In this document: piece after piece, positions 1 to 64,000 of the stretch
How the letters are laid out: each line of letters opens with the position of its first letter
Position numbering within the stretch: position 1 is the stretch's first letter
Assembly: GCA_044869275.1 (NCBI GenBank)
Contig: JBIOXB010000130.1
Location: 1-64,000, forward strand
From: a bacterium
GTDB lineage: Bacteria; Zhuqueibacterota; Zhuqueibacteria; Zhuqueibacterales; Zhuqueibacteraceae
Reading direction: 5' to 3'
Length of the DNA: 64,000 bases
Notes under the pieces: model-generated
What the model was told of the DNA's origin: nothing
Database searches by the model: none
What the model saw: the letters and a program-made list of their open reading frames with translations, nothing else
Position numbers and translations under genes: made by a program

Positions 1-605
1 ATGCCTTTAATTTGAGCACGAGCGTGGACGGCGCAATGGCATATGGCGCCGCGGCAATGCGGCACCGAACGCACACGCCGGGCGCCGGGTACACGGAGCG
101 GGGCGAGATCATCCAGGGTGCCAGTACTACGGGCAGCGCGGCTGGAGTTGCGGTGGAGGACAAAAATGTCGCTTCACCCTCGACGGTGATTGTGAACGGC
201 GCGTTCAATGGCTCGGTCGATTGGGCGGTGGTGGCCTTGGAAATCAAGCCGGAGACCGGCATGGCAAAATCCGGCTCGACCGCCGAAAATCCCGCAGCGG
301 CGCCTCCCGCTGCGTTTCAGCTCGAGCAGAATTATCCTAATCCGTTTAACCCCAGCACGGCCATCAGTTTCGAGATTCCGTTGGTGAGCCAGGTCACTCT
401 GAAGATCTATAACGAAACCGGCCAGCTCGTGCGCACGCTCGTCGATGCTGAGATGGCGGCCGGGCGGCATGTGGTGAGTTGGAATGGCCGGAATCGGTCC
501 GGCAACACCGTAGCCGCCGGGATATATCTGTATCGCATTATTGCACGAGACGAAGGCGGCAACGCCGTTTTTATGCAAATGCGGCGAATGACCTTTTTGA
601 AGTAG
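1..605 (+). CDS. C-terminal part of a secreted protein with a FlgD-Ig/T9SS-type C-terminal sorting domain (5' truncated by window edge)
   Basis: The frame is open from the window start and ends in FQLEQNYPNPFNPSTAI...IYNETGQLVRTLV...WNGRN..G..VAAGIYLYR, typical of FlgD-Ig/Secretion-system C-terminal domains. Confidence 0.85.
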   Translation, partial: AFNLSTSVDGAMAYGAAAMRHRTHTPGAGYTERGEIIQGASTTGSAAGVAVEDKNVASPSTVIVNGAFNGSVDWAVVALEIKPETGMAKSGSTAENPAAAPPAAFQLEQNYPNPFNPSTAISFEIPLVSQVTLKIYNETGQLVRTLVDAEMAAGRHVVSWNGRNRSGNTVAAGIYLYRIIARDEGGNAVFMQMRRMTFLK

Positions 606-651
606 CCGGGAGACGGTCCGTTTGGGGGGATTGAGGTCTTCTAACCTGAAG

Positions 652-684
652 AAAGGCCCCGCTTGATATCGAGTGGGGCCTTTT
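652..684 (+). terminator. Rho-independent terminator
   Basis: AAAGGCCCCGCTTG-atat-CGAGTGGGGCCTTTT hairpin followed by T-rich sequence, about 45 nt after the stop. Confidence 0.75.
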
Positions 685-699
685 GATTTTTCACCCTTT

Positions 700-999
700 G
701 GTCACTTTTCCGGAGGAAATATACAAGAGCTTTGAGCAGGCTATCATCCTGAAGCCGAAAATATAATAACGAGCAACCGACTTACGTTGTTAGGCCCGCG
801 GTTGTGATGGAAGTATACACACTTCGATTGAAGTGGGGGTGCTTTCTCGGAGTAGAGCTTGCTTTTTAGCTGGCCGTGCTATATTTTCCACGAAAACGGC
901 CTGTGGGATACGGTTTTCCCTCCGGATATTCCCGAGCGATATTTTGCTGCGACAAAGGGCTATAGACTGCTTGGCAAATTAAGCGAGCTAATCACATGA
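700..999 (+). pseudogene. Decayed remnant of a small gene coupled to the downstream ORF (putative toxin half of a two-gene module)
   Basis: Frame 856-999 reads ...YIFHENGLWDTVFPPDIPERYFAATKGYRLLGKLSELIT* and its TGA overlaps the next ATG (ATGA). Only broken fragments (FEQAII, EQPTYVV) and stop codons lie upstream. Confidence 0.4.
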
Positions 1000-1301
1000 T
1001 GAATATTGAAGACTTAATCAAGGCATATGAGGCTGATGTTATTGACCCGAAAGGGTTGGGACGTTTTGAAGTGCTCAATATGTTGACGAACCGTGACGTC
1101 CTTGAGGAGCACAGGAACGAGTTGACCACTTTGCAGTCAGCCCGCCTGCTTTTTGCTGACGAACATCTTATGGCAATTGGCGAACAGATTATTGCAGAAA
1201 GTGGTGGCGAAGCCGAGTTTATGAAGCTTAGGCAACACCATCCAGCGCCGTCCGCATGGTGGTGGTTTCTAGAACAGATTCCAGTTGAGCGGCTCTCATG
1301 A
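996..1301 (+). CDS. Small acidic helical hypothetical protein with a C-terminal PxxWWWFL motif (possible antitoxin/immunity protein)
   Basis: 101-aa ORF with protein-like composition, lower GC than its neighbours, and ATGA coupling to the upstream remnant. Confidence 0.65.
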   Translation: MMNIEDLIKAYEADVIDPKGLGRFEVLNMLTNRDVLEEHRNELTTLQSARLLFADEHLMAIGEQIIAESGGEAEFMKLRQHHPAPSAWWWFLEQIPVERLS

Positions 1302-1425
1302 TCACTACAGCCGAATTTGCGCCTCAAAACACCCGCCTTCGAAATAAACTTTGCCAAGCTTGCCGGGGTGCTGAGCACCTCCGTTAAACCAAATCCAATA
1401 ACATTCTTACGCAATGGTAGGAGGC

Positions 1426-2893
1426 TTAGTCCAGCTTTGGGCCAATCACAACGCGGAAGCCGAGAGCATCAAGCTGAGTGTCAGGATGAAAATGACGGCG
1501 ATAACCACAACGTGACGAGTACTTGCCAATATACCATGAGTTGCCACGTACTGCGCGCAATCCTTCGACCTCAGTTTCCTCTCTTCCATCCTTTGAGTCA
1601 TAAGGATATGAGGCAGGTAAGCTATTGCACCATTCCTTCACATTTCCTGCCATATCAAAAGCGCCATACGGACTCGAGCTTTCAGTAAACATTGCAACAC
1701 TACATGTTGAGGCAAAACTTGCAGCATTCTGATTTGAAGTTCTTTTCTTGACGAAGATCGCCATTTTTGTGCGGTCCAATATTCAATCATCTCATCGACA
1801 ATTGTTTCCTTTTCCTCCTCCGTACACCCCATCAAAAACTCCCCTTCTGGCACTTCGCACCACTCCAACTTCTCCAATCTGGGGTCGCCCAACTCACCGA
1901 GCACGTCGCCGCAACGGGCGCGGGTGATGATAGTTGGCGCGGAGTTGGTCATGGTGCTCATCAGGCGGTCGATCACTTCCTTCCAACAATCTTCACCCAC
2001 ACTAATGCGGCCGAGGTCTTTCAATGCGGCACCGGCCAGCTCAACGTTTTCGCCGAGATAATCAGCAGGTGGGTCATCGCTGAGCAGGCCGGCGCACCAG
2101 CAAGGCTGTTTTTTCTTCTTCATTGGCCACAAGACCGAGATAACCCAGAGCCAACAAGATCACTTCGCGCCACGCCGGATCATAGGCATGTCTGCGAATC
2201 TGCTCCAGGCTTTTTTGTTCATCCACCTGGCCTTGAAACACGATATGGCGCGCGGCGAGATACTCTTCAAACGTGACGTGGACAAAGCCATAGGCATCCG
2301 GGCCGCGCTCGGCCAGCAAGCCGGAATATTCGCGCACATCATTCAGAAAGCGATGCGCTTCGCGTTCCGCCTCTTCGATGACGAACTTGCGGCGATCGGT
2401 GAAATGGCGGGTGATTTCGCGCTCCAGCTCGGCGCGGCGCGCGGTGCCGGAAGGGCGATGCGCGTGCATCCAATAGGCGAGCGGCGCGAGAATTTTGATC
2501 GTCTCTTTATCGTCCATACCGCCCACGGCCATGCCCGCCAGGCTGCGCGCGCGATTCCTCCGCCAACGTTTCCCCTTCGGGCAATTCCGGCTGCGCCCAC
2601 AGATTCACGAACACTTGTTCCAGCGACATGCGCAGCGGCAGCTTTTCAAATTGGATAATACCTTTAAATTCGAGATGCTGATAGGAGTCGACCAGATGCT
2701 GCAAGTAACGGCGGCGCAAGGAGGGCAGTGCAGCCTGCGGGCGGAGCTGCGGATTTGCGCGTTCGTCCGACATTTGATCCTGCCAGAAAGTAAAGATCAC
2801 AAATGCGATGGCGACGATGCTGAGGGCGATCCATGCCAGCCAGGCCGGACTTCGCTTGGCGATTCTTTTGATCGCGACGAGCATATAATTCAA
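1426..2893 (-). pseudogene. Fragmented NACHT-associated/FGE-sulfatase (SUMF1-like, CLec fold) gene
   Basis: Four ORF pieces in different frames: N-terminal TM plus 'YLQHL..LEQVFVNL'; NACHT helical/WH part 'LAPLAYWMH..SGLLAERG..YGFVHVTFEEYLAA..WREVILLALG'; 'LGELGDPR..WCEVPEGEFLMG'; and FGE C-terminus 'SPYGAFDMAGNVKEW..VRGNSW..LGFRVV'. The Walker A/B core and the middle of the FGE domain are missing. Confidence 0.8.
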
Positions 2894-2996
2894 AGCCCGG
2901 TTGCGTTTGGCAATCCTTCCTTGCAGGAAAGTATTTAAGTCTTTATCTTGGTTTCATGAGGTTTCGTCGTTGCCGGAGGTTCTCATCTGGAGCTTT

Positions 2997-5900
2997 ATGA
3001 CTCGAAATGCACAACCCTTTTTCGCGTTTTCTATGCTTGATCGAATGATTCTGCGCTTCTTGTTTTTCGCCCTTTTAAATGTAACCGGGAGCGCGTTCGC
3101 GCGCAATCAAAAACTGAAATTCGAGCGTCTCTCCCTCGAGCACGGCCTGTCGCAAAGCGTGGTCACGTGCATCGTGCAAGATCGCCTGGGCTTTATGTGG
3201 TTTGGCACGATGGACGGCCTAAATAAATACGACGGCTATGCCTTCACCGTCTTCAAGCACGATCCGCTGGATTCGAGCTCTCTCTCAAGCAATCATATCA
3301 CGGCGCTGTACGAAGATGCTGCTGGCACGCTGTGGATCGGCACGCGCGAAGGCTTGCATCGTTTCGACCGTGTGCGCGGAAGATTCGTGCGCTACCAACA
3401 CAACCCCAACGACGCTTTCAGCTTGAGCGATCAAGCGATCACGGCCATGATTTCCGGCAAGGACCCACATCGCCTCTGGGTGGGAACGGCGGGAGGCGGG
3501 CTGAATCTGCTGGATACGCAAACCGGCAGATGTATAACATACCAGACCGACCCCCAGGCGCCGGCGAGTTTGCCCGGCAATCATGTGCAGGCGCTTTGTT
3601 TGGATCGCACTGGCGCATTGTGGATTGGCACCTGGAGCGGTTTGGCAAAGCTCGAGCAGCTTTCCGAAGATGGCCGCTCGGCGCGCTTCACGAGTTTCAA
3701 ACACGACCCGAAACTGCCAAACAGTTTGAGCAGGAATACGATTTGGGCGGTGCACGAGGACTCCCGCGACGGCCGGACGCTGTGGGTCACCACGTTCGGT
3801 GGCGGCGTCAATCGCTTCGACCGCGCGACCGGACAATTTAAAGTCTATCGCCATCAAGCCGAGGAAGAATTGAGCTTGAGCTATGACGTGGTGCGGCCGA
3901 TTTGTGAAGATCGCGAGGGCACGCTGTGGTTTGGCACGGGCACTGGGCTCAATCGTTATGATCGCGAGCACGATCACTTTCTTCATTATAGCCACGAATC
4001 TTCAAATCCGCAAAGCTTGAGCAACAACGATGTTTGGTCGATTTTTGAAGATCGTTCCGGCGTGCTATGGGTTGGGACATACGGCGGGGGTTTGAGCAAA
4101 TTCAGCAAGGCGGGTGAAAAGTTCGAGCACTATGCCCACGACCCGGGCGATCCGCACAGCCTGGGGCATAACATGGTGATGTCCATTGCCGAAGATGAGC
4201 GCGGCAGAATGTGGATCGGCACGGGCGGAGGCGGGCTTTACCAAATGGTTGCGCCGGCGGAAAATGAGAGGCATCGGCATGCCGTTCAGTTCAAGCGTTA
4301 TGCACATGAACCGGCGAATCCCCACAGTCTGTTGAGCGACGGTGTGGCGGCGATTTGCGCCGGTCATTATCGCGGCCAGCCGGCGTTGTGGGTGGGAACC
4401 GGTGATGGTTTGCACCGCATGACGGCGGAAGGGCGTTTTGTGCATTATCAATACGAGAGGGAGAATCCTCACAGCCTGGGCGGCCAGGGCGTCAGTGTCA
4501 TTTTTGAATCGCCGGAAACCGGCACGTTGTGGGTGGGCACCGGTGCCGGGGGACTGAACCGGTTTACGACCGATCTGCATGCAACCAATGGCAGTCGCGA
4601 TGGAACGCAGGAGGGATTCGTGCGTTACCGCCATGATCCGGCGAATGCCAACAGCCTGAGCAGTAATGCCATTCACGCACTCGCTGAATCGCGAACCGGC
4701 GGCGATTTGTATTTATGGATTGGAACTGCGGAAGGCCTGAATCGCTTGCACCAAACGACGGGAGAAATCAAGCGCTATCGCCATCGCGCAAACGATGCCA
4801 CGAGTCTCAGCAACGATCAAGTGCTGGCAATTTACGCCGATGCAGACAGCGCAGGGGGAACACTCTGGGTTGGCACCGCCGGCGGCGGCTTGAATTTGCT
4901 TGACGTGCGGCGGGAAACGTTCACGAGCTTCGTTGAAAAGGACGGGCTGCCGAACGGCGTAATTTACGGGATTCTCGGCGATGACCGCGGCCATCTATGG
5001 TTGAGTACGAACAATGGCTTGTCGAAATTTGCAAAAGCCACGCGCGGGTTCCGCAATTATAGCACGGCGGACGGCCTGCAAAGCCGCGAGTTTAATCAGG
5101 GCGGCTATTTTCGCAACCGCCGCGGCGAGATGTTTTTCGGCGGCATCAACGGCTTCAATCGTTTTCATCCCGAACACATCGAAGACAATCCACAGGCGCC
5201 GCTCGTCGTGCTGACTTCTTTCAAAAAGCTTGACAAAGAGGCCAAACTCGACACCGCGATCAGCATGATCAAGCACATCAGATTGTCTTATCGGGATTAT
5301 TTCATCGCCTTCGCTTTCGCGGCGCTGGAATATACGCATCCGGAGAAGAATCAATACGCCTACAAGCTCGAGGGTTTTGATGAAGACTGGGTGTACTGCG
5401 ACACACGGCGCTACGCGAGCTACACCAATCTCGCGGGCGGGCGTTATGTCTTCCGCGTGAAAGGGGCAAACAGCGACGGCGTGTGGAACGCGGAGGGTTT
5501 GGCGGTTCATCTCGTGGTGACGCCGCCAGTCTGGAAAACGTGGTGGTTTCTCGCGAGCACGGCGGTTTTATTTACCGGCGGGGGCTTTTGGTTTCATCGC
5601 CGGCGCCTGCGCTTGCGGCTGGAAAAAGCCCGCATGGCCAATGAACTGCAAGCGGCGCACGACATGCAAATGCGCCTGATGCCGGCGCGCGCCCCGCAGA
5701 TTCCGGCCTTTGACATTGCCGGTGTCTGCCGGCCCGCCGAGGAAGTCGGCGGCGATTTTTTCGATTATGTCTGGCTGGACGAAAACCAGACCAAGCTCGG
5801 CATTGTGCTGGTCGATGTCAGCGACAAGGCTATCGCCGGCGCGATGACGGCCGTGCTCACCAGCGGCATGATCAGCAGTGAAGTGGCGACATTCCGCTCA

Positions 5901-6374
5901 CCGCGCTTGCTCTTGCGGCGCATCAACAAAACCATGTATCGAAAAACCGACAGCCATGTCTTCACCGCGATGTCGTTTGCGGCTTTGGATGTTGTTCAAA
6001 AAATTTTGACTTTCGCGAATGCGGGCCAAACCGAGCCCTTATTATTGCGCCATCACCAGATCAAGTATTTGCAAATCGAGGGCATGCGCCTGCCCCTGGG
6101 CTTGCAAAAACATGTGGAATACAATGAAGCGACGCTCGCGCTGCAACCGGGAGATTTGTTGGTGTTTTATACTGACGGCTTGACCGATGCGATGAATGCC
6201 GAGCAAGAATCGTTCGGCCACGAACGCTTGGAGAGCACCTTGCGCCAGTATTCCGGCGAAGCAAGTGCAAAAGTTATCGTCGAGAGCTTGCTGCACGAAG
6301 TGGCAAAATTCACCGGTGCCGTGCGACAGTACGATGATGTCACGGTGGTGGTGGTGAAGGTGCAAAGCGCGTAA
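2997..6374 (+). CDS. Membrane sensor phosphatase: periplasmic two-component-regulator beta-propellers, Y_Y_Y domain, TM helix and SpoIIE/PP2C domain
   Basis: Repeated 'SLS.N.V..I.ED..G.LW.GT..GL.R' units, YAYKLEG..YTNL..GRY.FRVK, TM 'WKTWWF', then EVGGDFFD / DVSDK / FYTDGLTDA / DDVT PP2C motifs. Start placed at the GGAG-preceded ATG 2997 (uncertain). Confidence 0.9.
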   Translation: MTRNAQPFFAFSMLDRMILRFLFFALLNVTGSAFARNQKLKFERLSLEHGLSQSVVTCIVQDRLGFMWFGTMDGLNKYDGYAFTVFKHDPLDSSSLSSNHITALYEDAAGTLWIGTREGLHRFDRVRGRFVRYQHNPNDAFSLSDQAITAMISGKDPHRLWVGTAGGGLNLLDTQTGRCITYQTDPQAPASLPGNHVQALCLDRTGALWIGTWSGLAKLEQLSEDGRSARFTSFKHDPKLPNSLSRNTIWAVHEDSRDGRTLWVTTFGGGVNRFDRATGQFKVYRHQAEEELSLSYDVVRPICEDREGTLWFGTGTGLNRYDREHDHFLHYSHESSNPQSLSNNDVWSIFEDRSGVLWVGTYGGGLSKFSKAGEKFEHYAHDPGDPHSLGHNMVMSIAEDERGRMWIGTGGGGLYQMVAPAENERHRHAVQFKRYAHEPANPHSLLSDGVAAICAGHYRGQPALWVGTGDGLHRMTAEGRFVHYQYERENPHSLGGQGVSVIFESPETGTLWVGTGAGGLNRFTTDLHATNGSRDGTQEGFVRYRHDPANANSLSSNAIHALAESRTGGDLYLWIGTAEGLNRLHQTTGEIKRYRHRANDATSLSNDQVLAIYADADSAGGTLWVGTAGGGLNLLDVRRETFTSFVEKDGLPNGVIYGILGDDRGHLWLSTNNGLSKFAKATRGFRNYSTADGLQSREFNQGGYFRNRRGEMFFGGINGFNRFHPEHIEDNPQAPLVVLTSFKKLDKEAKLDTAISMIKHIRLSYRDYFIAFAFAALEYTHPEKNQYAYKLEGFDEDWVYCDTRRYASYTNLAGGRYVFRVKGANSDGVWNAEGLAVHLVVTPPVWKTWWFLASTAVLFTGGGFWFHRRRLRLRLEKARMANELQAAHDMQMRLMPARAPQIPAFDIAGVCRPAEEVGGDFFDYVWLDENQTKLGIVLVDVSDKAIAGAMTAVLTSGMISSEVATFRSPRLLLRRINKTMYRKTDSHVFTAMSFAALDVVQKILTFANAGQTEPLLLRHHQIKYLQIEGMRLPLGLQKHVEYNEATLALQPGDLLVFYTDGLTDAMNAEQESFGHERLESTLRQYSGEASAKVIVESLLHEVAKFTGAVRQYDDVTVVVVKVQSA

Positions 6375-6395
6375 TCTTGGGCTATGATCGCTCCC

Positions 6396-6448
6396 CATTA
6401 ACAATTGACAATTATCAATTATCAATTATCAATTGATAATTGATAATG
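6396..6448. repeat. 7-mer (CAATTAT) tandem repeat forming a perfect 30-bp palindrome (6418-6447)
   Basis: ATTATCAATTATCAATTGATAATTGATAAT is its own reverse complement. Confidence 0.9.
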
Positions 6449-6550
6449 ACCAAAATGAAACGACAGCCTGCGGGCCAGCGCTCATGATAAGGATCGCGCC
6501 CGTATTCCTCGGGGGTTTAACACAATACTGGCTTTAGACCGAAAAACCGT

Positions 6551-6579
6551 TTGACTTTCCCGCGAAAATTTCTTAACAT
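6551..6579 (+). promoter_or_regulatory. Sigma70-type promoter
   Basis: TTGACT-N17-TAACAT, about 60 nt upstream of the next gene. Confidence 0.55.
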
Positions 6580-6640
6580 AAAGTGTGTGTGAGACAGAAA
6601 ATATGTGCCACGTGTCGCAAGCGATTTTGCGAGGAATGAG

Positions 6641-7162
6641 ATGAGAAAAATGAGAATCTTCGCCGCCTTGTCGCTGGTGTTGCTGCTGCCGGCTTTAGCC
6701 TCCGCGCAACTCAAGAGCCCGGATAAACCTGCGTCGTTCTCACAGCTTCTGACGCAAGGCTTGTCAGCGCCCAGGAGCCTCATCGGTATGATCGGCTTGA
6801 ACCCCAATCGTTTTTCCATGCAGCAAAGCTATTCGCTTTCATATTTGTCGGCGGGCGGACAGGGATTCAGCCAGGGCGTTTATCTGAACACCATGAGCTA
6901 TCGTTTTTCCGATCCGCTGCAAGTTTCCTTGCAATGGGGAATCATGAACCAGCCCTTGTCCTCACTGGGCGTGCCGTCGATGTATTCGAGTGGGTTCTTT
7001 TTATCAGGCGCGAATCTGGAATACAAGCCGAGCAAAAACATGTCGGTGGGCATTCAATTCAATTCTTATCCGGCAGGTTCTTATTATCCCTATCGCGCCG
7101 GCTATTATCCCTATTACGATTACTCGCCCAGTCGCAGCGATTCGCCCAGTTCGGAGCGATGA
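6641..7162 (+). CDS. Exported hypothetical protein, beta-strand rich
   Basis: GAGGA RBS, Sec signal peptide (..LLPALASA|Q) and amphipathic strands. Followed by a terminator. Confidence 0.8.
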   Translation: MRKMRIFAALSLVLLLPALASAQLKSPDKPASFSQLLTQGLSAPRSLIGMIGLNPNRFSMQQSYSLSYLSAGGQGFSQGVYLNTMSYRFSDPLQVSLQWGIMNQPLSSLGVPSMYSSGFFLSGANLEYKPSKNMSVGIQFNSYPAGSYYPYRAGYYPYYDYSPSRSDSPSSER

Positions 7163-7178
7163 ATTCTTGCAAAAAATT

Positions 7179-7208
7179 AATGACTCGCGCGGGCGGGTCA
7201 TTTTTTTG
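7179..7208 (+). terminator. Rho-independent terminator
   Basis: AATGACTCGC-gcgg-GCGGGTCATT followed by a T run. Confidence 0.7.
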
Positions 7209-7289
7209 TTCAAAGCTTTTTCTGAGGGTTTTTTCTCAAGCGCGAGTTTGAGAAAAAAACTGGAAAACACCTAGTGGAAGGAGAAGGAC

Positions 7290-7835
7290 GTGTCGAGTCA
7301 ACGCATGGCCACGCCAAGCCGGCCGCGCAAGAATGACGCCAACACCATGGCAAAACGCACGGCCACCCGCCGCAGCAAACCCGAATTCAATCTCAAACAA
7401 ACGCTCTTCACCACGGCGCTGTGGGCGCTGGGCATTGTCAACGTCATTCTCATCGTCTCATTCGTGAGCAAACATTTTTTGAGCGGGCGCGAGCATTCCA
7501 TCAGCTCGGAAGCGGAAATGATCACTCCCGAGAATCTCAAAATCGAGGTGTTGAACGGCTGTGGCGTCGATGGCTTGGCGCGCAAATACGCCGACCTGCT
7601 GAAGGAAAAGGGCTTCGATCCGGTCAACGTCGCGACCTATGAGCGCACGGATTTGCCGCGCACATACATCATCGACCGCCGCTCAAAAGAAATGGTCATG
7701 GGATTGCAGATCGCTAAATTCCTGGGACTGCCCGACCAATACGTTTCCTATCAACAAGCCAAGCCCGATCGCATGGTGGCGGTGAGCGTCATCTTGGGAC
7801 AAGATTATAAAACAATTCCTGCCAATCCGAAATGA
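7290..7835 (+). CDS. Membrane-anchored LytR C-terminal domain protein
   Basis: AGGAGAAGG RBS, one TM helix, motifs 'IEVLNGCGVDGLA' and 'VSVILGQDY'. Confidence 0.85.
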   Translation: MSSQRMATPSRPRKNDANTMAKRTATRRSKPEFNLKQTLFTTALWALGIVNVILIVSFVSKHFLSGREHSISSEAEMITPENLKIEVLNGCGVDGLARKYADLLKEKGFDPVNVATYERTDLPRTYIIDRRSKEMVMGLQIAKFLGLPDQYVSYQQAKPDRMVAVSVILGQDYKTIPANPK

Positions 7836-7859
7836 GGGCGGTTTCGCGCGGAAAAGATT

Positions 7860-9203
7860 GTGTACACACTTGTTGCGCAAGATAAATCTCGCTTCACCGG
7901 AAAAAGCTTTTGGTTCACTTTTTACAACGGGCTTGCGGTGCCGGTGATGGCCCTGCTGTTTCGTCTCCTCGCGGTTTTGCCATTCTCCTCCCGCCGGATC
8001 GGAAAAATCCGCCAAGGTGTTTTAGGCCGCCAAAATCTCTTTGCCGAATTGTCGTCACAACTTCAGCGCTGCGGGGAAGGGCCGCGTGTGTGGATTCACG
8101 CCTCGTCCATGGGCGAGTGCGAGCAGGCCCTGCCCCTCCTGCGTGAGCTGCGCGAGCGCCATGCGCAAGTGGTGCGGGTCTTGACTCTATTCTCACCCAG
8201 CGCCTATACCCATGTTTCCCGGAAAAACCTGCCTGTTGAGGTGCTGTGCTATTTGCCCTTCGACAGTCTGCCGCACGTGCGCCGGTTTTTTGATTTGGTG
8301 AAACCGGCGGCGGGTATTTTCATTCGCCACGATTTGTGGCCGAACTTTTTGTGGGAAGGGCGAAAGCGCGGCGTCAGGCTCTTGCTCGCCGATGCCAGCG
8401 TAAGCACGAATGCGAAATCCCTCCGGCACAAGCCCGGGGTGCGGCGTTTCAATCGGGAAATCTTCGCGAACTTCGACTGGATTTGCGCGGTGTCCCGCGC
8501 GGCGGCTGAAGATTTGCGCGGCTTGCTGCGTTTTCCCGAGCGTTTGCGCTTCACCGGCGATACGCGCTACGACCAGGTTTTATTTCGCACCCAAGCCGCG
8601 AACGTGCGCCGGCTTTTGCCCGAAGCCTGGCAAAAACGCGAGCACACGCTGGTCGCGGGCAGCACCTGGCCTTCGGATGAAGAGATCGTGATTCCCGCTT
8701 TTGCCGCGGCGCGCGCACATGTGCCCGCTGCAAAAATGATCCTGGTTCCGCACGAGCCGACGGAAGAGCATTTGCATGGCGCGGAAAAATTGCTGGAACA
8801 GCATCGCCTCACCAGTTGCCGGTTGTCAAGTATTTCTTCCCGGCCGGCGGCGGAAATCTTGCTGGTCGATCGCGTCGGTGTGCTGGCGGAACTGTACGGC
8901 GCGGGCAACGTCGCGTTTGTCGGCGGAAGCTTCGGCCCCGGCGTGCACAGCGTGCTGGAGGCGGCCGCGCATGGCGTGCCGGTTTTGTACGGACCGCGCA
9001 TGCGCAATTCGGCGGAAGCTGTGGAAATGGAGCAAATGGGCATCGGCAGGGTCATTCCGGAGGCGGAAGCAGGCGCGCAAATTTTGCACGAATTGCTGGC
9101 CGGGCCATCCGTTGCTCAAGCTTGGGGAAAGAAGTGCCGTACTTTCGTAGAACAGAAAGCCGGCGCGTCACGTGAGATTGTCGCATTGTTAGAATTGCGG
9201 TAA
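7860..9203 (+). CDS. waaA: 3-deoxy-D-manno-octulosonic acid (Kdo) transferase
   Basis: Motifs WIHASSMGE, YLPFD, DLWPN, TGDTRYD, AGSTW, LVPHEP, AFVGGSF and HSVLEAA. Confidence 0.92.
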   Translation: MYTLVAQDKSRFTGKSFWFTFYNGLAVPVMALLFRLLAVLPFSSRRIGKIRQGVLGRQNLFAELSSQLQRCGEGPRVWIHASSMGECEQALPLLRELRERHAQVVRVLTLFSPSAYTHVSRKNLPVEVLCYLPFDSLPHVRRFFDLVKPAAGIFIRHDLWPNFLWEGRKRGVRLLLADASVSTNAKSLRHKPGVRRFNREIFANFDWICAVSRAAAEDLRGLLRFPERLRFTGDTRYDQVLFRTQAANVRRLLPEAWQKREHTLVAGSTWPSDEEIVIPAFAAARAHVPAAKMILVPHEPTEEHLHGAEKLLEQHRLTSCRLSSISSRPAAEILLVDRVGVLAELYGAGNVAFVGGSFGPGVHSVLEAAAHGVPVLYGPRMRNSAEAVEMEQMGIGRVIPEAEAGAQILHELLAGPSVAQAWGKKCRTFVEQKAGASREIVALLELR

Positions 9204-9223
9204 CGCTTCAGGGGCTTTTTCAT

Positions 9224-11545
9224 TTGCGCGCAGGGATTGTTTCTCCAAGCGATTTCGCGGGTGATCATTCTCAACTTCTCATGTTCTCACCATCCCCGAC
9301 TTCCCGACAAACCGGCCGGCAGCCAGCGGTGGAAAACTCTCCCCTCCTCGTGCCGGCGGTGGTTCCGCTTTCTCCCGGCCGCCAAAGGCGCAGCCAAAAA
9401 CTCATTCAGATGTCGCAGATTTTCAATGCTCTGGCCTACGCCTGCCTTGCGGATCAAGTGCTGACCTTGTATGCCCTCAAGCTTGGCGCGAACTCGGTGT
9501 TCGTGGGATTGCTGGCCTCGTTGGTTTATCTCACCATGTTTTTTGGCCTGGTGGGCAAACGCATGGTGGAGCGCAGAGGGCCGGTGCGTGTTTTTGGCAT
9601 GAGCTGGCTGCTGCGTTACTTGCTCGGCGGTGTCATGGCGCTCGCGCCGTTTGCCGCGAGTCGGTATGGCAAAGATGCTGGTCTCATTATTTTGTTGCTG
9701 GGCGCGTTGCTCTTGTTCACTTTCCGCGCCCTCGGCAACACCGCCAACACCCTGCTCATCGCGCGCATCACCACCCCTTACAATCGCGGCCGCTTGGTCG
9801 CCGGCCAATTCACGATTTTCTACGCCGGCAGCATGCTGATGTTGTTGCTGTACAGCTTGCTGCTCGGCCGCGAAGCGCCGTTGTGGCGGGTTCAGGCGTT
9901 CATTGCCTTCGGCGTCGTGTCCGGCGTGCTCTCGGCGTTGATCGCCCTGCGCATCCCCGAAATTCCCGAACCGCGCCAGGAAAAAAACGTCACCATGCGC
10001 AGCATGTTTCATCTGTTCGGACAGACGCCCGCGCTGCGCCGCTTTTTGATTTCAGGAACGTTGACGCGCACCGTGCTGGCCGCGGCCCTGCCGTTTTTGG
10101 TGGTGAGCATGCGCGTGGGCGCCGGGCTTCCGGAAGATCGGATTTTGCTGCTGGTCATTTTTCACAGCGTGGGCAATGTGCTGGCCTCTTTCATGAATCG
10201 CCTGTATCTCGATCGCTTCGGCGCGCGGCCCATGATGCTGCTGTATTGCCTCTGTCTGGCGATGGCATTGTTCAGTTGGGTCGTGACGCCGGGCCTGCAC
10301 CCCGCCTTTATTGCGCTCAGTTTTCTGATGTACGGCCTGGTCTTTCCCGGTTTCACCAGCGCGCAGGTGCCCTATTTGTTCAATCTTGTGCGCGCACGCG
10401 AGCAATATGCCGCTTCGCTCTTCTCCGAAATCGTCATGGGCATGGCGGGATTTGCCGGCGCCTTCTGCGGAGGCTTGTTGATCAATCAGTTGCAGGATTG
10501 GACCGGCGGCGGATTGGCGCCGTTCCGCTGGTACTTTTTCATTCTCGCGCTGATTTCCCTCGCGGCGCTGGCAGCCACCCAGCGCGTGTCGCCGGTGCGC
10601 GACCGCAGGCTGCGCGAGGTGCTGAACATCTTTCTTTCGCCGCGCGATTTGCAGGCGCTGCTTTACTTAAGCAATTTGACCGGCCGCATGACCGCGGAGG
10701 AGGAAGGAGAGGCGCTCGACCGCATCGGCGATTTTGGCTCGGCCTTGAGCGAAAGGGAGTTGCTGGAGGGACTGGCCTCGCCGCGTTTCGTGGTGCGCGC
10801 GGATGCGCTCCAGGCCTTGCGCAATGTGCCCCCCACGCCGGCCCTCACCCGTGCATTGATCGAAGAGCTCAAGCATCATGAATTCACCACCGCCTATCTC
10901 GCCGCCGATGTGCTGGGCATTTATGCCGTGCGCGAAGCCATTCCACTCTTGCGGCAAACCTTGCGCTCGCAGGATTTGTTCTTGCGCAGCAAAGCCATTC
11001 TCGCCCTGGGCCGGATGCGCGACGAAGAATCCTATCACGACATACAGCAGATTTTTCGCACCACGAGCAATCCCCGCTTGCTGATTCACTGCATGAATGC
11101 CTTCAGTTTCTATGCCCGTCCCGAGCTGATCCGTGAAATCCTGGCGCGCGTGCAGGCCTTCGAGTCGCCGACCGTGCGCAGCGAAGCGCATCTCACCCTC
11201 GCCGATCTCTGCGGCACCGGCGAGGATTTTTACAGCGATTACAAAGCCTATCTGCTCGATGCCAACGTCGCCGCCGGCATTTTGCAGGATCTGGCGGAAA
11301 AACCGAGGGAGGAGCGGCGCCGGCTGCGCTTTCTGGAGGTGGCCGTCACCTATCACGGCGACCCGCAGACCTTCAGCGCTGCGCTCGGAGCCTTGTGCCT
11401 GTCTTTCGATTGTTCGTCGCACGCACGAGAAGTGCTCGCGCTCTTTGGGGGCTTTTTAGAAGAGCAGGAGGTCAAGCTCGATTTGCCGTTGCGCTTTTGC
11501 CTGGCTTATTGCGCGTTGGCGTTGGGGCTGGAGGAGGAATCTTGA
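9224..11545 (+). CDS. MFS-like 12-TM protein fused to C-terminal HEAT repeats
   Basis: About 12 hydrophobic segments followed by HEAT-like 'VRADALQAL', 'AADVLG..EAIPLL' and 'LRSKAILALG'. The true start is uncertain and may lie downstream, near 9410. Confidence 0.8.
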   Translation: MRAGIVSPSDFAGDHSQLLMFSPSPTSRQTGRQPAVENSPLLVPAVVPLSPGRQRRSQKLIQMSQIFNALAYACLADQVLTLYALKLGANSVFVGLLASLVYLTMFFGLVGKRMVERRGPVRVFGMSWLLRYLLGGVMALAPFAASRYGKDAGLIILLLGALLLFTFRALGNTANTLLIARITTPYNRGRLVAGQFTIFYAGSMLMLLLYSLLLGREAPLWRVQAFIAFGVVSGVLSALIALRIPEIPEPRQEKNVTMRSMFHLFGQTPALRRFLISGTLTRTVLAAALPFLVVSMRVGAGLPEDRILLLVIFHSVGNVLASFMNRLYLDRFGARPMMLLYCLCLAMALFSWVVTPGLHPAFIALSFLMYGLVFPGFTSAQVPYLFNLVRAREQYAASLFSEIVMGMAGFAGAFCGGLLINQLQDWTGGGLAPFRWYFFILALISLAALAATQRVSPVRDRRLREVLNIFLSPRDLQALLYLSNLTGRMTAEEEGEALDRIGDFGSALSERELLEGLASPRFVVRADALQALRNVPPTPALTRALIEELKHHEFTTAYLAADVLGIYAVREAIPLLRQTLRSQDLFLRSKAILALGRMRDEESYHDIQQIFRTTSNPRLLIHCMNAFSFYARPELIREILARVQAFESPTVRSEAHLTLADLCGTGEDFYSDYKAYLLDANVAAGILQDLAEKPREERRRLRFLEVAVTYHGDPQTFSAALGALCLSFDCSSHAREVLALFGGFLEEQEVKLDLPLRFCLAYCALALGLEEES

Positions 11546-11672
11546 CGTGCATCCCAAAACCGCCTGCCCAGTCTTGAAGCGGCAAGAACTTCCGGGCACC
11601 AGCGGACGAGGGCCCATATCCCTATTTCTGCGCAGGCGGGGCGATTTTTTCGCAGCGCCTGCAGGCCCCTGG

Positions 11673-11798
11673 TCATTGGTTGATCACGATATCCGGCAAT
11701 ACGATTTCCTGCGCCGGTGCCTTGGCCTTGCCTTGGAAAACCACAGCGACAAGCATTAAGAGCACAGCCATGATGGTCACAACAATCTTCGCTCTCAT
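11673..11798 (-). CDS. Unannotated 41-aa secreted peptide, MRAKIVVTIMAVLLMLVAVVFQGKAKAPAQEIVLPDIVINQ
   Basis: Translated by hand (below the ORF-track cutoff). AAGGA RBS, classical N/H/C signal-peptide layout and an upstream sigma54 consensus. Confidence 0.7.
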   Translation of the reverse strand: MRAKIVVTIMAVLLMLVAVVFQGKAKAPAQEIVLPDIVINQ

Positions 11799-11858
11799 GA
11801 TCGTAGTCCTTGGTTGAGGTTCGTTGGAGGTGAAGACCACTATTCACCCGGCCAAAAG

Positions 11859-11875
11859 AGCAACCGCCATGCCAG
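11859..11875 (-). promoter_or_regulatory. Sigma54 (RpoN) -24/-12 promoter
   Basis: The minus strand reads CTGGCATGGCGGTTGCT, matching YTGGCAC-N5-TTGCW with exact GG-N10-GC spacing, 60 nt upstream of the peptide ATG. Confidence 0.7.
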
Positions 11876-12010
11876 CACAAAAAGCTTGACTTGATCGCAC
11901 TTTTTACGATAAAACGTCACGTAGTGTATCACGCACAGCGAGACGGTGTTCTGTTCTCGCACACGCCGTAAATTATGCGTGAAGCCTCTGGCAATTCTCT
12001 GTGCCCCTCT

Positions 12011-12589
12011 TCAGAAAAAGCTGAGTTGCAAGGGATAATTCACACCCGCTAAAAATCCGCTCTGCTCCTTGTTGAGAAATCCCCAGAACGCCAGCCTTTT
12101 GATAGACAGACCTAACAAAATCACCGGCAGCAAATCATTATTGCCGTATTGTTCCCGTACCGCGCCCAGGCCCCCGCTGAAGCGCAGCCAGGGCTCGCTG
12201 TAGAGTTTGCGCGTATCGCGGTACAATTCGCGATAGCCGAGGTACAGGCTCTGCGTTTGCCGCAGGAGCGAGTCTTGCAGCCAGAAATTCCTGGCATACG
12301 TGTTGGTGGTGCGGTCCAATGCCGCCAGCAATGTGTCTTTGGCGGCCATTTTCTTTTGCGCGGCTTCCAATTCGATTTTGAGTGAATCCTGGAGGAATTG
12401 CGAACGCTGCACGCTTTCGCGCGAGAGTGCCAGAAAATCCGCACCGTCGATTTTAATCTGATGGTTCTTCCCCAGCGGCCGCACGTATTCCAGGCGCGGC
12501 TGGGCAGCCCCTGGAACAAATCCGGCGAGCAGAAATAAAAGTGCCGGCACCACGAGCATTGCAGTGCGATGATTGAGAGGTTGCGACAT
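12011..12589 (-). CDS. Exported coiled-coil protein with C-terminal amphipathic beta-strands ending in Phe (putative outer-membrane anchor)
   Basis: GGAGG RBS, signal peptide (..VPGAA|Q), heptad region, C-terminus LRFSGGLGAV..VILLGLSI..AFWGFL..GFLAGVNY..FF. Confidence 0.75.
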   Translation of the reverse strand: MSQPLNHRTAMLVVPALLFLLAGFVPGAAQPRLEYVRPLGKNHQIKIDGADFLALSRESVQRSQFLQDSLKIELEAAQKKMAAKDTLLAALDRTTNTYARNFWLQDSLLRQTQSLYLGYRELYRDTRKLYSEPWLRFSGGLGAVREQYGNNDLLPVILLGLSIKRLAFWGFLNKEQSGFLAGVNYPLQLSFF

Positions 12590-12639
12590 GATTTTTCCTC
12601 CGCCATATTCAAGCCCACAGCCTAGGCCACCTGCAGATC

Positions 12640-13071
12640 TCAATTGCCGCCGCCGATGACTTTGTTATATTCTTCAAAAAGCTCGTCCGCGCTCATGTTG
12701 TTCAACTGCTCGCGCCGCTGCTGCAACTGTTGGCTTTTCTCCGCTTCAATCTCGAGAATCTCCTTCATGTAGCGCGCGCGTTCGCGTTTCAAGAGCTCTT
12801 CGGCCTCGCGGATTTCTTCTTTGGCGACGTCGTACTTTTCCTGTAATTCTTTCAAACGTTTTTCCTGCTCCTGCAATTCCCGCTCGCGCCGCTTGAGCTC
12901 TTCCGTCAATTTGCGCTTGCGATACGATTGAAACAATGAGAAGCCCAGCACCAGGCCCAGCGCGGAAACCGCGAAAATGATGCCGCGCACGTTCAACAGC
13001 CGAAATTGGTGCAGGAAGAACAAGACGACGATCAAGAAAACGACTGCGAATGCTATGGTAAATTCATCCAT
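12640..13071 (-). CDS. Inner-membrane protein with two N-terminal TM helices and a long charged coiled coil
   Basis: GGAGG RBS before ATG 13071, followed by an E/K/R/Q-rich heptad region of about 90 aa. Confidence 0.8.
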   Translation of the reverse strand: MDEFTIAFAVVFLIVVLFFLHQFRLLNVRGIIFAVSALGLVLGFSLFQSYRKRKLTEELKRRERELQEQEKRLKELQEKYDVAKEEIREAEELLKRERARYMKEILEIEAEKSQQLQQRREQLNNMSADELFEEYNKVIGGGN

Positions 13072-13093
13072 GCTTCCTCCCTGGTTCTGCAGA

Positions 13094-13648
13094 CTAATTT
13101 TTGCGCCTTTTTTCCAAAGCTTGAATCGCATGATGCACCGGCTCAGAGCCGACGCCAACGAATATGCCGCTGAGCGTAATCGCCAGCCAGGGGTTGTTCT
13201 TGAAAAGAGCGTTGAGGAACTCGAATTTCAAATCAAGCTCCTGGATGGCGATGGTGACCAAATTGATGTTGGTCAAAAAACAAAAGAGGATTCCGAGCAG
13301 CACCGCAAACGTGCGGTTGATCGCGACCATCACCGCGTTGCGCACCAAGTCCCCGCCGATAATCGGCACTTTACCGGAATGCCCGGCTTTGTCTTCGACA
13401 CGCACTTTGCGAATTTGAAACAGTAAGCCGGAAACGTCGAGAAAATGATTCCACAGGCGCGAGTAGGCGTATTGCTCGAATTTTTCCTGCAGACGCTGCG
13501 CGCGCCGCGTCCAATACTTGTGCAGATCGAAGCGCCACTCCGCGTAGTTCCAGCCGGCGTTCAAGATTTCCAGCATGCGCTCGATGGTCAAAGCGAGCAG
13601 CAGGGTCAGCATGTAAATATAAGTGACTTGCAGGATCACGTCCATCAT
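13094..13648 (-). CDS. Holin-like membrane protein
   Basis: Three hydrophobic segments with motifs 'LALTIERMLE' and 'SGIFVGVGSEPVHHAI', shared with the N-terminus of the upstream amidase. GAGGTG RBS. Confidence 0.75.
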   Translation of the reverse strand: MMDVILQVTYIYMLTLLLALTIERMLEILNAGWNYAEWRFDLHKYWTRRAQRLQEKFEQYAYSRLWNHFLDVSGLLFQIRKVRVEDKAGHSGKVPIIGGDLVRNAVMVAINRTFAVLLGILFCFLTNINLVTIAIQELDLKFEFLNALFKNNPWLAITLSGIFVGVGSEPVHHAIQALEKRRKN

Positions 13649-13656
13649 ATTTCACC

Positions 13657-15093
13657 TCACGCCTTGACAAAGAGATAAGGTTTCTGCCGGTACAACTCCA
13701 GTTCTTCCCGGGCGGTTGCCGAGTTCGACCACAGCGTGTGATAATGTTGAATCAGCTTTCTGAATTCCACCTGGGGGAAGTTGGAGCCGGGGCAGCGCGT
13801 GTTCGTCAATTCACGGTGCGGAACAATGCTTTGGCGCCAATTGAGGGGAATGCCATACAGCTGGCTCCACAGCGCCACCACGCGGGCGGCGGCGTGCAGT
13901 TGCTCGTCGGTGGGTTTGGGCTCGCCGAAGCGCCCGTTCACGTTCGCAAAAGGAATTCGTGGATCGGTTTCAAAATTGCCGTTGAGCGACAGTCCGAGCG
14001 AATGCAGATTGTGTCCCGCCACGTGGCTGCCATAGCGGTCCCAGCGGCAAAAGGCGTGAATCGATCCGTCTTTCAAAATCACGCAGTGATAGCCGGTGAG
14101 CCAGCCCTTGTCCTTGATGATTCTCACGACGTCGGCAAACGAAGTGTCGCTGTGCATCGAGGTATGATGATACACGATGAGATTCGGATCCGCGGGCCGG
14201 CGATGGCGATATTGCAGCACTTCGCGGTCCACACCGCCGAGGTAAGGCACGTTTATTTCCGCGGCGCGCGTGACCGGCACGGCGGCTGCGCCCACGCCGC
14301 GATCCGCAGCCGCGACGATCGCCACGGCGGGCAGCGCCTCCAGAGCGGCGGCGGATTTTTCCGGCACAATCGCCACGGCCGTTTCCGAAGCGGCCACCTC
14401 GCTTTTAAGCGTTTGGAATTTGCGCTGCGTGAGATAGTTGATGAGAAAATGCACCGGCTGCGAGCCGGCACCGATCAAAATGCCGCTGAAAAACTGATCG
14501 AGGCGATCAAGCATGGGCAGGGGGAAATTGAACTCAAAAAGCTTTTTGAAAACTCCCAGTTCGGCATAAAAGCACATGCCCACGCCGATGAACAGGCCAA
14601 ACGTTTGCATCCAAAACGTGCGATGTGTTTCTTCGTAAGGGCGCTGGGTGGCCGGCTCCACCAGGATCATGGCCTCGGAAAATTTCTCGGTTTGCTCCAA
14701 TTTGGTGGTATCGATGGTGCGCGTGCGCGACAGGCGCATTTCGAGCTCGGCCTTTTCGAGAGGCGACAGCGAATCGCCCTCACGCTCGAGGCGACTCTGC
14801 GTTTCCGCCAGCTCTTCGGCGGCGCGGTCCTGATGATCGGCGGTCACGCGCGCGACGAGATGGTCGACTTGTTGTTCCACCGTCACCCGCGCCTTGGAGT
14901 AAGGCGCGTCGCCCCGAAAAAAGAAATGGTTGAGCAGGCGATTGACGAATTGCAAAGCCCGCTCGACCGTGAAGGAAAGCCCTAGCGCCACCGTCAACAC
15001 TGCCAACAATGGCTGCAACAGCACGGTTTGTGGTGCGGCTTTGGCCAGCGTGTCCGCCGCTACCGCTTGCAGGGGGAGAGAGGGATCCATCAT
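13657..15093 (-). CDS. Holin-like membrane domain fused to an Amidase_2 (T7-lysozyme/PGRP-type) N-acetylmuramoyl-L-alanine amidase
   Basis: N-terminal 'LSFTVERALQ..SGILIGAGSQPVHFLI'. C-terminal IVYHHT, GYHCVI..DG.I, GSHVAGHN..SLGLSLNGNF, PTDEQL and PHREL..TRCPG, with the His/His/Cys zinc ligands present. Confidence 0.88.
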   Translation of the reverse strand: MMDPSLPLQAVAADTLAKAAPQTVLLQPLLAVLTVALGLSFTVERALQFVNRLLNHFFFRGDAPYSKARVTVEQQVDHLVARVTADHQDRAAEELAETQSRLEREGDSLSPLEKAELEMRLSRTRTIDTTKLEQTEKFSEAMILVEPATQRPYEETHRTFWMQTFGLFIGVGMCFYAELGVFKKLFEFNFPLPMLDRLDQFFSGILIGAGSQPVHFLINYLTQRKFQTLKSEVAASETAVAIVPEKSAAALEALPAVAIVAAADRGVGAAAVPVTRAAEINVPYLGGVDREVLQYRHRRPADPNLIVYHHTSMHSDTSFADVVRIIKDKGWLTGYHCVILKDGSIHAFCRWDRYGSHVAGHNLHSLGLSLNGNFETDPRIPFANVNGRFGEPKPTDEQLHAAARVVALWSQLYGIPLNWRQSIVPHRELTNTRCPGSNFPQVEFRKLIQHYHTLWSNSATAREELELYRQKPYLFVKA

Positions 15094-15434
15094 TCTTCCT
15101 TGCGAATGCTTGCGATCACAACAATGTTATGTGGTAAAGATTGGTTGTCACTGTGTCTTGCGAGGATTGAAAGTAGACAAAACTGTCAATGCTCCAGCAC
15201 TGCCCCACGGGGGCGGGGGTGCAGTTTGGAGGTTGCCAGGACCAGCAATGCGAATGTGAACGGCGATAACGGGAAGGCAGATGACGAAGCCCGAAAAAAT
15301 GCGTGAGAATGGTCACGGAGAATGACTGGAATCCCAACTGCCTTCCTCCTCAAATTGCAAGAAGATGCGCGAAATGTTTTTGAAATGCAAGTACAACGTT
15401 GTATACAGTATTTGTGGTGCGAAGGAGGTGAGGT

Positions 15435-15507
15435 GTGAGACGTAAGACGTAAGACGTAAGACGTAAAACGTAAAACGCAAGCACTTGGTTACGCATTACG
15501 TTTTACG
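15435..15507. repeat. 7-mer (GTAAGAC/GTAAAAC) tandem array with a short inverted arm
   Basis: GTGAGAC(GTAAGAC)3(GTAAAAC)2 ... TTACGCATTACGTTTTACG. Confidence 0.85.
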
Positions 15508-15519
15508 GGTTAGGGGTTT

Positions 15520-17631
15520 CTACTTCGTTTTGAACTCATACACGCCGTCCCAATTCGTTGGCGGGGGGGAGGCGATAAAATCGAAGCAACGTTGAATGTA
15601 AAGGCGCGTAGGGCCGTCGCTGGGAAAATAGCGCAGGATGCTCTGGAATTCTTTCAGCGCGCGCGGCCATTGCCGTTGCTTGTAAAGCTCCAAGCCGCGC
15701 GTGTAGGTATCGACGAGCAAATCCTGTTCAATGCCGGGCAGCGGGTTCATGTCGCGCAGCTCGTAAATTTTGACGGGCTTGCTTTTGCCTTTCACGCGCA
15801 CCAGATCGAGCTCGCGCACCTGCGCGCGCTTTTTCGCCTGGCGATAAGTCGATTCGGAAATGATAATGGCGGTGTTGTATTGTTTGTTCGCGCCTTCGAG
15901 ACGTGCGCCGAGATTCACTTCGTCGCCGATGGCGGTGTAATCGAACCTTTGCAACGCGCCGAGATTGCCGACGATCATCGCGCCGGTGTTGATACCGATG
16001 CCGATTTGAAAATAATCCTGCGCCAGCGCCGACCAGCTTTTTTGCAGCTCGCGCAATTGCTCGATCATGGCGCAGGCGGTTTCACAGGCTTTTTCCGCAT
16101 GATTGGGAAAGACATAGGGCGCCCCGAACAACGCCACGATCGCATCGCCGACGAATTTGTCCAGCGTGCCCTGGTTTTTGAAAATGACTTCCGTCATCAT
16201 AGTCAGATATTCATTCAAGCGCTGCACCACGACTTCGGGCTTGTGTTTTTCGCAAAACGTGGTGAAGCCGCGAATATCGCTGAACAACACCGTGAGCCAG
16301 CGTTTTTCGCCGCCGAATTCCGGGTTTTGGCCGGAAGCGAGAATGCTATTGACCACGCTGGCGGACACGTATTGCTCAAAAATGCGTTTCGTGCGATAGC
16401 GCTCGCGCCGTTCAACCATCAGCACCGGCGTGATATTGCCGATGTAGCTCAAAATGATGGCGGCAGCCGGGCCCACCACCGCGATCCAAAGCTCCAGCCA
16501 GGAAAAGAGCAATACGGACGTAAACAAGAGCACGAGCATTTGTCCAAAGGTCAAGATCAAGCCCACCGCCGTGCGCACGCGCAGCACAAAAATCATGGTG
16601 AGCACGGCGTTCAATGCAATGATGAGAAAATCGACACTGAAGGGCACCCGTGCGATAAAATCGCCATACATTAACGTGCTGAGCGCGTTGGCGTGCACTT
16701 CCACTCCCGGCAGTTTGCGTTGCTGGCCGCTGCCGGAAAAAAACGGCGTGAGTTTGTTGTCTTGCAGCTCTTCCGCGGTCGACCCGATAAAAACGATCTT
16801 ATCCTTGAAAACGCCGCCGGGCAACAAATCTTTGTCGAAACTATCCGTATCGAGCTCGGCGTCGGGCAATTGAAAATCCTTCCCGTCCAAGACCGCAGCG
16901 AGAGAGTAGGTGGGGTAAGTCTTTTCCGGGCCGCGATAATTGATCAAGAAGCTGTTGGCGTCGTAATAGGGAAGAGCTCTGCCGTTAAATTGCAGGCGTT
17001 CGCCCGGGACGAGCTCCAGGCGCTGGCCGTGGAGCCGGGCATAAGCCCGCAGTGCAAGGGGAAAGTGCTGCCGCTCGTCAATGGCGACGTACAACAAATA
17101 GCGCCGCACGAAACCGTCCTGATCCTCATCGATATTGACCACGGCCCAGTCCGGGCTGGCCTGCAGCAGCGGCGGAATCGGCTTGCTCAACGTCATGCTG
17201 AGAGAGCCGCCGCGGACGTTGACGGTTTCCATCTTGCCCGCAAAAATTACCCGACCCGAGCGCGCCGCCGCTTGCGCCAGCGTCGTGTCGGCACCCGGAT
17301 CGTTGGACGAGGCCTCGGTAAACAGCACGTCGAAGACGATCAAACGCGCCTGGGCGCGCATGAGCTTGTCGATCAGCTGGGCAAAGAGCGGGCGGGGAAA
17401 AGGCCAGCGTTGGGCGAGGTCGTCGAAGGATTGTTGGTCGATGGCCACGATGACGATGTCATCATTCGTCACCGGGAGGCTGCCGCGCAACGCGAAGCGC
17501 ACGTCGTAAGATTTCAGCTCGAGATTTTCAAGGCTCGCGGTGGAACCGAGCCAGACGGCAACGAGCGCGGCCGCCCAGGTGATCGCGCCGCCCAATGTCC
17601 ATTTGTTGGCCAGCGGTTGTTTGAGATTCAC
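15520..17631 (-). CDS. CHASE2-domain class III adenylate cyclase
   Basis: CHASE2 motifs (IVIVAID..S, WPFPR, D.DGFVRR, PGVEVHAN), three TM helices, cyclase motifs LFSDIRGFT, DKFVGDA and YTAIGDEVNLGARLEG (Lys/Thr indicate ATP specificity), and a TPR-like tail. Confidence 0.93.
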   Translation of the reverse strand: MNLKQPLANKWTLGGAITWAAALVAVWLGSTASLENLELKSYDVRFALRGSLPVTNDDIVIVAIDQQSFDDLAQRWPFPRPLFAQLIDKLMRAQARLIVFDVLFTEASSNDPGADTTLAQAAARSGRVIFAGKMETVNVRGGSLSMTLSKPIPPLLQASPDWAVVNIDEDQDGFVRRYLLYVAIDERQHFPLALRAYARLHGQRLELVPGERLQFNGRALPYYDANSFLINYRGPEKTYPTYSLAAVLDGKDFQLPDAELDTDSFDKDLLPGGVFKDKIVFIGSTAEELQDNKLTPFFSGSGQQRKLPGVEVHANALSTLMYGDFIARVPFSVDFLIIALNAVLTMIFVLRVRTAVGLILTFGQMLVLLFTSVLLFSWLELWIAVVGPAAAIILSYIGNITPVLMVERRERYRTKRIFEQYVSASVVNSILASGQNPEFGGEKRWLTVLFSDIRGFTTFCEKHKPEVVVQRLNEYLTMMTEVIFKNQGTLDKFVGDAIVALFGAPYVFPNHAEKACETACAMIEQLRELQKSWSALAQDYFQIGIGINTGAMIVGNLGALQRFDYTAIGDEVNLGARLEGANKQYNTAIIISESTYRQAKKRAQVRELDLVRVKGKSKPVKIYELRDMNPLPGIEQDLLVDTYTRGLELYKQRQWPRALKEFQSILRYFPSDGPTRLYIQRCFDFIASPPPTNWDGVYEFKTK

Positions 17632-17651
17632 AACGCAGAAGCGCCTGATAG

Positions 17652-17700
17652 ATTACACGTTACACTTTACACGTCACACGTGTAAAGTGTAACGTGTAAT
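17652..17700. repeat. Perfect 22-bp inverted repeat built of TTACACG-like 7-mers
   Basis: ATTACACGTTACACTTTACACG-tcaca-CGTGTAAAGTGTAACGTGTAAT. Confidence 0.9.
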
Positions 17701-17739
17701 GTGTAAGAAATGAACGGCGGGAGTTCTTGTTCCCCGATA

Positions 17740-20466
17740 TCAAAAGCGAAACTCATAGTGCGCGCGCACGAAGGCGTTGGTGAAGGAGGAATTCTGCACA
17801 AGTGTTGCGGGCACACCGGGTGTCGCGAAATTTCCGCCTTTATCGTTGTAGCCCAGCACGCCGAAGTCGAGCACAATATCGTGCTGGTTCGCCAGCAAAA
17901 CGCCGCCGCCGAGTTGTACCCCGATTTGGTTGTAAGAAATGATGCCGCTGGTGACGCCGTTCGTGCCCGTGCTCCCCGAGGCGCCGATATAGCGTACCCC
18001 GGCGTACGTGCGCAGTTGCGGCTTGGGAAAGCGATATTCGGCCTGCGCATTGAGCGCGTTATATTTGAACGGCGATTGCAAGCCGCCGGCGCGATTGCTA
18101 TTAGTGGAGAACATCAAAGTCGTGATCAAGGGAACGTTGAAGCGCGTGCGCACGGTGAGGGACTGCAGATTGGAGACGACGTCGCTCGCCACGAGGGGCT
18201 GGCCCAGATTGTTGATGCGCTGGTTGGCAAAACGATCCACGCGCGACGAGCTGGTGACGCCGAGCGAAACCGTGTGCGCCAAATTCAGTGCGCGAAAATC
18301 CTGATTGAGGAGAAGGGAAAAATCGCGGGTGCGGTTATCTTCCCGGCGATCGAGCGCAATGGGGCCATTGGGTGTGATGACCTGCGTCGTATCGATTATG
18401 CCATTGTTGCGATTATGATTGCGAAAATTGAAATTCAGCGACGGCCAATCCGGCGACCAATTGACCGCGAAGCCGAACTGGATGGTATTGAGCGCCGTGC
18501 TGGGATTGCTGTCGATGGTATTGAAATGATCGCGATAGCGCTCGAAACCCAGGGTGAAGAACAGGCGATTCTGCAGCAGGCGGAAATTGTCGTTGATAAA
18601 AAAACCACGAATATCGTTGCGCAGAAAGGTGTGGCCAAAGGAAATGTACTGCGCACCGATTTGTTTAAAGCCGAAATTGACAAAATGATTGAAGAAATTG
18701 AGCTGCGTGCCGAATTGATACGCCAGACCGGTGCCGCCGCTGGGGTCGAGCGGGGCCAGACTTTCATTGATGATCAGGAGATTTTTGAAACTCGCCGGAT
18801 CAAAGGGCAAATCGACGCCGTAGGAGGTATCGATTTGTCCTTTGCGGAGAGGGGGCAGACTGATGTTGTTCGCCATCAGCGACTGCGCCACCGCGGCTTT
18901 GATCTGCACGCGATTGCGGCTGAAGGACATGCTCAAATCCGCGCCGGCAACCAGATTGCCGCGCGGGGTCAAGCCGGCGGTGCTGACTTTGATCGAATTG
19001 GTGTCGTCCTGCGCTTTCATCAACAGCAAGCCGATTTGAAAACTTTTGCCGCCGAAGCTTGGACGCACCGCCCACAAGGATTGGCTGAAGGTGCCGGTTT
19101 GCAGTAGTATGCCCCCTGCCAGAATTGGAGCGATCTCGCGCACGGTTTGGCCGGTGACAAAATCCAAATTCACAATGCCGGTGTTCAAGCTCGCTTGCAC
19201 GCCGCGTACGCGCCTGCCCCACAACACCAATTCATTCAAATAAGGCGTGGCGTCGCCGAGCGTGAATTTCAACCACGGCAAACCTGCCGACAACACAAAG
19301 CGATGGCGCGGCTGGAAATTGCCGTCTTCCAATGAAGTCAAATTCACCGCGGCATCATAGGCGAGCTGGCCGTATTGCCCGGTAAGATTTCCCCCGATGA
19401 CGTTGTTGTCGAAGCTCGTACCGTTGAATTTTTCGTGCTGCAGATCAACGTAAGCCACACCGGTGGCGACGTCGTTGCGCTGTTGTTCTTCACCTTCCTG
19501 TTGGGAAGTGTCACCGCTGACTTTGAAACGCCAGTCGGCGGGGGTTACGCTCCGCCCGCTGGCGTCTTTGGCTCGAATCGACACACGGTATTCGCCCGGT
19601 TTGAGCGTGCCGGGATTCAATGAAACCAAAAAAGCCGACACTTCGGCGCGCGCAGTGACCTCGCGGCCATTGAGCATGATGCGCACCGACGCAGGTGCGA
19701 TCGACACCGCCGGATCAAACGAGGCGGCGACCGTCGCCTCGGCCGGCGCCACCGTGCTCAAAGGCTCGGGGCTGAGAATGAGAATCGGCGTTTGCGGAAC
19801 TGTTGTTTCCGCCATGGGCGGAGACGAAATATTTTGCGCACCGCTGTCACTTTTCGCCAGCGGCCCTTCCATCTGCCGCAGCTTCTCGAGCAATTGCGGT
19901 GAAATATCTTCGGGCGGTTCGGGCTGGGGCTTTGTCCCCGGTTCATTTGCAGGCGGCGAAACCGGCTGCGTGCCTGAAGCTGGAGAAGGTGCGGCCGGCG
20001 CCGCCGGTTTCGGCTGGGAGGGCACCGCCTCTTTCGAAGCCGTGATCAGAACTTCAAAAGGCTGGCCGAAGGGGTTGCGGCTGGGCATGCTCATGATCGC
20101 TTGATCGCTGAACAGCGCGAGCAGAAAGTATTGTACGCTGGGCGGCCGCACGGAGCTGCCCGGAATTTCGCCCACGTAGCCGCGGCTGGCACGGCGCAAA
20201 TCCACGAAACGAAAATTGGTTTCACTGGCGTGCTTGTAATACAGCCGCAAATAAACCAGTGCGCGGCCGGGCGTAAACAAGTCCGCTTCGATGCGAATCG
20301 CCTGCCCTTGCTCGCCAAAAGTGATGGGCACGTGATCGAATTGCGGCGCCGCGTTGGAGGTGGCCTCTCCCTCGCCAGTTTTCGTGCCCGCGACGGCACC
20401 CGTGGTGCACCTGCAATAAACCAGCACGAAAAGCAGCAGCCCGAGCCCTCGCCTACTGAGCGTCAT
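17740..20466 (-). CDS. Large outer-membrane beta-barrel protein with N-terminal Ig-like domains and a Pro-rich linker
   Basis: Signal peptide, two beta-sandwich-like segments, about 550 aa of amphipathic strands and a C-terminal 'AHYEFRF' beta-signal. Confidence 0.8.
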   Translation of the reverse strand: MTLSRRGLGLLLFVLVYCRCTTGAVAGTKTGEGEATSNAAPQFDHVPITFGEQGQAIRIEADLFTPGRALVYLRLYYKHASETNFRFVDLRRASRGYVGEIPGSSVRPPSVQYFLLALFSDQAIMSMPSRNPFGQPFEVLITASKEAVPSQPKPAAPAAPSPASGTQPVSPPANEPGTKPQPEPPEDISPQLLEKLRQMEGPLAKSDSGAQNISSPPMAETTVPQTPILILSPEPLSTVAPAEATVAASFDPAVSIAPASVRIMLNGREVTARAEVSAFLVSLNPGTLKPGEYRVSIRAKDASGRSVTPADWRFKVSGDTSQQEGEEQQRNDVATGVAYVDLQHEKFNGTSFDNNVIGGNLTGQYGQLAYDAAVNLTSLEDGNFQPRHRFVLSAGLPWLKFTLGDATPYLNELVLWGRRVRGVQASLNTGIVNLDFVTGQTVREIAPILAGGILLQTGTFSQSLWAVRPSFGGKSFQIGLLLMKAQDDTNSIKVSTAGLTPRGNLVAGADLSMSFSRNRVQIKAAVAQSLMANNISLPPLRKGQIDTSYGVDLPFDPASFKNLLIINESLAPLDPSGGTGLAYQFGTQLNFFNHFVNFGFKQIGAQYISFGHTFLRNDIRGFFINDNFRLLQNRLFFTLGFERYRDHFNTIDSNPSTALNTIQFGFAVNWSPDWPSLNFNFRNHNRNNGIIDTTQVITPNGPIALDRREDNRTRDFSLLLNQDFRALNLAHTVSLGVTSSSRVDRFANQRINNLGQPLVASDVVSNLQSLTVRTRFNVPLITTLMFSTNSNRAGGLQSPFKYNALNAQAEYRFPKPQLRTYAGVRYIGASGSTGTNGVTSGIISYNQIGVQLGGGVLLANQHDIVLDFGVLGYNDKGGNFATPGVPATLVQNSSFTNAFVRAHYEFRF

Positions 20467-20509
20467 AGTACCTCTGTGTGAGACTTTCCTGAGACTTCAA
20501 GGTCTGTTT

Positions 20510-21184
20510 TCAATACTCCAGCTTCAATTTCTTCTTCTGTCCCTGGGCGTCTTGAAACTCGATTTCAAAACTGCCGCCCTCACCCTGATCATCGCCCCAG
20601 GTCGGAACTTCATTGGGATTGCTCGGCCGCGACACCGGCGGCGTTTTATCGTTCATCATGCCGGTGTACCCGGCATTTACCAGCACCTTGCCGAGTTTGT
20701 TCGCCAACTCCACCGCGCCCTCCAAACAGAAAACGATGGTTCCGCCTTTGGGATCGATCAACAAATAGAAGACCGTGCCTTTCACCGCCGCGACGCCGGA
20801 AGGAGTTTCAATCCGGAACGGCGTAGAGCTGCGTGTGATTTTGGCCCAAAGCTGGCCGAATTCCAGTTTGAGAGTTTTGAGAATGCTGCCCTCTTCACGC
20901 TCGCCGGCGATGCTCACCTTGGAATTGGCGCGCACCTTGAGAATGGATTTGTCGTCAGTGAAAACCATGGCGGCGGAAGATTCTTCGCCGGTGCGCACCA
21001 CGTTGCCGCTGTGCAGCCGCGTGCCGCGACCGGCTTTTTCAGCCGCTTGCGCTGCTGCCCGATTCACGCGCACGTCGCCATTGGCTTTCAAGACCACGGC
21101 GATGTCTTTGGCGGCTTGGGAAAAACAAACGCTGCAGCAAAACAGGTTAAGGAGAATCGGAATCGTAAAACTCTTGCGAAGCAT
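20510..21184 (-). CDS. Exported FecR-domain protein
   Basis: Signal peptide, then 'G.RL.SG..VRTG..S.A...F.D.S..KV..NS', 'IETPSGVAAVKGT.F' and 'CLEGAVE'. Confidence 0.88.
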   Translation of the reverse strand: MLRKSFTIPILLNLFCCSVCFSQAAKDIAVVLKANGDVRVNRAAAQAAEKAGRGTRLHSGNVVRTGEESSAAMVFTDDKSILKVRANSKVSIAGEREEGSILKTLKLEFGQLWAKITRSSTPFRIETPSGVAAVKGTVFYLLIDPKGGTIVFCLEGAVELANKLGKVLVNAGYTGMMNDKTPPVSRPSNPNEVPTWGDDQGEGGSFEIEFQDAQGQKKKLKLEY

Positions 21185-21342
21185 AAACCATCCGTGTTGT
21201 CTGAACTTAGTCTCTTTAATGTTGTTCCCTCATCCGGCGCTTCAGGATTCCTTCGCACTAGTGAATTGACTTGGTACGAAGCGATCGTGCATATGCTTGG
21301 GAAGATTCTTTCAGAATGACACGCTGAGGGAAGGTTATAACA

Positions 21343-22473
21343 TCATTCCACCGAAAACGATTTGATCTTCGCCGAGCCGCCGCGCAGCATGGCGAACAGT
21401 TCCTGCAAATCGACGATTTGGCCATTGATGGTGACACGGCCGGTCGGCAAATGACCTTCCAGCGGCCCGCCCGCGGCGAATAAATCGGCGACATCGTCCA
21501 AGCCCAAACTGGCGAGCAGGCTGAGCAATTCTTGCAGCATCAGCGCGCGATCGCCGCCCATTTGATTTGGCATCTGGAAGCACCAAATCTCGCCGGGCAA
21601 TCTCACTTCGCCGCTGGTGGAAGTGGTGAGAATGGTGATTTGCCAGTAATAAACGCGGCCAGGTTGCAGCGGCAAGCCGGAAGAGGGATAAAGAAACGAA
21701 GGCGTGCCAAAAAAGTCCGTGTCGCGGTTGAGGATTCTCTGCAAGCGTGGCGGATTTTGCATGACGTCTTCGGGGCTGGTGTTCGTGGGCAGCTTTTCGC
21801 AGAGGGTGAATAGAAACCTGTCGGCATCGGAGTTCCACGTAAACTGCGGCAGATTCGAAAAGACCACCGGGCATTCCGCTCCTCCTGCAAGCTGGCCGGG
21901 GGAAATTAAATCCAATGTGATTGGATTGGAAATCACTAACACATCTTGACCCCGTGCAATCGGGACGTCGGGGTTACTTGGGGATAAAACATCTACCTGA
22001 ATGATATAAGTACCACTTGGCAATCGCCCGGTTTGTAGCAGAGCATTGTTAATGTCGCCGACACCTTGCCTATTATAGGTGAAACGGTTGATTTGAATGG
22101 TGTTGCCAAAGCCGCGAAAATCACGATAGGTTAGAAGAGGCAAGGTGCCGGGATTCAACGGAAATGGTTGCGTTACAGCTTCGACCAAAGGCTGGCTGAA
22201 ACGATCACTCAAGAGTCTGGCTCGCAATACCACATTGACTGGAGCACCAGTATTATTGCTGATGGTTAGATTAAAGAAGGGAATGGCAGAGCCTGTACCA
22301 TTGAGATCCAAATCAGATACATAAAAAATTTGCTGCGTTGCTGTAATATTCAATTGAACGGATATGCCATTTTGCGCCCATCCCTCCTTATGAAGAGAAA
22401 GCAAAAAGGCAATTGTTGCGATTGCTCGGACCAGTTTATTTCCAAACCACCCATGATCGAAAAAATTTTTCAT
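21343..22473 (-). CDS. Exported Ig/fibronectin-like beta-sandwich protein
   Basis: Signal peptide (..GWA|Q), 'GRLPSGTY', 'LISPG..PQFTWN' and 'LQPGRVYYWQI'. Confidence 0.75.
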   Translation of the reverse strand: MKNFFDHGWFGNKLVRAIATIAFLLSLHKEGWAQNGISVQLNITATQQIFYVSDLDLNGTGSAIPFFNLTISNNTGAPVNVVLRARLLSDRFSQPLVEAVTQPFPLNPGTLPLLTYRDFRGFGNTIQINRFTYNRQGVGDINNALLQTGRLPSGTYIIQVDVLSPSNPDVPIARGQDVLVISNPITLDLISPGQLAGGAECPVVFSNLPQFTWNSDADRFLFTLCEKLPTNTSPEDVMQNPPRLQRILNRDTDFFGTPSFLYPSSGLPLQPGRVYYWQITILTTSTSGEVRLPGEIWCFQMPNQMGGDRALMLQELLSLLASLGLDDVADLFAAGGPLEGHLPTGRVTINGQIVDLQELFAMLRGGSAKIKSFSVE

Positions 22474-22655
22474 TATCATCGATCAGCCTCGATTGCAAAG
22501 GACTCAAATCAGTGACAGCGACGACTATTCAATATCATTTACCCGCGCCCGCTCAGCCTTGCGTAACCGCCATATTTGATCTATGAAGGTGATAAGTTGT
22601 ACTGACAAAAACGCGGTTTCGGGAAAATTAGGTCAGATTTTTAATCAGGTGGGCC

Positions 22656-22683
22656 GTAGAGACGTCCCGCCGGGGCGTCTCAC
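22656..22683. repeat. GTAG-type REP-like palindrome
   Basis: GTAG-AGACGTCCC-gcc-GGGGCGTCT-CAC hairpin with a GTAG foot. Confidence 0.55.
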
Positions 22684-22793
22684 TGAAAGGGGGGAGACGG
22701 CGAATAATAAAAGCAAACAGGGCGATCATGATCGCCCTGCTACTAACAAAAATTGTCAGCCGCCCCAGTCAATTTCGGCGGCGCCGAGGTCAC

Positions 22794-22824
22794 AATTTTC
22801 GTGTATTTCGTGATTTTCGTGGTG
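22794..22824. repeat. 9-mer TTTCGTG-core tandem repeat
   Basis: ATTTTCGTG-TATTTCGTG-ATTTTCGTG-GT. Confidence 0.7.
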
Positions 22825-22852
22825 AGGCTTCTCGAGCATGCGGGCCGAAGAT

Positions 22853-24319
22853 TTATTTCGGAACCGCAATCACCACGTCGATGCGGCGGTTCTGTGAACG
22901 GCCGTCTTCATTTTCATTGCTGGCAATCGGGGCGCTTTCGCCATAGCCGATGACTTGCGTTTTGTCGGCAGGCAGATTCATATTCGCCAGCAAGTATTGC
23001 TGCACGGCATAGGCGCGCTCCGTGGACAGCCGCTGATTGTAGCCGTCGTCTCCGACTGCGTCGGTATGCCCTTCGATCAAAACGCTGGCGTTGGGAAATT
23101 CGCGAATCGCGCGCTGCAATTTCGTCAACAAGGAAAAATGATGCGGCAAAATCACGGCCTTGCCGGATTGGAAAGTCAGACCGGTCAAACGCAGGCGCAA
23201 GTTGTCGCCTTCGCGCAGAACTTTGGCCTCGCTCGCGTCGAACATGCCGGCCACGGTTTTGAAGCGTTCTTCGCGGCGCTGGCGTTCCTGCTCGAGCCGT
23301 TTCTGCTTTTCAAGCTGCGATTCCAAGCCGGCCTGCGCTTCACGAATACTGCTCAACTCGCGATTCAGTTCTTCCATGCGCCCGTTGAGCTTGGTCACCT
23401 CCTGCGTCAGGCTCTTGCGCTCCTCGCGCAAAGATTTGATCGCCTGCCGCACGTCCTGCACCGGCTTCTCGATGCCGTCGGCGAACTGTGGCGTGAAATC
23501 CAGCTCTCTCGAAATGCTGGCGATTTGCTGTTCGTTATCCAGCAGAAACTTCTCCCACTGGCGCTCGTCAACTTTCACGCGCTGAATCTGCTCCGATAGT
23601 TTTACGGCGTGGCGAATCTCATATTCCGCGACCTCAGCTTTCTCGCGGGCCTTGCCGGCGGCGTAGCGATCGGTGTTCAGGATGTTTTCCGCTTCGCCCA
23701 GGGCATTCACCGCTTTGTTGAACGTGGCGGGCGCGAGACGGTCCACTTTCACCTGGCGCGCTTTTTCGATCTGGCTATGCACCGGACCGATGATGCTGAC
23801 TTTAATGGAAAGCAATTCCGCCTCTCGCATCAGGCGCTCGGCTTCTTCGCCTTTCTTTTTGGCGCCGTTCATATCGCCCGCTTCCAGCCGGCGCGCGGCC
23901 TCGGTGAAAGTTTTATCCGCGAGGGTGTATTTTTCGGGCGCATATTGCGGCGCATTGCTTTGCAGCGTCGCGTCGCGCGCCTGTAACACCGAGGCCAAAG
24001 CGACTTTGCCGACTTTGGAAGTGTTCATCGTGGCTTCGAGATCGGTACTGGCCTCGCGCAGCTTGGTGTTGATGTCCGTCAAAGCGCGGCCGCGCTTGAA
24101 ATCATCTTTGGCATCGTTGTATTTTTTCAAAGCGCGCGCGAAAACGTCGGGCGAGAGAATATCGGCTTGCGCGGTTTTGGCCTGTCCGAGTTTCTCCTGC
24201 GTTTTGCCGAAAATTTGCTGATAGAGCTGCTCGTCTTGCGCTTGCCCTGCCAGGCTCGTCGCGGCAATCATAATCGCCGTGAACATCCCTCCGATGGGGA
24301 TGGCTTTTCGTGGATGCAT
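22853..24319 (-). CDS. OmpA-family peptidoglycan-binding protein with three helical (DUF4398-like) repeats and a coiled coil
   Basis: Signal peptide; repeats ADILSPDVFARA, APQYAPEKYTLA and VDRLAPATFNKA; C-terminal IEGHTDAVG..YNQRLSTERA..GYGE..PIASN..GRSQNRRIDV. Confidence 0.9.
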   Translation of the reverse strand: MHPRKAIPIGGMFTAIMIAATSLAGQAQDEQLYQQIFGKTQEKLGQAKTAQADILSPDVFARALKKYNDAKDDFKRGRALTDINTKLREASTDLEATMNTSKVGKVALASVLQARDATLQSNAPQYAPEKYTLADKTFTEAARRLEAGDMNGAKKKGEEAERLMREAELLSIKVSIIGPVHSQIEKARQVKVDRLAPATFNKAVNALGEAENILNTDRYAAGKAREKAEVAEYEIRHAVKLSEQIQRVKVDERQWEKFLLDNEQQIASISRELDFTPQFADGIEKPVQDVRQAIKSLREERKSLTQEVTKLNGRMEELNRELSSIREAQAGLESQLEKQKRLEQERQRREERFKTVAGMFDASEAKVLREGDNLRLRLTGLTFQSGKAVILPHHFSLLTKLQRAIREFPNASVLIEGHTDAVGDDGYNQRLSTERAYAVQQYLLANMNLPADKTQVIGYGESAPIASNENEDGRSQNRRIDVVIAVPK

Positions 24320-24768
24320 GTCCTTCTCCAAGAATTGAGTGTACCCCTTTCGGCGCAGTGGCAGCGAATGAAGCACAAAGGATTCTCTTTTTCGCTGGCT
24401 CCCCGCCGCTTTCGCCCCGGTGCACGTGCATGGAACAAATGCACATTAGCCCACTGCGCATGGGTTGTTTTAGTTTGGCGAAACAAGGTACGGAAAAAAA
24501 CTTCGCTTGGCAAGCTTTACAGGGCGGCAGCGTCTGCCTGCGTCTTGCTTTTTGTGGAGAAGTGTCAACTGGAGCGGCGGGGCGGTCATTGGAAAATCGA
24601 CCCGAGTTGCAAACGGAAGCTCTTCGGGCGGCAAAGTTAGAGCGTGCCAGCGATGTCGAGGAGGTAAAAAATCCTTGCTTCTGGCGTTATGATGATTATG
24701 TTGTGGACACAAAATGACGAGGGCGGTGCCATCTTCATAACCTTGAATCAAGCAGAAGGAGGAGGAAA

Positions 24769-24939
24769 ATGAAGCTTTCCGCACCAAAGCAGAACTTATG
24801 GCTGATCGCAGTCATTCTGGGCGTGCTCGGCATTCTGGGAAATTTTGTGTTGATTCCCGTGGTTTCGGCCAATGCCTTCTGGTTCGTTTCCCTGGGCTTC
24901 GCCGTTCTCGTATTGGGTACGGCTCTCAAGGGAATCTAA
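24769..24939 (+). CDS. Small 2-TM membrane protein, 56 aa (MKLSAPKQNLWLIAVILGVLGILG...TALKGI)
   Basis: Translated by hand. Strong AGGAGGAGG RBS, two hydrophobic helices and a downstream terminator. Confidence 0.85.
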   Translation: MKLSAPKQNLWLIAVILGVLGILGNFVLIPVVSANAFWFVSLGFAVLVLGTALKGI

Positions 24940-24987
24940 TCAGCTTCACGCGGCCGGGTTTTGCCGGCACGGCTTTCTCGAAAGATC

Positions 24988-25026
24988 AAAATCCCAACCA
25001 TCGGTATGGCGGTTGGGATTTTTTTG
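24988..25026 (+). terminator. Rho-independent terminator
   Basis: AAAATCCCAACC-atcggtatggc-GGTTGGGATTTT followed by more T residues. Confidence 0.75.
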
Positions 25027-25035
25027 TGTCCATAG

Positions 25036-26238
25036 ATGAAAACTAAATCTCAGTATTTGTTGATCGGCTTGGCTTACCTCGGCTTCATCAGCCTGGGACT
25101 GCCCGATGGCTTGCTCGGTGTCGCCTGGCCCTCAATTTATGCTTCTTTCCACCTGCCGCTCGATGCTATGGGCGGACTGCTGCTCATATTTACGTGTGGC
25201 TATTTGCTGGCCAGCTTCTCCAGCGGTGAAGTGCTGGCCCGCATGAATGTCGGCGCGCTGCTGGCCTGGAGTAGTCTGGCGACGGCCGCGAGCCTGCTCG
25301 GCTATGCCTTGGCGCCCGCGTGGTGGATGATGGTCGCGCTGGGACTACTTTCAGGCCTGGGCGCTGGCGCGATTGACGCGGGATTGAATTCCTACGCCGC
25401 CACGCATTTCACCGCGCGCGTCGTGAATTGGCTGCATGCCAGTTATGGCCTCGGCGCGACCTCCGGTCCATTGATCATGACTGCCGTTCTCTCCGCGGGA
25501 AACGCCTGGCAGGCAGGTTACGGCCTCGTGGGCCTCTGCCAGGTTGCCTTGGCGGCGGCTTTCGGTTGTACGCGTAAACATTGGTCGAATGGCAGGGCTG
25601 CGCCAGAAATGGCAAGTCCAAAGGTTGCGCGAAGCGTTTCGCCCGGCAATACGCTGCGGATGCCCATGGTATGGCTGAGTATGGTGGTTTTCTTCATTTA
25701 CGCCGGCATCGAAGCTGCAGCAGGCGCGTGGTCTTACAGTTTGTTCACCGCAGGTCGCGCCATTCCGATGCTAAGGGCGGGGACATGGGTGAGCGTGTAT
25801 TGGGGCTGTTTGACCGCGGGCCGTCTGCTCTCGGGTTTGGTAACGAATCTCATTTCCGTGCGACTGCTCCTGCGGCTTTGCATGGCGGGCATAGCCCTCG
25901 GCGCGACTTTGATTTGGCTTGATCTCGCGCATGTGCTCAGCTTCGGCGGGTTGGCTTTGATCGGCCTGTCGTGCGCGCCAATTTTTCCGATGATGATCGC
26001 CACCACACCGCAGCGTTTCGGTGCGGCGCACACGGCCAATGCCATCGGTCATCAAATTGCCGCCGCCGTCCTCGGGCAATCAATGCTGCCCGGCCTTGTC
26101 GGTGTACTCGCGCGCGCCATCGGCTGGGAAATCATTGCACCGGCCCTGCTCGTCGCTGCGGTCTTGTTATGGGTGGCGCATGAAATCATGTCGGCCATGC
26201 GCCCGCAATCCGCACAAGAAGTCCACGCCCTCGCCTGA
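25036..26238 (+). CDS. MFS transporter
   Basis: 12 TM helices; motifs 'FISLGLPDGLLGVAWPS', 'GLGAGAIDAGLN', 'WLHASYGLGA' and 'APIFP'. Confidence 0.9.
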   Translation: MKTKSQYLLIGLAYLGFISLGLPDGLLGVAWPSIYASFHLPLDAMGGLLLIFTCGYLLASFSSGEVLARMNVGALLAWSSLATAASLLGYALAPAWWMMVALGLLSGLGAGAIDAGLNSYAATHFTARVVNWLHASYGLGATSGPLIMTAVLSAGNAWQAGYGLVGLCQVALAAAFGCTRKHWSNGRAAPEMASPKVARSVSPGNTLRMPMVWLSMVVFFIYAGIEAAAGAWSYSLFTAGRAIPMLRAGTWVSVYWGCLTAGRLLSGLVTNLISVRLLLRLCMAGIALGATLIWLDLAHVLSFGGLALIGLSCAPIFPMMIATTPQRFGAAHTANAIGHQIAAAVLGQSMLPGLVGVLARAIGWEIIAPALLVAAVLLWVAHEIMSAMRPQSAQEVHALA

Positions 26239-26416
26239 ATGGCCACGATGCGGATTCGTGGTTGTTGACAAACGAAGAAGGGGGGCAATTTTTATCGCAA
26301 CTACCCGGCACAAAAAAGAAATGTAAACGGATTAGGCGGATTGGTGGATTGATAAAAAAAGTCCATAACTCCATCACTGCAATTCGCCAACGCGCTGTCG
26401 TTCCCAGGCGTTTGCT

Positions 26417-26512
26417 TTACGCTTGGGATGTTAGAGACGTGCCATCGATGGGCACCTCATACTCCTTGCCCATGAGCGCGAGAATGGTGGGGAAGAGATC
26501 CGCAAAATCAAG
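26417..26512 (-). pseudogene. Orphan C-terminal fragment of a sulfatase/alkaline-phosphatase-superfamily gene
   Basis: LDFADLFPTILALMGKEYEVPIDGTSL matches the D-x-x-PTIL-x-x-x-G...DG-x-SL C-terminal signature. No upstream catalytic domain is present. Confidence 0.55.
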
Positions 26513-26930
26513 CGGGATGATCTCCTCTAGTGCCCACGGCCAGGCGGTTTCTCGCCGCCCGTGCTGCCGGCGCTTTTTTTGCGGCCTCCGGCAGACAGAC
26601 TTCATTTTTTTGATAAAACAATCCAGCGGCGGTGACGGCGGCACACCAGAGCACCGCGAAGAATTTTAGTTCGAACAGCCAGCAACACAAACCCGGCAAA
26701 TAAAACAAGCCCAGCTTCGACAAAGCGATCACCAGGCGATAGCATGCCTGCGCCAGGCGCCTCAGGTATTGCGCGGCGCGTTTGGAAAAGACCTCTAACC
26801 GTTCCGCTGCGTGCTGCAACAGAATCAGGCCATGATTGACGAGCCGGGCAAAGGCGTTCTGAATCCGTCTTTCGAAGCGATCGACCGCAGAGACACCCTC
26901 TTCCAACGAGGTTTGCATGTTTTCAAGCAT
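26508..26930 (-). CDS. Hypothetical membrane protein
   Basis: GGAG RBS; helical N-terminus followed by a hydrophobic hairpin. Third gene of the sigma-like cassette. Confidence 0.55.
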   Translation of the reverse strand: MLENMQTSLEEGVSAVDRFERRIQNAFARLVNHGLILLQHAAERLEVFSKRAAQYLRRLAQACYRLVIALSKLGLFYLPGLCCWLFELKFFAVLWCAAVTAAGLFYQKNEVCLPEAAKKAPAARAARNRLAVGTRGDHPA

Positions 26931-26952
26931 GGGGAGAGCTCCGTTTCCCGGC

Positions 26953-27525
26953 TCATCGACGCGCGGGCAAGCCGGCTCGTTTCAGTTCTTTGGCGAGCAG
27001 CGCGTAAAAAATTTTGGCCATGGCTTGGAAGCACTTTTTCTGAAAAGCCTGCACCGCTGCGAGATTCTTGAAATTCATCTCTTCCGCCAGGGCGACCAGG
27101 GAGTGGCCGGCCCTGGCAGTCAATTGCATGAACCTGCGCTGGCGGCCGTTCAGCCTGTTCCACGACTTCTCAAAAAGGTTTTTGAGCAGGCGGTATTGCG
27201 CGCCGACTTCATCATCGAGAGCAAAGAGCCGGGCGGCGGGCTGAAATTGTTCCAACAACTTGCGCAGGGCGAGGATTTGATCGGGCACGGGCGCATGCAA
27301 GTCACGCGCAACGCGCGCGGGTGGGGTGCCGTGCAGGTGGCGGCAAAGACATTCGAGGGCGTTGATCAGCTCCTCCTTCGCCAGCTCCTTTTCCATGTGC
27401 TGCCAGTGATGCGTGATGAGGCCTTGCACGGCGGGAGGCAACTTTTGAAAAGCAGCGGTGGTGGAGGCTGAGGCATTATCGAGGTTGATCGTGCGCAAGG
27501 CCTTGCTGCCGCCGTCCCCTGTCAT
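26953..27525 (-). CDS. Protein with a sigma-70 region 4-like HTH only
   Basis: 'WNRLNGRQRRFMQL..GHSLVALAEEMNFKNLAAVQAFQKKCF' parallels the upstream gene's region 4. ATGA overlap with that gene's stop. Confidence 0.65.
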   Translation of the reverse strand: MTGDGGSKALRTINLDNASASTTAAFQKLPPAVQGLITHHWQHMEKELAKEELINALECLCRHLHGTPPARVARDLHAPVPDQILALRKLLEQFQPAARLFALDDEVGAQYRLLKNLFEKSWNRLNGRQRRFMQLTARAGHSLVALAEEMNFKNLAAVQAFQKKCFQAMAKIFYALLAKELKRAGLPARR

Positions 27526-28322
27526 CTTGTTCTGATCACACATCTTTTTTTCTCTCCCTGCCGGTGGAACCTTTGGATCCACTCGGCGATGATATCTTTC
27601 TCGTGCAAGCCCGTGGCGGGATGGTCCAGATCTCTCAGGAACAAAATGTACAAGCGTTTGGCCAGCTTTTCGAATGCGCGCTTCTTGAAACTGCTAACCG
27701 CATTGCGGCTGGGAAATTGCATGTCGCGCGCGATTTCTTCCAAAGAGTATTTCGCGCTGGCCAAGTGAATGACCCTTTGTTCGCGCGTGCATAGCTTGGG
27801 CAAGGCGCGTGCGATGAATGCTTCCAGCAACTGGTAGCGAAAATAGACTTCATCTTCGCTGTAGAAGTCCGGCAACAATCCGATGTTGGCCAGCAGCATC
27901 CCGGTTTGCTCGAGAAGAGACTCGAATTCCTCTGCGCTCTGCCAGCCTATCGGCTCGAAGCGGCGCAGCTTGTCGCGCAAGTCCAATTTGTGGTTGCGGA
28001 TGACATTTTTGAGCCAGGCGCAGACCCCCGCCGGCGTGCGGTTTTTGATGCGATGCCCGTTCAGCCACAGCGCGCTCCACGCATGATAAAAGAGATCGCG
28101 CGAGTCGTAAGAGCGGGCGAAATAGTCGCTGGGAAAGAGTTTGACCACATTCTTCAGCCTGGCGGTGTAGTATGCGATGATGAAGCCCATGGCTTGCTCA
28201 ACTTCGGGCGGCGGGTCATCGTGGGCCGTGTTGCGGTGATCGAGATAGTCAAACAAAACCTCCAGCGCCCACTTGAGGCGAATCCTTTCCTCCTTCAGAT
28301 CGGCGGATTGCCACGCTCCCAT
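27522..28322 (-). CDS. Divergent ECF-type sigma factor
   Basis: Region 2-like 'DSRDLFYHAW..AWLKNVIRNHKLDLRDK' and region 4-like 'LPKLCTREQRVI..YSLEEIARDM..AVSSFKKRAFEKL'. GGAGG RBS. Confidence 0.75.
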   Translation of the reverse strand: MGAWQSADLKEERIRLKWALEVLFDYLDHRNTAHDDPPPEVEQAMGFIIAYYTARLKNVVKLFPSDYFARSYDSRDLFYHAWSALWLNGHRIKNRTPAGVCAWLKNVIRNHKLDLRDKLRRFEPIGWQSAEEFESLLEQTGMLLANIGLLPDFYSEDEVYFRYQLLEAFIARALPKLCTREQRVIHLASAKYSLEEIARDMQFPSRNAVSSFKKRAFEKLAKRLYILFLRDLDHPATGLHEKDIIAEWIQRFHRQGEKKRCVIRTR

Positions 28323-28511
28323 ATTGCCTCCACACCAAATTTTACTGCATGCGATTTGCGCGAAGGGCATGCACCTGGTTTCACTGGAATAGACGGCGCC
28401 GGTCTAAAATGTGTCGCACTTTTTTTGTTTTTATGGAAATCTACAAGAAGAATACCATTCTCGCCGGCGCAGCTGGGCGTGAGAACGGGCTAAAAATCAA
28501 GTACTAAAGAC

Positions 28512-28540
28512 TTGACAATTTCCACCCATCAAGGTAGATT
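28512..28540 (+). promoter_or_regulatory. Sigma70-type promoter
   Basis: TTGACA-N17-TAGATT upstream of the ECF gene. Confidence 0.6.
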
Positions 28541-28610
28541 ACCGCACGACGACACCGAGAGTTCCAACAAAAACTGTCGCTCGGCCCCTGCCATCATCGC
28601 ATGAAAATGA

Positions 28611-29195
28611 ATGAAAACTTTAGACTGCCCTCCTGAAAGTCGCCTGCTTTGGCAAGGGATGCGGGAAGGAGATGAGCGCGCGGTAGCGGCGTTGTTCCGC
28701 GGCCATTTTGCCATGCTTTATGACTATGGCATGAAGCTTTCGCATCGAGAGGAACTGGTCAAAGACTGCATTCAAGATATTTTTGCCTATATGTGGCAAA
28801 AGCGCAGAGGCCTTGCCGAAGTCGAATCGGTGCCGGCTTACTTGCTGACGGTTTTTCGCCGCCATTTGCTCAAATCACTCGCCCGGCAGCACCGGCAGAT
28901 GGCCTCTCAGCAGCAATTTGGTTTGCATCAAGATCTGGAGCAATTCTCACCCGAAGACCTCCTGGTCATGCAGGAAAGCAATCTTGAAGAAAAGCAGATA
29001 ATAGCGAAAGGCCTGCGAGGGATACCGCCGCGCATCCGCGAAGCGCTTTATTTGAAAACCTATGCCGGCTTGAGTTACGGTGAAATTGCGGCAATCATGA
29101 ACGTCTCGCCCCAAGTCGCGCGCAATTATGTTTCGGAGGCATTCCACCGCTTGCGTCAAGTTTTTGCCCATTCGAAGCAGCCCCTGCCCAGGTGA
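28611..29195 (+). CDS. ECF sigma factor (FecI-like, Bacteroidetes type)
   Basis: 'GDERA..LF....LYDYG..VKDCIQDIF..W..R' and 'REALYLK..GLSYGEIAAIM.VS....RN'. Confidence 0.92.
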   Translation: MKTLDCPPESRLLWQGMREGDERAVAALFRGHFAMLYDYGMKLSHREELVKDCIQDIFAYMWQKRRGLAEVESVPAYLLTVFRRHLLKSLARQHRQMASQQQFGLHQDLEQFSPEDLLVMQESNLEEKQIIAKGLRGIPPRIREALYLKTYAGLSYGEIAAIMNVSPQVARNYVSEAFHRLRQVFAHSKQPLPR

Positions 29196-29326
29196 ACAGC
29201 CTGCCAGCAAAAACTCTCCATTAATCTTCTCACACAGAGCATTACATTTTGCTGTTCATCGCCTCTTCTTATATACATGAACGACCGTGAATCAACTCAA
29301 CGTTCTCAAGGGAAAGCATACAAAAC

Positions 29327-30403
29327 ATGACCGCACCTGACCGCGAACTCTTTTCTCTGCTTGGTGATGAATCCTTCCAACGCTGGCTTTCACGGCGTGC
29401 TTCTGCGGCTGAAACCGAGGAGTGGGTGCAATGGTTGAGTCAGGAGCCTGTGCATCAGGAATTGTATGCTCAAGCTTTGTTTTTGTGGGAGAGAGCACAT
29501 TTTCGTCCCGCCGCTTTGCCCGCCGTTGAGCAAGAATGGCACAAACTACAAACACGATTGACTGCTCCCGCAACGAAGAGCACACCCGCACTTCGCTTGC
29601 CAGTTCGTGACGGAGTATCCCTTCGGACCGGAAGTATGCTATTTTCATGGATACGTTTCGCCGCGGGTGCAGCCGCAGTGTTACTGGTAGTGGTGGTGCT
29701 GGGGCGGTATTTTGTCTGGCCGGAATGGTCTCTTGACCAGCAAATGCAAATTGCATCTACCGCCTTCGGTGAGCGGAATCAATTGTTGTTGCCGGACAGC
29801 ACCAGGATTATCCTGAATGCCAATTCCACCTTGCGTTACCCTGCGTTTTGGAAGGAGACGACCCCGCGCCAGTTCGATCTCAGAGGAGAAGCTTATTTCG
29901 AAGTGGCCTCTCTCCCGCAGGGGCCGCAGCACGATTTTTTCGTCCACACCCGCGACGGCATCGTGCGCGTGGTGGGAACGCACTTTGTTGTGCACGACCG
30001 CGGGCAGGGCACACGCGTGGTGGTGGAGGAAGGCGGGGTTGAAGTCGCGGTCGCCGATACGAGCTCGTCTGCCGCAGCGGCAAAAGTTCTGTTGACCAGC
30101 GGCAATTTGGTTCATTTTCATAAGGGCGCTCGTACTTTAATACCGAGCGTTGTCAACGTCGGCCCGTATATGTACTGGTGGCATGATCAACTGATCTTGC
30201 AGGATACGCCGTTCCAACAAGTATTATATCGTTTGGAGGAAACGTATGGTATTCAAACGGAGGTTAAAGATGAACACCTGTTGAAACGCACGTTGTCGGG
30301 CGCTATTGAAAATGGCGGCCTGGAAGTGATTACGACGGCCTTGGCAACAGCACTACAGGTGCCCGTGCGTCGCGAAGGCCAGGTGGTGATCTTTGGCAAA
30401 TAA
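29327..30403 (+). CDS. FecR-family anti-sigma factor
   Basis: 'DESFQRW', TM helix, 'T.FGE....LPDST.I.LNANS.L', 'L.GEAYFEV', 'V.VVGT.F' and a C-terminal 'LEETYG' domain. Confidence 0.92.
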   Translation: MTAPDRELFSLLGDESFQRWLSRRASAAETEEWVQWLSQEPVHQELYAQALFLWERAHFRPAALPAVEQEWHKLQTRLTAPATKSTPALRLPVRDGVSLRTGSMLFSWIRFAAGAAAVLLVVVVLGRYFVWPEWSLDQQMQIASTAFGERNQLLLPDSTRIILNANSTLRYPAFWKETTPRQFDLRGEAYFEVASLPQGPQHDFFVHTRDGIVRVVGTHFVVHDRGQGTRVVVEEGGVEVAVADTSSSAAAAKVLLTSGNLVHFHKGARTLIPSVVNVGPYMYWWHDQLILQDTPFQQVLYRLEETYGIQTEVKDEHLLKRTLSGAIENGGLEVITTALATALQVPVRREGQVVIFGK

Positions 30404-30626
30404 TGCGAATTCAAATCCGGAAAGCTAGATTGCCACTTTGGTGGACGCCGGAGTTTCCTCGCCTCGCACTTCTCGCGAGGAAGTCCCGGGGTTCGTAGCG
30501 TGGCGCCAGGAATTTGAGATCGTCCAATCGATGAGGAAAAATTTTCGTGCTTCATTGCTTGAAGCCGGAAGCCCTAATCGCAAACCACCTATTGTTGATT
30601 ACCGACCTTAGGGAAGGAGGATTTTT

Positions 30627-33596
30627 ATGCGATTCGTTAGAATACTGGCCCTACTTGGCGGGATGTGCCTTCTTACTGACGTGGGTACGAACCCAGAAGG
30701 GCTGTTGAGCCAGACCTTGGTCTCCAAGGCGGGCAACTTCTCCCTCAATCCGGAATCCGCACCACGAGTTGTCTCCCTAAGAGATGCACTCGCTACTCTG
30801 GAGCAAACGTACCAGGTCCACTTCTTGTACGAAGACGCGGTAGTGGACGGCAAAACCACTTCGCCCCTCACCCGAGTGTCGAACAATTTGTACGAAGATT
30901 TGCATCACGTTGTCGGGGACAACCCGTTGACCTACGCCAAAGTTGGGAGGAGCACAATCGTCATTACGCCGCTGGAGCAAGGAGCGCCGCCGCTACCGTT
31001 CGCGCCTGCGGGAGGAACCATCAAAGGCAAGGTCACGGATGAACATGGAGAAACCCTTCCTTTTGCGCAGGTGTATCTGGAAAACACCTCGATGGGAGCC
31101 GTGGCGGATCAAAACGGCAACTACGTAATTGCCAATGTTCCGCCTGGAAGCTACACGCTGCAGATCCGCATGCTGGGGTATCGCCCCGCGAACGTGAGCG
31201 TCACCGTTTCGGAAGGCACGAGCGCTACCCAGGATTTCAAGCTCGTGGATGATGCGTTAATGCTGAGCGACGTGGTGGTGACCGGCACTCGCACGCCGCG
31301 CCCGAAGATCGAATCGAGCGTGGCGATCAGCACTCTTGGGCCACGCAATATCGAACAAGCCGCGCCGCGCAGTACCACAGAGATGTTGCGCTACATTCCG
31401 GGATTTACGCGCGTGGAAAGCTCGGGCGGCGAAGTCAATCAAAACATCAGCATGCGAGGCATCTTGGGCGTGGAATACGTGATGTTCATGGAGGACGGCA
31501 TGCCCGTTTTCCCCACCATGCACACGTTCTTCATGAATGCCGACAATCTATTCCGGCCCGATGAGAACATTGCGACGGTGGAGGTCGTGCGCGGCGGCAG
31601 TTCCGCTTTGTTTGGCTCTAATACGCCCGGGGCCATCATCAATTTCATCAACAAGACTGGCGGCCCCGAGTTAGGCGGAACCGCAAAAATAAGCGCGGCG
31701 ACCCAGGGGCTGGCGCGCTATGACTTCAATCTCAATGGCCCGCTCGGGGAAGGCTGGCGCTTCAACTTGGGCGGATTCTACCGCTATGATCATGGCGTGC
31801 GGGATCCGGTTTACCCCGGCATCCGCGGCGGCCAATTCAAGGCCAATGTCACGCGGCTGCTCGACAATGGTTATCTCCGGGCCTCGTTGAAATTCATCGA
31901 TGACCGCAACCAGTTTATTTTGCCGTTGCCTTTCCAGAATCCAAATGATCCGCAATACGTCTCGGGCTTTTCAGACTATGGCGCGATGACCTCGAACGAG
32001 GGCAATTACCTCAAAGTCCCGATACCGCCCGGGGAGCTGGAGCTTCCGCTCGATGATGGACTGCGCACCCAAGCGTATTGGTTGACGGGCGACCTCAATT
32101 TCGAATTCGATGGCGGCTGGACGGTGCAGAATACCGCTCAAATCATGCAAAACGAGCAGGGATGGAATGCCATCGTTCCTTTTGATGTCTTGCCGGCTGC
32201 CGATTGGGTACGGAGCCTCAATTTCCCGGCAGGCTCTACTTATCAGTTGCTTTTCACTAACCACCGCGACAATGCCGGAGACAAACTTCCCTTCGATACG
32301 CAGAATGGCTTGGTGGCGCCGGGTGGAGAATGGCACGTTGAAAAACCTCTCTCTGCCTTTCAAGATCAATTGCAGGTTCTGAAGAGAATCGGCGAGCACA
32401 GGTTGTCTTTCGGATTGTATTTTGCAAACTACACCCAGACCAATCGGTGGTTCTTCACCGATATCCTCACGGACGTGAGAGACAATCCCAGGTTTCTGGA
32501 TTTGGTGGTGACCACTCCTACCGGTCCCGTGGAATTCACGCAAAACGGATTCCGCCGATTTCTCTCGCTCTATCGCAACGGTTCGGGTTCTACCACCGTA
32601 TTTTCCGGTGTCGCCGGAGGGGAGTTCAAACTCAGCGATCGACTTCGTGCCGACCTGGGCTTCCGGTATGAGGTCAATAATTTCGTCCAGAGCGCCGAAA
32701 ACCAGTCGACGTTTGATCTCGATGGCGATCCGACCACACCGTATGACGTTGAACAGTATGGCAACGGGTCGTTTCGGCATTTCAATCGAGACATCGATGA
32801 TTGGGCCGGTTCCCTCGGACTCAACTATGCTTTGAATGACCGGTTTGCGATCTACGCGCAGGGCAGCCGGGCATACAAAATGCCGGCCCTGGACGAATTC
32901 CTCGATGCCCAGGCGCAGGAACAAGTCGATATCTACGAATCAAGAAGAACGCAAATGGTGGAAGGAGGTGTAAAATACTCTTCGCCGCGTCTGGGCTATA
33001 CCGCCGATGTCTTTTGGGCCAAACTCTCAAACATTGTTGGGCAAGGGCTGCAAGTCGACCCCGTCACCGGGCAAACCGTATGGGTGACGCAAACCAGCCC
33101 CGACAACAGGTCCTATGGCGTCGAACTGGAGGCCACGGTAAGTCCCGTACGCGGTTTGAGCTTCATCGGCGCTGGCACCTTTCTCAAGACGGAGACCGTC
33201 GAAGCGGCTGGAGCCGCGTTGACCGCTGGCGGCGTCCCTAAGGGCTTGGCGAATCTGAGCGTCACCTATGCGACCTCCGGCTTAACCCTTTTGGCGGATT
33301 GGCATTTTGTTGGCAGTCGCGACTTGGTCGATGCGCAGTACGATCAGGCTACCGGAAAGTACAGCAGGTACACCGTCGTCGGGGAGCTTCAAGCTTACAA
33401 TTATTTCAACCTCGGCGCCTCGTACAGAATCCCAAGCCAGGCGGTGGTTTTTTCCGCAAACTTGCTGAACGTGTCTCAGTCCAAAGGCCTCGAGGAAGGC
33501 AATCCTCGGTTGCCGAGTTCCGGTGGCAGAAATCTGTTTCTGGCACGCCCGATTTTGCCGCGCCGTTTCACGTTCTCCGTGGGCTACCAGTTTTAA
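30627..33596 (+). CDS. TonB-dependent receptor with N-terminal signalling (STN) and CarboxypepD-like domains
   Basis: STN-like 'LRDALATLEQTYQVHF', 'GTIKGKVTD..GETLP', TonB box DVVVTG, plug 'VEVVRGGSSALFG', and C-terminal Phe. Confidence 0.93.
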   Translation: MRFVRILALLGGMCLLTDVGTNPEGLLSQTLVSKAGNFSLNPESAPRVVSLRDALATLEQTYQVHFLYEDAVVDGKTTSPLTRVSNNLYEDLHHVVGDNPLTYAKVGRSTIVITPLEQGAPPLPFAPAGGTIKGKVTDEHGETLPFAQVYLENTSMGAVADQNGNYVIANVPPGSYTLQIRMLGYRPANVSVTVSEGTSATQDFKLVDDALMLSDVVVTGTRTPRPKIESSVAISTLGPRNIEQAAPRSTTEMLRYIPGFTRVESSGGEVNQNISMRGILGVEYVMFMEDGMPVFPTMHTFFMNADNLFRPDENIATVEVVRGGSSALFGSNTPGAIINFINKTGGPELGGTAKISAATQGLARYDFNLNGPLGEGWRFNLGGFYRYDHGVRDPVYPGIRGGQFKANVTRLLDNGYLRASLKFIDDRNQFILPLPFQNPNDPQYVSGFSDYGAMTSNEGNYLKVPIPPGELELPLDDGLRTQAYWLTGDLNFEFDGGWTVQNTAQIMQNEQGWNAIVPFDVLPAADWVRSLNFPAGSTYQLLFTNHRDNAGDKLPFDTQNGLVAPGGEWHVEKPLSAFQDQLQVLKRIGEHRLSFGLYFANYTQTNRWFFTDILTDVRDNPRFLDLVVTTPTGPVEFTQNGFRRFLSLYRNGSGSTTVFSGVAGGEFKLSDRLRADLGFRYEVNNFVQSAENQSTFDLDGDPTTPYDVEQYGNGSFRHFNRDIDDWAGSLGLNYALNDRFAIYAQGSRAYKMPALDEFLDAQAQEQVDIYESRRTQMVEGGVKYSSPRLGYTADVFWAKLSNIVGQGLQVDPVTGQTVWVTQTSPDNRSYGVELEATVSPVRGLSFIGAGTFLKTETVEAAGAALTAGGVPKGLANLSVTYATSGLTLLADWHFVGSRDLVDAQYDQATGKYSRYTVVGELQAYNYFNLGASYRIPSQAVVFSANLLNVSQSKGLEEGNPRLPSSGGRNLFLARPILPRRFTFSVGYQF

Positions 33597-33804
33597 GTGA
33601 GCTCCGCCCGCAAGGGTTGGGTCGCCCAAGGTGGAGGAAACGTGCGGTAAGCTCTGCCGATCATTAGTTTGTAACTCAATTGCAGTGAGCCAGCGAATGC
33701 CCCTGCTTTCTTGCCAGGTTTTCAAGTGGAGTGTCGGGGGATGTACCAGCTGGCTCATTCTATCGGTAGAAGTTTCATTTGTGAGTAAAGAGGAGCCATG
33801 AGCT

Positions 33805-35979
33805 GTGAGAGCGGAGAGGATTATTCTGTTTTTTGTGCTCCTAACCGAAGCGATTTTCAGCCTTGCCACTCTTCATGCCCAAGACTCCTCTTTCATTTTC
33901 AAAACGGAAAGCCTGGAAGCCTACACGCCCGCCTATTTGGGCAATGGTCATTTCAGTCTGGCTGTTTCGCAATTAGGGACGAAGCCCGGCGAATCGTATA
34001 TGGCTTGGGTTTATGACTGCGGTGCAGGTGATGTGCCGCGCCTCGCCGTCCTGCCGGCGTGGAACGAGGTGAACTTCTTTAACGGCAAGAGTTGGTTGAA
34101 CGATGTGCCCCTGGATAAAAACACGTTGCGCGCTTACCGTCAGAGCCTCGATATGTTTAACGGTTATATCGAGACCCAATACCAGTGGGCAGATGGAGAA
34201 AAAAACACCACCGTTGAAATACAGACATTTGTTTCACGATCTCACCCTGAATTGGCGGCAGTCAAGCTTCAGATCATTCCACATTATTCAAACCAAATCA
34301 AAGTGTCCTTTCCCATTCGCGCTTGGGATGCCCCTCGCCGCATTGCGCTAGCACGGCTGGAAAAGATTGAGCCATATCCACCCGGCCCCTGGCCATATGT
34401 GTGGTATCCAGGACACATGGCTGTGAAAGACCGCCATGCCGAGGCGAATCTCGCCGGCGGCCGGCTTTGGATGATTTCGCAAGCCGAGGGCCGCTCCAGC
34501 GCTGTCGCTGCTGCGGCGGCGATAAGCTGGCCGGAGAAGCTGCAGGGATTGACCACGAGCACAAACGTTTCAGACAACATTGCCGCTCTCGAGATTTCGT
34601 TCGTGGCCTCGGCTGAAAGACCTTATACGTTTTACAAATTCGTCAGCGCCGTTTCTTCGCGCGACACGCCCAACCTGCTGGGGAGAGCCAGCCAAACTGT
34701 ACAAACCGCTGAAGCCCTTGGTTATGACGCCATTTTCGATGCGCATGCGCAAGCGTGGCATCGATTGTGGGAAACCGACATCCTCGTGGAAGGTGACTCC
34801 GAGCTGCAAAAAGTCATTCGCTCTATGATTTTTTATCTTCTGTGCAGCGGCGGAGAAGATACCGGGTTCAGCATTCCACCTATGGGGCTCTCCAGCGCCG
34901 GCTACTATGGCCATATCTTTTGGGATGCCGACACCTGGATGTTTCCCCCGCTTTTGGTCATGCACCCGCGCATAGCGAAGTCGATGGTCATGTTTCGCTA
35001 CGGAACATTGGAAGCCGCAAAGATCAATGCCCGGCTGAATGGCTATCGCGGTGCCATGTATCCGTGGGAGGCGGACGAGCTGGGCCAGGAAACCACACCG
35101 CAATTCGCCTATCAAAACGCGCTTTACGAAAATCATGTGACCGGCGACGTCGCGCTGGCACAATGGCAATACTTTCTCGCGACGGCTGATACCCAATGGC
35201 TCGCGCAGTACGGATATCCCGTCCTTAGAGAGACTGCGGATTTTTGGACGAGCCGCGCCACCTACAACGAGCAAAAAGATCGTTACGACCTCAGAAACAT
35301 TGTCTCCGTGGACGAAGGGCTGATCGGCATTGGCAACGATGCCTACACCAATGCAATCGCGAAGAAGAATCTCGAGATCGCTGTTGCGGCGAGCAAGTTG
35401 CTGAAAACCGAGGTGAACCCGGCGTGGGAGAAATTGGCCGAAAAGCTTTACATACCCTACGATGCAGAACATGAACGCCACCCCACTTATGAAAACGCGC
35501 CACCGGCGGCGTTGGGGTCCGTCGTTCCGCTGCTTTCTTTTCCGCTTGACATGCCGATGAGCAAGAAAGCCAAACAGCACAATCTTGCCAATGCCGTCCG
35601 GAGAATCGAGGAAGAGGGCACGGGCGCGATGATGACGATCACCCTTTATCCCATTGTCGCCGCCGAGCTCCGCGATGCCAAGCTGTTCAACGACCTCATT
35701 CCCAAGAGCTACAAAAGCTATTTGCGGCCTCCTTTCAATGTTTTGGCAGAGGCTCCGGCAAACATTGCCACCAACTTCATCACCGGGGCGGGAGGATTCT
35801 TGCAACAGGTCATTTTTGGTTACACCGGATTGCGCCTGAGCGAAAATGGACTGGGCCAGCGTTTCGATCCCTTGCTTCCCTCGCACGTGAAGAAGCTCAC
35901 CCTGAAAAATTTTTCTGTGCGAGGCCGAAAGCAGGAGGTGGTCGTGGAAAAGAATAAACTGAGATTTGTTGAGAAATGA
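33805..35979 (+). CDS. Exported glycoside hydrolase family 65 (acid trehalase/alpha-glucosidase-like)
   Basis: Signal peptide; 'LGNG', 'PMGLSS.GYYGHIFWDADTWM.P', 'GAMYPWE', 'HVTGDVA', 'VDE..NDAYTN' and 'NFITGAGGFLQ'. Confidence 0.9.
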   Translation: MRAERIILFFVLLTEAIFSLATLHAQDSSFIFKTESLEAYTPAYLGNGHFSLAVSQLGTKPGESYMAWVYDCGAGDVPRLAVLPAWNEVNFFNGKSWLNDVPLDKNTLRAYRQSLDMFNGYIETQYQWADGEKNTTVEIQTFVSRSHPELAAVKLQIIPHYSNQIKVSFPIRAWDAPRRIALARLEKIEPYPPGPWPYVWYPGHMAVKDRHAEANLAGGRLWMISQAEGRSSAVAAAAAISWPEKLQGLTTSTNVSDNIAALEISFVASAERPYTFYKFVSAVSSRDTPNLLGRASQTVQTAEALGYDAIFDAHAQAWHRLWETDILVEGDSELQKVIRSMIFYLLCSGGEDTGFSIPPMGLSSAGYYGHIFWDADTWMFPPLLVMHPRIAKSMVMFRYGTLEAAKINARLNGYRGAMYPWEADELGQETTPQFAYQNALYENHVTGDVALAQWQYFLATADTQWLAQYGYPVLRETADFWTSRATYNEQKDRYDLRNIVSVDEGLIGIGNDAYTNAIAKKNLEIAVAASKLLKTEVNPAWEKLAEKLYIPYDAEHERHPTYENAPPAALGSVVPLLSFPLDMPMSKKAKQHNLANAVRRIEEEGTGAMMTITLYPIVAAELRDAKLFNDLIPKSYKSYLRPPFNVLAEAPANIATNFITGAGGFLQQVIFGYTGLRLSENGLGQRFDPLLPSHVKKLTLKNFSVRGRKQEVVVEKNKLRFVEK

Positions 35980-36005
35980 GTTGATCAAAACGAGGCTGGA
36001 GGCTC

Positions 36006-38585
36006 ATGCGCATGATCATGGAATCGCTGAGAACACTCATCTGTGCAAGCGGCAAAGCCTTGCTGCAGCTCTTTGTCCTGCTTCCGGCAATGACATTATT
36101 TGAAGCCGCCTCCGCACAAGAGATGGAACCGGTCCTCGCATTTCCTCAACCCGGCTTGGACGATACCTCAACTTATCGCGGCTATATGACCCGGTTTTTC
36201 CGGGACCACGAGGGCAATGCTGTGCAAGTTTCCCTCAACCACAACCACGGCCGCATTGTGAATCTCTGGGCCGATGCTGCGAACGAATCCATCAGTTTTA
36301 CCGCGCGCGATGCTGATAGCCGGCCCGCAAAACTCATTTGGGGCTCTGAGAGGGCCGCGGCCCGGGGCGAGGGGAAGACGCGGCAGCTCGAGTATCTGCT
36401 CACCTCGCCCTCTACCGCAATCGATATCGGACATTTTCTGCTCTGCTCGATGCGTAAAGAGAGGGACTTCCAGTACTTTGAAAAGCATCTTCTGCCTTTT
36501 GAATCCGCGCCTTACCTCGAAAATGAATACACGGAGCTACTCGAAAATCTCGCGCGGCTGCCCGCTGCGGAACGGGCCCGCCATCTTGCCTTGTTCAGTG
36601 CCAAGAACGTGGAAGACCTGCGCGCGCGATTGCAACCTTCCATAAATTCTTCCGTGCGCGGATCAAGCTGGGTGGTGACGATCAAACAGCCGACATTCGA
36701 TGGCAAGAATCTTCTGGTGCTCGAGCTCGGCGCGGATCAAGCCCAAGCCACAGCTCGAGTCATCGCCAACAAAGTATCCATTCGGGGCAGAGACCATCAA
36801 CCGCTCCAGCTCCGGGTCAAAATCAGCACGGATTCGCCTGCTCTCACTCCACTGACGCGCGATAAGATTTTCAATCAAGACTTTTTTCATTTTTACGCAT
36901 GGGCCCGAGCGCAACACGACAGTGCTTTGCAAAAAGCAACTGCACAGAAAAGCGTTTCGGCCGGCGAGGGGAATGCCTCCGGCCCAAAAGAGCGCCTCCG
37001 TTTTCCGTGGTTGGAGCGCCAGATCAGAAGTGTCGAGTTGCTGAGTTATCAAGAAAAGCTGATGGCCGGGTTGCCGAATTACGCGACGTATTTTGGGCGG
37101 GACATGATGATGTCCGCGCTGATGATGGAGCCCATTTGGTCTCCCGCCATGCTCGAGCACGTCATCGCAAGTGTATTGCGAAAACTATCTCCTGCCGGCG
37201 AGGTCAGCCACGAAGAGGCACTGGGCGGGCAGGCGATACGCGAGAATGCGGCAGCATACAACACCCTGCTCGAAAAGTATTTCAACGACGGCCCTCAAAA
37301 TAATTCCCGATCCGATAGCCTGCTGGCGCCAGTGCGCGCCCTGCTCGAGAATTTGCAGGCGGTGCGAGAAAACTACCGGATGTTGGATGATGATTTCCAG
37401 CTCCCCGTGCTTGCCGGACGGTATCTCTCCCGTCGCGATCTCTCGCCCCAACGCCAGCGTGAATTCTTAGGCGCACTTGCGGCTAAAGATCGAAAAGAGA
37501 CACGGCTCGCGCTTTTGCTCAAGAATCTCTGGCATATTGCCCGTCTCACCCAGGCTTATGTGGCAGAACCGGTGGCAACCAACTTGGTCGGATTTTCCAG
37601 GCTTGATGAGAAACGTTGGTTGCCCGGAAGCTGGCGGGACAGCAATGCCGGCTATGCGAATGGCCGCTTCGCGATGGATATCAATGCGGTGTGGGTGCCC
37701 ATGGCCTTGGAAGCCATGCACACGATCCTGCCCAAGTTGCGCGAGCTCGGATTCGGGCCAGCGGATTTTGAAGCAATGGTGCCGGAAACGCGAGACCCTC
37801 CACTCCGCCAGTATATGGACCAGCCCGAGTCCTTGCCGCGGGCAGTGGCGGTTTGGCGCGGCGCCAGAAAACATTTTGAGGTTGAATTAGATCCCCAACA
37901 AACCGAGCAGCGAGTCAAAGCCAAACTGAATTGGTTGCCGGAGCCGGAGAAAGCTTATTGGAACACCGTCCTTTCACAAAGCCAGGCTGCGAAAAATGGC
38001 ATAGAATTTCTCGCCCTGGCGCTCGATGCCGAAGGCCAAGCCACTCCGGTGGTGAATACCGACCCTGCCACGATGCTCTTTCTTAAAAACTTCACCGCAG
38101 ATATTTTAGCAGGAGAAGCCACACCGGCGGGAGTTCTCAAGCTTGTCAATGTTTTGGTTCTGCCTTATCCCGTGGGATTGTTTGTGGAAAGTTCGGGGCC
38201 GTTAGTTGCCAATGATGCCTACGCCTCTTCCGAAGTTTGGGAAAGCTTCAAACGGGATCATTATCATTCCCCGCGGGTCGTTTGGGGTCGCGAGGTGAAC
38301 CTGGTGCTGCTGGGATTGTCAAAGCAGATGCTCGCCGCGTATGATGATCAAGGCCGCATGAAAAGCCCGATGCTGGTCACTTACGTTCACGAGCTGCGCC
38401 AGGCACTGCACACCATCGCCGCTGCGGTGGAAGCCTCCGGACTCAAACACAACGAGCTGTGGAGCTACAAAATTGAAAATGGCAAGCTTTTCCCGTCGCG
38501 CTATCCGGCCAGTTGCGACATTCAGCTTTGGAATCTGACCGACTTGGCCGTGCAGCACGCTTTGGCGCGTATGGCGAAGCTTTGA
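36006..38585 (+). CDS. Exported putative six-hairpin glycosidase (debranching-enzyme-like, unclassified)
   Basis: Signal peptide; 'MAG.P.Y.TYFGRD', 'GEVSHEE', 'YRMLDDDFQL', 'WRDS..G..D.NA' and 'ELWS..QLW'. Lies inside a sugar-utilisation locus. Confidence 0.7.
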   Translation: MRMIMESLRTLICASGKALLQLFVLLPAMTLFEAASAQEMEPVLAFPQPGLDDTSTYRGYMTRFFRDHEGNAVQVSLNHNHGRIVNLWADAANESISFTARDADSRPAKLIWGSERAAARGEGKTRQLEYLLTSPSTAIDIGHFLLCSMRKERDFQYFEKHLLPFESAPYLENEYTELLENLARLPAAERARHLALFSAKNVEDLRARLQPSINSSVRGSSWVVTIKQPTFDGKNLLVLELGADQAQATARVIANKVSIRGRDHQPLQLRVKISTDSPALTPLTRDKIFNQDFFHFYAWARAQHDSALQKATAQKSVSAGEGNASGPKERLRFPWLERQIRSVELLSYQEKLMAGLPNYATYFGRDMMMSALMMEPIWSPAMLEHVIASVLRKLSPAGEVSHEEALGGQAIRENAAAYNTLLEKYFNDGPQNNSRSDSLLAPVRALLENLQAVRENYRMLDDDFQLPVLAGRYLSRRDLSPQRQREFLGALAAKDRKETRLALLLKNLWHIARLTQAYVAEPVATNLVGFSRLDEKRWLPGSWRDSNAGYANGRFAMDINAVWVPMALEAMHTILPKLRELGFGPADFEAMVPETRDPPLRQYMDQPESLPRAVAVWRGARKHFEVELDPQQTEQRVKAKLNWLPEPEKAYWNTVLSQSQAAKNGIEFLALALDAEGQATPVVNTDPATMLFLKNFTADILAGEATPAGVLKLVNVLVLPYPVGLFVESSGPLVANDAYASSEVWESFKRDHYHSPRVVWGREVNLVLLGLSKQMLAAYDDQGRMKSPMLVTYVHELRQALHTIAAAVEASGLKHNELWSYKIENGKLFPSRYPASCDIQLWNLTDLAVQHALARMAKL

Positions 38586-38615
38586 TGCTAAAATTTCCTT
38601 GTCTGAGGAGTATTG

Positions 38616-39842
38616 ATGACCTCCAGCTTGAAAATTCGCATCTCGCTGTTTCTGAATTTCTTCGTCTTTGCCATCCTCTTGAATACCGTGGGCATTGTCA
38701 TCGCTCAGGTCATCGTCGATTATCACACCAGCAGGCTGACCGCAGGCACGCTCGAAGCTTTTAAAGATCTTTCGATCATGGCCGTTTCCTTTTTGGTGGC
38801 CTCTTATGTTCCCAGGTTTGGATATAAAAGATCGATGGTGGCGGGACTCTTGGCGGTCACGCTTGCTTGCATGCTGATTGCGGCAGTTCGCGGTTTTTGG
38901 GTTGCGGCGGTGCTATATGTGGTCGTGGGCTCGAGCTTTGCCTTGATAAAAGTTTCCGTCTATTCGACGCTCGGTCTGATCACCGCCGGCCAGAAAGAGC
39001 ACACCAGCTTGATGAACACCCTGGAAGGAACATTCATGGTGGGCTCGCTCATTGGGCCCTTGTTGTTTTCGCTGATAATCAATTGGAGCCACTGGCACCA
39101 CACCTATTGGTTGATCGCAGTGCTGACGGCGTGCGCCCTCATTTTGATGTTAACGACGGAGCTGGATGAAAGCGCCGTGCACGTGGAATCGAGCCAATCC
39201 AGTTTCTTCAAGATGTTTCTCTTGATGAAGTATCCCATGGTCTGGGTATTCATCATTAGCGCCTTTCTTTATGTCATGATCGAGCAGAGTTTTGGCACCT
39301 GGCTGCCGACATTCAACCGGGAAATTTTTGGCCTGTCGCCGGCGCAGGGCGCGTCCTTCCTGAGCATCTATGCCGGCTCGATTGCGCTCAGCCGCTTCCT
39401 GGCGGGTTTTCTCGTGAAGCGATTTTCCTGGTTGTCCATTCAGGTGACTTATCTTCTCGGAGCTGCGCTCCTCACCCTGGTGGTGGTGATGCAAACGACG
39501 AGCCCGGAACCACTCACCTACGCCAATTGGTACGAAGCACCGCCGCTGGCGTTCATCTTTTCCATGATCGGTTTTTTCCTCGGGCCGATTTATCCCACGC
39601 TCTGCTCAATTGTTCTGAGCAAGCTTGAAAAGATCCATCACAGCGCGATGACGGGCTTGATTGTTATTTTTTCAGCCTTGGGTGGAACTTCGGGGTCGTT
39701 GATCATCGGATCAATTTCGCAAAATTTTAATGTCCACGATGCCTTTTTTTTCCCGCCCTTCCCCATCACGATTCTCGCGTTGATGTTGATTCCTTACAAG
39801 AAGCTCTCGGATCGTTTCGGGCAAGCACATCACACGGGGTGA
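38616..39842 (+). CDS. MFS sugar permease (GluP/FucP-like)
   Basis: 12 TM helices; 'LEAFKDL', 'FGYKRSM', 'EQSFGTWLPTF' and 'FSALGGTSGS'. Located between glycosidases. Confidence 0.9.
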   Translation: MTSSLKIRISLFLNFFVFAILLNTVGIVIAQVIVDYHTSRLTAGTLEAFKDLSIMAVSFLVASYVPRFGYKRSMVAGLLAVTLACMLIAAVRGFWVAAVLYVVVGSSFALIKVSVYSTLGLITAGQKEHTSLMNTLEGTFMVGSLIGPLLFSLIINWSHWHHTYWLIAVLTACALILMLTTELDESAVHVESSQSSFFKMFLLMKYPMVWVFIISAFLYVMIEQSFGTWLPTFNREIFGLSPAQGASFLSIYAGSIALSRFLAGFLVKRFSWLSIQVTYLLGAALLTLVVVMQTTSPEPLTYANWYEAPPLAFIFSMIGFFLGPIYPTLCSIVLSKLEKIHHSAMTGLIVIFSALGGTSGSLIIGSISQNFNVHDAFFFPPFPITILALMLIPYKKLSDRFGQAHHTG

Positions 39843-39855
39843 GAAGAGTTAGGTT

Positions 39856-41742
39856 ATGCATGTTCTCGTCAACATCCAGGAAAACCTCCGGCGACTCTTG
39901 GCGCAAGAAGACACCGACGGCGATCGAAAAATCACCGTGGAAGACCATGGCAGCAAGAGGTTCCTATTGCTGAACACTGAGGGGAAATCTTTTGAGGTCG
40001 CCGGCATTTATTTTCTTTCCAACCTTTTGCAAGAGCTCGTATTGGCGCAAACCGCGAATCGCGAAACTGCCGTTTTGGACCCGGCACGTATTTTCGAGCC
40101 TCCGGTCGCGAGAATATCTCGGTTGATCAAAAAACAGTATTGGGAGGGCTTGACGCGGCGCGTTGATGAAAGTGGATTGTCCAAGATTTTTTCCGATGAA
40201 AAAATGAAAACCGCCGATGGTTTTCATTACGTCTATTTTCCTGCTTCCGATAAATCGGCCGCCGATTGCTTTACCGGGATCGCCGCGCAACATCCAGAAT
40301 GGAGGATGAAAGTTGTACCGCTTCCCCAAAGCATTACTCCGGAATATGTGCGCACCCGGGATGACTATCATGGCATCTTGAGCTTGGCGATGGTGCCCCG
40401 CCGCGATGATCGTTGCGAAGGCCTCCCGTTCGTCGTGCCGGGCGGGCGTTTCAACGAGATGTACGGCTGGGACAGCTATTTCATTGCGCTGGGTCTGCTG
40501 CACGACGGCCGCGTGGAGCTGGCGAAGGCGATGGTGGACAATTTTATTTACGAGATCACGCACTACGGCGCGATTTTGAATGCCAACCGGACGTACTATC
40601 TCACCCGCTCGCAACCGCCATTTTTTACTTCCATGGCTCTGGCCGTTTATCAGCGCCTTCCCGAAGACGCCGCCAGCAAAGAGTGGCTGAAGCTTGTGCT
40701 ACAGGCTGCGATCAAAGAGTATCGAAATGTGTGGATGAATCGTGACCGGCTCACGCCAATCGGACTGAGCCGGTACTTTGACTCCGGGCATGGGGCCCCG
40801 CCCGAAGTGGAGGCGGGGCACTTCGAGGTAGTGTATGAGCCGTATGCCAAGAAACTCGGCATGGAAGTGAGAGCCTTCGAATCGGCTTATCGCTCGGGCA
40901 CAATCAAGATTCCGGAGCTCGACGCCTATTTCGTTCATGATCGTGCCATGCGGGAGTCCGGGCACGACACCAGTTATCGCCTGGAAGGACGGTGCGCCAA
41001 TTTGGTAACGGTCGATCTCAACTCCTTGTTGTATAAGATCGAAAAAGATATTGCCGCCATCATTGAGAAAGAATTCTCGGGCGTCTGGAAAACCGCAGAG
41101 GGAGAATCAGAGCACAGCGCCGGCTGGCACGAAGCTGCGGAGAAACGAAAGGCGTTCATCAGTCAATATTTGTGGAACGCCGAGCGGGGGATGTTCTTTG
41201 ATTATGACTTCGTACAGCAGCGCCAGATCGATTACGTCAGCGCCACGACGTTCTATCCGTTGTGGGCGGGGCTGGCTTCGCCGGAACAGGCCGAGAGCCT
41301 GTTGCAAAACGCTCTTCCATTGCTGGAAATGCCGGGAGGAATTACCGGCTCCACGGAAGAATCGCGGGGCCCGGTTACGCCGCAGCGTCCCCCACGCCAG
41401 TGGGACTATCCCAATGGCTGGGCGCCGCATCAAATGCTGGTATGGCAGGGTTTGAGCAATTATGGTTATGAGGGCGTTGCCCATCGGCTGGCTTATCGCT
41501 GGCTATATACCATCACGTTCAATGCGGCGAACTACAACGGCACGGTGCCGGAGAAATTCGACGTGGTCGCACGCTCGCACCAGGTTTTCGCGGAGTATGG
41601 AAATGTCGGGACGAAGTTCGACTACATCACACGCGAAGGCTTCGGTTGGACGAATGCCTCGTATCAGATAGGTGCCAGTTTGCTGCCGGCCGGGCTGCGT
41701 CAAAAGCTGAATCGCTTGCTTCCGCCGGAATGGGTTTTTTGA
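39856..41742 (+). CDS. Alpha,alpha-trehalase (GH37) with an N-terminal Ca-binding motif
   Basis: 'EDTDGDRKITVED', 'VPGGRFNEMYGWDSY', 'NANRTYYLTRSQPPF', 'RESGHD', 'QWDYPNGWAPHQ' and 'EGFGWTNAS'. Confidence 0.95.
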   Translation: MHVLVNIQENLRRLLAQEDTDGDRKITVEDHGSKRFLLLNTEGKSFEVAGIYFLSNLLQELVLAQTANRETAVLDPARIFEPPVARISRLIKKQYWEGLTRRVDESGLSKIFSDEKMKTADGFHYVYFPASDKSAADCFTGIAAQHPEWRMKVVPLPQSITPEYVRTRDDYHGILSLAMVPRRDDRCEGLPFVVPGGRFNEMYGWDSYFIALGLLHDGRVELAKAMVDNFIYEITHYGAILNANRTYYLTRSQPPFFTSMALAVYQRLPEDAASKEWLKLVLQAAIKEYRNVWMNRDRLTPIGLSRYFDSGHGAPPEVEAGHFEVVYEPYAKKLGMEVRAFESAYRSGTIKIPELDAYFVHDRAMRESGHDTSYRLEGRCANLVTVDLNSLLYKIEKDIAAIIEKEFSGVWKTAEGESEHSAGWHEAAEKRKAFISQYLWNAERGMFFDYDFVQQRQIDYVSATTFYPLWAGLASPEQAESLLQNALPLLEMPGGITGSTEESRGPVTPQRPPRQWDYPNGWAPHQMLVWQGLSNYGYEGVAHRLAYRWLYTITFNAANYNGTVPEKFDVVARSHQVFAEYGNVGTKFDYITREGFGWTNASYQIGASLLPAGLRQKLNRLLPPEWVF

Positions 41743-41754
41743 AAGCCGGGAGAA

Positions 41755-41797
41755 GAAAACGCCATGGGTTCATGGCAGAGAGTCCATGGCGTTTTTT
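41755..41797. terminator. Probable bidirectional terminator
   Basis: AAAACGCCATGG...CCATGGCGTTTTTT between convergent genes. Confidence 0.7.
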
Positions 41798-41963
41798 CCT
41801 GTCCTTTGCTCCCCTCATGCAAAGGACAGGAGTAAACCAGTACGCTGTGGGGGAATATACTATAATGAAGAGCCCGTGGTCTAACACGGAAGGCATAAAT
41901 TCTAGCACGGGAGAGGCATTTTCGATGGAGACCGGTTTTTCTGCCGTCACTGCCAGGGCAGCA

Positions 41964-44900
41964 TTACGATTGCAGATACTCGGAAGGTGATTGCCCGTAC
42001 TGCTCTTTGAAGCAACGGGCAAAATAAGAGAGATGGTTGAACCCGGCGCGAAAGGCAATTTCGGAGACCGTCCCGCTTTTTTGCCGCAACAACTCGGCGG
42101 CGGATTTGAGGCGCATGGCGCGAATGAATTCATTGGTATGCTGGCCCAACAAACCCAGAAGCTTGCGATTCAAATGTGGCCGGCTGAGGGCCATCGCCCG
42201 CGCAAAAGCATCCGGGCCAAAGTTTGGGTTGGCAAGATGTTTTTCTAAGATCTCCCTGGCTTTGTGCAGAAATTTTTCATCGGCGGAAGCGAGTGCAAAG
42301 CTGTCGCGCCGGCCTTCCAAGGTGAGCAGTTCTTTGCGAAAATGCTCCCGCAGCTTGAGTTGGCGTTCGATGAGGTTCTTGATGCGCAACTGCAGTTCCC
42401 GGCCGGCAATCGGCTTGGTAAGATAATCGTCTGCACCCAATTCCAGCCCCTCGATTCTACTTTCGCCGGAGCCGCGCGCGGTGAGCAGCAGAACCGGAAT
42501 GTGGCTGGTGAGCTCCGTGGTCTTCAATGTGCGGCACAATTCGAAGCCGTCCAGGCACGGCATCATCACATCGCTCACGATCAGATCAGGAATTTCCTGC
42601 AGCGCTTTTTGCAGCCCTTCCTCTCCATTCGCCGCCTCCAGCAAGCGATTGTCGCGATTCAAATACTTGCGCAGATAACGCCGCATATCGGCATTGTCTT
42701 CGACCAGCAATACCGTGGGCAGGGAGGAGGGGTCCTGACGTGGTGCAACGTCCTCCGGCGCTTCCTGCTCGAATGCCTCAAGCGGCGCGATCTGCTGGTG
42801 CTGGTCATAAAGGCCATCCAGCTCTTCCCAGTTATCGCTCGCCATCTCCTCCGCTTTCAAATGGGCTTTGCCCAAAGGCAGGCGGAGGGTGAATGCACTG
42901 CCGGCACCTTCCTTGCTGGTTACGAAGATTTCCCCATGATGCAGTTCCACCAGTTCTTTGGTGAGCGCCAGCCCGATGCCCGTTCCCGATTCTCTCGCCG
43001 TGTTCTTGTCGCGGTAGCGATAGAAGTAATCAAAAACGTGCGGCAATGCTTTGGCGGGAATGCCCGTACCTGTGTCCCGCACACAGATTTCGACTCCGGC
43101 TGGCCATGCAGAGGTGTTCTGATTACGGTTTTGTGCAGCAGGCTCGGCATTTTCACGGCGCGCTTCGGAATTGGTGTTTGGGATTTTGGGTTTTGCCCCT
43201 TCCTCCTCAAACCTCGTGACCGTCAGTTCGACTTTCCCCCCGGGACCGGTATATTTCAGCGCGTTGCCCAACAGATTGAGTATGATTTTTTCCATTTTGC
43301 CCGGATCCAAAAATAGCCTCTCTGCGGCAAGCTCATCGTCGGCACGGAAAATCAGCTCGATCTGCTTTTGGTCGGCGTACGATTCAAATGAGAGGGTGAG
43401 GCCTTGCAGAAAGGAAACCAGAGGCACAGGCCGGGCCTGCAATGTCATTTTGCCGCTTTCCAATTGCGCGAGATCGAGCAGTTCGTCCACCAGCCGTTGC
43501 AACCGGCACGTGTTGCGCAGCATCATATTCACGCGCTCTTTTTGCGCGGTATCGCGGGTGCGCTCCAAGATTTCTTGCAGCGGGCCGCCGATCAGCGTGA
43601 GCGGCGTGCGGAATTCATGCGAGATGCCGGCGAAAAAGCGGGACTTGAGCCGATCCAATTCCTGCAATCGTTCGCGGCGTATCCGTTCGAGCTGCCAGTC
43701 GCTGCGCAGCCGCGCGCGTTTCCTCTCGTATTGCCGGAGACCGAAAAGCAGGGCGGCGGCCAGAAGAGCATAGAGCGCATAGGCCCATCCCGTCTCCCAC
43801 CAAAACGGCGCAATGGTGAATTGGATCGACGCGCCGGTTTGATTCCAAACGCCGTCATTGTTGCAAGCAATGGCGCGAAAAGTGTAGTTGCCTTTTGGCA
43901 GATTGGTATAGAACGCCGAGCGGCGCGCGCCGGCTTCGACCCATTCACGATCATAGCCTTCGAGCCGGTATTTGAAACGCACGCGCTCCGGCACCACGAA
44001 GCTGAGCGCCGTAAAGCGAAACTCCAGCGCGCGGTCCGCGGCCGGGAGGGAGATGACCGAGGAATCCGGCTGCAGGGTCCCTTGATTTTTGGTGAGCACT
44101 TCCTCAATGAAAACCGGTGGAGGCAGAGTGTTCTCCGGCATATGGTTGGGATCGACACTCACCACGCCGGCGGTGGAAACGAACCAGAGCCGGCCGTCTC
44201 TGCTTTTCCAGGCGACCGGCTGCCGGCGGCCATTGCATTCGGTTTCGCGCATGCCGTCGAAATGATCGTAATGCCGGCAGGAAATCGTGTTGATTTTCCC
44301 CTCGGCAAAATCCTCGAATTGTTTCTTCTCTGCGCTGAAAACACCGCGATTGCCGCTGAACGACAAGCGGTGCTGATCATCCTCCAAAATCGAGAACAGC
44401 CGGTCGAAACACAGGCCATGGCGGGAATTAAAATTGACAAACCTTCCGTCTTTATAGCGATAAAGGCCCTGGCCGTCAGACGCGATCCACAGCACACGGT
44501 CTTGATCTTCATGAAAGGCGTTGACCCCGTCGGCACGAATCCCGTCTTTTTCCGTGAAATGATACACACTTTCGCCGCTCAATCTGTAGAGCCCCTGCTT
44601 CCAAGTGCCTGCCCAGACCTCCCCGTCCACCGTTTCAATCACGGCGATAACATTGCCAGATTCCCGTTTGGCGGCCAGCGAGAAATTCACAAATTTTTTC
44701 CCATCGAATTTGCTCAGCACGCCACACTGCATGCCCATCCAAAGCGCGCCGGCCTCGTTCTCAAACAAGGAGAAAATACCATCGGAGGCGCTCCAGCCTT
44801 TCCAATGTGCACGAATCCGGCCCTGGTGCAAATAATTCAAGCCGTTGGAGGTGCCGATCCACAGGCCTCCGTTGTGCGCCGGAAACACCGCGGTCACGAT

Positions 44901-46055
44901 ATCGCTCGCAAGCCCGTCCGTCGCTCTCCAAGATTGCGTGGTCTGGCGATCGAATCTGGCCAAGCCGTCACTGCGAAATCCGGCCCACATGTTGCCGGCG
45001 CGATCTTCACACACCGTATGGCCAAAATTGGAGGCAAAACCTTCATTGCGTCCGAAGGTTATGAACTTGTTGTCTTTGAGCTGCAACAATCCGCCGTCGC
45101 CCACGAACCAGAGGTTTTCTTCGCGGTCTTCCAGTATTTTCATGAAATAATTATGCTCTTGCGGCAGCCCGGTTTCAATGTTGAGATGCTCGAAACGGCC
45201 ATCGTGATACCGCAAGATGCCGCTGCCTTCGGCGGCAAACCACAAATTCCCCTGGTGATCGTCGTGAATCGCGCGAACGAGATGAAACGAAGGAACTTCA
45301 CGGGGACCGAATTCTTCCACGCGCAATGGATGGTAAAGATACAATTTGTTCCCACCCGTTCCCACAATGAATTCGCCGGAGGTGCGCTCGCTAAAGCAAA
45401 AGACGGAATGTGCCAGCGGCAAAGTGAAAGTCGAGTCCGCGCGCACGATATGCAAACCCGGCTGGTGGCTGCCAACCAGCACATTTCCCGAGCCGTCCTC
45501 TTGCAGCGCGAGGATTTCCTGGCTGCCGGAGGGATCGCCAAATTGATAGGAGGCGTAGATGCCGTCACGCAGGCGCGTCAAGCCGTTTTCAGTGCCAAAC
45601 CAAATGGTACGGTCACGGCTGATCAAGAGGTGCTTGACGACATTGCTCGCCAGACCGTCGGCGGTACCGAAGATTGTAAAAGTTTTGCCATCGAAGCGTT
45701 TCACGCCTCCACCGTTGGTGGCCAGCCACAAATTCCCCTCCCAGTCTTCGGCAATATCCCAAACGAAGTTTTCGCCAAACTCCCGGTGGCGGGTCTGGTC
45801 AAATAAAACGAAACGCGCGCCGTCGAATCTCAGCAACCCTTCCTGGCAGGCAAGCCAGAGGTAGCCTTTGGAGTCTTGGAAGACGTCTTTCACATCGTTC
45901 ATCGGCAAGCCATGCTCGGCTTTGTAAACCCGGAGGTCGTATTGCGTGATGCGCTTTTTCGGATCCAAAGCCTGCAGGTCGGAGAGGAAAAGCAGATTCG
46001 CGGCGAGAACGAATAGCGCGAAAACCGTGTGTGATGGTGACGAGCGAGGAACCAT
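41964..46055 (-). CDS. Hybrid two-component system (propeller sensor, Y_Y_Y, HisKA, HATPase, REC, AraC)
   Basis: Propeller repeats, 'ISHEFRTPLTLI', 'NLLGNALKYT', 'GTGIGL', 'SDVMMP' and 'EIAFRAGF..SYFARCFK'. Confidence 0.95.
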   Translation of the reverse strand: MVPRSSPSHTVFALFVLAANLLFLSDLQALDPKKRITQYDLRVYKAEHGLPMNDVKDVFQDSKGYLWLACQEGLLRFDGARFVLFDQTRHREFGENFVWDIAEDWEGNLWLATNGGGVKRFDGKTFTIFGTADGLASNVVKHLLISRDRTIWFGTENGLTRLRDGIYASYQFGDPSGSQEILALQEDGSGNVLVGSHQPGLHIVRADSTFTLPLAHSVFCFSERTSGEFIVGTGGNKLYLYHPLRVEEFGPREVPSFHLVRAIHDDHQGNLWFAAEGSGILRYHDGRFEHLNIETGLPQEHNYFMKILEDREENLWFVGDGGLLQLKDNKFITFGRNEGFASNFGHTVCEDRAGNMWAGFRSDGLARFDRQTTQSWRATDGLASDIVTAVFPAHNGGLWIGTSNGLNYLHQGRIRAHWKGWSASDGIFSLFENEAGALWMGMQCGVLSKFDGKKFVNFSLAAKRESGNVIAVIETVDGEVWAGTWKQGLYRLSGESVYHFTEKDGIRADGVNAFHEDQDRVLWIASDGQGLYRYKDGRFVNFNSRHGLCFDRLFSILEDDQHRLSFSGNRGVFSAEKKQFEDFAEGKINTISCRHYDHFDGMRETECNGRRQPVAWKSRDGRLWFVSTAGVVSVDPNHMPENTLPPPVFIEEVLTKNQGTLQPDSSVISLPAADRALEFRFTALSFVVPERVRFKYRLEGYDREWVEAGARRSAFYTNLPKGNYTFRAIACNNDGVWNQTGASIQFTIAPFWWETGWAYALYALLAAALLFGLRQYERKRARLRSDWQLERIRRERLQELDRLKSRFFAGISHEFRTPLTLIGGPLQEILERTRDTAQKERVNMMLRNTCRLQRLVDELLDLAQLESGKMTLQARPVPLVSFLQGLTLSFESYADQKQIELIFRADDELAAERLFLDPGKMEKIILNLLGNALKYTGPGGKVELTVTRFEEEGAKPKIPNTNSEARRENAEPAAQNRNQNTSAWPAGVEICVRDTGTGIPAKALPHVFDYFYRYRDKNTARESGTGIGLALTKELVELHHGEIFVTSKEGAGSAFTLRLPLGKAHLKAEEMASDNWEELDGLYDQHQQIAPLEAFEQEAPEDVAPRQDPSSLPTVLLVEDNADMRRYLRKYLNRDNRLLEAANGEEGLQKALQEIPDLIVSDVMMPCLDGFELCRTLKTTELTSHIPVLLLTARGSGESRIEGLELGADDYLTKPIAGRELQLRIKNLIERQLKLREHFRKELLTLEGRRDSFALASADEKFLHKAREILEKHLANPNFGPDAFARAMALSRPHLNRKLLGLLGQHTNEFIRAMRLKSAAELLRQKSGTVSEIAFRAGFNHLSYFARCFKEQYGQSPSEYLQS

Positions 46056-46286
46056 GGTTGCAGCTCCGATGTTTCATCGGTCTTGCGGCGTGAACGGTTG
46101 ATCTTCGGCCTCCTAAACCAAAACGCCAACAGCGCGAATTTCCCCGCGGTTGGCGTTTCGTTTGGGATGGCATTCGTACTCTGAATCATACCCGGCAGGA
46201 TGGTTCTGCAACTCCGGGAGGGAAGAGCAGCGAATATCAGTGCTGGTGTTGCAAAAGCATAAAAACAGCCGTCAACTGCGGTTTGC

Positions 46287-47588
46287 TCAATACGGCCTGG
46301 GCGCTGCCGTGCGGAAACGGCCCTTGCGTTTACTGCCCGTGGAAGAACCGTTGGAAGAACCGTTGGAAGAACCGTTGCGGCGCCAGCGTTTGTCAAAACC
46401 GTTGCGTGGGCCAGATCTACGGGGCCGTTCTTCGCCCATCGGCCGCACGGTGGTGGTCGCAGCCTGGAAGTAGTCGAAGCCGGAAAGCTTCTGGCGCGGA
46501 ATTTCGATTTTCGTCAAGCGCTGGATGGCATGCAGAAAGTCTTCCTCTTCCGGCGAGACCAGCGTCAGCGCTTCGCCGATGGCTTGTGCGCGCGCGGTAC
46601 GGCCGATGCGATGCACGTAGTCTTCCGGCGCTACCGGCACGTCGAAATTGACGACGTGGGATATGCCTTCGACGTCGATGCCACGCGCGGCAATGTCGGT
46701 CGCGACCAAAATGCGATATTCGCGGTTGCGAAAACCTTCCAAAGCCGCGATCCGCTGGCCCTGGGTGCGGTCACCGTGCAAACGCGTCGCTTCGAAACCG
46801 TTCTTTTCGAGCTGCCGCGCCAGGCGTTCCGTGCGAATTTTCGTGCGCGTGAAGATCAGCACGGACTTCATATCCTGGTGGTGCAACAATTTCATCAACA
46901 GATCAATTTTCAAACGCTGCGCTACGGGATAAGCCGATTGCTTCACCCCTTCTGCGGGCGCGGATTGCCGGCCAATTTGCACCGTCACCGGCTCGCGCAG
47001 AATTTGGCGGCTGAGCGTGAGAATTTCGTGCGGCATCGTGGCAGAGAACAACATGGTCTGCCGCTCTTTCGGCAAGCGCGCGATGATGCGCTTGACGTCC
47101 TGCAGAAAACCCATATCGAGCATGCGATCGGCTTCGTCGAGCACCAGGACTTGCACGCCGTGAAAAGTGCCCACACCGCGACTCATGAGATCGAGCAGGC
47201 GCCCCGGCGTGGCAATGATGACATCCGTGCCGAGCCGCAGCGCGCGTTCCTGCGGCGGCAGGCCGACCCCGCCGAAAACGGCCGCGGTGTAAATCTTGGT
47301 GAAAGAGGCAAGCGCTTGAAACACTTCATTCACCTGCGCCGCCAGCTCACGCGTGGGCGTCAAGATGAGCGCGCGGGTCTTGCCGCTGGAAATGGGATGC
47401 AGCTTGTTGAGAATGGGCAGCGCGAAGGCCGCGGTTTTGCCGGTGCCGGTTTGCGCGCAGCCGATGACATCCCGGCCGGACAGGGCCAGCGGCAGGGCTT
47501 GCTGCTGGATCGGCGTGGGTTCGTGATAACCGGCCTTGTGCAGAGCCTTGAGCAGATCCGTATGCAAGCCGAATTGTTGAAACGACAT
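46287..47588 (-). CDS. DEAD-box RNA helicase (RhlE-like)
   Basis: Q motif, AQTGTGKT, PTRELA, TPGRLLD, DEAD, SAT, ARGID and HRIGRT. AGGAG RBS and an Arg/Ser-rich tail. Confidence 0.95.
   Translation of the reverse strand: MSFQQFGLHTDLLKALHKAGYHEPTPIQQQALPLALSGRDVIGCAQTGTGKTAAFALPILNKLHPISSGKTRALILTPTRELAAQVNEVFQALASFTKIYTAAVFGGVGLPPQERALRLGTDVIIATPGRLLDLMSRGVGTFHGVQVLVLDEADRMLDMGFLQDVKRIIARLPKERQTMLFSATMPHEILTLSRQILREPVTVQIGRQSAPAEGVKQSAYPVAQRLKIDLLMKLLHHQDMKSVLIFTRTKIRTERLARQLEKNGFEATRLHGDRTQGQRIAALEGFRNREYRILVATDIAARGIDVEGISHVVNFDVPVAPEDYVHRIGRTARAQAIGEALTLVSPEEEDFLHAIQRLTKIEIPRQKLSGFDYFQAATTTVRPMGEERPRRSGPRNGFDKRWRRNGSSNGSSNGSSTGSKRKGRFRTAAPRPY
46341..46376. repeat. 12-bp tandem repeat x3 inside the helicase tail (encodes NGSS x3)
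   Basis: (GGAAGAACCGTT)3. Confidence 0.9.
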
Positions 47589-48184
47589 AAAACTCCTAAA
47601 TGGATTTTGTGGCACTGGCTGACGGGCAAAGAGTTTTCCGTTTTCCAGTGAATGTGGTGAAGCCAGACTCGAGCAACAGGCCTGTGCATCATGTCAAAGA
47701 CTTGTCGCACGAGTCCGTCTTCGTACTTTTGTATTTGCCGTGGCTCGGGAATCTCTTTGTCTTCAGATCAAATCTCGAACTAATCCGCAAAGTCTGCAGC
47801 CTGGGTGGGAATTTCCGCAGGAGAGCCGTGTGCGTGTTTGTCCCGCCTGGCGGGACAAATCAACTGAGAGAAGTGAGAAGAATTTCGGCAAAGGCCACTG
47901 AACTTTTGCGGTGGCCTTGCGATTGATAAAAGGCAGGCACCGCGCGTAACCAACATATGCCGCAGCTCGAGAAACCTCCAAGCCGCCCGAAGGGTTACAA
48001 TCGTCTATTGTACAACAATATTGTCGTAAAAACAAGCACGAAAACAAAAATATTCGAAGCAAAAGTGCCACGACGAAGTTCTTCACCGTGGCACTTTTGC
48101 CCGGGAGGCCTATCCCGCGAAGCGCTTTACTGTTTCCACAAAGTCATTCGCTGTACTTGCGGAAAACGCGGAGTGAAAAAATAC

Positions 48185-49039
48185 TCACGGCGCGATCGCC
48201 AGCGCGCTCAACGGCGAAGCCGTGCCCATGGTGCCGATCAAACCCACCAGCGTGGCTGCGCCGGTTGCCAGGTTTATGCTATAGAGCCCGGATAAACCGC
48301 TGGGATCGCCAATGAACAGCGCTGCGAAGGCAGTGCCGTCGCGCCCGGAAATATCAAACCCCGTCCAGCCGGAGGCGTCCACCCCGAGTGTGCCCACTGT
48401 GAATAATTGCCCATTGTTCGGAGTCGGCAGGGTCACCAATACGTTCATGTTGGAATCGATTCCGAATAGCGTGGTGATGGTCGCTCCCGCCACGCTGTTA
48501 GTATACGCCGACCCCACAATGTTGGGATTGAGGCCGGCGCTCAAGTCGCCGCTCGAATAGGCCAGCGTTGAATCTCTGCCGGCCAGGCCACCGGTATCAG
48601 GATTCAAGCGCAAATCCTGATCCCCGTCGCTGTGCAAGCGAATACGATCGGGCACGGGGTTAAAATCGAAACCAAAAGAATTGCCCGCGATCATCGGGGA
48701 GAAAGAGCTGGCTCCCACCTGCAATGCGACGCCGGAGAGCGTGTCGATCACGTAGATGCGGCTGGTGCTGCCCAGCGCATACAACCGCCGGTCGACCGGG
48801 CGAAAATCAATGCCCAAAATGACTTCACCGCTTTGCAAACCGTTGATGCGATAGCGATTGGTAATCGCGCCGGAGCTCATGCTGCCGAAGCGCACCAGGC
48901 TGTTGGTGGTGTCCACACCGTACAGCACCCGGCCGAGCACGGCGGGTTGCAAGACCATGTTTTGATCGCATGCTGAGCACATTAGCCACAACGTCGCAGC
49001 GGCCAAAAGCGGAAGGAATTGTTGCGGGATTGTTTTCAT
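48185..49039 (-). CDS. DUF4394-like beta-propeller lipoprotein
   Basis: Lipobox-like SAC; 'GIDFRP....LYALG', 'GFDFNPVPDRIR', 'AYTNS' and 'LYSINLATG.ATLVG'. Confidence 0.8.
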   Translation of the reverse strand: MKTIPQQFLPLLAAATLWLMCSACDQNMVLQPAVLGRVLYGVDTTNSLVRFGSMSSGAITNRYRINGLQSGEVILGIDFRPVDRRLYALGSTSRIYVIDTLSGVALQVGASSFSPMIAGNSFGFDFNPVPDRIRLHSDGDQDLRLNPDTGGLAGRDSTLAYSSGDLSAGLNPNIVGSAYTNSVAGATITTLFGIDSNMNVLVTLPTPNNGQLFTVGTLGVDASGWTGFDISGRDGTAFAALFIGDPSGLSGLYSINLATGAATLVGLIGTMGTASPLSALAIAP

Positions 49040-49457
49040 TTCACCATCGTCCTGATTTGTGTGTAGGAATTGTCCCTAAGCTTGAATGCCGGCAAGAATG
49101 CAAAAGTAAAGCCAAAAAACGATGCCTGCGGCGCCCTTTATGCTATGTGAAGATTCGGCATGAGTTTTATTGAGGATGACACCCAAATCCTGGTGCAACA
49201 GATGACTCCTGCGCATGGCATCGTGGCGCGGCTTGTTTGCCGCCGCGCAGTGTCAAAATACATACCTGCAAACCCGCACCAATTTGGTTACAGGCCTACG
49301 AATTGGTAACTTGCCGCCCTTGGGGAATTGTAAGGAATGCTTGCACAAATCGACCAATCTGCACAACGGTGAGGAAAGATATCGTTGACGTGGAATTTTT
49401 GCGCGTCCGGCGTTGTTGTTGGTGTAGAGGCGCCAGAACCAAAACCGGAGTTTGTTG

Positions 49458-52094
49458 ATGACCGCCGAAAGTAAACGTCTTGCGGAAGCGCGTTTGAAAA
49501 AAGCCGCGTGGAAGAAATGGGGGCCGTATGTGACCGAGCGGCAATGGGGCACCGTGCGCGAGGATTACAGCGCGAATGGTGCAGCATGGGAATACGTTTC
49601 GCACGACGCCGCGCGCAGCAAGGCCTTTCGCTGGGGCGAAGAGGGCCTCGCCGGCATCAGCGACGAGCAGCAATTGCTGTGCTTTGCCTGGGCATTGTGG
49701 AACGGCCGCGACCCCATTTTGAAAGAGCGCATTTTCGGTTTGACCGGCAATGAAGGCAATCACGGCGAAGACGTAAAAGAGCTGTATTATTATCTCGACA
49801 GCACACCCTCGCATTCGTACATGAAGATGCTGTACAAGTATCCGCAGGCAGAATTTCCCTATTCCTGGCTGGCGGAAGAAAATCGCCGCCGCGGCAAAGG
49901 CCAGCCCGAATTCGAATTGATAGACACCGGCATTTTCGATGACAATCGTTATTTCGACGTGTTTGTGGAATATGCCAAAGCGGCGCCGGAAGATATTCTC
50001 ATCCGCCTGACCGCCTATAATCGCGGGCCGGAGGCGGCGCCGTTGCATGTATTGCCGACCATTTGGCTGCGCAACACTTGGGATTGGGGCCATAATGGCC
50101 ACAAGCCGGTCCTTCGCGAGGCCATGAGCAATACCATAGAAATCAAACAAGGCGATCTTGGGATCTACCAGTTGTATGGCGAGAGCGCGCAAGAATTGTT
50201 GTTTTGCGAGAACGAAACGAATACACGGCGGCTGTATAATTTTTCGGAGGGGCGAGGGTATTTCAAAGATGGCATCAATGATTGCGTGGTGCAAGGCATG
50301 AGTGAGGCCGTCAATCCCATGAAAGCAGGCACCAAGGCGGCGGCGCATTATCGGATGGACATTCCCGCCGGCGGCGCGGCAACGCTGCGCTTGCGTTTGA
50401 CCAATACTTCCATGGGCAAGCCGTTCGCGGACTTTGATCAAATTTTTGAAATGCGTTTGCAGGAAGCGCATGAGTTCTATGCTGAAATACAAGCCTCGAT
50501 CAAAAACGAGGATGCTAGACAAGTACAGCGCCAGGCCTTTGCCGGCATGTTGTGGAGCAAGCAGTTCTATTATTACGATGTCCCGCAATGGCTGAACGGT
50601 GATCCCGGCCAGCCCGTGCCGCCGGCGGAGCGCAGGCGCGGCCGCAATCACCAGTGGATCCACCTCAACAATGCCGACATCATTTCGATGCCGGACAAAT
50701 GGGAGTATCCCTGGTATGCCGCGTGGGATCTTGCTTTTCATTGCCTGCCGCTGGCCATGGTCGATCCGGATTTTGCCAAGGAGCAGCTGGTGTTGCTCAC
50801 ACGCGAGTGGTACATGCATCCCAACGGCCAGTTGCCGGCGTATGAATGGGCATTCGGCGACGTCAACCCGCCGGTGCATGCCTGGGCCACGTGGCGCGTG
50901 TTTCAGATCGATCGCAAAATGAAGGGCGGGAAAGGCGATGTCGCATTTCTCGAGCGTGTGTTTCAAAAACTGCTGCTGAATTTTACCTGGTGGGTGAATC
51001 GCAAAGACAGCGAGGGCAACAATATTTTCGAAGGCGGATTTTTGGGACTGGATAACATCGGCGTGTTCGATCGCAGCGCGGCGCTGCCCACCGGCGGGCA
51101 CATCGAGCAATCCGACGGCACGAGCTGGATGGCGATGTATTCTCTCAACATGATGCGCATCGCGCTGGAACTGGCCACGCAGAACCATGTTTATGAAGAC
51201 ATGGCGACAAAATTTTTCGAGCACTTTTTGTTCATCGCGGGGGCCATGGCGAATATCGGCGGCGACGGCTCCAACTTATGGGACGCCGAGGACGAGTTTT
51301 TCTACGACGTGTTGCATTTGCCGCACGGCGAGCGCATTCCGCTCAAGGTGCGCTCGATGGTGGGACTGATTCCCCTGTTCGCCGTGGAGACGCTCGAGCC
51401 GGAATTGCTCGAACAGCTGCCGGAATTCAAACAACGCCTGGAATGGTTCTTGAATTATCGCCCCGATTTGGCGACATTGGTCTCGCGCTGGTTCGAGCCG
51501 GGCATGGGCGAGCGCCGCTTGCTTTCACTGCTGCGCGGCCGTCGCATGAAGCGCTTGCTCAAGCGCATGCTGGATGAAAGCGAATTTCTGTCGGATTACG
51601 GCGTGCGTGCCTTGTCGCGCGTGCACCAAGATCAGCCCTATGTCTTTCATGCAGACGGACAGGCCTTCACGGTCTCTTATCAACCCGGCGAATCGGATTC
51701 CGGATTGTTCGGCGGCAACTCGAATTGGCGCGGGCCAATTTGGTTTCCGGTGAACTATCTGCTGATTGAAGCACTGCAAAAGTTTCATCACTATTACGGC
51801 GATGATTTCAAAGTGGAATGCCCGACCGGCTCCGGCAGGTTTCTTACCATCAATGAAATCGCGGAAGAAGTGTCGCGCCGCCTGACGCGTATTTTCTTGC
51901 GCGATGAAAACAGCAAGCGCCCGGTGTTCAATTACAGCGAGAAAATGCAAAGCGATCCGCATTTCCGCGATTACGTTTTGTTCCATGAGTACTTTCACGG
52001 CGACAATGGCCGCGGCGTGGGCGCCGCGCATCAAACGGGATGGACCGGGCTGGTCGCCAAACTGCTGCAACCGCGGCGGGAGAAGATGGAGTGA
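49458..52094 (+). CDS. GH63 / MGH1-like glucosidase
   Basis: '[18 protein letters not shown]', '[19 protein letters not shown]', '[12 protein letters not shown]', '[11 protein letters not shown]' and 'HQTGWTG'. Confidence 0.92.
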
Positions 52095-52100
52095 AGCGAG

Positions 52101-52216
52101 GTGGAATCATGGATCAGTGGAGTGGTGGAGTTGTGGAGTAATGGAGTAATGGAGTAGTGGAGTAGTGGAGTAGTGGGCGTAACGAAACTCCATCACTCCA
52201 ACACTCCATCACTCCA
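52101..52216. repeat. 8-mer (TGGAGTAG) tandem array with an inverted (CACTCCAT) arm
   Basis: About 9 degenerate TGGAGTRR units, a short spacer, then 4 ACTCCA(T/A)C units. Confidence 0.9.
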
Positions 52217-52261
52217 GCAATGCAATGGTCACGTATATTCCCGACTAGTGAGGCGAGATAG

Positions 52262-52834
52262 ATGAACAGAAGAACTTTGTTGAACCAATGGTGCGCGTTG
52301 CTGGCGTCGGGGCTGCTGCTGCCGGCGTGCGCGCGTACAGGAGAACAAGCTCAGATGACGAACGATGCCACTACCCCCCAGGCCCTGACCGCCGCCGGCG
52401 ATACCACCGGGGCCATACAAAAACTGGTGAAGTCCAAAGACGAATGGCGCCGCCTGTTGACGCCCCAAGCGTACGCCGTGCTTTTCGAAGAAGATACGGA
52501 GTATCCGCGTACGAGCCCGCTAAATCAGGAGAAGCGGGAGGGCACTTTCATTTGCGCCGCCTGCAATCTGCCGTTGTTTTCTTCTCATGCAAAATTCGAA
52601 AGCGGCACCGGTTGGCCGAGCTTTTTTCAGCCGATCAGCAAAGAATACCTCGGCACCACCACGGATTATAAGCTGATGGCGCCGCGAACGGAATATCACT
52701 GTGCCCGTTGCGGCGGGCACCAAGGCCATGTGTTCGACGATGGCCCTCCACCCACGGGCCTGCGCTATTGCAATAATGGCGTTGCATTGAAATTTGTGCC
52801 CAAAGGAGAAACCCTTCCACACTTAAGAGATTGA
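52262..52834 (+). CDS. msrB: Peptide-methionine (R)-S-oxide reductase with a Tat/lipoprotein-like leader
   Basis: 'CAAC..PLFSS..KFESGTGWPSF', 'CARCGGHQGHVFDDGP.PTGLRYC.N'; N-terminus MNRRTLL..LPAC. Confidence 0.95.
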   Translation: MNRRTLLNQWCALLASGLLLPACARTGEQAQMTNDATTPQALTAAGDTTGAIQKLVKSKDEWRRLLTPQAYAVLFEEDTEYPRTSPLNQEKREGTFICAACNLPLFSSHAKFESGTGWPSFFQPISKEYLGTTTDYKLMAPRTEYHCARCGGHQGHVFDDGPPPTGLRYCNNGVALKFVPKGETLPHLRD

Positions 52835-52845
52835 GGACTGGCGCT

Positions 52846-53478
52846 ATGAATTTGCTCTTTGTTGTCACTGTTTCTGTATTTGTTTCGTGCGGCACGGCGA
52901 AAGAAGACGACGCCGCTGCTTCCGCCACGATCGCTCCGCAGCAATCCCAAGACGTTGCGCTCGCCACCTTCGCCGGCGGTTGCTTTTGGTGCATGGAAGC
53001 GCCGTTCGACGTTCTTCCCGGAGTAATCTCGACCACTTCGGGCTATACCGGAGGTTTCAAAGATAACCCCACTTACGAAGAAGTTTCTTCGGGCAGAACC
53101 GGCCACGCGGAAGCGGTGCAGATTCTCTACGATTCAACCCGGATCAGCTATGCCAGATTGCTGGAAGTGTTCTGGCACAACATCGATCCGCTGGCGGCCA
53201 ATCGGCAATTCTGTGACAGTGGCTCGCAATATCGTGCTGCAATTTTTTACCACAACGAAGAACAGCACAGCTTGGCCGAGGCTTCGAAACAGAAACTGGA
53301 ACAGTCGGGGCGATTCAAACCGCCCATCGTCACGGAGATCGTTCCGGTGTCGAAGTTTTATGCTGCCGAAGAATATCATCAGGATTTTTACAAGAAGAAT
53401 TCGCTGCACTACAAGGCCTATCGCGCCGGCTGCGGCCGGGACCGGCGTTTGCAGGAACTGTGGGGAGAAAGCCATTAG
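52846..53478 (+). CDS. msrA: Peptide-methionine (S)-S-oxide reductase with a lipoprotein leader
   Basis: 'FAGGCFWC.E', 'GYTGG...PTYEEV..TGHAE' and 'AEEYHQ'; lipobox FVSC. Confidence 0.95.
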   Translation: MNLLFVVTVSVFVSCGTAKEDDAAASATIAPQQSQDVALATFAGGCFWCMEAPFDVLPGVISTTSGYTGGFKDNPTYEEVSSGRTGHAEAVQILYDSTRISYARLLEVFWHNIDPLAANRQFCDSGSQYRAAIFYHNEEQHSLAEASKQKLEQSGRFKPPIVTEIVPVSKFYAAEEYHQDFYKKNSLHYKAYRAGCGRDRRLQELWGESH

Positions 53479-53499
53479 CATGCATTTGCACACGATTTC

Positions 53500-54642
53500 T
53501 CAAAATCCCAATTGCAATCTGAGCGCATGGTTCCAGCTCACCCATTGGCCGGCATATATCCCCAATTCTTCGCCATAGAACGCATAATCCGCACGGATCA
53601 CATATAGCCTCATGCCCAGGCCCAGGGTGGGATAACCTTGCGCGAAACCCGCGCGTGCGCTGAATACCGGTGTCAGGTTCGCCTCCACGCCGGTATAAAC
53701 TTTCTTGAAAAACGTAATATTGCTGTCGAAGGGCTGATCAACATCGAAGCCGAGCGCGAGGTTATAAAGCCATTTTCCCAGCCTTATGCCCGGACGAAAA
53801 GCCGCGCCCAAGCGCAAACTGGGATTCATTTTGTTCGGCGGCGGAGGATTGTCCGGCGTGGCGCCGGCGGTATTCCAGCTAAATTTTGTCGCCACCACGT
53901 CATACATCGCAGCGCCGAATTGCCAGCGCCGATTCAATATATAGAAGGCGCCGAGGTCAAGGCCAAAATTATTGCCGCGGTAGAGGTGCAGATCCTCATT
54001 GGAGGAAAAACCCGAGAGCGTCTTGGTTTTGCGCGTGAGGTAGCGCCGCAGATATTTTCCGGTCACGCCAAGATGCAGGTCGCCGGCGGAGCCGCGCGGA
54101 CCCAATGACAACGTGTGCGCATAAGCGGCCATCACCTGCACATCGCCGCGGAAGCGCATGTCGACCAGCGGCAAGCCCGCCGCGCCTTCGAAGATTTCAT
54201 AGCTCACGTTGCCTGCGCTGAAAGCTCCTGCCCCGAAATGCGGTGTGAGAAAGTGCACCGGCAGCGGGCCTTCAATTGTAAAGATGCCGAGCTTCTGTGC
54301 TTCGGCCAGGGCGTCGGCGTACAAAGCGTTCTTTTCAGCCTCGCTGAGATTGTCGAGGTTGTTGATTTGATCACGATGGTCGCGATAGAAATTGATCTGA
54401 TCCAAAACACCCTGATTCAAACGCAGGCTGAGATCGACGAGATTGACGCGATTGTATTTCAACGCGCGCAGCAAGGCGGGATTGTAAAAGAGAATGTTGT
54501 CTTCCGCGGGAATCGCCACCGCCGCACCGCCCATGCCGAGCGCACGCAAGTTGCGGATGGCCATGCGCGGCAGCTCGCTTTCTTGCGCCTGAGCAGAAAG
54601 CACGCCCAGGCCGAATACCAAAACGAGAATGGTTTTTCTCAT
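53500..54642 (-). CDS. Outer-membrane beta-barrel (TraF/PorV/FadL-like)
   Basis: Signal peptide, 'RALGMGGAAVA....LFYNPA' plug motif, amphipathic strands and C-terminal 'LQLGF'. Confidence 0.8.
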   Translation of the reverse strand: MRKTILVLVFGLGVLSAQAQESELPRMAIRNLRALGMGGAAVAIPAEDNILFYNPALLRALKYNRVNLVDLSLRLNQGVLDQINFYRDHRDQINNLDNLSEAEKNALYADALAEAQKLGIFTIEGPLPVHFLTPHFGAGAFSAGNVSYEIFEGAAGLPLVDMRFRGDVQVMAAYAHTLSLGPRGSAGDLHLGVTGKYLRRYLTRKTKTLSGFSSNEDLHLYRGNNFGLDLGAFYILNRRWQFGAAMYDVVATKFSWNTAGATPDNPPPPNKMNPSLRLGAAFRPGIRLGKWLYNLALGFDVDQPFDSNITFFKKVYTGVEANLTPVFSARAGFAQGYPTLGLGMRLYVIRADYAFYGEELGIYAGQWVSWNHALRLQLGF

Positions 54643-54725
54643 GCTTGAGGTCCTTGCAAGGGAATGGGAAGATTGCCGGTCAATTTAACGATCGTCAAAC
54701 GATGCTTTCGCCCTCGTCAATCAAC

Positions 54726-54823
54726 CTGCTCGTGCTCATCCTTTTGCTCCTGCTCTTACTCGTTTTAGAGTGATGCGAAGCGAGCGAGAGCATGGAGCAA
54801 GAGTATGAGTCTTGAGTATGAGT
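54726..54823. repeat. 6-mer (TGCTCN / NGAGCA-GAGTAT) degenerate tandem repeats in inverted arrangement
   Basis: CTGCTCGTGCTC..TGCTCCTGCTCTTACTCG ... CGAGAGCATGGAGCAAGAGTATGAGTCTTGAGTATGAGT. Confidence 0.7.
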
Positions 54824-54842
54824 AATCCAGGGGGTATTTGGG

Positions 54843-55745
54843 TTAGCCGCCATAATAAGCATATTGATACAACGCACTCAAGCCCAGATGCACGACTTGA
54901 AAGAAAATGCCGGACGCCGTCTGTTGCAGGGTTGCCGGCAAAGGCGCTGGCGGCTGCGGAGCATCGCCCTTGAGTTTGCCGAACGTGCTCCAGTTATAGT
55001 AGTGCCACAAACACTCGAGGCCGCTTGCCAGCAGCGGATAGGAGATTTTGACGATGGCGATGGTCTCCTGGCGAATTTGTTCCACGGTCTTCTGAGGATC
55101 GCTCAACAAAAGCTGATACGTATCATCGAGCTTTCGAATCGACAAGCGCGAATCCAAGCGGAAGCCGTTCGTGGGATCGTGATCATCGTCGAGCATGAGA
55201 ATGAAGCCGTCCACCAACGAGGCCACGCCGCAGCTCAAATAAGCATCGTCGGCATACGGAAATTGCGAGCTCGTCAGGGTGCCGTTGGTCAGCGCTTCAA
55301 CCACCGGCTGCAAATCGGCTTGCACAATTGAAAAGACGCGCAGCAAATTCGCCAAACCCTGCTCGTTGAAATCGAACAAAACAATTTCATCTTGCACGGC
55401 GCCCGGAGAAGTGTTGCCTTTGGCCAAGCCGCTGGCGGCTTGCATCATGTCGATGAAAGATTGAAAGCTGATGTCGTTTGCACGCGCGGTGGCGACGGCG
55501 TGAAAATAGAATATTTGCGCGGATTGCGTATTCATGGGGGGGTTGGGCCCCAGTTTGTTTTTGGCGCGATCCAGCAAATTCAACGCATCTTGCGGCCGGC
55601 CGTCACGCAAAGCGCCGCGCGCATCGTTCAACAGCACCTCAGGGTCATCGCTTGAACCTTCGGAATGAAACGGTGAGAACAGATTGCAGCCCCATGAACC
55701 GATGGCCACAGCCAGGCAGGCAAGAAGAATGAAACGTGCCTTCAT
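54843..55745 (-). CDS. Helical (TPR-like) lipoprotein
   Basis: GGGAG RBS before ATG 55745; MKARFILLACLAVAIGSWGC lipobox. The longer upstream extension in the ORF track runs through the MITE and is spurious. Confidence 0.8.
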   Translation of the reverse strand: MKARFILLACLAVAIGSWGCNLFSPFHSEGSSDDPEVLLNDARGALRDGRPQDALNLLDRAKNKLGPNPPMNTQSAQIFYFHAVATARANDISFQSFIDMMQAASGLAKGNTSPGAVQDEIVLFDFNEQGLANLLRVFSIVQADLQPVVEALTNGTLTSSQFPYADDAYLSCGVASLVDGFILMLDDDHDPTNGFRLDSRLSIRKLDDTYQLLLSDPQKTVEQIRQETIAIVKISYPLLASGLECLWHYYNWSTFGKLKGDAPQPPAPLPATLQQTASGIFFQVVHLGLSALYQYAYYGG

Positions 55746-55894
55746 GAAGATCTCCCAAAAAATAAGTTGCAAAAACGCCGTCCCGCACCAATGATTGGCT
55801 GCCGTGAGTGTGTGGACTTCGTCGCAGCGGGAGAGGTGATCTTCCGTGGTTTGAGTTTTGTCCGGGAAGAGGTGAGCTAAAGAGCGGCAGGATT

Positions 55895-56012
55895 CAAACT
55901 GTGTGAAAACGCTTGGTGTCTGCGCCGGCTGAGCTTGTCGAAGCCGGATTCCTGAACCCAGCACCCTTCGACAAGCTCAGGGTGCGGCATTCTCGAGTTT
56001 TCACACAGCCTG
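55895..56012 (-). mobile_element. MITE-like element, copy 1 (118 bp)
   Basis: Terminal IRs CAAACTGTGTGAAAAC / GTTTTCACACAGCCTG and an inner palindrome CTGAGCTTGTCGAAG..CTTCGACAAGCTCAG. Aligns end to end with 57744-57863. Confidence 0.75.
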
Positions 56013-56373
56013 ATCGCCGTTGCATCACTTGGCGGAATTGCCACCTTTGCCTTCCAACAACAATTCAAGATGGTCCATTTCAGGTATCCAGACAAGAATA
56101 CCGGCACCGCAGCGTATTAGCCGAAGCGGAGCAAAGGAAAGTTTTTGAGGGAGAGTACAGCCGAGAGGAAGACCGGTCAGTTTGGGATTGAGAATTAAAT
56201 AACTTTCCCCTTTCTCAAACCGCGAATGAACGCTAATAAGGCGAATGGAGTGCATATGAGCGTGCATCTGCGTTCATGAGCATTTTCAAAAAAACGGGCA
56301 AGTTATTTATACGGCGAGCCATAGTCAGGCAAGGCCAACAGATCGGGGAAAATGGGAGGTTTTGTTCTGCTGC

Positions 56374-56757
56374 TTACAAGCCGTTTCGTTTCTGGCACTT
56401 CGGCGGGCGCGGCGTTGCGCGTACGCTTGCGCCCGGCCAGACCATGAGAGATGACGAATCGTATGCCGGCTCCTTCACTATTCCCGTGCGCGCTACAATC
56501 AATTTCTCTTTTTTCATGCCGCCAAGACTTTCAGATTCGCATTCCAGCATTTTCCCCCAGCTCAACAGCATATAATCGATGGTGACCCCAGCTTTTTGCA
56601 CGGCGACGAGTGTGTTCTTGACCGGTGAGCCAAACATCGTCTTGAAAAGAAAATTTCGGTGATCATGCGTGCGCGCCAGATTCAGCAAATAGGCCGCGCC
56701 CAACAGCAAAAGCGCAACTGCACCGGTGGGACGATTCGAAAAGCCTCGCTGCAACAT
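56374..56757 (-). CDS. Hypothetical protein with an N-terminal hydrophobic helix
   Basis: GGAG RBS, 127-aa ORF. No recognisable motif. Confidence 0.5.
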   Translation of the reverse strand: MLQRGFSNRPTGAVALLLLGAAYLLNLARTHDHRNFLFKTMFGSPVKNTLVAVQKAGVTIDYMLLSWGKMLECESESLGGMKKEKLIVARTGIVKEPAYDSSSLMVWPGASVRATPRPPKCQKRNGL

Positions 56758-56878
56758 TCCATTCTCCGCTGGTTAATCGTGTTTTTCTGTAACCAATCTG
56801 TTGATTAGACCCGGCCTGCAGAAAAAAGGTTGCCCCGTTCTGAGCAGAAAATGACAAATGGTGGAGTGGAAATCGGCA

Positions 56879-56976
56879 GACGTGAGATGTGAGACGTAAG
56901 ACGTGTGACGTAACTCGTAAGCTGTTCTTTCTTTACCGCGTCCTGCTTTTTACGCATTACGCATTATCCTTTACGT
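56879..56976. repeat. 7-mer (GTGAGAC/GTAAGAC) array with an inverted TTACGCA arm
   Basis: Same unit family as 15435-15507. Confidence 0.8.
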
Positions 56977-56983
56977 CCCATCT

Positions 56984-57661
56984 TCAATCAAACGCCGCAG
57001 CACGGTGCGCTTCACGCAGATGCGCCTCCACCTCGGCCAAATGTCTCGGATGCGTGCGGGCCGGGGAAAGCGCGGGAAGCTGATCGAACGCAAAGAAACC
57101 AGCGGCAAGAGTTTCTTCGCTGGGCTGCGCCTCGCCGCCGATGATTTCACAGAGAAAGATGATTTTGTAGGCATGAAAAAAGGACATGGGCCGGCCATCG
57201 CGATTGGCGTCGAACACACCCACGATTTTGCGCGGAATCACTTCAAAGCCGCTCTCTTCGCGCACTTCACGCGCCACCATGTCCGAAGGTTTGTCGCCAA
57301 CGTCCGCCCAGCCACCGGGCATGCACCAGCGTTGATCCGACTTTTCCTGCACCAACAGAATTTTGCCGTCGCGTACCGCAGCGCCGCGCACGTCGATCTT
57401 GGGCGTGGCATAGCCCGTTTGCGCGGTGAATTGTTGCACCCAATTCTCCTGCCGTACCTCTGCATGCCGAGCCACGATTTCGGCTGCGAGCTCACGCAAG
57501 CGCTCGAAGCGCTGGCGATCGAATTCATTCGTCGTAAAAGCCAAACCACTCTGACTGAGCGCTTGTATCTCGCGCGCCCAAGCCAGCCAGAGCGGGAGAA
57601 GATCGGGTGCGGTGGGCATGGCGGCACTCTTCGAATTATTGTTTTGAATTGTTGTGCTCAT
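56984..57661 (-). CDS. Nudix hydrolase with Nudix_N domain (ADP-ribose pyrophosphatase-like)
   Basis: 'WAREIQALSQSGL...FDRQRF', 'GYATPKIDVRG' and Nudix box PGGWADVG..AREVREESG. Start could be 57661 or 57619. Confidence 0.9.
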   Translation of the reverse strand: MSTTIQNNNSKSAAMPTAPDLLPLWLAWAREIQALSQSGLAFTTNEFDRQRFERLRELAAEIVARHAEVRQENWVQQFTAQTGYATPKIDVRGAAVRDGKILLVQEKSDQRWCMPGGWADVGDKPSDMVAREVREESGFEVIPRKIVGVFDANRDGRPMSFFHAYKIIFLCEIIGGEAQPSEETLAAGFFAFDQLPALSPARTHPRHLAEVEAHLREAHRAAAFD

Positions 57662-57743
57662 GCCCGGATATAGCAAACGGCAGCATAAAGATCAACAAGG
57701 GATGCAAAAAAATTGGCCTGGTAGACAAACCAGGCCGGGGCAA

Positions 57744-57863
57744 CAGACTGTGTGAAAACGTAAAATTGTGTCACCCTGAGCGGAGTCGAAGGGTGCTAAA
57801 TTCAATACTCAGGCTTCGACTCCGCTCAGCCTGACTCGAAACAAAGCGTTTTCACACAGTCTG
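57744..57863 (+). mobile_element. MITE-like element, copy 2 (120 bp)
   Basis: Perfect 17-bp terminal IR CAGACTGTGTGAAAACG / CGTTTTCACACAGTCTG and inner CTGAGCGGAGTCGAAG..CTTCGACTCCGCTCAG. Confidence 0.8.
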
Positions 57864-57893
57864 CAAGTTTCCGAACGAAGAGGCTCAGCGTAT

Positions 57894-60800
57894 TTACCGC
57901 GCCAGCAGCATTTTGTGCGTTTGAGTAAAAGAATCCGTTTGCAGCCGATAAAAGTACAAACCCGTGCCGAGGCCAGCGGCGTCGAAACGAACGGAGTACG
58001 AACCTGCCGGCTGCACTTTGTTGACGAGCGTGGCCACTTCGCGTCCGAGCACATCGTAAATGGCCAGCCGGACATGTGTGGCGCGCGGCAAGGCATAGGC
58101 GATGCTGGTCGTGGGATTGAACGGATTGGGATAATTCTGCGCCAGCACGAACTTCCCGGGAATGGTTTCACTTCCGGTTTCCACGACCCCGACGGTGGTG
58201 GGATCGATGAAATACATCACGTTGCGGTCGACCTGGCTGCTGGGCGGCAAGATTTTCTGCACGATACCGCCGCTGCCGTCACTGGCGATACCGAAGTCGT
58301 CGTCATTAACCACCGCCAGCACGTTCGCGCTGATCAGAGCGATGCCCTCGGGTTTGTCGTGCGGATACGAAGGCAGCACGGCGAGCACGTCAACCACCAG
58401 CGTTTTGCTCACCGGTACGATGCCCGCAGCGTTCAATTCTTCAATTGTTAGCTGTTCGAGCGTCTTGTTGTTGATCAAAATGCCGCTGTCGCTGTCCGCC
58501 GGGTCACTTACATCAGTCGCGCCACCGAGGTTGATCTTATAAACACGCTTGTATTGTGCGGGCACCGTGGGATGGCCTGGAAAAGCGCCGTCACGCTCGA
58601 GCACGTGGAACTCGAGGTTCGAGAGGGCGATAATTTCGCTGTTCGCGAGATTCGGAATCTCCTGCAAATAAACATATTGCTGGGTTGCACCCGTGGCAAT
58701 GTTGAAAGTCACAATGCGCGTGAGGCGCGATTTGCTGCGAATGTTATTGCGATCTGAAAAGGGATTGTCCAAAGCTGATTGCATGATGCCGACCAGGGTC
58801 GTGCCGTCAGGCGTGAGGGCCAAACCCTCCATGCCGCGATTGGCCCGCCGCTGGCTGAAGACACGGGGCAACTTGCGCCCGCCCGTGCCCGTGCCGTAAG
58901 GATTGATGCGTTCGAGTGTGCGGCCCTCCGCGTCCACGCGGAGAATGTGCGGGCCGTATTCATCACTGATCCAGAAAGTGCCGTCAGGCAAAGCCACCAG
59001 TCCCTCGGGATCGAGACCCTCAGGATCCGGTGCGAGCGCATTGCCATCGAGATCGATCGCCGTTTCTCCGGTGCCGCCCTGCCCGGCCGGATTCGGCAGG
59101 CCGGTCAGTGCATGGCCAGCAGCATCTTTCAGAGAAATGACTTTTGTGCGGCGCAGGGAATCACCGTCAATTTCGAACAACCCGATCTGCGGCGCGAAGG
59201 CTGGTACCGGAAAAATGAGTTGTCCACTGGTGGTGCTTTCGAAATTGGGACCGCGATCGGTCATCAGATAAAATTGGCCATCGGCATAAGGATGCAGCGC
59301 CATGGCCGAGCCGAAACCTCCGTTATAGACTTTCACGCCGTTGCGCTCGTAGATGACCTCGGGAGAAGCAGCCACCGCCGCGGCGGGATAGGAAACCGTG
59401 ATGACGTCCGCGGCTTCGACCGGAACGAGCTGATAACTGCCGTTGAAGTCGCCGAGCACGCCAGTGAAATCGAAGGTCTTCGCCGGCACTGGCCGGCCGG
59501 CGAGATTGATATCCGCGCCGCCAAAGGTGCTGAGGGTGACGGTACTGGAGCTGCTGCCGGCATCGGCCAAGGGATAATTCTTGTTGGCTTGAAACGCGGC
59601 GTCGCCGAGATTGTCGAGCGTGAGATTGTCGAGGTAAATCAACTCGCTTTCATAAGCCTCGCCATTACCGGCCAGCTCACTGAGGGTCACAAGCTGTGCT
59701 TCCGGCAAGGCATGATCCCGGCTCACCACTTCGAAAGACGTAATCGTATCGATCTCGAGCAGGCCATTGAATTGCGTGAGCCGGCCGGTGACGCGCAATA
59801 AATCGCCGGGCCGCACTTCGCCGTTGGCGATGGCCGTGCGAAACGCACCGCTGCTTTGGAAGGCCGCAAGGCCTCCGGTTTCATCCTGAATGCGCGCCAG
59901 GCGGCCGCGGGCGCGCGTGACCACGCCCTGTGCCGTTAATGTCGAGCCTATGCTCTTTTGCCGCGCTTCGGCGAGGGAAGGCAGCGCGATAATCTCGAAA
60001 ATCGAAACGCTGCCGCTGATTTCATTTGCGACCACCAATAAATCTTTTCCGATCGGGCTTTCGCTCGCGGCAATGTACAGCACGGATTCTGGGCCGAGAT
60101 CGCCAACCGCGCTCAATTGCTCCGGCGTGACGGTCGCCGGATCGAACCCGGCTGAGAAATTTCTGTTGTTGGCATAGGTCACGAATGCCGGCGCGCGAGG
60201 ATTGGTGACGTCATACACAAAAACGCCGCCGATGCGCTCCAGACCAATGAAGGCATATGCGCGGCCGTCAATCCAGCCGACTGCAATGGCTTCCGGCTCG
60301 GGGCCCTTGTCGTCACTGCGCGTATTGAACGAGTTGTTTGCAGCATTGTCGGAATTGAATTGGGCGGGAAGAAGCCCGGCAGTGAGGCGCTCGAAATCGT
60401 CGCCGCTGTCGTAAACCAAGTTGCCGTTGGCGTCCCAAATGGAAAACGAGCGCCCACCGAAGGTGTAGAGCTTGTCGTAGTCGCCGTCGCCATCGGTATC
60501 CCCCATGGATGAAGTGATTTTCAAACGGCCAAGTTTGGCGGCGGTTTTCAGCTCGGCGCCATTGGGAAAGGCGGTGGAATCGAGTGTGGCGCTGCCGATG
60601 CGCACTTCTTCTACGTAGGCAGTGTACTCGCGTGTATCGCCTTCATTTGCCGTGAAGAGGTAGGTCTGCCCTTCAATCGTCAATGCCGTGATGGCATCGG
60701 GCAAATACATTCCCAGCACGGGCCAATTCCGAATGTTGATGCTACCGTCGCGATCGCTGCCATCCAAGCCCTTACCGGCAGCATTGTGATCCTTGAAGCC

Positions 60801-61604
60801 GAGCGGCAGCAGCGCGGTTACGGCCGCGGTGTTGAGATCGACCACCGCGAACGTATTGTTCTCTTGCAGGGTCACGTATGCGGTTTTAGAATCTTCCGTG
60901 ATCGCGGCGTATTCGGGCTCAAAGTTTTGCGCGGCATTGGCATTCGGACCGTAAATGCGGATGCCCTGGCTGCGCAATTGCGCTTCCTGGCCAATGAAGC
61001 TTGCAAAGCTGGCGGTCGCGACCACCGGGTTGGCCGCGCCGTTGGAGATGTCGATAATACTGACGCTGCCCTCGGGATCGACGGCATAATCGGTGCTGGG
61101 CTCGCCCTCATTCGCCACAATGACCTTGCTGCCATCGGGTGTAAAAATCACGGCATCGGGCAATGCGCCGACGGTAACTTCGCTCATGAAGTTTCCTGCG
61201 GTATCGAAGAAAACCACTTTGCCGGGATCTTGCTTAGGAGCGGCCTCGATCGCCACCGCCACCACCCCGTTCTTCACGCTGACGCTGTTGGCGCTCGCGC
61301 CGTAGGCCGTGGCATCGATCGAAGCAATCTTCACCGGCGCTGCCGGATCGCTCAGGTCGAGAATGTCAACCGTGGCCGCCTGCGCATTCACGAAAAAAAG
61401 CTTCTTGCCGGCGGGATCGAAAGCCGCGATCTCCGCTGCGCCCCGAGCATAGACGCCGGTATGATGGCTGCCGAGCAGCTTGAGCTCAAAATGCTGGGCG
61501 GACGCCTGTGAAACATTCAGCACAGAAATGAAGGCGAGAAAACAGGAGATGGCAAGCGGCTTGCGCCGGTGGCCAATGGACGAAAATCTTAACACAAGAT
61601 TCAT
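57894..61604 (-). CDS. Secreted multidomain protein: choice-of-anchor I (phosphatase-associated propeller), OB-fold, phytase-like esterase and T9SS-type CTD
   Basis: 'GALPD..FTPDG..VANEGEP', 'EPEY', 'LQENN', 'RSDDKGPEPE', 'GLERIGG', 'ANEISGS'; 'TDRGPN', 'DPEG..FWISDEYGP', 'NRGMEG', 'KPEG..NDDDF'; 'QNYPNPFNP'. Confidence 0.88.
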   Translation of the reverse strand: MNLVLRFSSIGHRRKPLAISCFLAFISVLNVSQASAQHFELKLLGSHHTGVYARGAAEIAAFDPAGKKLFFVNAQAATVDILDLSDPAAPVKIASIDATAYGASANSVSVKNGVVAVAIEAAPKQDPGKVVFFDTAGNFMSEVTVGALPDAVIFTPDGSKVIVANEGEPSTDYAVDPEGSVSIIDISNGAANPVVATASFASFIGQEAQLRSQGIRIYGPNANAAQNFEPEYAAITEDSKTAYVTLQENNTFAVVDLNTAAVTALLPLGFKDHNAAGKGLDGSDRDGSINIRNWPVLGMYLPDAITALTIEGQTYLFTANEGDTREYTAYVEEVRIGSATLDSTAFPNGAELKTAAKLGRLKITSSMGDTDGDGDYDKLYTFGGRSFSIWDANGNLVYDSGDDFERLTAGLLPAQFNSDNAANNSFNTRSDDKGPEPEAIAVGWIDGRAYAFIGLERIGGVFVYDVTNPRAPAFVTYANNRNFSAGFDPATVTPEQLSAVGDLGPESVLYIAASESPIGKDLLVVANEISGSVSIFEIIALPSLAEARQKSIGSTLTAQGVVTRARGRLARIQDETGGLAAFQSSGAFRTAIANGEVRPGDLLRVTGRLTQFNGLLEIDTITSFEVVSRDHALPEAQLVTLSELAGNGEAYESELIYLDNLTLDNLGDAAFQANKNYPLADAGSSSSTVTLSTFGGADINLAGRPVPAKTFDFTGVLGDFNGSYQLVPVEAADVITVSYPAAAVAASPEVIYERNGVKVYNGGFGSAMALHPYADGQFYLMTDRGPNFESTTSGQLIFPVPAFAPQIGLFEIDGDSLRRTKVISLKDAAGHALTGLPNPAGQGGTGETAIDLDGNALAPDPEGLDPEGLVALPDGTFWISDEYGPHILRVDAEGRTLERINPYGTGTGGRKLPRVFSQRRANRGMEGLALTPDGTTLVGIMQSALDNPFSDRNNIRSKSRLTRIVTFNIATGATQQYVYLQEIPNLANSEIIALSNLEFHVLERDGAFPGHPTVPAQYKRVYKINLGGATDVSDPADSDSGILINNKTLEQLTIEELNAAGIVPVSKTLVVDVLAVLPSYPHDKPEGIALISANVLAVVNDDDFGIASDGSGGIVQKILPPSSQVDRNVMYFIDPTTVGVVETGSETIPGKFVLAQNYPNPFNPTTSIAYALPRATHVRLAIYDVLGREVATLVNKVQPAGSYSVRFDAAGLGTGLYFYRLQTDSFTQTHKMLLAR

Positions 61605-61791
61605 GAACGCCTCCTGATAAGCCTGAAAACAACGCCGAGTTATTTAGCATGACAAACGGTGGGAGATAGGATCTTGGCCTTGCTGCACAAAATGTTGAGC
61701 AGTTTAGGAAGGAAATGTTATGAGAATCTTAACGGAAGGTCAAAAATTGGTTACGGCTGGCGTGAAAACAATTGAGGTGCAGCGAGGCGGA

Positions 61792-64000
61792 TTATGTTTT
61801 TTCAACGGAAGTTGATCCGACGGAGATGACCACCAAAGCCACGTCATCTTGCTGCTCTCCGCGGCAAAAGCTCTCTAATGTTTCGATTACGCGCTGCTGC
61901 AAACCTGCGGCATTGAGCCGGCGATGGGACGCGAGCAGTTCGGCCAGGCGTTCTTCGCCAAATTCTTCTCCCTCTGCATTCCTTGCTTCCGTGACGCCAT
62001 CGGTAAACAATATCACCCGATCACCGGCTGCCAACGCCGTCTCTTCCTGCGCATACACGGCTTCTCTGTGAAGCCCGAAAGCGGCACCGCCCGTTTCGAG
62101 GAGGAGGAAGGAGCCATTTTCCCGCACCAGTATCGGCGCGTTGTGTCCGGCACGCGTGTAAGAGAAGCGCCTTTTTTCAGCATCCAGCACACCGTAAAAA
62201 AACGTGATGAATTTCCCGGCGGAAAGATTGTGGTGCAGAAAGCGATTCACTTTTTGGCAAAGCTCCTGCGGCGGCAATTGTTCCGCAGCAAAAGCCCGTA
62301 CCGCGGCCTGCAAATTCGACATCATCAACGCTGCGGACATGCCTTTGCCCACCACGTCGGCGATGCAAACCGCGATTTTGCTGTCTGAGAACTGCAGTAC
62401 GTCGAAATAATCCCCGCCGATCGTGCGCGCGGGCCGCCACACGCCGGAGATTTGGCAGCCGGAAACTTGCGGAATACTCTGCGGCAACAAGCCTTGCTGA
62501 ATAGCGCGCGCTTGATCGAATTCTTTTTCTTGTTCCCGCAGGCGAAAGTCGTTCATGCCCCCGGCGAGCAGCTCACAAGCGGCGTCGAGAAACTCGCAAT
62601 CCGCATCGTCGTATTCCGCGCCCGAAAGCTTGCCGCCCACGTTGACGAAGCCAAGCGTGCCGCCTTTGTGACGAACCGGCGCCAGCCAGGCGCCATCGAG
62701 GCCGTGCAGTTTCGCCTGCTCGGCTTCGGGCAAATCCCGGTGGCGGGTCTCATTTTTCAAATGAAGCAACGCGCTATCCGGCTCGATTCTGAGTTGATTC
62801 AGAATCTCGTCCGGAGCGCCCACTTTGGCGGCAGCGTGAAACGCTTGGTCGCGCAAGCCCTTAGTAAAAATCACCACGTTGCGATTTTGCAGCGTTTGTT
62901 GCAACTGCTCGGCCACGAGCTGCAGCAGGGTGGGCAGCTCCTGCGCCTCGGCGATGAGGCGCTTGAGCTGGCGCAGAGTATGCGGATAATCCTGCTTTTT
63001 GCGGAAGAAGCGCCGGTCCACGAAATTCTGCACGCGATTCCGCAGCGGAATGAAGAGCACGGCGAGCGCCAGCGTGGCGAAGACGATAAACCAGATGTTT
63101 TGCGCGGCAATGTATTTCAGCAGCCAACCTCCCAATCCCGCCACCAACAAGAAATAACCCGCCAAAACGATGCCCGTCATCAGCGAGTAGACAATGGTTT
63201 TCTGAATGAGGGGATCGATGTCCATCAGCCTGCGCTTCATGAGCGCGAACGCAAAAGAAACAGGTATCAACACATAACAAGCCTTGCGCAGTATCTCGTG
63301 CGCGATCAGCGTCGCCGGCGAGCCCGCCAAGGTTTCAAAGCCGATGACGACAAAGGCGCCGAGACTGAGCGCGGCAAGAACGGCGCGACCGGAGATCGCC
63401 ACAATGGTGCCCCACAACGGCCACTGCACCTGCTTTCTTTCTTCCAACCCGCTTTCGCGATAGCTGCGCACGAGCACGAGGCAGGAGGTAACGAGAAAAC
63501 ACAATCCCAGCAGTAGAAAACTGGCGAAGGCGAACGCCTGCCCTAGGCTCAACGCCGCCATGCTGCCTGGCCACCCCGCCTGCAAGCTTGTGCTCTCGGG
63601 CGGGCGTTGCAGTTTGAAAAGAATGAAAATCAGGGCCGTCGATGATAGCGGCAGGATATAAACCCAGTTTAACACAGAAGGGCGCTTTTGCAGCACGGGG
63701 CGTTCATGCGGAAAGACCAGCGACATGTGCAACAGCAAAGGAAAGAACAGCGCGAAAAGCGTGAGCGCCAGCAGAAATCCCAGCGGGAGCTCGAAAAAAT
63801 GCAACGTGCGAATGGCGCCCGCAGCATTCATCCAGTCAGCCTGCAAAAAAGCTTCGATGAAGAAATGGCCGGCGGCGACGGCGAACAGCAGATAACATAT
63901 GAAAGCCCGGCGGTCGTTTGGTCTTTTCCAATAAATGTATGCGCCGATGGCGATGAAAGCCCAGGCGACGACCAGGCTCGTGATCATGCCGACCATGATC
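61792..64000 (-). CDS. Multi-TM GAF-SpoIIE/PP2C phosphatase (5' end beyond the window)
   Basis: About 9 TM helices, 'PLRNRVQNFVDRRF', a GAF-like region, then 'ARAIQQGLLP', 'GGDYFD', 'ADVVGKG', 'FTDGVTEA' and 'DDVAL'. Confidence 0.9.
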   Translation of the reverse strand, partial: IMVGMITSLVVAWAFIAIGAYIYWKRPNDRRAFICYLLFAVAAGHFFIEAFLQADWMNAAGAIRTLHFFELPLGFLLALTLFALFFPLLLHMSLVFPHERPVLQKRPSVLNWVYILPLSSTALIFILFKLQRPPESTSLQAGWPGSMAALSLGQAFAFASFLLLGLCFLVTSCLVLVRSYRESGLEERKQVQWPLWGTIVAISGRAVLAALSLGAFVVIGFETLAGSPATLIAHEILRKACYVLIPVSFAFALMKRRLMDIDPLIQKTIVYSLMTGIVLAGYFLLVAGLGGWLLKYIAAQNIWFIVFATLALAVLFIPLRNRVQNFVDRRFFRKKQDYPHTLRQLKRLIAEAQELPTLLQLVAEQLQQTLQNRNVVIFTKGLRDQAFHAAAKVGAPDEILNQLRIEPDSALLHLKNETRHRDLPEAEQAKLHGLDGAWLAPVRHKGGTLGFVNVGGKLSGAEYDDADCEFLDAACELLAGGMNDFRLREQEKEFDQARAIQQGLLPQSIPQVSGCQISGVWRPARTIGGDYFDVLQFSDSKIAVCIADVVGKGMSAALMMSNLQAAVRAFAAEQLPPQELCQKVNRFLHHNLSAGKFITFFYGVLDAEKRRFSYTRAGHNAPILVRENGSFLLLETGGAAFGLHREAVYAQEETALAAGDRVILFTDGVTEARNAEGEEFGEERLAELLASHRRLNAAGLQQRVIETLESFCRGEQQDDVALVVISVGSTSVEKT

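Follow-up and report, generated by a model that had tools for sequence, protein, structure and literature searches.

What does a 41-codon reading frame on the minus strand of a 64,000-nucleotide stretch of bacterial DNA (the window) encode, and what could so short a product do? A preliminary description of this locus had proposed a secreted pre-peptide driven by sigma54, acting as a Phr- or arbitrium-like signal, as a mimic of a TonB box, or as the regulator or cargo of an amidase cassette nearby. The reading frame, the ribosome-binding site and the -24/-12 box that it reported are all in place (Table 1). We are highly confident that the reading frame is a genuine gene and that a conserved motif near its C-terminus is its functional part. 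The gene belongs to a protein family not described before, in which it is the smallest member, and its sequence describes a real, conserved, probably sigma54-driven small protein that is predicted to be exported.

Table 1. Features of the mini-gene, its upstream region and the longer genes that carry its motif
Feature	Position	Strand	Remarks
41-aa ORF	11673..11798	minus	ATG at 11798, TGA at 11673; homologues and pN/pS 0.11-0.22 within groups
Residues 1-25, predicted Sec signal peptide or membrane anchor	11724..11798	minus	basic n-region, hydrophobic h-region, G/S/T-x-A25
Conserved motif E-I-x-L-P-x-I-x-I, residues 31-39	11682..11708	minus	kept across three architectures
RBS AAGGA, inside conserved TCAAC-N-AAGG leader	11807..11811	minus	8 nt ahead of ATG
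Sigma54 -24/-12 promoter box CTGGCATGGCGGTTGCT	11859..11875	minus	exact consensus match; predicted transcription start ~11848
Candidate activator-binding site TGT-N11-ACA	11947..11963	minus	starts at -115; inferred
Palindrome GCGAGA-N11-TCTCGC	11960-11938	minus	overlaps the TGT-N11-ACA candidate site
GC-rich hairpin 3' of stop	11631..11663	minus	no canonical terminator; not conserved
Sigma54-preceded secreted motif proteins	L107:1471-1845 (G111); L120:1486-1788 (G098); L132 (G103); L139 (G099)
Genus-g2 179-199-aa protein	L157:1501-2040 (G011); L158 (G016); L159 (G014); L160 (G002)

A stand-alone gene and its promoter

We detected clear homologues in G001, a genome of the same genus (73% identical), and in three genomes of genus g4 (G004, G007 and G010; 37-39% identical). 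With the window's own genome (G000) included, the mini-gene occurs in 5 of the 125 genomes searched from the class and 5 of the 167 searched from the phylum. A further g4 genome without a match, G013, is 79% complete, and its contig ends within the neighbouring gene; one metagenome locus, L030, also carries the mini-gene. Protein searches returned 14 relatives at first, five representatives at 50% identity in a further search, and the final set comprised 23 of 4453 candidates, 20 of them at an E-value of 1e-12 or better and three weak. We found no paralogue in the gene's own genome, no relative among 113 pattern matches in viral contigs, no Pfam match beyond noise and only weak signal-peptide noise in NCBIfam. 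The PDB gave 0 matches and the Atlas no usable match.

The codons are under purifying selection. The pN/pS ratio is 0.22 between G000 and G001 and ranges from 0.11 to 0.21 in the g4-type group. Of 40 columns, 18 vary at the first codon position, 20 at the second and 35 at the third. Between G000 and G001 the ratio is lower in the tail than in the signal (0.12 vs 0.26). In the core family the stop is conserved after 41-46 codons, and this, together with the selection on codons, rules out a truncated transporter gene. A search for longer forms of the core family returned a single protein with an N-terminal extension only. Such extended database forms, and likewise the longer GTG start at 11840, would cross the promoter or lie behind it; neither is conserved, and we rejected both. 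The unpublished genome G001 underlies the same-genus homologue, the G000/G001 pN/pS, the within-genus separation from the amidase described below and one activator site, and the unpublished G014 contributes one of the four g2 proteins; the results from g4, L030 and the other families are independent of both.

The promoter box carries GG at -25/-24 and, exactly spaced from it, GC at -13/-12, the signature of a sigma54 promoter. Taken alone it is weak evidence, because 19 of 100 window shuffles also contain a strict box (one was found in the 64 kb and 0.19 were expected). It becomes convincing because it is conserved across mini-gene loci: GGCA-N4-GGTTGC stands 59-61 nt ahead of the ATG in 6/6. 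Of 19 genomes of the family, 5 contain the pattern of promoter plus leader, and the reversed control gave 0. All 14 loci of the wider set for which DNA was available carry an upstream sigma54-type box (TTGC in ten, TTGT in the four from g2). The relaxed TTGC pattern has a chance of ~1% per 200 nt, and these 14 loci, being related to one another, amount to about six lineages. Of 59 small ORFs that have an RBS and a signal-like start, the 41-aa ORF alone has a sigma54 box; it ranks fifth on the TonB profile. We infer from these sequences that sigma54 transcribes the mini-gene. The preliminary description had staked its reading partly on conservation of the ORF and promoter and on the presence of rpoN, and its observation holds on these three counts: homologues with purifying selection (pN/pS 0.11-0.22), a promoter core that is invariant in 6/6 mini-gene loci, and an rpoN gene in the genome.

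The 6.67-Mb genome holds only 16 strict sigma54 boxes, the window's among them, but 46 strong matches to sigma54 activators among the 48 listed. Several of these boxes precede genes for secreted proteins or response regulators. Upstream of the promoter, where an activator site would be expected at about 80-150 nt, we noted a candidate activator site, TGT-N11-ACA, which is present in 6/14 loci (500 shuffles gave a mean of 0.45 and a maximum of 3). It lies at -113 to -116 in G000, G001, G098, G103 and G099, which span three families; the spacing was picked by eye from four loci, and G103 and G099 are fresh confirmations. The site is missing in the g4 loci and in 3/4 g2 loci. A tighter consensus, to which 13 of 340 boxes conform but the site in the window does not, fails to define a regulon.

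The GC-rich hairpin reported after the ORF does exist, but its significance and conservation do not hold up. Its z-score is -1.63, 15 of 200 shuffles fold equally well, and five homologous loci fold no better than their shuffles. We found no terminator on the minus strand after the ORF, where the hairpin has no U-tract, and a conserved terminator hairpin is ruled out on these two grounds.

The mini-gene stands alone, independent of its neighbouring genes, which change from lineage to lineage. They are a 192-aa ORF and an MFS-HEAT gene in G000. In G001 a CsgG-like gene lies upstream, and a 317-aa ORF and then the convergent MFS-HEAT gene lie downstream. In g4 and L030 the mini-gene has the gene of an M61 peptidase on one side and that of an amylo-alpha-1,6-glucosidase on the other. 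The amylo-glucosidase loci that we fetched from g1, g2 and g3 showed no mini-gene next to the amylo-glucosidase gene. No neighbour at any mini-gene locus matches a TPR receptor, a sensor, an activator, tonB, exbBD or a transporter gene.

The window's surroundings contain several larger genes. On the plus strand, 9224-11545 encodes an MFS transporter with fused HEAT repeats; in both G000 and G001 this gene and that of the peptide are convergent. On the minus strand, 15093-12011 holds the four-gene amidase cassette: a membrane-anchored Amidase_2 protein of 478 aa, a 184-aa membrane protein resembling the N-terminal part of the amidase, a 172-aa two-helix coiled-coil protein and a secreted ORF of ~192 aa. 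A CHASE2 cyclase gene precedes the cassette in both G000 and G001, and a search of four g4 genomes did not find the cassette. A co-oriented run at 22479-15520 (minus) encodes a 378-aa secreted protein, a FecR-domain protein, a 908-aa outer-membrane-like protein and the CHASE2 adenylate/guanylate cyclase.

Predicted export and the conserved tail

The first 25 residues have two or three basic residues and a hydrophobic core with a mean hydropathy of 2.5-3.2 in the core sequences. Ala25 is present in 15/15 of these, as is Gly, Ser or Thr at residue 23, and AlphaFold predicts a helix at 2-25 and coil beyond. Judged by inspection against the Sec and signal peptidase I rule (PMC10269814), cleavage between Ala25 and Lys26 fits 15/15 core sequences. 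It does not fit three distant relatives (P0024, P0025 and P0026), which have no Ala-x-Ala site and a Pro-rich linker. The preliminary description had the ORF almost entirely signal peptide, yet the conserved tail takes up 16 of the 41 residues. Its two cleavage sites fare no better. Cutting after Ala-Lys-Ala would put Pro at +1, which argues against that site since Pro at this position hampers signal peptidase I (PMC10269814), and cutting between Ala-Pro-Ala and Gln calls for an Ala at residue 29 that only 5/15 sequences have. A mature product of 12-14 residues is thus unlikely, and one of 16 residues or an uncleaved anchor fits better. Cleavage after Ala25 would release 16 residues (18 in most g4-type proteins). 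Some relatives may remain as uncleaved membrane anchors, given the three proteins that have a Pro-rich linker in place of an Ala-x-Ala site.

The tail is the part that persists. In distant relatives of 41-57 aa the signal and linker are altered and the tail is retained, so the motif is the conserved unit. Over 20 chosen proteins its positions are E in 19, I in 19, and L, P, I and I/F in all 20, and in 16/20 it lies directly behind the N-terminal hydrophobic segment (residues 28-47). We read 13 of 24 weak profile matches in one search and 14 of 30 in another; the majority were ordinary signal peptides, and six motif carriers were kept.

Longer proteins carry the same motif. Secreted proteins of 124, 100, 89 and 83 aa (G111, G098, G103 and G099, from three other families) have it just behind the signal peptide. 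Those of G103 and G099 also contain a second box-like strand, E-E-T-L-V-V-T, and in G111 and in G098 a cyclase-like gene lies upstream of the motif gene. Four of the eight genomes of genus g2 encode a protein of 179-199 aa that was absent from the 21 other genomes searched in the order. It consists of a long n-region, a hydrophobic segment, a variable linker with the motif, a coiled coil and a conserved R-P-S-V C-terminus. In 4/4 of these proteins the motif is a conserved island in the variable linker before the coiled coil, and in 4/4 a sigma54-like box with TTGT for TTGC lies upstream; a structure model built on only four sequences (pLDDT about 50) has no folded domain at the linker. Within the family, the mini-gene and the 179-199-aa protein never occur in the same genome. 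The homology of the longer forms rests on motif and promoter and not on strong E-values. The recurrence of the motif in longer proteins and the sigma54-type box at 14 loci together point to E-I-x-L-P-x-I-x-I being a dedicated exported docking motif.

Separately, L109 (G024) and L024 (G027) each contain a secreted ORF that is interrupted in frame by a stop directly behind P-C-G, and in L109 an open, protein-like frame continues past it. This stop is a possible site of selenocysteine readthrough.

Candidate partners of the exported strand

The suggestion that the tail mimics a TonB box could be compared with the host's own boxes. The genome has 36 plug-domain and 11 TonB_C matches; contig C212 carries two tandem tonB paralogues (L032/L033), and four longer proteins have a divergent TonB_C domain (L036, L038-L040). 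We located the host boxes upstream of the plugs by a motif search in which the peptide was not used. A profile made of nothing but 15 mini-protein tails ranked 20/36 boxes among the best 1% of 1.7 million windows. It did so at one register only (0-1 boxes at eight others), and none of 200 column shuffles reached 20 boxes. Tails and host boxes are equally acidic (charge -1.4 vs -1.3), and one of seven other genome-wide regex matches to the motif is the TonB box of the C53 transporter.

This register-specific likeness stands, but other comparisons count against a mimic. Scored on a profile of the host boxes, the tail in the window reaches 1.4 bits, whereas the lowest of the 36 leave-one-out boxes reaches 6.6, and the tails of relatives outscore only 0-3 of the 36. 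The invariant Leu-Pro of the family is rare in host boxes (L in 5/36, P in 3/36), and E at motif position 1 is outside the five commonest residues there. Strands of receiver domains match the tail profile equally well or better (25/36 in the top 1%, taking the top 36 of 68 domains and the best of 21 windows each), so part of the TonB-box signal is that of a generic proline-led strand. A profile of all 20 motifs matched 14/36 boxes, which 5/200 shuffles reach; one of the eight long forms alone matched 6/36, which is not significant (81/200 shuffles). The tail is not N-terminal to a plug or bacteriocin domain, the place that marks a TonB box. By sequence, the likeness to a box is confined to the motif's second half, and the TonB-box reading looks weaker than first suggested.

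Our preferred model is nevertheless built on TonB, because it is the sole known periplasmic strand acceptor with ligands that match in register and charge. The conserved sigma54-type promoter would drive the stand-alone mini-gene, and Sec would export the product, which may be cleaved after Ala25 or retained as an anchor. A short extended strand, E-I-x-L-P-x-I-x-I, would then be displayed in the periplasm, where it likely joins an envelope protein by beta-strand addition. The partner would most likely be a TonB-type C-terminal domain, and the decoy would damp TonB-dependent uptake whenever the sigma54 activator is on. Synthetic TonB-box peptides in the periplasm do inhibit TonB (PMC9841981). 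We hold only tentatively that the predicted exported strand is a TonB-type decoy under sigma54 control. The fuller version is somewhat unlikely: that this uncultured class uses a cell-encoded, sigma54-switched decoy, one dedicated linear motif that comes as a mini-peptide, within a disordered secreted protein or on a coiled-coil multimer, to shut its own TonB-powered uptake, plus phage or bacteriocin entry, on a signal. We found no natural cell-encoded free TonB-box peptide in the literature, of which subscription papers were thinly covered. If the motif binds TonB, it would be the natural counterpart of synthetic TonB-box inhibitors and a new regulation of outer-membrane uptake.

The main rival to the TonB decoy, which we consider unlikely, is that the motif is a ligand of the periplasmic domain of a sensor kinase that feeds the gene's own sigma54 activator, making the product a feedback regulator of envelope stress that resembles CpxP/ZraP or MgrB/SafA in action but not in sequence. 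The sigma54-type box at 14/14 loci and the candidate activator site shared by five loci of three families, with its constant distance, suggest that the motif and its regulator go together. The strictness of the E-I-x-L-P half hints at a single specific partner, and the three relatives with no Ala-x-Ala site look membrane-anchored. Two of the strict G000 boxes (C29 and C71) precede small heat-shock-like genes. CpxP inhibits CpxA, and ZraP acts similarly (PMC12046405), but the family has no Pfam or NCBIfam link to either. Nor does any mini-gene locus have a sensor or activator gene next to it, and the tighter activator consensus, which overlooks the window's site, leaves the regulon undefined. 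If the motif does bind a sensor, this lineage, which has over 40 sigma54 activators, would have a periplasmic docking motif and a feedback loop that are both new.

It is distinctly unlikely that the strand binds another envelope partner or serves as a sorting tag; the receiving side could be, for instance, TolA, a donor-strand assembly machine, ExbD (if the strand mimics a D-box), or a protease or PDZ domain in the periplasm. Its alternating hydrophobics would suit any strand-addition site, it sits right behind the hydrophobic segment in 16/20 proteins, and in genus g4 the M61 peptidase encoded upstream bears a PDZ domain. That neighbour is missing in g1, however, and a tag on a peptide without a cargo domain is hard to explain. 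The host's TonB D-box-like and TolB N-terminal segments, identified by position and by eye, are basic whereas the motif is acidic. The proline-flanked D-box pattern (PMC10907165) is also absent, the motif's Pro being internal.

We regard as improbable a third alternative, in which the released peptide of 16-18 residues is a diffusible signal for an unlinked receptor, by quorum-sensing logic outside the RRNPP systems. Size, signal peptide and conserved C-terminus suit a propeptide (criteria 1-2 of PMC10075063), and the tails differ between two subgroups. Against this, the motif is near-constant across families, which would be unlike private signalling codes, and it also occurs inside proteins of 83-199 aa and in apparently uncleavable forms. 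Membership in the Phr/arbitrium group itself, as the preliminary description had it, can be dropped, because the RRNPP signature (PMC10075063) needs an adjacent TPR receptor and there is none at any locus. Finally, the proposal that the peptide regulates, or is cargo of, the amidase cassette, with which it is co-oriented in this genome ~210 nt downstream of the last stop codon, is largely refuted and extremely improbable, as the peptide has its own promoter, the amidase of G001 (79% identical) sits on a contig other than the peptide's, and none was found with this query in G004, G007, G010 and G013, three of which carry the peptide.

Comparison with known systems

Small membrane regulators of the MgrB/SafA type are among the closest known systems, and zraP is under sigma54 control. 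Like the periplasmic feedback inhibitors CpxP and ZraP (PMC12046405), the mini-protein would be a small exported regulon product that could act on an envelope sensor. It differs from CpxP, ZraP and Spy in having no profile match, no folded or helical periplasmic domain and no linked two-component genes. The D-box of TonB, a ligand of ExbD, is a seven-residue hydrophobic/polar pattern between prolines (PMC10907165), whereas the Pro of the mini-protein is internal and only six residues follow it.

The TonB boxes of transporters and colicins, and the synthetic inhibitor peptides made after them (PMC11658791, PMC9841981), resemble the tail in being short and acidic, in ending on hydrophobic-x-hydrophobic-Thr and in lying near an exported N-terminus. 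In contrast to them, the mini-gene is free-standing, without plug, barrel or toxin domain, and its product has the invariant E-I-x-L-P half that is missing in host boxes and scores below nearly all of them. The propeptides of RRNPP systems (Phr, AimP and PapR; PMC10075063) are likewise small and combine a basic n-region and hydrophobic core with a short C-terminus that is conserved, and by inspection the mini-protein falls within their size range (10-100 aa with a Sec signal). The mini-gene differs from them in having no adjacent gene for a 250-500-aa TPR receptor, and its host has a Gram-negative envelope (a TonB system and a KDO transferase). Unlike theirs, its motif stays conserved from one family to another and recurs within longer proteins.

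Follow-up and report, generated by a model that had tools for sequence, protein, structure and literature searches.

The window, a 64,000-nucleotide stretch of a bacterial contig, contains exactly two open reading frames between positions 13094 and 15093, P0001 and P0002, both on the minus strand according to the ORF list and its translations. Gene 1 (P0001, 13657..15093) encodes a 478-aa fusion in which a membrane domain (14419..15033, residues ~21-225, supported by invariant columns and by hhalign to the small paralog) is joined through an Ala/Pro/Val/Glu-rich linker of ~55 aa (14254..14418, residues ~226-280) to an N-acetylmuramoyl-L-alanine amidase domain of the T7-lysozyme/PGRP type (Amidase_2; 13657..14253, residues 281-478 and the stop codon). 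Eight bases separate the gene 1 stop codon from the start of gene 2 (P0002, 13094..13648), also on the minus strand, whose 184-aa product consists of the membrane domain alone and is the unfused paralog. The linker is poorly conserved, with variable columns in alignment A1 and pLDDT below 50 at residues 224-277 of the AF2 model of P0001. The overall pLDDT of this model is moderate (63.5), and the membrane part was analysed without it.

We found the Amidase_2 profile (PF01510) at residues 301-436 of P0001 with an E-value of 3.3e-17 and 63.5 bits against a cut-off of 26; the match runs over profile positions 3-130 of 131 and exceeds the curated threshold. The same domain matches PHROG amidase and endolysin families, and its solved relatives in the PDB are the amidase 6srt/6ssc (E 1e-13), T7 lysozyme (6e-7) and PGRPs. 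By these profile matches the C-terminal domain is a member of Amidase_2. H309, H310, H426 and C434 are invariant across 15 diverse fused sequences (A1) and sit in ‘yhht’ and ‘h...cpg’ blocks that align to the solved amidase; following T7 lysozyme, we take H309/H310, H426 and C434 to be the zinc ligands. From its sequence, the amidase appears to be active. PF01510 was present in 20 of 20 homologs recovered with residues 1-240 of P0001. A profile search for the membrane-domain family returned 1139 representative clusters at E <= 0.001, and 76 of 148 representatives from the profile search have the amidase by local HMM. Among longer proteins, the small-family profile found no further fusions of the small-paralog domain, which is weak evidence on this point.

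A membrane domain shared by two adjacent paralogs

The initial annotation had proposed that the two proteins carry a duplicated membrane domain, one copy of which is covalently fused to the amidase, and our analysis bore this out: P0001 combines the membrane domain with PF01510, and P0002 is the domain alone. All six strings that it had quoted are present in the translations, namely LSFTVERALQ and LALTIERMLE, FGLFIGVGMCF and FAVLLGILFCF, and SGILIGAGSQPVHFLI and SGIFVGVGSEPVHHAI. Pairwise BLASTP aligned residues 163-225 of P0001 with residues 112-182 of P0002 at 28% identity (E 1e-6), and hhalign gave 97.6% (E 3.3e-12) when 15 fused N-domains were compared with 10 small paralogs. With larger alignments, A4 (43 fused N-domains) and A3 (40 small paralogs), hhalign returned a probability of 99.4% and an E-value of 4.6e-21 over 187 aligned columns, far beyond chance. 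This alignment extends from helix 1 and its ER motif through the insert and helix 2 to helix 3, where the G.GS.PVH motif lies. On this profile comparison, genes 1 and 2 are paralogs over the whole of the three-helix membrane domain.

In P0001, helix 1 ends in the invariant E44-R45 and is followed by the insert, helix 2, a short loop and helix 3, which carries the motif I207-G208-x-G210-S211-x-P213-V214-H215. The invariant residues of P0002 (n=40) are E23, R24, W46, R103, G167 and H172, and the two families share invariant columns at the E and R that come after helix 1 and at the G and H of helix 3. The soluble insert that had been annotated between helices 1 and 2 is real; it is helical and ranges from ~85 aa in the small paralog to ~115 aa in the fused protein. 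Three related genomes encode a short fused form whose insert is only ~20 aa and whose three helices fit within ~115 aa. The AF2 model of P0002 is all-helical, with a pLDDT of 84.8 and a pTM of 0.72. We note that an insert of 85-115 aa makes the domain far larger than typical holins, which counts against an envelope-breaching role.

Searches for a known family, fold or phage copy of this domain were consistently negative. The four cassette proteins were scanned against Pfam, PHROGs, NCBIfam and PADLOC, and the membrane domain was assigned to no known family in them. Among the 40 small paralogs of A3, Pfam gave a single weak match to Phage_holin_2_3 in one member (E 0.061), and among the 43 fused N-domains of A4 it gave no recurrent family. 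Sequence-profile searches of the PDB with the membrane domain returned nothing, nor did Foldseek against the PDB with the model of pLDDT 84.8 return anything at E <= 0.001; the matches listed by a wider structural search were generic helical proteins with a top Z of 7.2, inside the noise range for helical models. The domain was not detected by tblastn in 50,697 phage records, and two peptide patterns per query recovered no relative of it from the viral contigs of IMG/VR. In the protein atlas P0002 falls into unnamed clusters only, and we found no description of the domain or the cassette in the open-access full-text literature. The resemblance of the helix 3 motif to a phage-holin signature, which the initial annotation had proposed, was not upheld: neither P0001 nor P0002 matches a holin family in Pfam or PHROGs at E <= 1, and no phage homolog was found in these collections. 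By sequence, the domain would appear to lie outside the described holin families. The annotation had made its reading depend on significant profile matches both between the two domains and to holin-like families; the former match is strong, and the latter fails. The lack of holin-family homology, and of a phage copy in the collections searched, are points against an envelope-breaching role for the domain.

Complex prediction of the fused N-domain with the small paralog gave a score of 0.54, where the best of three controls scored 0.00. Of 157 solved complexes 116 attained that mark, as did 2 of 215 mismatched pairs, yet among those passing, scores of 0.60 or less comprised only 18 of the 157 solved complexes and both of the mismatches. 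The runs agreed in at least 68% of contacts, with a partner pLDDT of at least 64. These predictions lend weak support to the suggestion that the fused protein and its paralog form a hetero-oligomer.

The four-gene cassette and its chromosomal context

Two further genes lie downstream on the minus strand. Gene 3 (P0003 family, 12640..13071) encodes a protein of ~143 aa in which a charged coiled coil comes after two hydrophobic helices; its start was set at the ATG of ‘MDEF’, where the homologs begin. PHROG 739, annotated as ‘Rz-like spanin’, was matched by 15 of 27 members of the gene 3 family (best E 4.6e-7) and by the window’s own protein at E 1.3e-4, and five other Rz-like PHROGs were matched by smaller numbers of members. 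These matches fall in coiled-coil sequence, where noise also arises (integrase in 6/27, tape-measure proteins in 2/27). Most members of the family have two helices rather than one; in a single-helix variant the hydrophobic helix comes after an initial MKWWK, a pattern consistent with a type II signal anchor. Gene 4 (P0004 from M19, 12011..12589) encodes 192 aa with a signal-peptide-like N-terminus, a helical/coiled-coil middle and a Gly-rich C-terminus, the last being ~50 aa with short hydrophobic stretches and ending in ...LSFF. Gene 4 proteins are typically ~175-190 aa long and carry an SPase-I-like signal ending in A-x-A-Q, and many members have a Cys a few residues later; they contain no lipobox, in contrast to known o-spanins, and do not qualify as o-spanin lipoproteins; this is a point against the spanin-like reading of gene 4. 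Pfam and PHROG scans of 32 members of this family gave coiled-coil noise only and no DUF6808. Neighbours of gene 4 in the protein atlas include entries with viral taxa (score 0.96), a lead that the Pfam and PHROG scans did not confirm. The pattern of these proteins suggests that gene 4 is secreted and possibly anchored in the outer membrane. A survey of spanins states that ‘an OMP could act as an o-spanin’ (PMC6139136).

The fused amidase, the small paralog, gene 3 and gene 4 occur in this order and on one strand in 33 of 49 loci, gene 4 being the fourth gene in those 33; seven of the 16 loci that do not show the full cassette are cut off by contig ends. The placement of the unfused paralog beside the fusion, described by the initial annotation for this locus, is a conserved arrangement: of 47 loci with a fused gene, 46 have a small paralog after it, and the remaining one ends 474 bases past the fused gene. 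Variants lacking the amidase (L075) retain the other parts of the cassette. Carriers are spread over Gemmatimonadota, KSB1, Calditrichota, Acidobacteriota, Fibrobacterota, Myxococcota, Desulfobacterota, Nitrospirota and Gammaproteobacteria, and include three cultured Oceanospirillales, Thalassolituus pacificus, T. alkanivorans and Parathalassolituus penaei. Within the window’s own class, the fused gene was present in 12 of 41 genomes. Upstream synteny is shared in the Thalassolituus group, and the long-term vertical retention to which this points would also suit a housekeeping role.

We inspected 102 flanking ORFs at 22 loci and found unrelated housekeeping genes, with no recurrent cargo, regulator or mobile-element gene beside the cassette; a phage sheath gene lay nearby in only one of the 22 loci. 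The window lacks tRNA genes, and a scan of 11 large ORFs around the cassette matched no phage family. Upstream of gene 1, within the 426-base gap after a CHASE2 cyclase gene, a consensus scan picked out a promoter-like site on the minus strand (15124..15151) with 9 of 12 matches, which carries no indication of function. The context of the cassette is chromosomal, and is neither that of a prophage nor phage-encoded. This bears on the reading implied by the initial annotation, namely an ordinary prophage holin/antiholin-endolysin pair. Such a pair would explain why membrane proteins adjoin a muralytic enzyme and why the amidase and gene 3 have PHROG matches in the lysis category; however, the housekeeping flanks, the missing tRNA gene, the 0/11 phage-family matches and the failure to find a phage homolog of the domain in the collections searched make it scarcely credible, and a prophage origin was rejected on these grounds.

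Predicted topology and placement of the amidase

In the small family, lysine and arginine together number 0.2 in the N-terminal tail, 1.5 in the loop between helices 2 and 3, and 5.0 in the 15 residues downstream of helix 3; the corresponding values for the fused family are 0.42, 0.74 and 2.9. Distant relatives (E ~1e-12) have apparent cleavable signal peptides or signal anchors, as judged by eye, directly before helix 1. Because such signal-peptide-like segments precede helix 1 in these relatives, we place its start in the periplasm. Together, the charge counts and the signal-peptide-like segments predict an N-out/C-in domain. Of the three helices, helix 3 has the lowest mean Kyte-Doolittle hydrophobicity (0.94-1.08 versus 1.2-1.7 for the other two). 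The placement of the amidase depends on this helix: a C-in topology would leave the amidase in the cytoplasm, whereas with a helix 3 that fails to cross the membrane the amidase would sit in the periplasm and need no holin.

The predicted topology, with its N-out terminus, large helical cytoplasmic loop, hairpin of helices 2 and 3 and C-in terminus, is also that of TolQ/ExbB/MotA, which likewise send long helices into the cytoplasm, and raises the alternative of a related ion-driven stator, in which the paralogs would form a pentamer-like ring, gene 3 would be TolR/TolA-like and gene 4 would supply the outer-membrane end. TolQ/ExbB chains did occupy ranks 1, 3, 6, 8, 9 and 10 of the Foldseek search, but these matches were not significant (E 3.5 or worse, TM-score 0.16-0.24, rmsd ~19 A), and TolQ/ExbB was not among the 50 matches listed by the independent structural search (top Z 7.2). 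Nor did any of 83 scanned members match MotA_ExbB (PF01618), and the PDB profile searches were empty. With no significant sequence or fold match to these proteins in the searches made, we regard a stator as quite improbable.

A C-in domain would also suit an amidase that is anchored to the membrane but works in the cytoplasm on soluble or lipid-linked muropeptides, in AmpD-like recycling or precursor control, with the membrane domain as anchor or sensor and the sacculus never met. Amidase_2 does include cytoplasmic members such as AmpD, which favours this possibility. On the other hand, the invariant metal-site set includes Cys434, which tells against an AmpD-like enzyme on the AmpD ligand set that we assume, and among solved structures the domain best matches T7 lysozyme, PGRPs and a lytic amidase, not AmpD. 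It also leaves an obligatory secreted gene 4 and a spanin-like gene 3 unexplained, and fits poorly with the amidase-less L075, in which the remainder of the cassette is retained. A purely cytoplasmic role is unlikely in our view.

If helix 3 instead lies at the membrane surface, the tethered amidase would be periplasmic, and the cassette could be a housekeeping trans-envelope complex for peptidoglycan remodelling, in which the paralog, together with the coiled-coil products of genes 3 and 4, would position or activate the amidase for daughter-cell separation, for outer-membrane constriction or to make room for an envelope structure. FtsEX-EnvC-amidase and the Tol-Pal control of amidases offer comparisons. 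The weak hydrophobicity of helix 3 is consistent with such a complex, as are the chromosomal, non-mobile context with no recurrent mobile-element or phage neighbours, the conservation of the cassette across phyla and the stable synteny in the Thalassolituus group; moreover, a periplasmic amidase would reach its substrate with no special explanation of export. Against it, the fused protein lacks a signal peptide, both families have a basic stretch following helix 3, the patchy distribution of the cassette within the window’s own class fits an essential role poorly, and no division or envelope-biogenesis gene recurs beside it. We give this housekeeping complex a real but minor chance.

A proposed envelope-breaching module and its relation to known systems

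The explanation that we favour, tentatively and with slightly less than even confidence, is that the four genes form a cellular module that breaches the envelope like a phage lysis cassette or a type 10 secretion system. Holin-like behaviour of the membrane domain is plausible, on the basis of its predicted topology and the cassette context and not of homology. In such a module, helix 1 would run from periplasm to cytoplasm and end in the ER motif, the insert would be cytoplasmic, and helices 2 and 3 would form a hairpin followed by the basic tail, so that the amidase would be tethered on the cytoplasmic face, apart from its substrate. The fused protein would assemble with its unfused paralog in the inner membrane, the latter serving as partner or timer. 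Upon a trigger, a lesion made by both proteins, or a flip of the weakly hydrophobic, Gly/Ser-rich helix 3, could then give the tethered amidase local access to peptidoglycan. The i-spanin-like gene 3 protein and the secreted, possibly outer-membrane-anchored gene 4 protein may span the periplasm and handle the outer membrane, and the outcome may be programmed lysis or a local breach that releases material as in type 10 secretion. A bolder version, for which we see only a limited likelihood, is that the cassette is a widespread, phage-independent machine for controlled self-breaching in diderms, comprising a holin-like pore subunit of a hitherto unrecognised family with its own amidase, a paralogous timer, an i-spanin-like protein and a non-lipoprotein, OMP-type o-spanin partner.

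If an envelope-breaching module is indeed encoded here, the logic of holin, endolysin and spanin would also be that of a stable cellular module in at least nine diderm phyla, mostly uncultured, and not merely a phage invention occasionally borrowed for type 10 secretion. The 1139 clusters would then represent a new holin-like family, a natural fusion of holin and enzyme would constrain models of how holins move endolysins, and gene 4 would be a candidate for the hypothesised outer-membrane-protein type of o-spanin. It would also open a way to study programmed lysis, or the release of vesicles or DNA, in environmental bacteria. Should the housekeeping complex prove correct, the cassette would instead be a new membrane-tethered system of amidase control.

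The gene order is that of lambda S-R-Rz-Rz1 and of Serratia chiWXYZ (PMC13284979). As in lambda, membrane protein(s) and a muralytic enzyme are followed by an inner-membrane coiled-coil protein and then an exported partner; gene 3 matches Rz-like PHROGs, and the two related membrane proteins recall a holin and its antiholin. The class I holin lambda S105 is described as having three TMDs in an N-out/C-in arrangement, with a basic cytoplasmic tail (PMC10865782), as predicted here. Unlike in lambda, the holin-like domain is fused to the enzyme, carries a predicted cytoplasmic insert and has no holin-family homology; the second membrane protein has a paralogous gene of its own and does not arise from a dual start; gene 4 is ~175 aa with no lipobox, as opposed to a small lipoprotein; and the context is non-phage. 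The T7 lysozyme/PGRP-type enzymes belong to the same family as the C-terminal domain, with conserved His/His/Cys positions, but they are soluble, whereas the fusion has an N-terminal three-helix membrane domain and a long linker.

The type 10 secretion system ChiWXYZ of Serratia, described as a holin, a peptidoglycan hydrolase and two spanins (PMC13284979), is comparable by layout, being a chromosomal set of four genes that is used by the cell. Its differences are that type 10 operons adjoin their cargo (such as chitinase or toxins), whereas no cargo recurred among the flanking ORFs, and that in the cassette the enzyme, an Amidase_2, is joined to the membrane domain. Cargo could be encoded elsewhere. 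Natural fusions of holin and endolysin are known from the TpeE family (PMC9527704). TpeE of Clostridium sporogenes resembles P0001 in joining an N-terminal holin-type segment to a lytic enzyme, and C-terminal flipping has been proposed for the transfer of that enzyme (PMC9527704). The TpeE segment is described as one short TMD and an amphipathic helix in a Gram-positive host (PMC9527704), whereas the domain reported here consists of three helices and is accompanied by a paralogous partner and by a downstream gene pair specific to diderms.

A duplicated membrane domain within a four-gene cassette

Two minus-strand genes, 8 bases apart, fill positions 13094-15093. Gene 1 (13657-15093, 478 aa) encodes a helical, hydrophobic N-terminal region (residues ~21-225), a low-complexity Ala/Pro/Val/Glu linker, and an Amidase_2 domain at residues 301-436 (Pfam PF01510; E 3.3e-17, 63.5 bits against a cut-off of 26). 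Gene 2 (13094-13648, 184 aa) matched no family in Pfam, PHROGs, NCBIfam or PADLOC, and its AF2 model is confident and all-helical (pLDDT 84.8, pTM 0.72). The initial annotation had described a duplicated membrane domain with one copy fused to the amidase, and this proved true in every detail. BLASTP of gene 1 against gene 2 aligned the last two helices only (E 1e-6). Profile-profile comparison of 15 fused N-domains with 10 small paralogs related to gene 2 scored 97.6% (E 3.3e-12), and that of 43 fused N-domains with 40 small paralogs was significant at 99.4% (E 4.6e-21) over 187 columns, extending from helix 1 through the end of helix 3. A Glu-Arg pair directly after helix 1 is invariant in the two families, as are a Gly and a His in the helix 3 motif G-x-G-S-x-P-V-H. 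The whole-domain match and these common residues confirm the observation; the duplication is genuine and spans the whole domain.

The pair opens a unit of four genes. Gene 3 (12640-13071) encodes a highly charged coiled coil preceded by two hydrophobic helices. The gene 4 product (12011-12589) begins with a signal-peptide-like segment, is helical in its middle part and closes with a Gly-rich C-terminus of ~50 aa, the last residues of which are hydrophobic/aromatic. A pattern and tblastn scan of one genome per species recovered 49 loci, and HMMs found the four genes in a common order and strand in 33. Among the other 16, seven end less than 1 kb past the last gene found, and six gammaproteobacterial loci show no gene 3 or no gene 4 at the threshold applied; four of these six (L069, L070, L071 and L077) have a gap of ~550-690 bases at the expected gene 3 position. 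Of the rest, L068 has genes 1 and 2 only, and L076 is a distant homolog. At L075:5986-8359, in a Sedimenticolaceae MAG, gene 1 is the domain alone (195 aa, without the amidase) and genes 2 to 4 come after it, so a cassette that lacks the fused enzyme can still retain both membrane genes and the two genes behind them.

Distribution and chromosomal setting

Record labels assign the hosts to Gemmatimonadota, KSB1, Calditrichota, Acidobacteriota/Aminicenantes, Fibrobacterota, Myxococcota, Desulfobacterota, Nitrospiraceae and Gammaproteobacteria, with three cultured carriers (Thalassolituus pacificus, T. alkanivorans and Parathalassolituus penaei). The cassette is patchy in the window's own class, since 12 of its 41 genomes have the fused gene. 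Searching 1.84 billion representatives with the profile gave 1139 clusters at E <= 0.001, of which 169 remain at 1e-10 and 61 at 1e-30. Of 148 proteins taken from the listed profile matches, 76 carry the amidase by local HMM; the other 72 comprise fragments and unfused forms, plus a subtilase fusion (P0149, 916 aa, in which a Peptidase_S8 subtilase precedes a helix 2-3 hairpin at the C-terminus) and a TPR fusion (P0116, 313 aa, the domain and then TPR repeats). Three related genomes have a short fused form of 325-328 aa (L023:6270-8201, L024:6118-8135, L025:6226-7203). Because an insert of only ~20 aa separates helices 1 and 2, its three helices lie within ~115 aa, a holin-sized module.

The window is ordinary chromosome, with a Kdo transferase, an MFS-HEAT protein, a CHASE2 adenylate cyclase, a FecR-like and an OmpA-family protein encoded near the cassette, and without tRNA genes. 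Among 102 flanking ORFs from 22 loci, Pfam revealed unrelated housekeeping genes; the sole phage-like neighbour among these loci is a tail-sheath-like gene (L055:9758-11332), which in one Gemmatimonadales genome lies ~800 bases downstream of the cassette. Neither domain copy matched any of 50,697 phage records by tblastn, and pattern scans of viral contigs found no relative of the domain. That the genes are an ordinary prophage pair is thus very improbable. Common upstream neighbours in the Thalassolituus group, an ABC transporter and an ornithine-type decarboxylase, indicate vertical inheritance there.

Just upstream of the cassette lies a CHASE2 adenylate/guanylate cyclase gene in the window (15520-17631, minus strand) and in a same-genus relative (L004), and a Crp-type cNMP-binding regulator with a NUDIX hydrolase in two other families of the class (L016:4267-5459, L019:4509-5695). 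These hint at cyclic-nucleotide control, and could be coincidence. Between the cyclase gene and an upstream FecR-domain gene (20510-21184), all on the minus strand, a gene at 17740-20466 encodes a 908-aa protein with a signal-peptide-like start and no Pfam family, whose C-terminus (...YEFRF) resembles an outer-membrane barrel. Unrelated to the cassette is a large sensor phosphatase of 1157 aa (2901-6374, plus strand), which joins Reg_prop beta-propeller repeats and a Y_Y_Y domain to a C-terminal SpoIIE-type phosphatase.

Predicted topology and the search for holin homology

Positive charge is concentrated before helix 2 and after helix 3, with little of it in the N-tail or between helices 2 and 3. 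K+R counts in the N-tail, helix 2-3 loop and 15 residues after helix 3 are 0.2, 1.5 and 5.0 in the small family and 0.42, 0.74 and 2.9 in the fused family. Distant relatives matching the profile end to end (E ~1e-12) add N-terminal sequence directly before helix 1; judged by eye, it looks like a cleavable signal peptide in nine stand-alone proteins (P0146, P0157, P0160, P0165, P0167-P0169, P0173, P0181) and like a signal anchor in others. Stand-alone versions of 167-174 aa with a signal-peptide-like start also occur in three genomes of the window's family (L026:6211-6735, L027:5098-5622, L028:6446-6949). Such sequence would put the beginning of helix 1 on the periplasmic side, and the domain is predicted to be N-out and C-in, with a cytoplasmic insert and a helix 2-3 hairpin. 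This prediction agrees with the class I holin lambda S105, for which the cited passage gives three TMDs, N-out/C-in (PMC10865782).

With this topology the gene 1 amidase would face the cytoplasm. A recycling enzyme like AmpD would share that location and is unlikely; the best solved relative of the amidase is the lytic N-acetylmuramoyl-L-alanine amidase 6srt/6ssc (E 1e-13), followed by T7 lysozyme (6e-7) and PGRPs, and H309/H310, H426 and C434 are invariant across 15 diverse homologs. Of the three helices, helix 3 has the lowest hydrophobicity (mean Kyte-Doolittle 0.94-1.08), which weakens the topology prediction. If this helix does not span the membrane, the domain may be a tether for a housekeeping periplasmic amidase, a less probable reading that nevertheless deserves weight; the charge after helix 3 points to the cytoplasm.

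The initial annotation had also likened the domain to phage holins: its paralogy and fusion held, and holin homology did not. Neither gene 1 nor gene 2 matched a holin family in Pfam or PHROGs; Phage_holin_2_3 gave one weak match (E 0.061) in one of 40 small paralogs, and the 43 fused N-domains had no recurrent family. A PDB sequence-profile search found no match, and Foldseek with the gene 2 model none of significance. TolQ and ExbB chains topped its list non-significantly (E 3.5 or worse, TM-score ~0.2), and an independent all-against-all structural search had generic helices at the head of its list (top Z 7.2); a TolQ/ExbB-like stator is accordingly quite improbable. A holin-like function remains plausible by analogy. 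Domain and cassette appear undescribed so far, with no description found in searches of the open-access literature or in any of the libraries scanned.

A putative envelope-breaching module

Pairing of the fused N-domain and the small paralog has weak support from complex prediction. The score was 0.54, where the best of three controls reached 0.00, and lies in a range (<=0.60) where only 18/157 solved complexes reached the mark, along with both passing mismatched pairs. At least 68% of contacts agreed between runs, with partner pLDDT at least 64.

Among gene 3 family members, 15 of 27 matched PHROG 739 'Rz-like spanin' (best E 4.6e-7) and fewer matched five more Rz-like PHROGs, with coiled-coil noise also among the matches. 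A variant adjoining the short fused form has a single hydrophobic helix after an MKWWK start, as would be expected of a type II anchor whose coil is periplasmic. Unlike o-spanins, gene 4 is not a lipoprotein and so falls outside their definition; the part of a spanin survey cited here explicitly left open an outer-membrane protein in that role (PMC6139136).

Predicted topology, the Rz-like matches of gene 3, gene order, known fusions and the complex prediction together suggest, tentatively and at a little under an even chance, a cellular envelope-breaching module that would work like a lysis cassette, its output being lysis or local release. The order agrees with lambda S-R-Rz-Rz1 (membrane protein(s) and enzyme, i-spanin-like protein, exported partner) and with chiWXYZ, the chromosomal type 10 secretion operon of Serratia, as outlined in the cited portion of PMC13284979. 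Natural holin-endolysin fusions are likewise known from the TpeE family, in the excerpt cited (PMC9527704).
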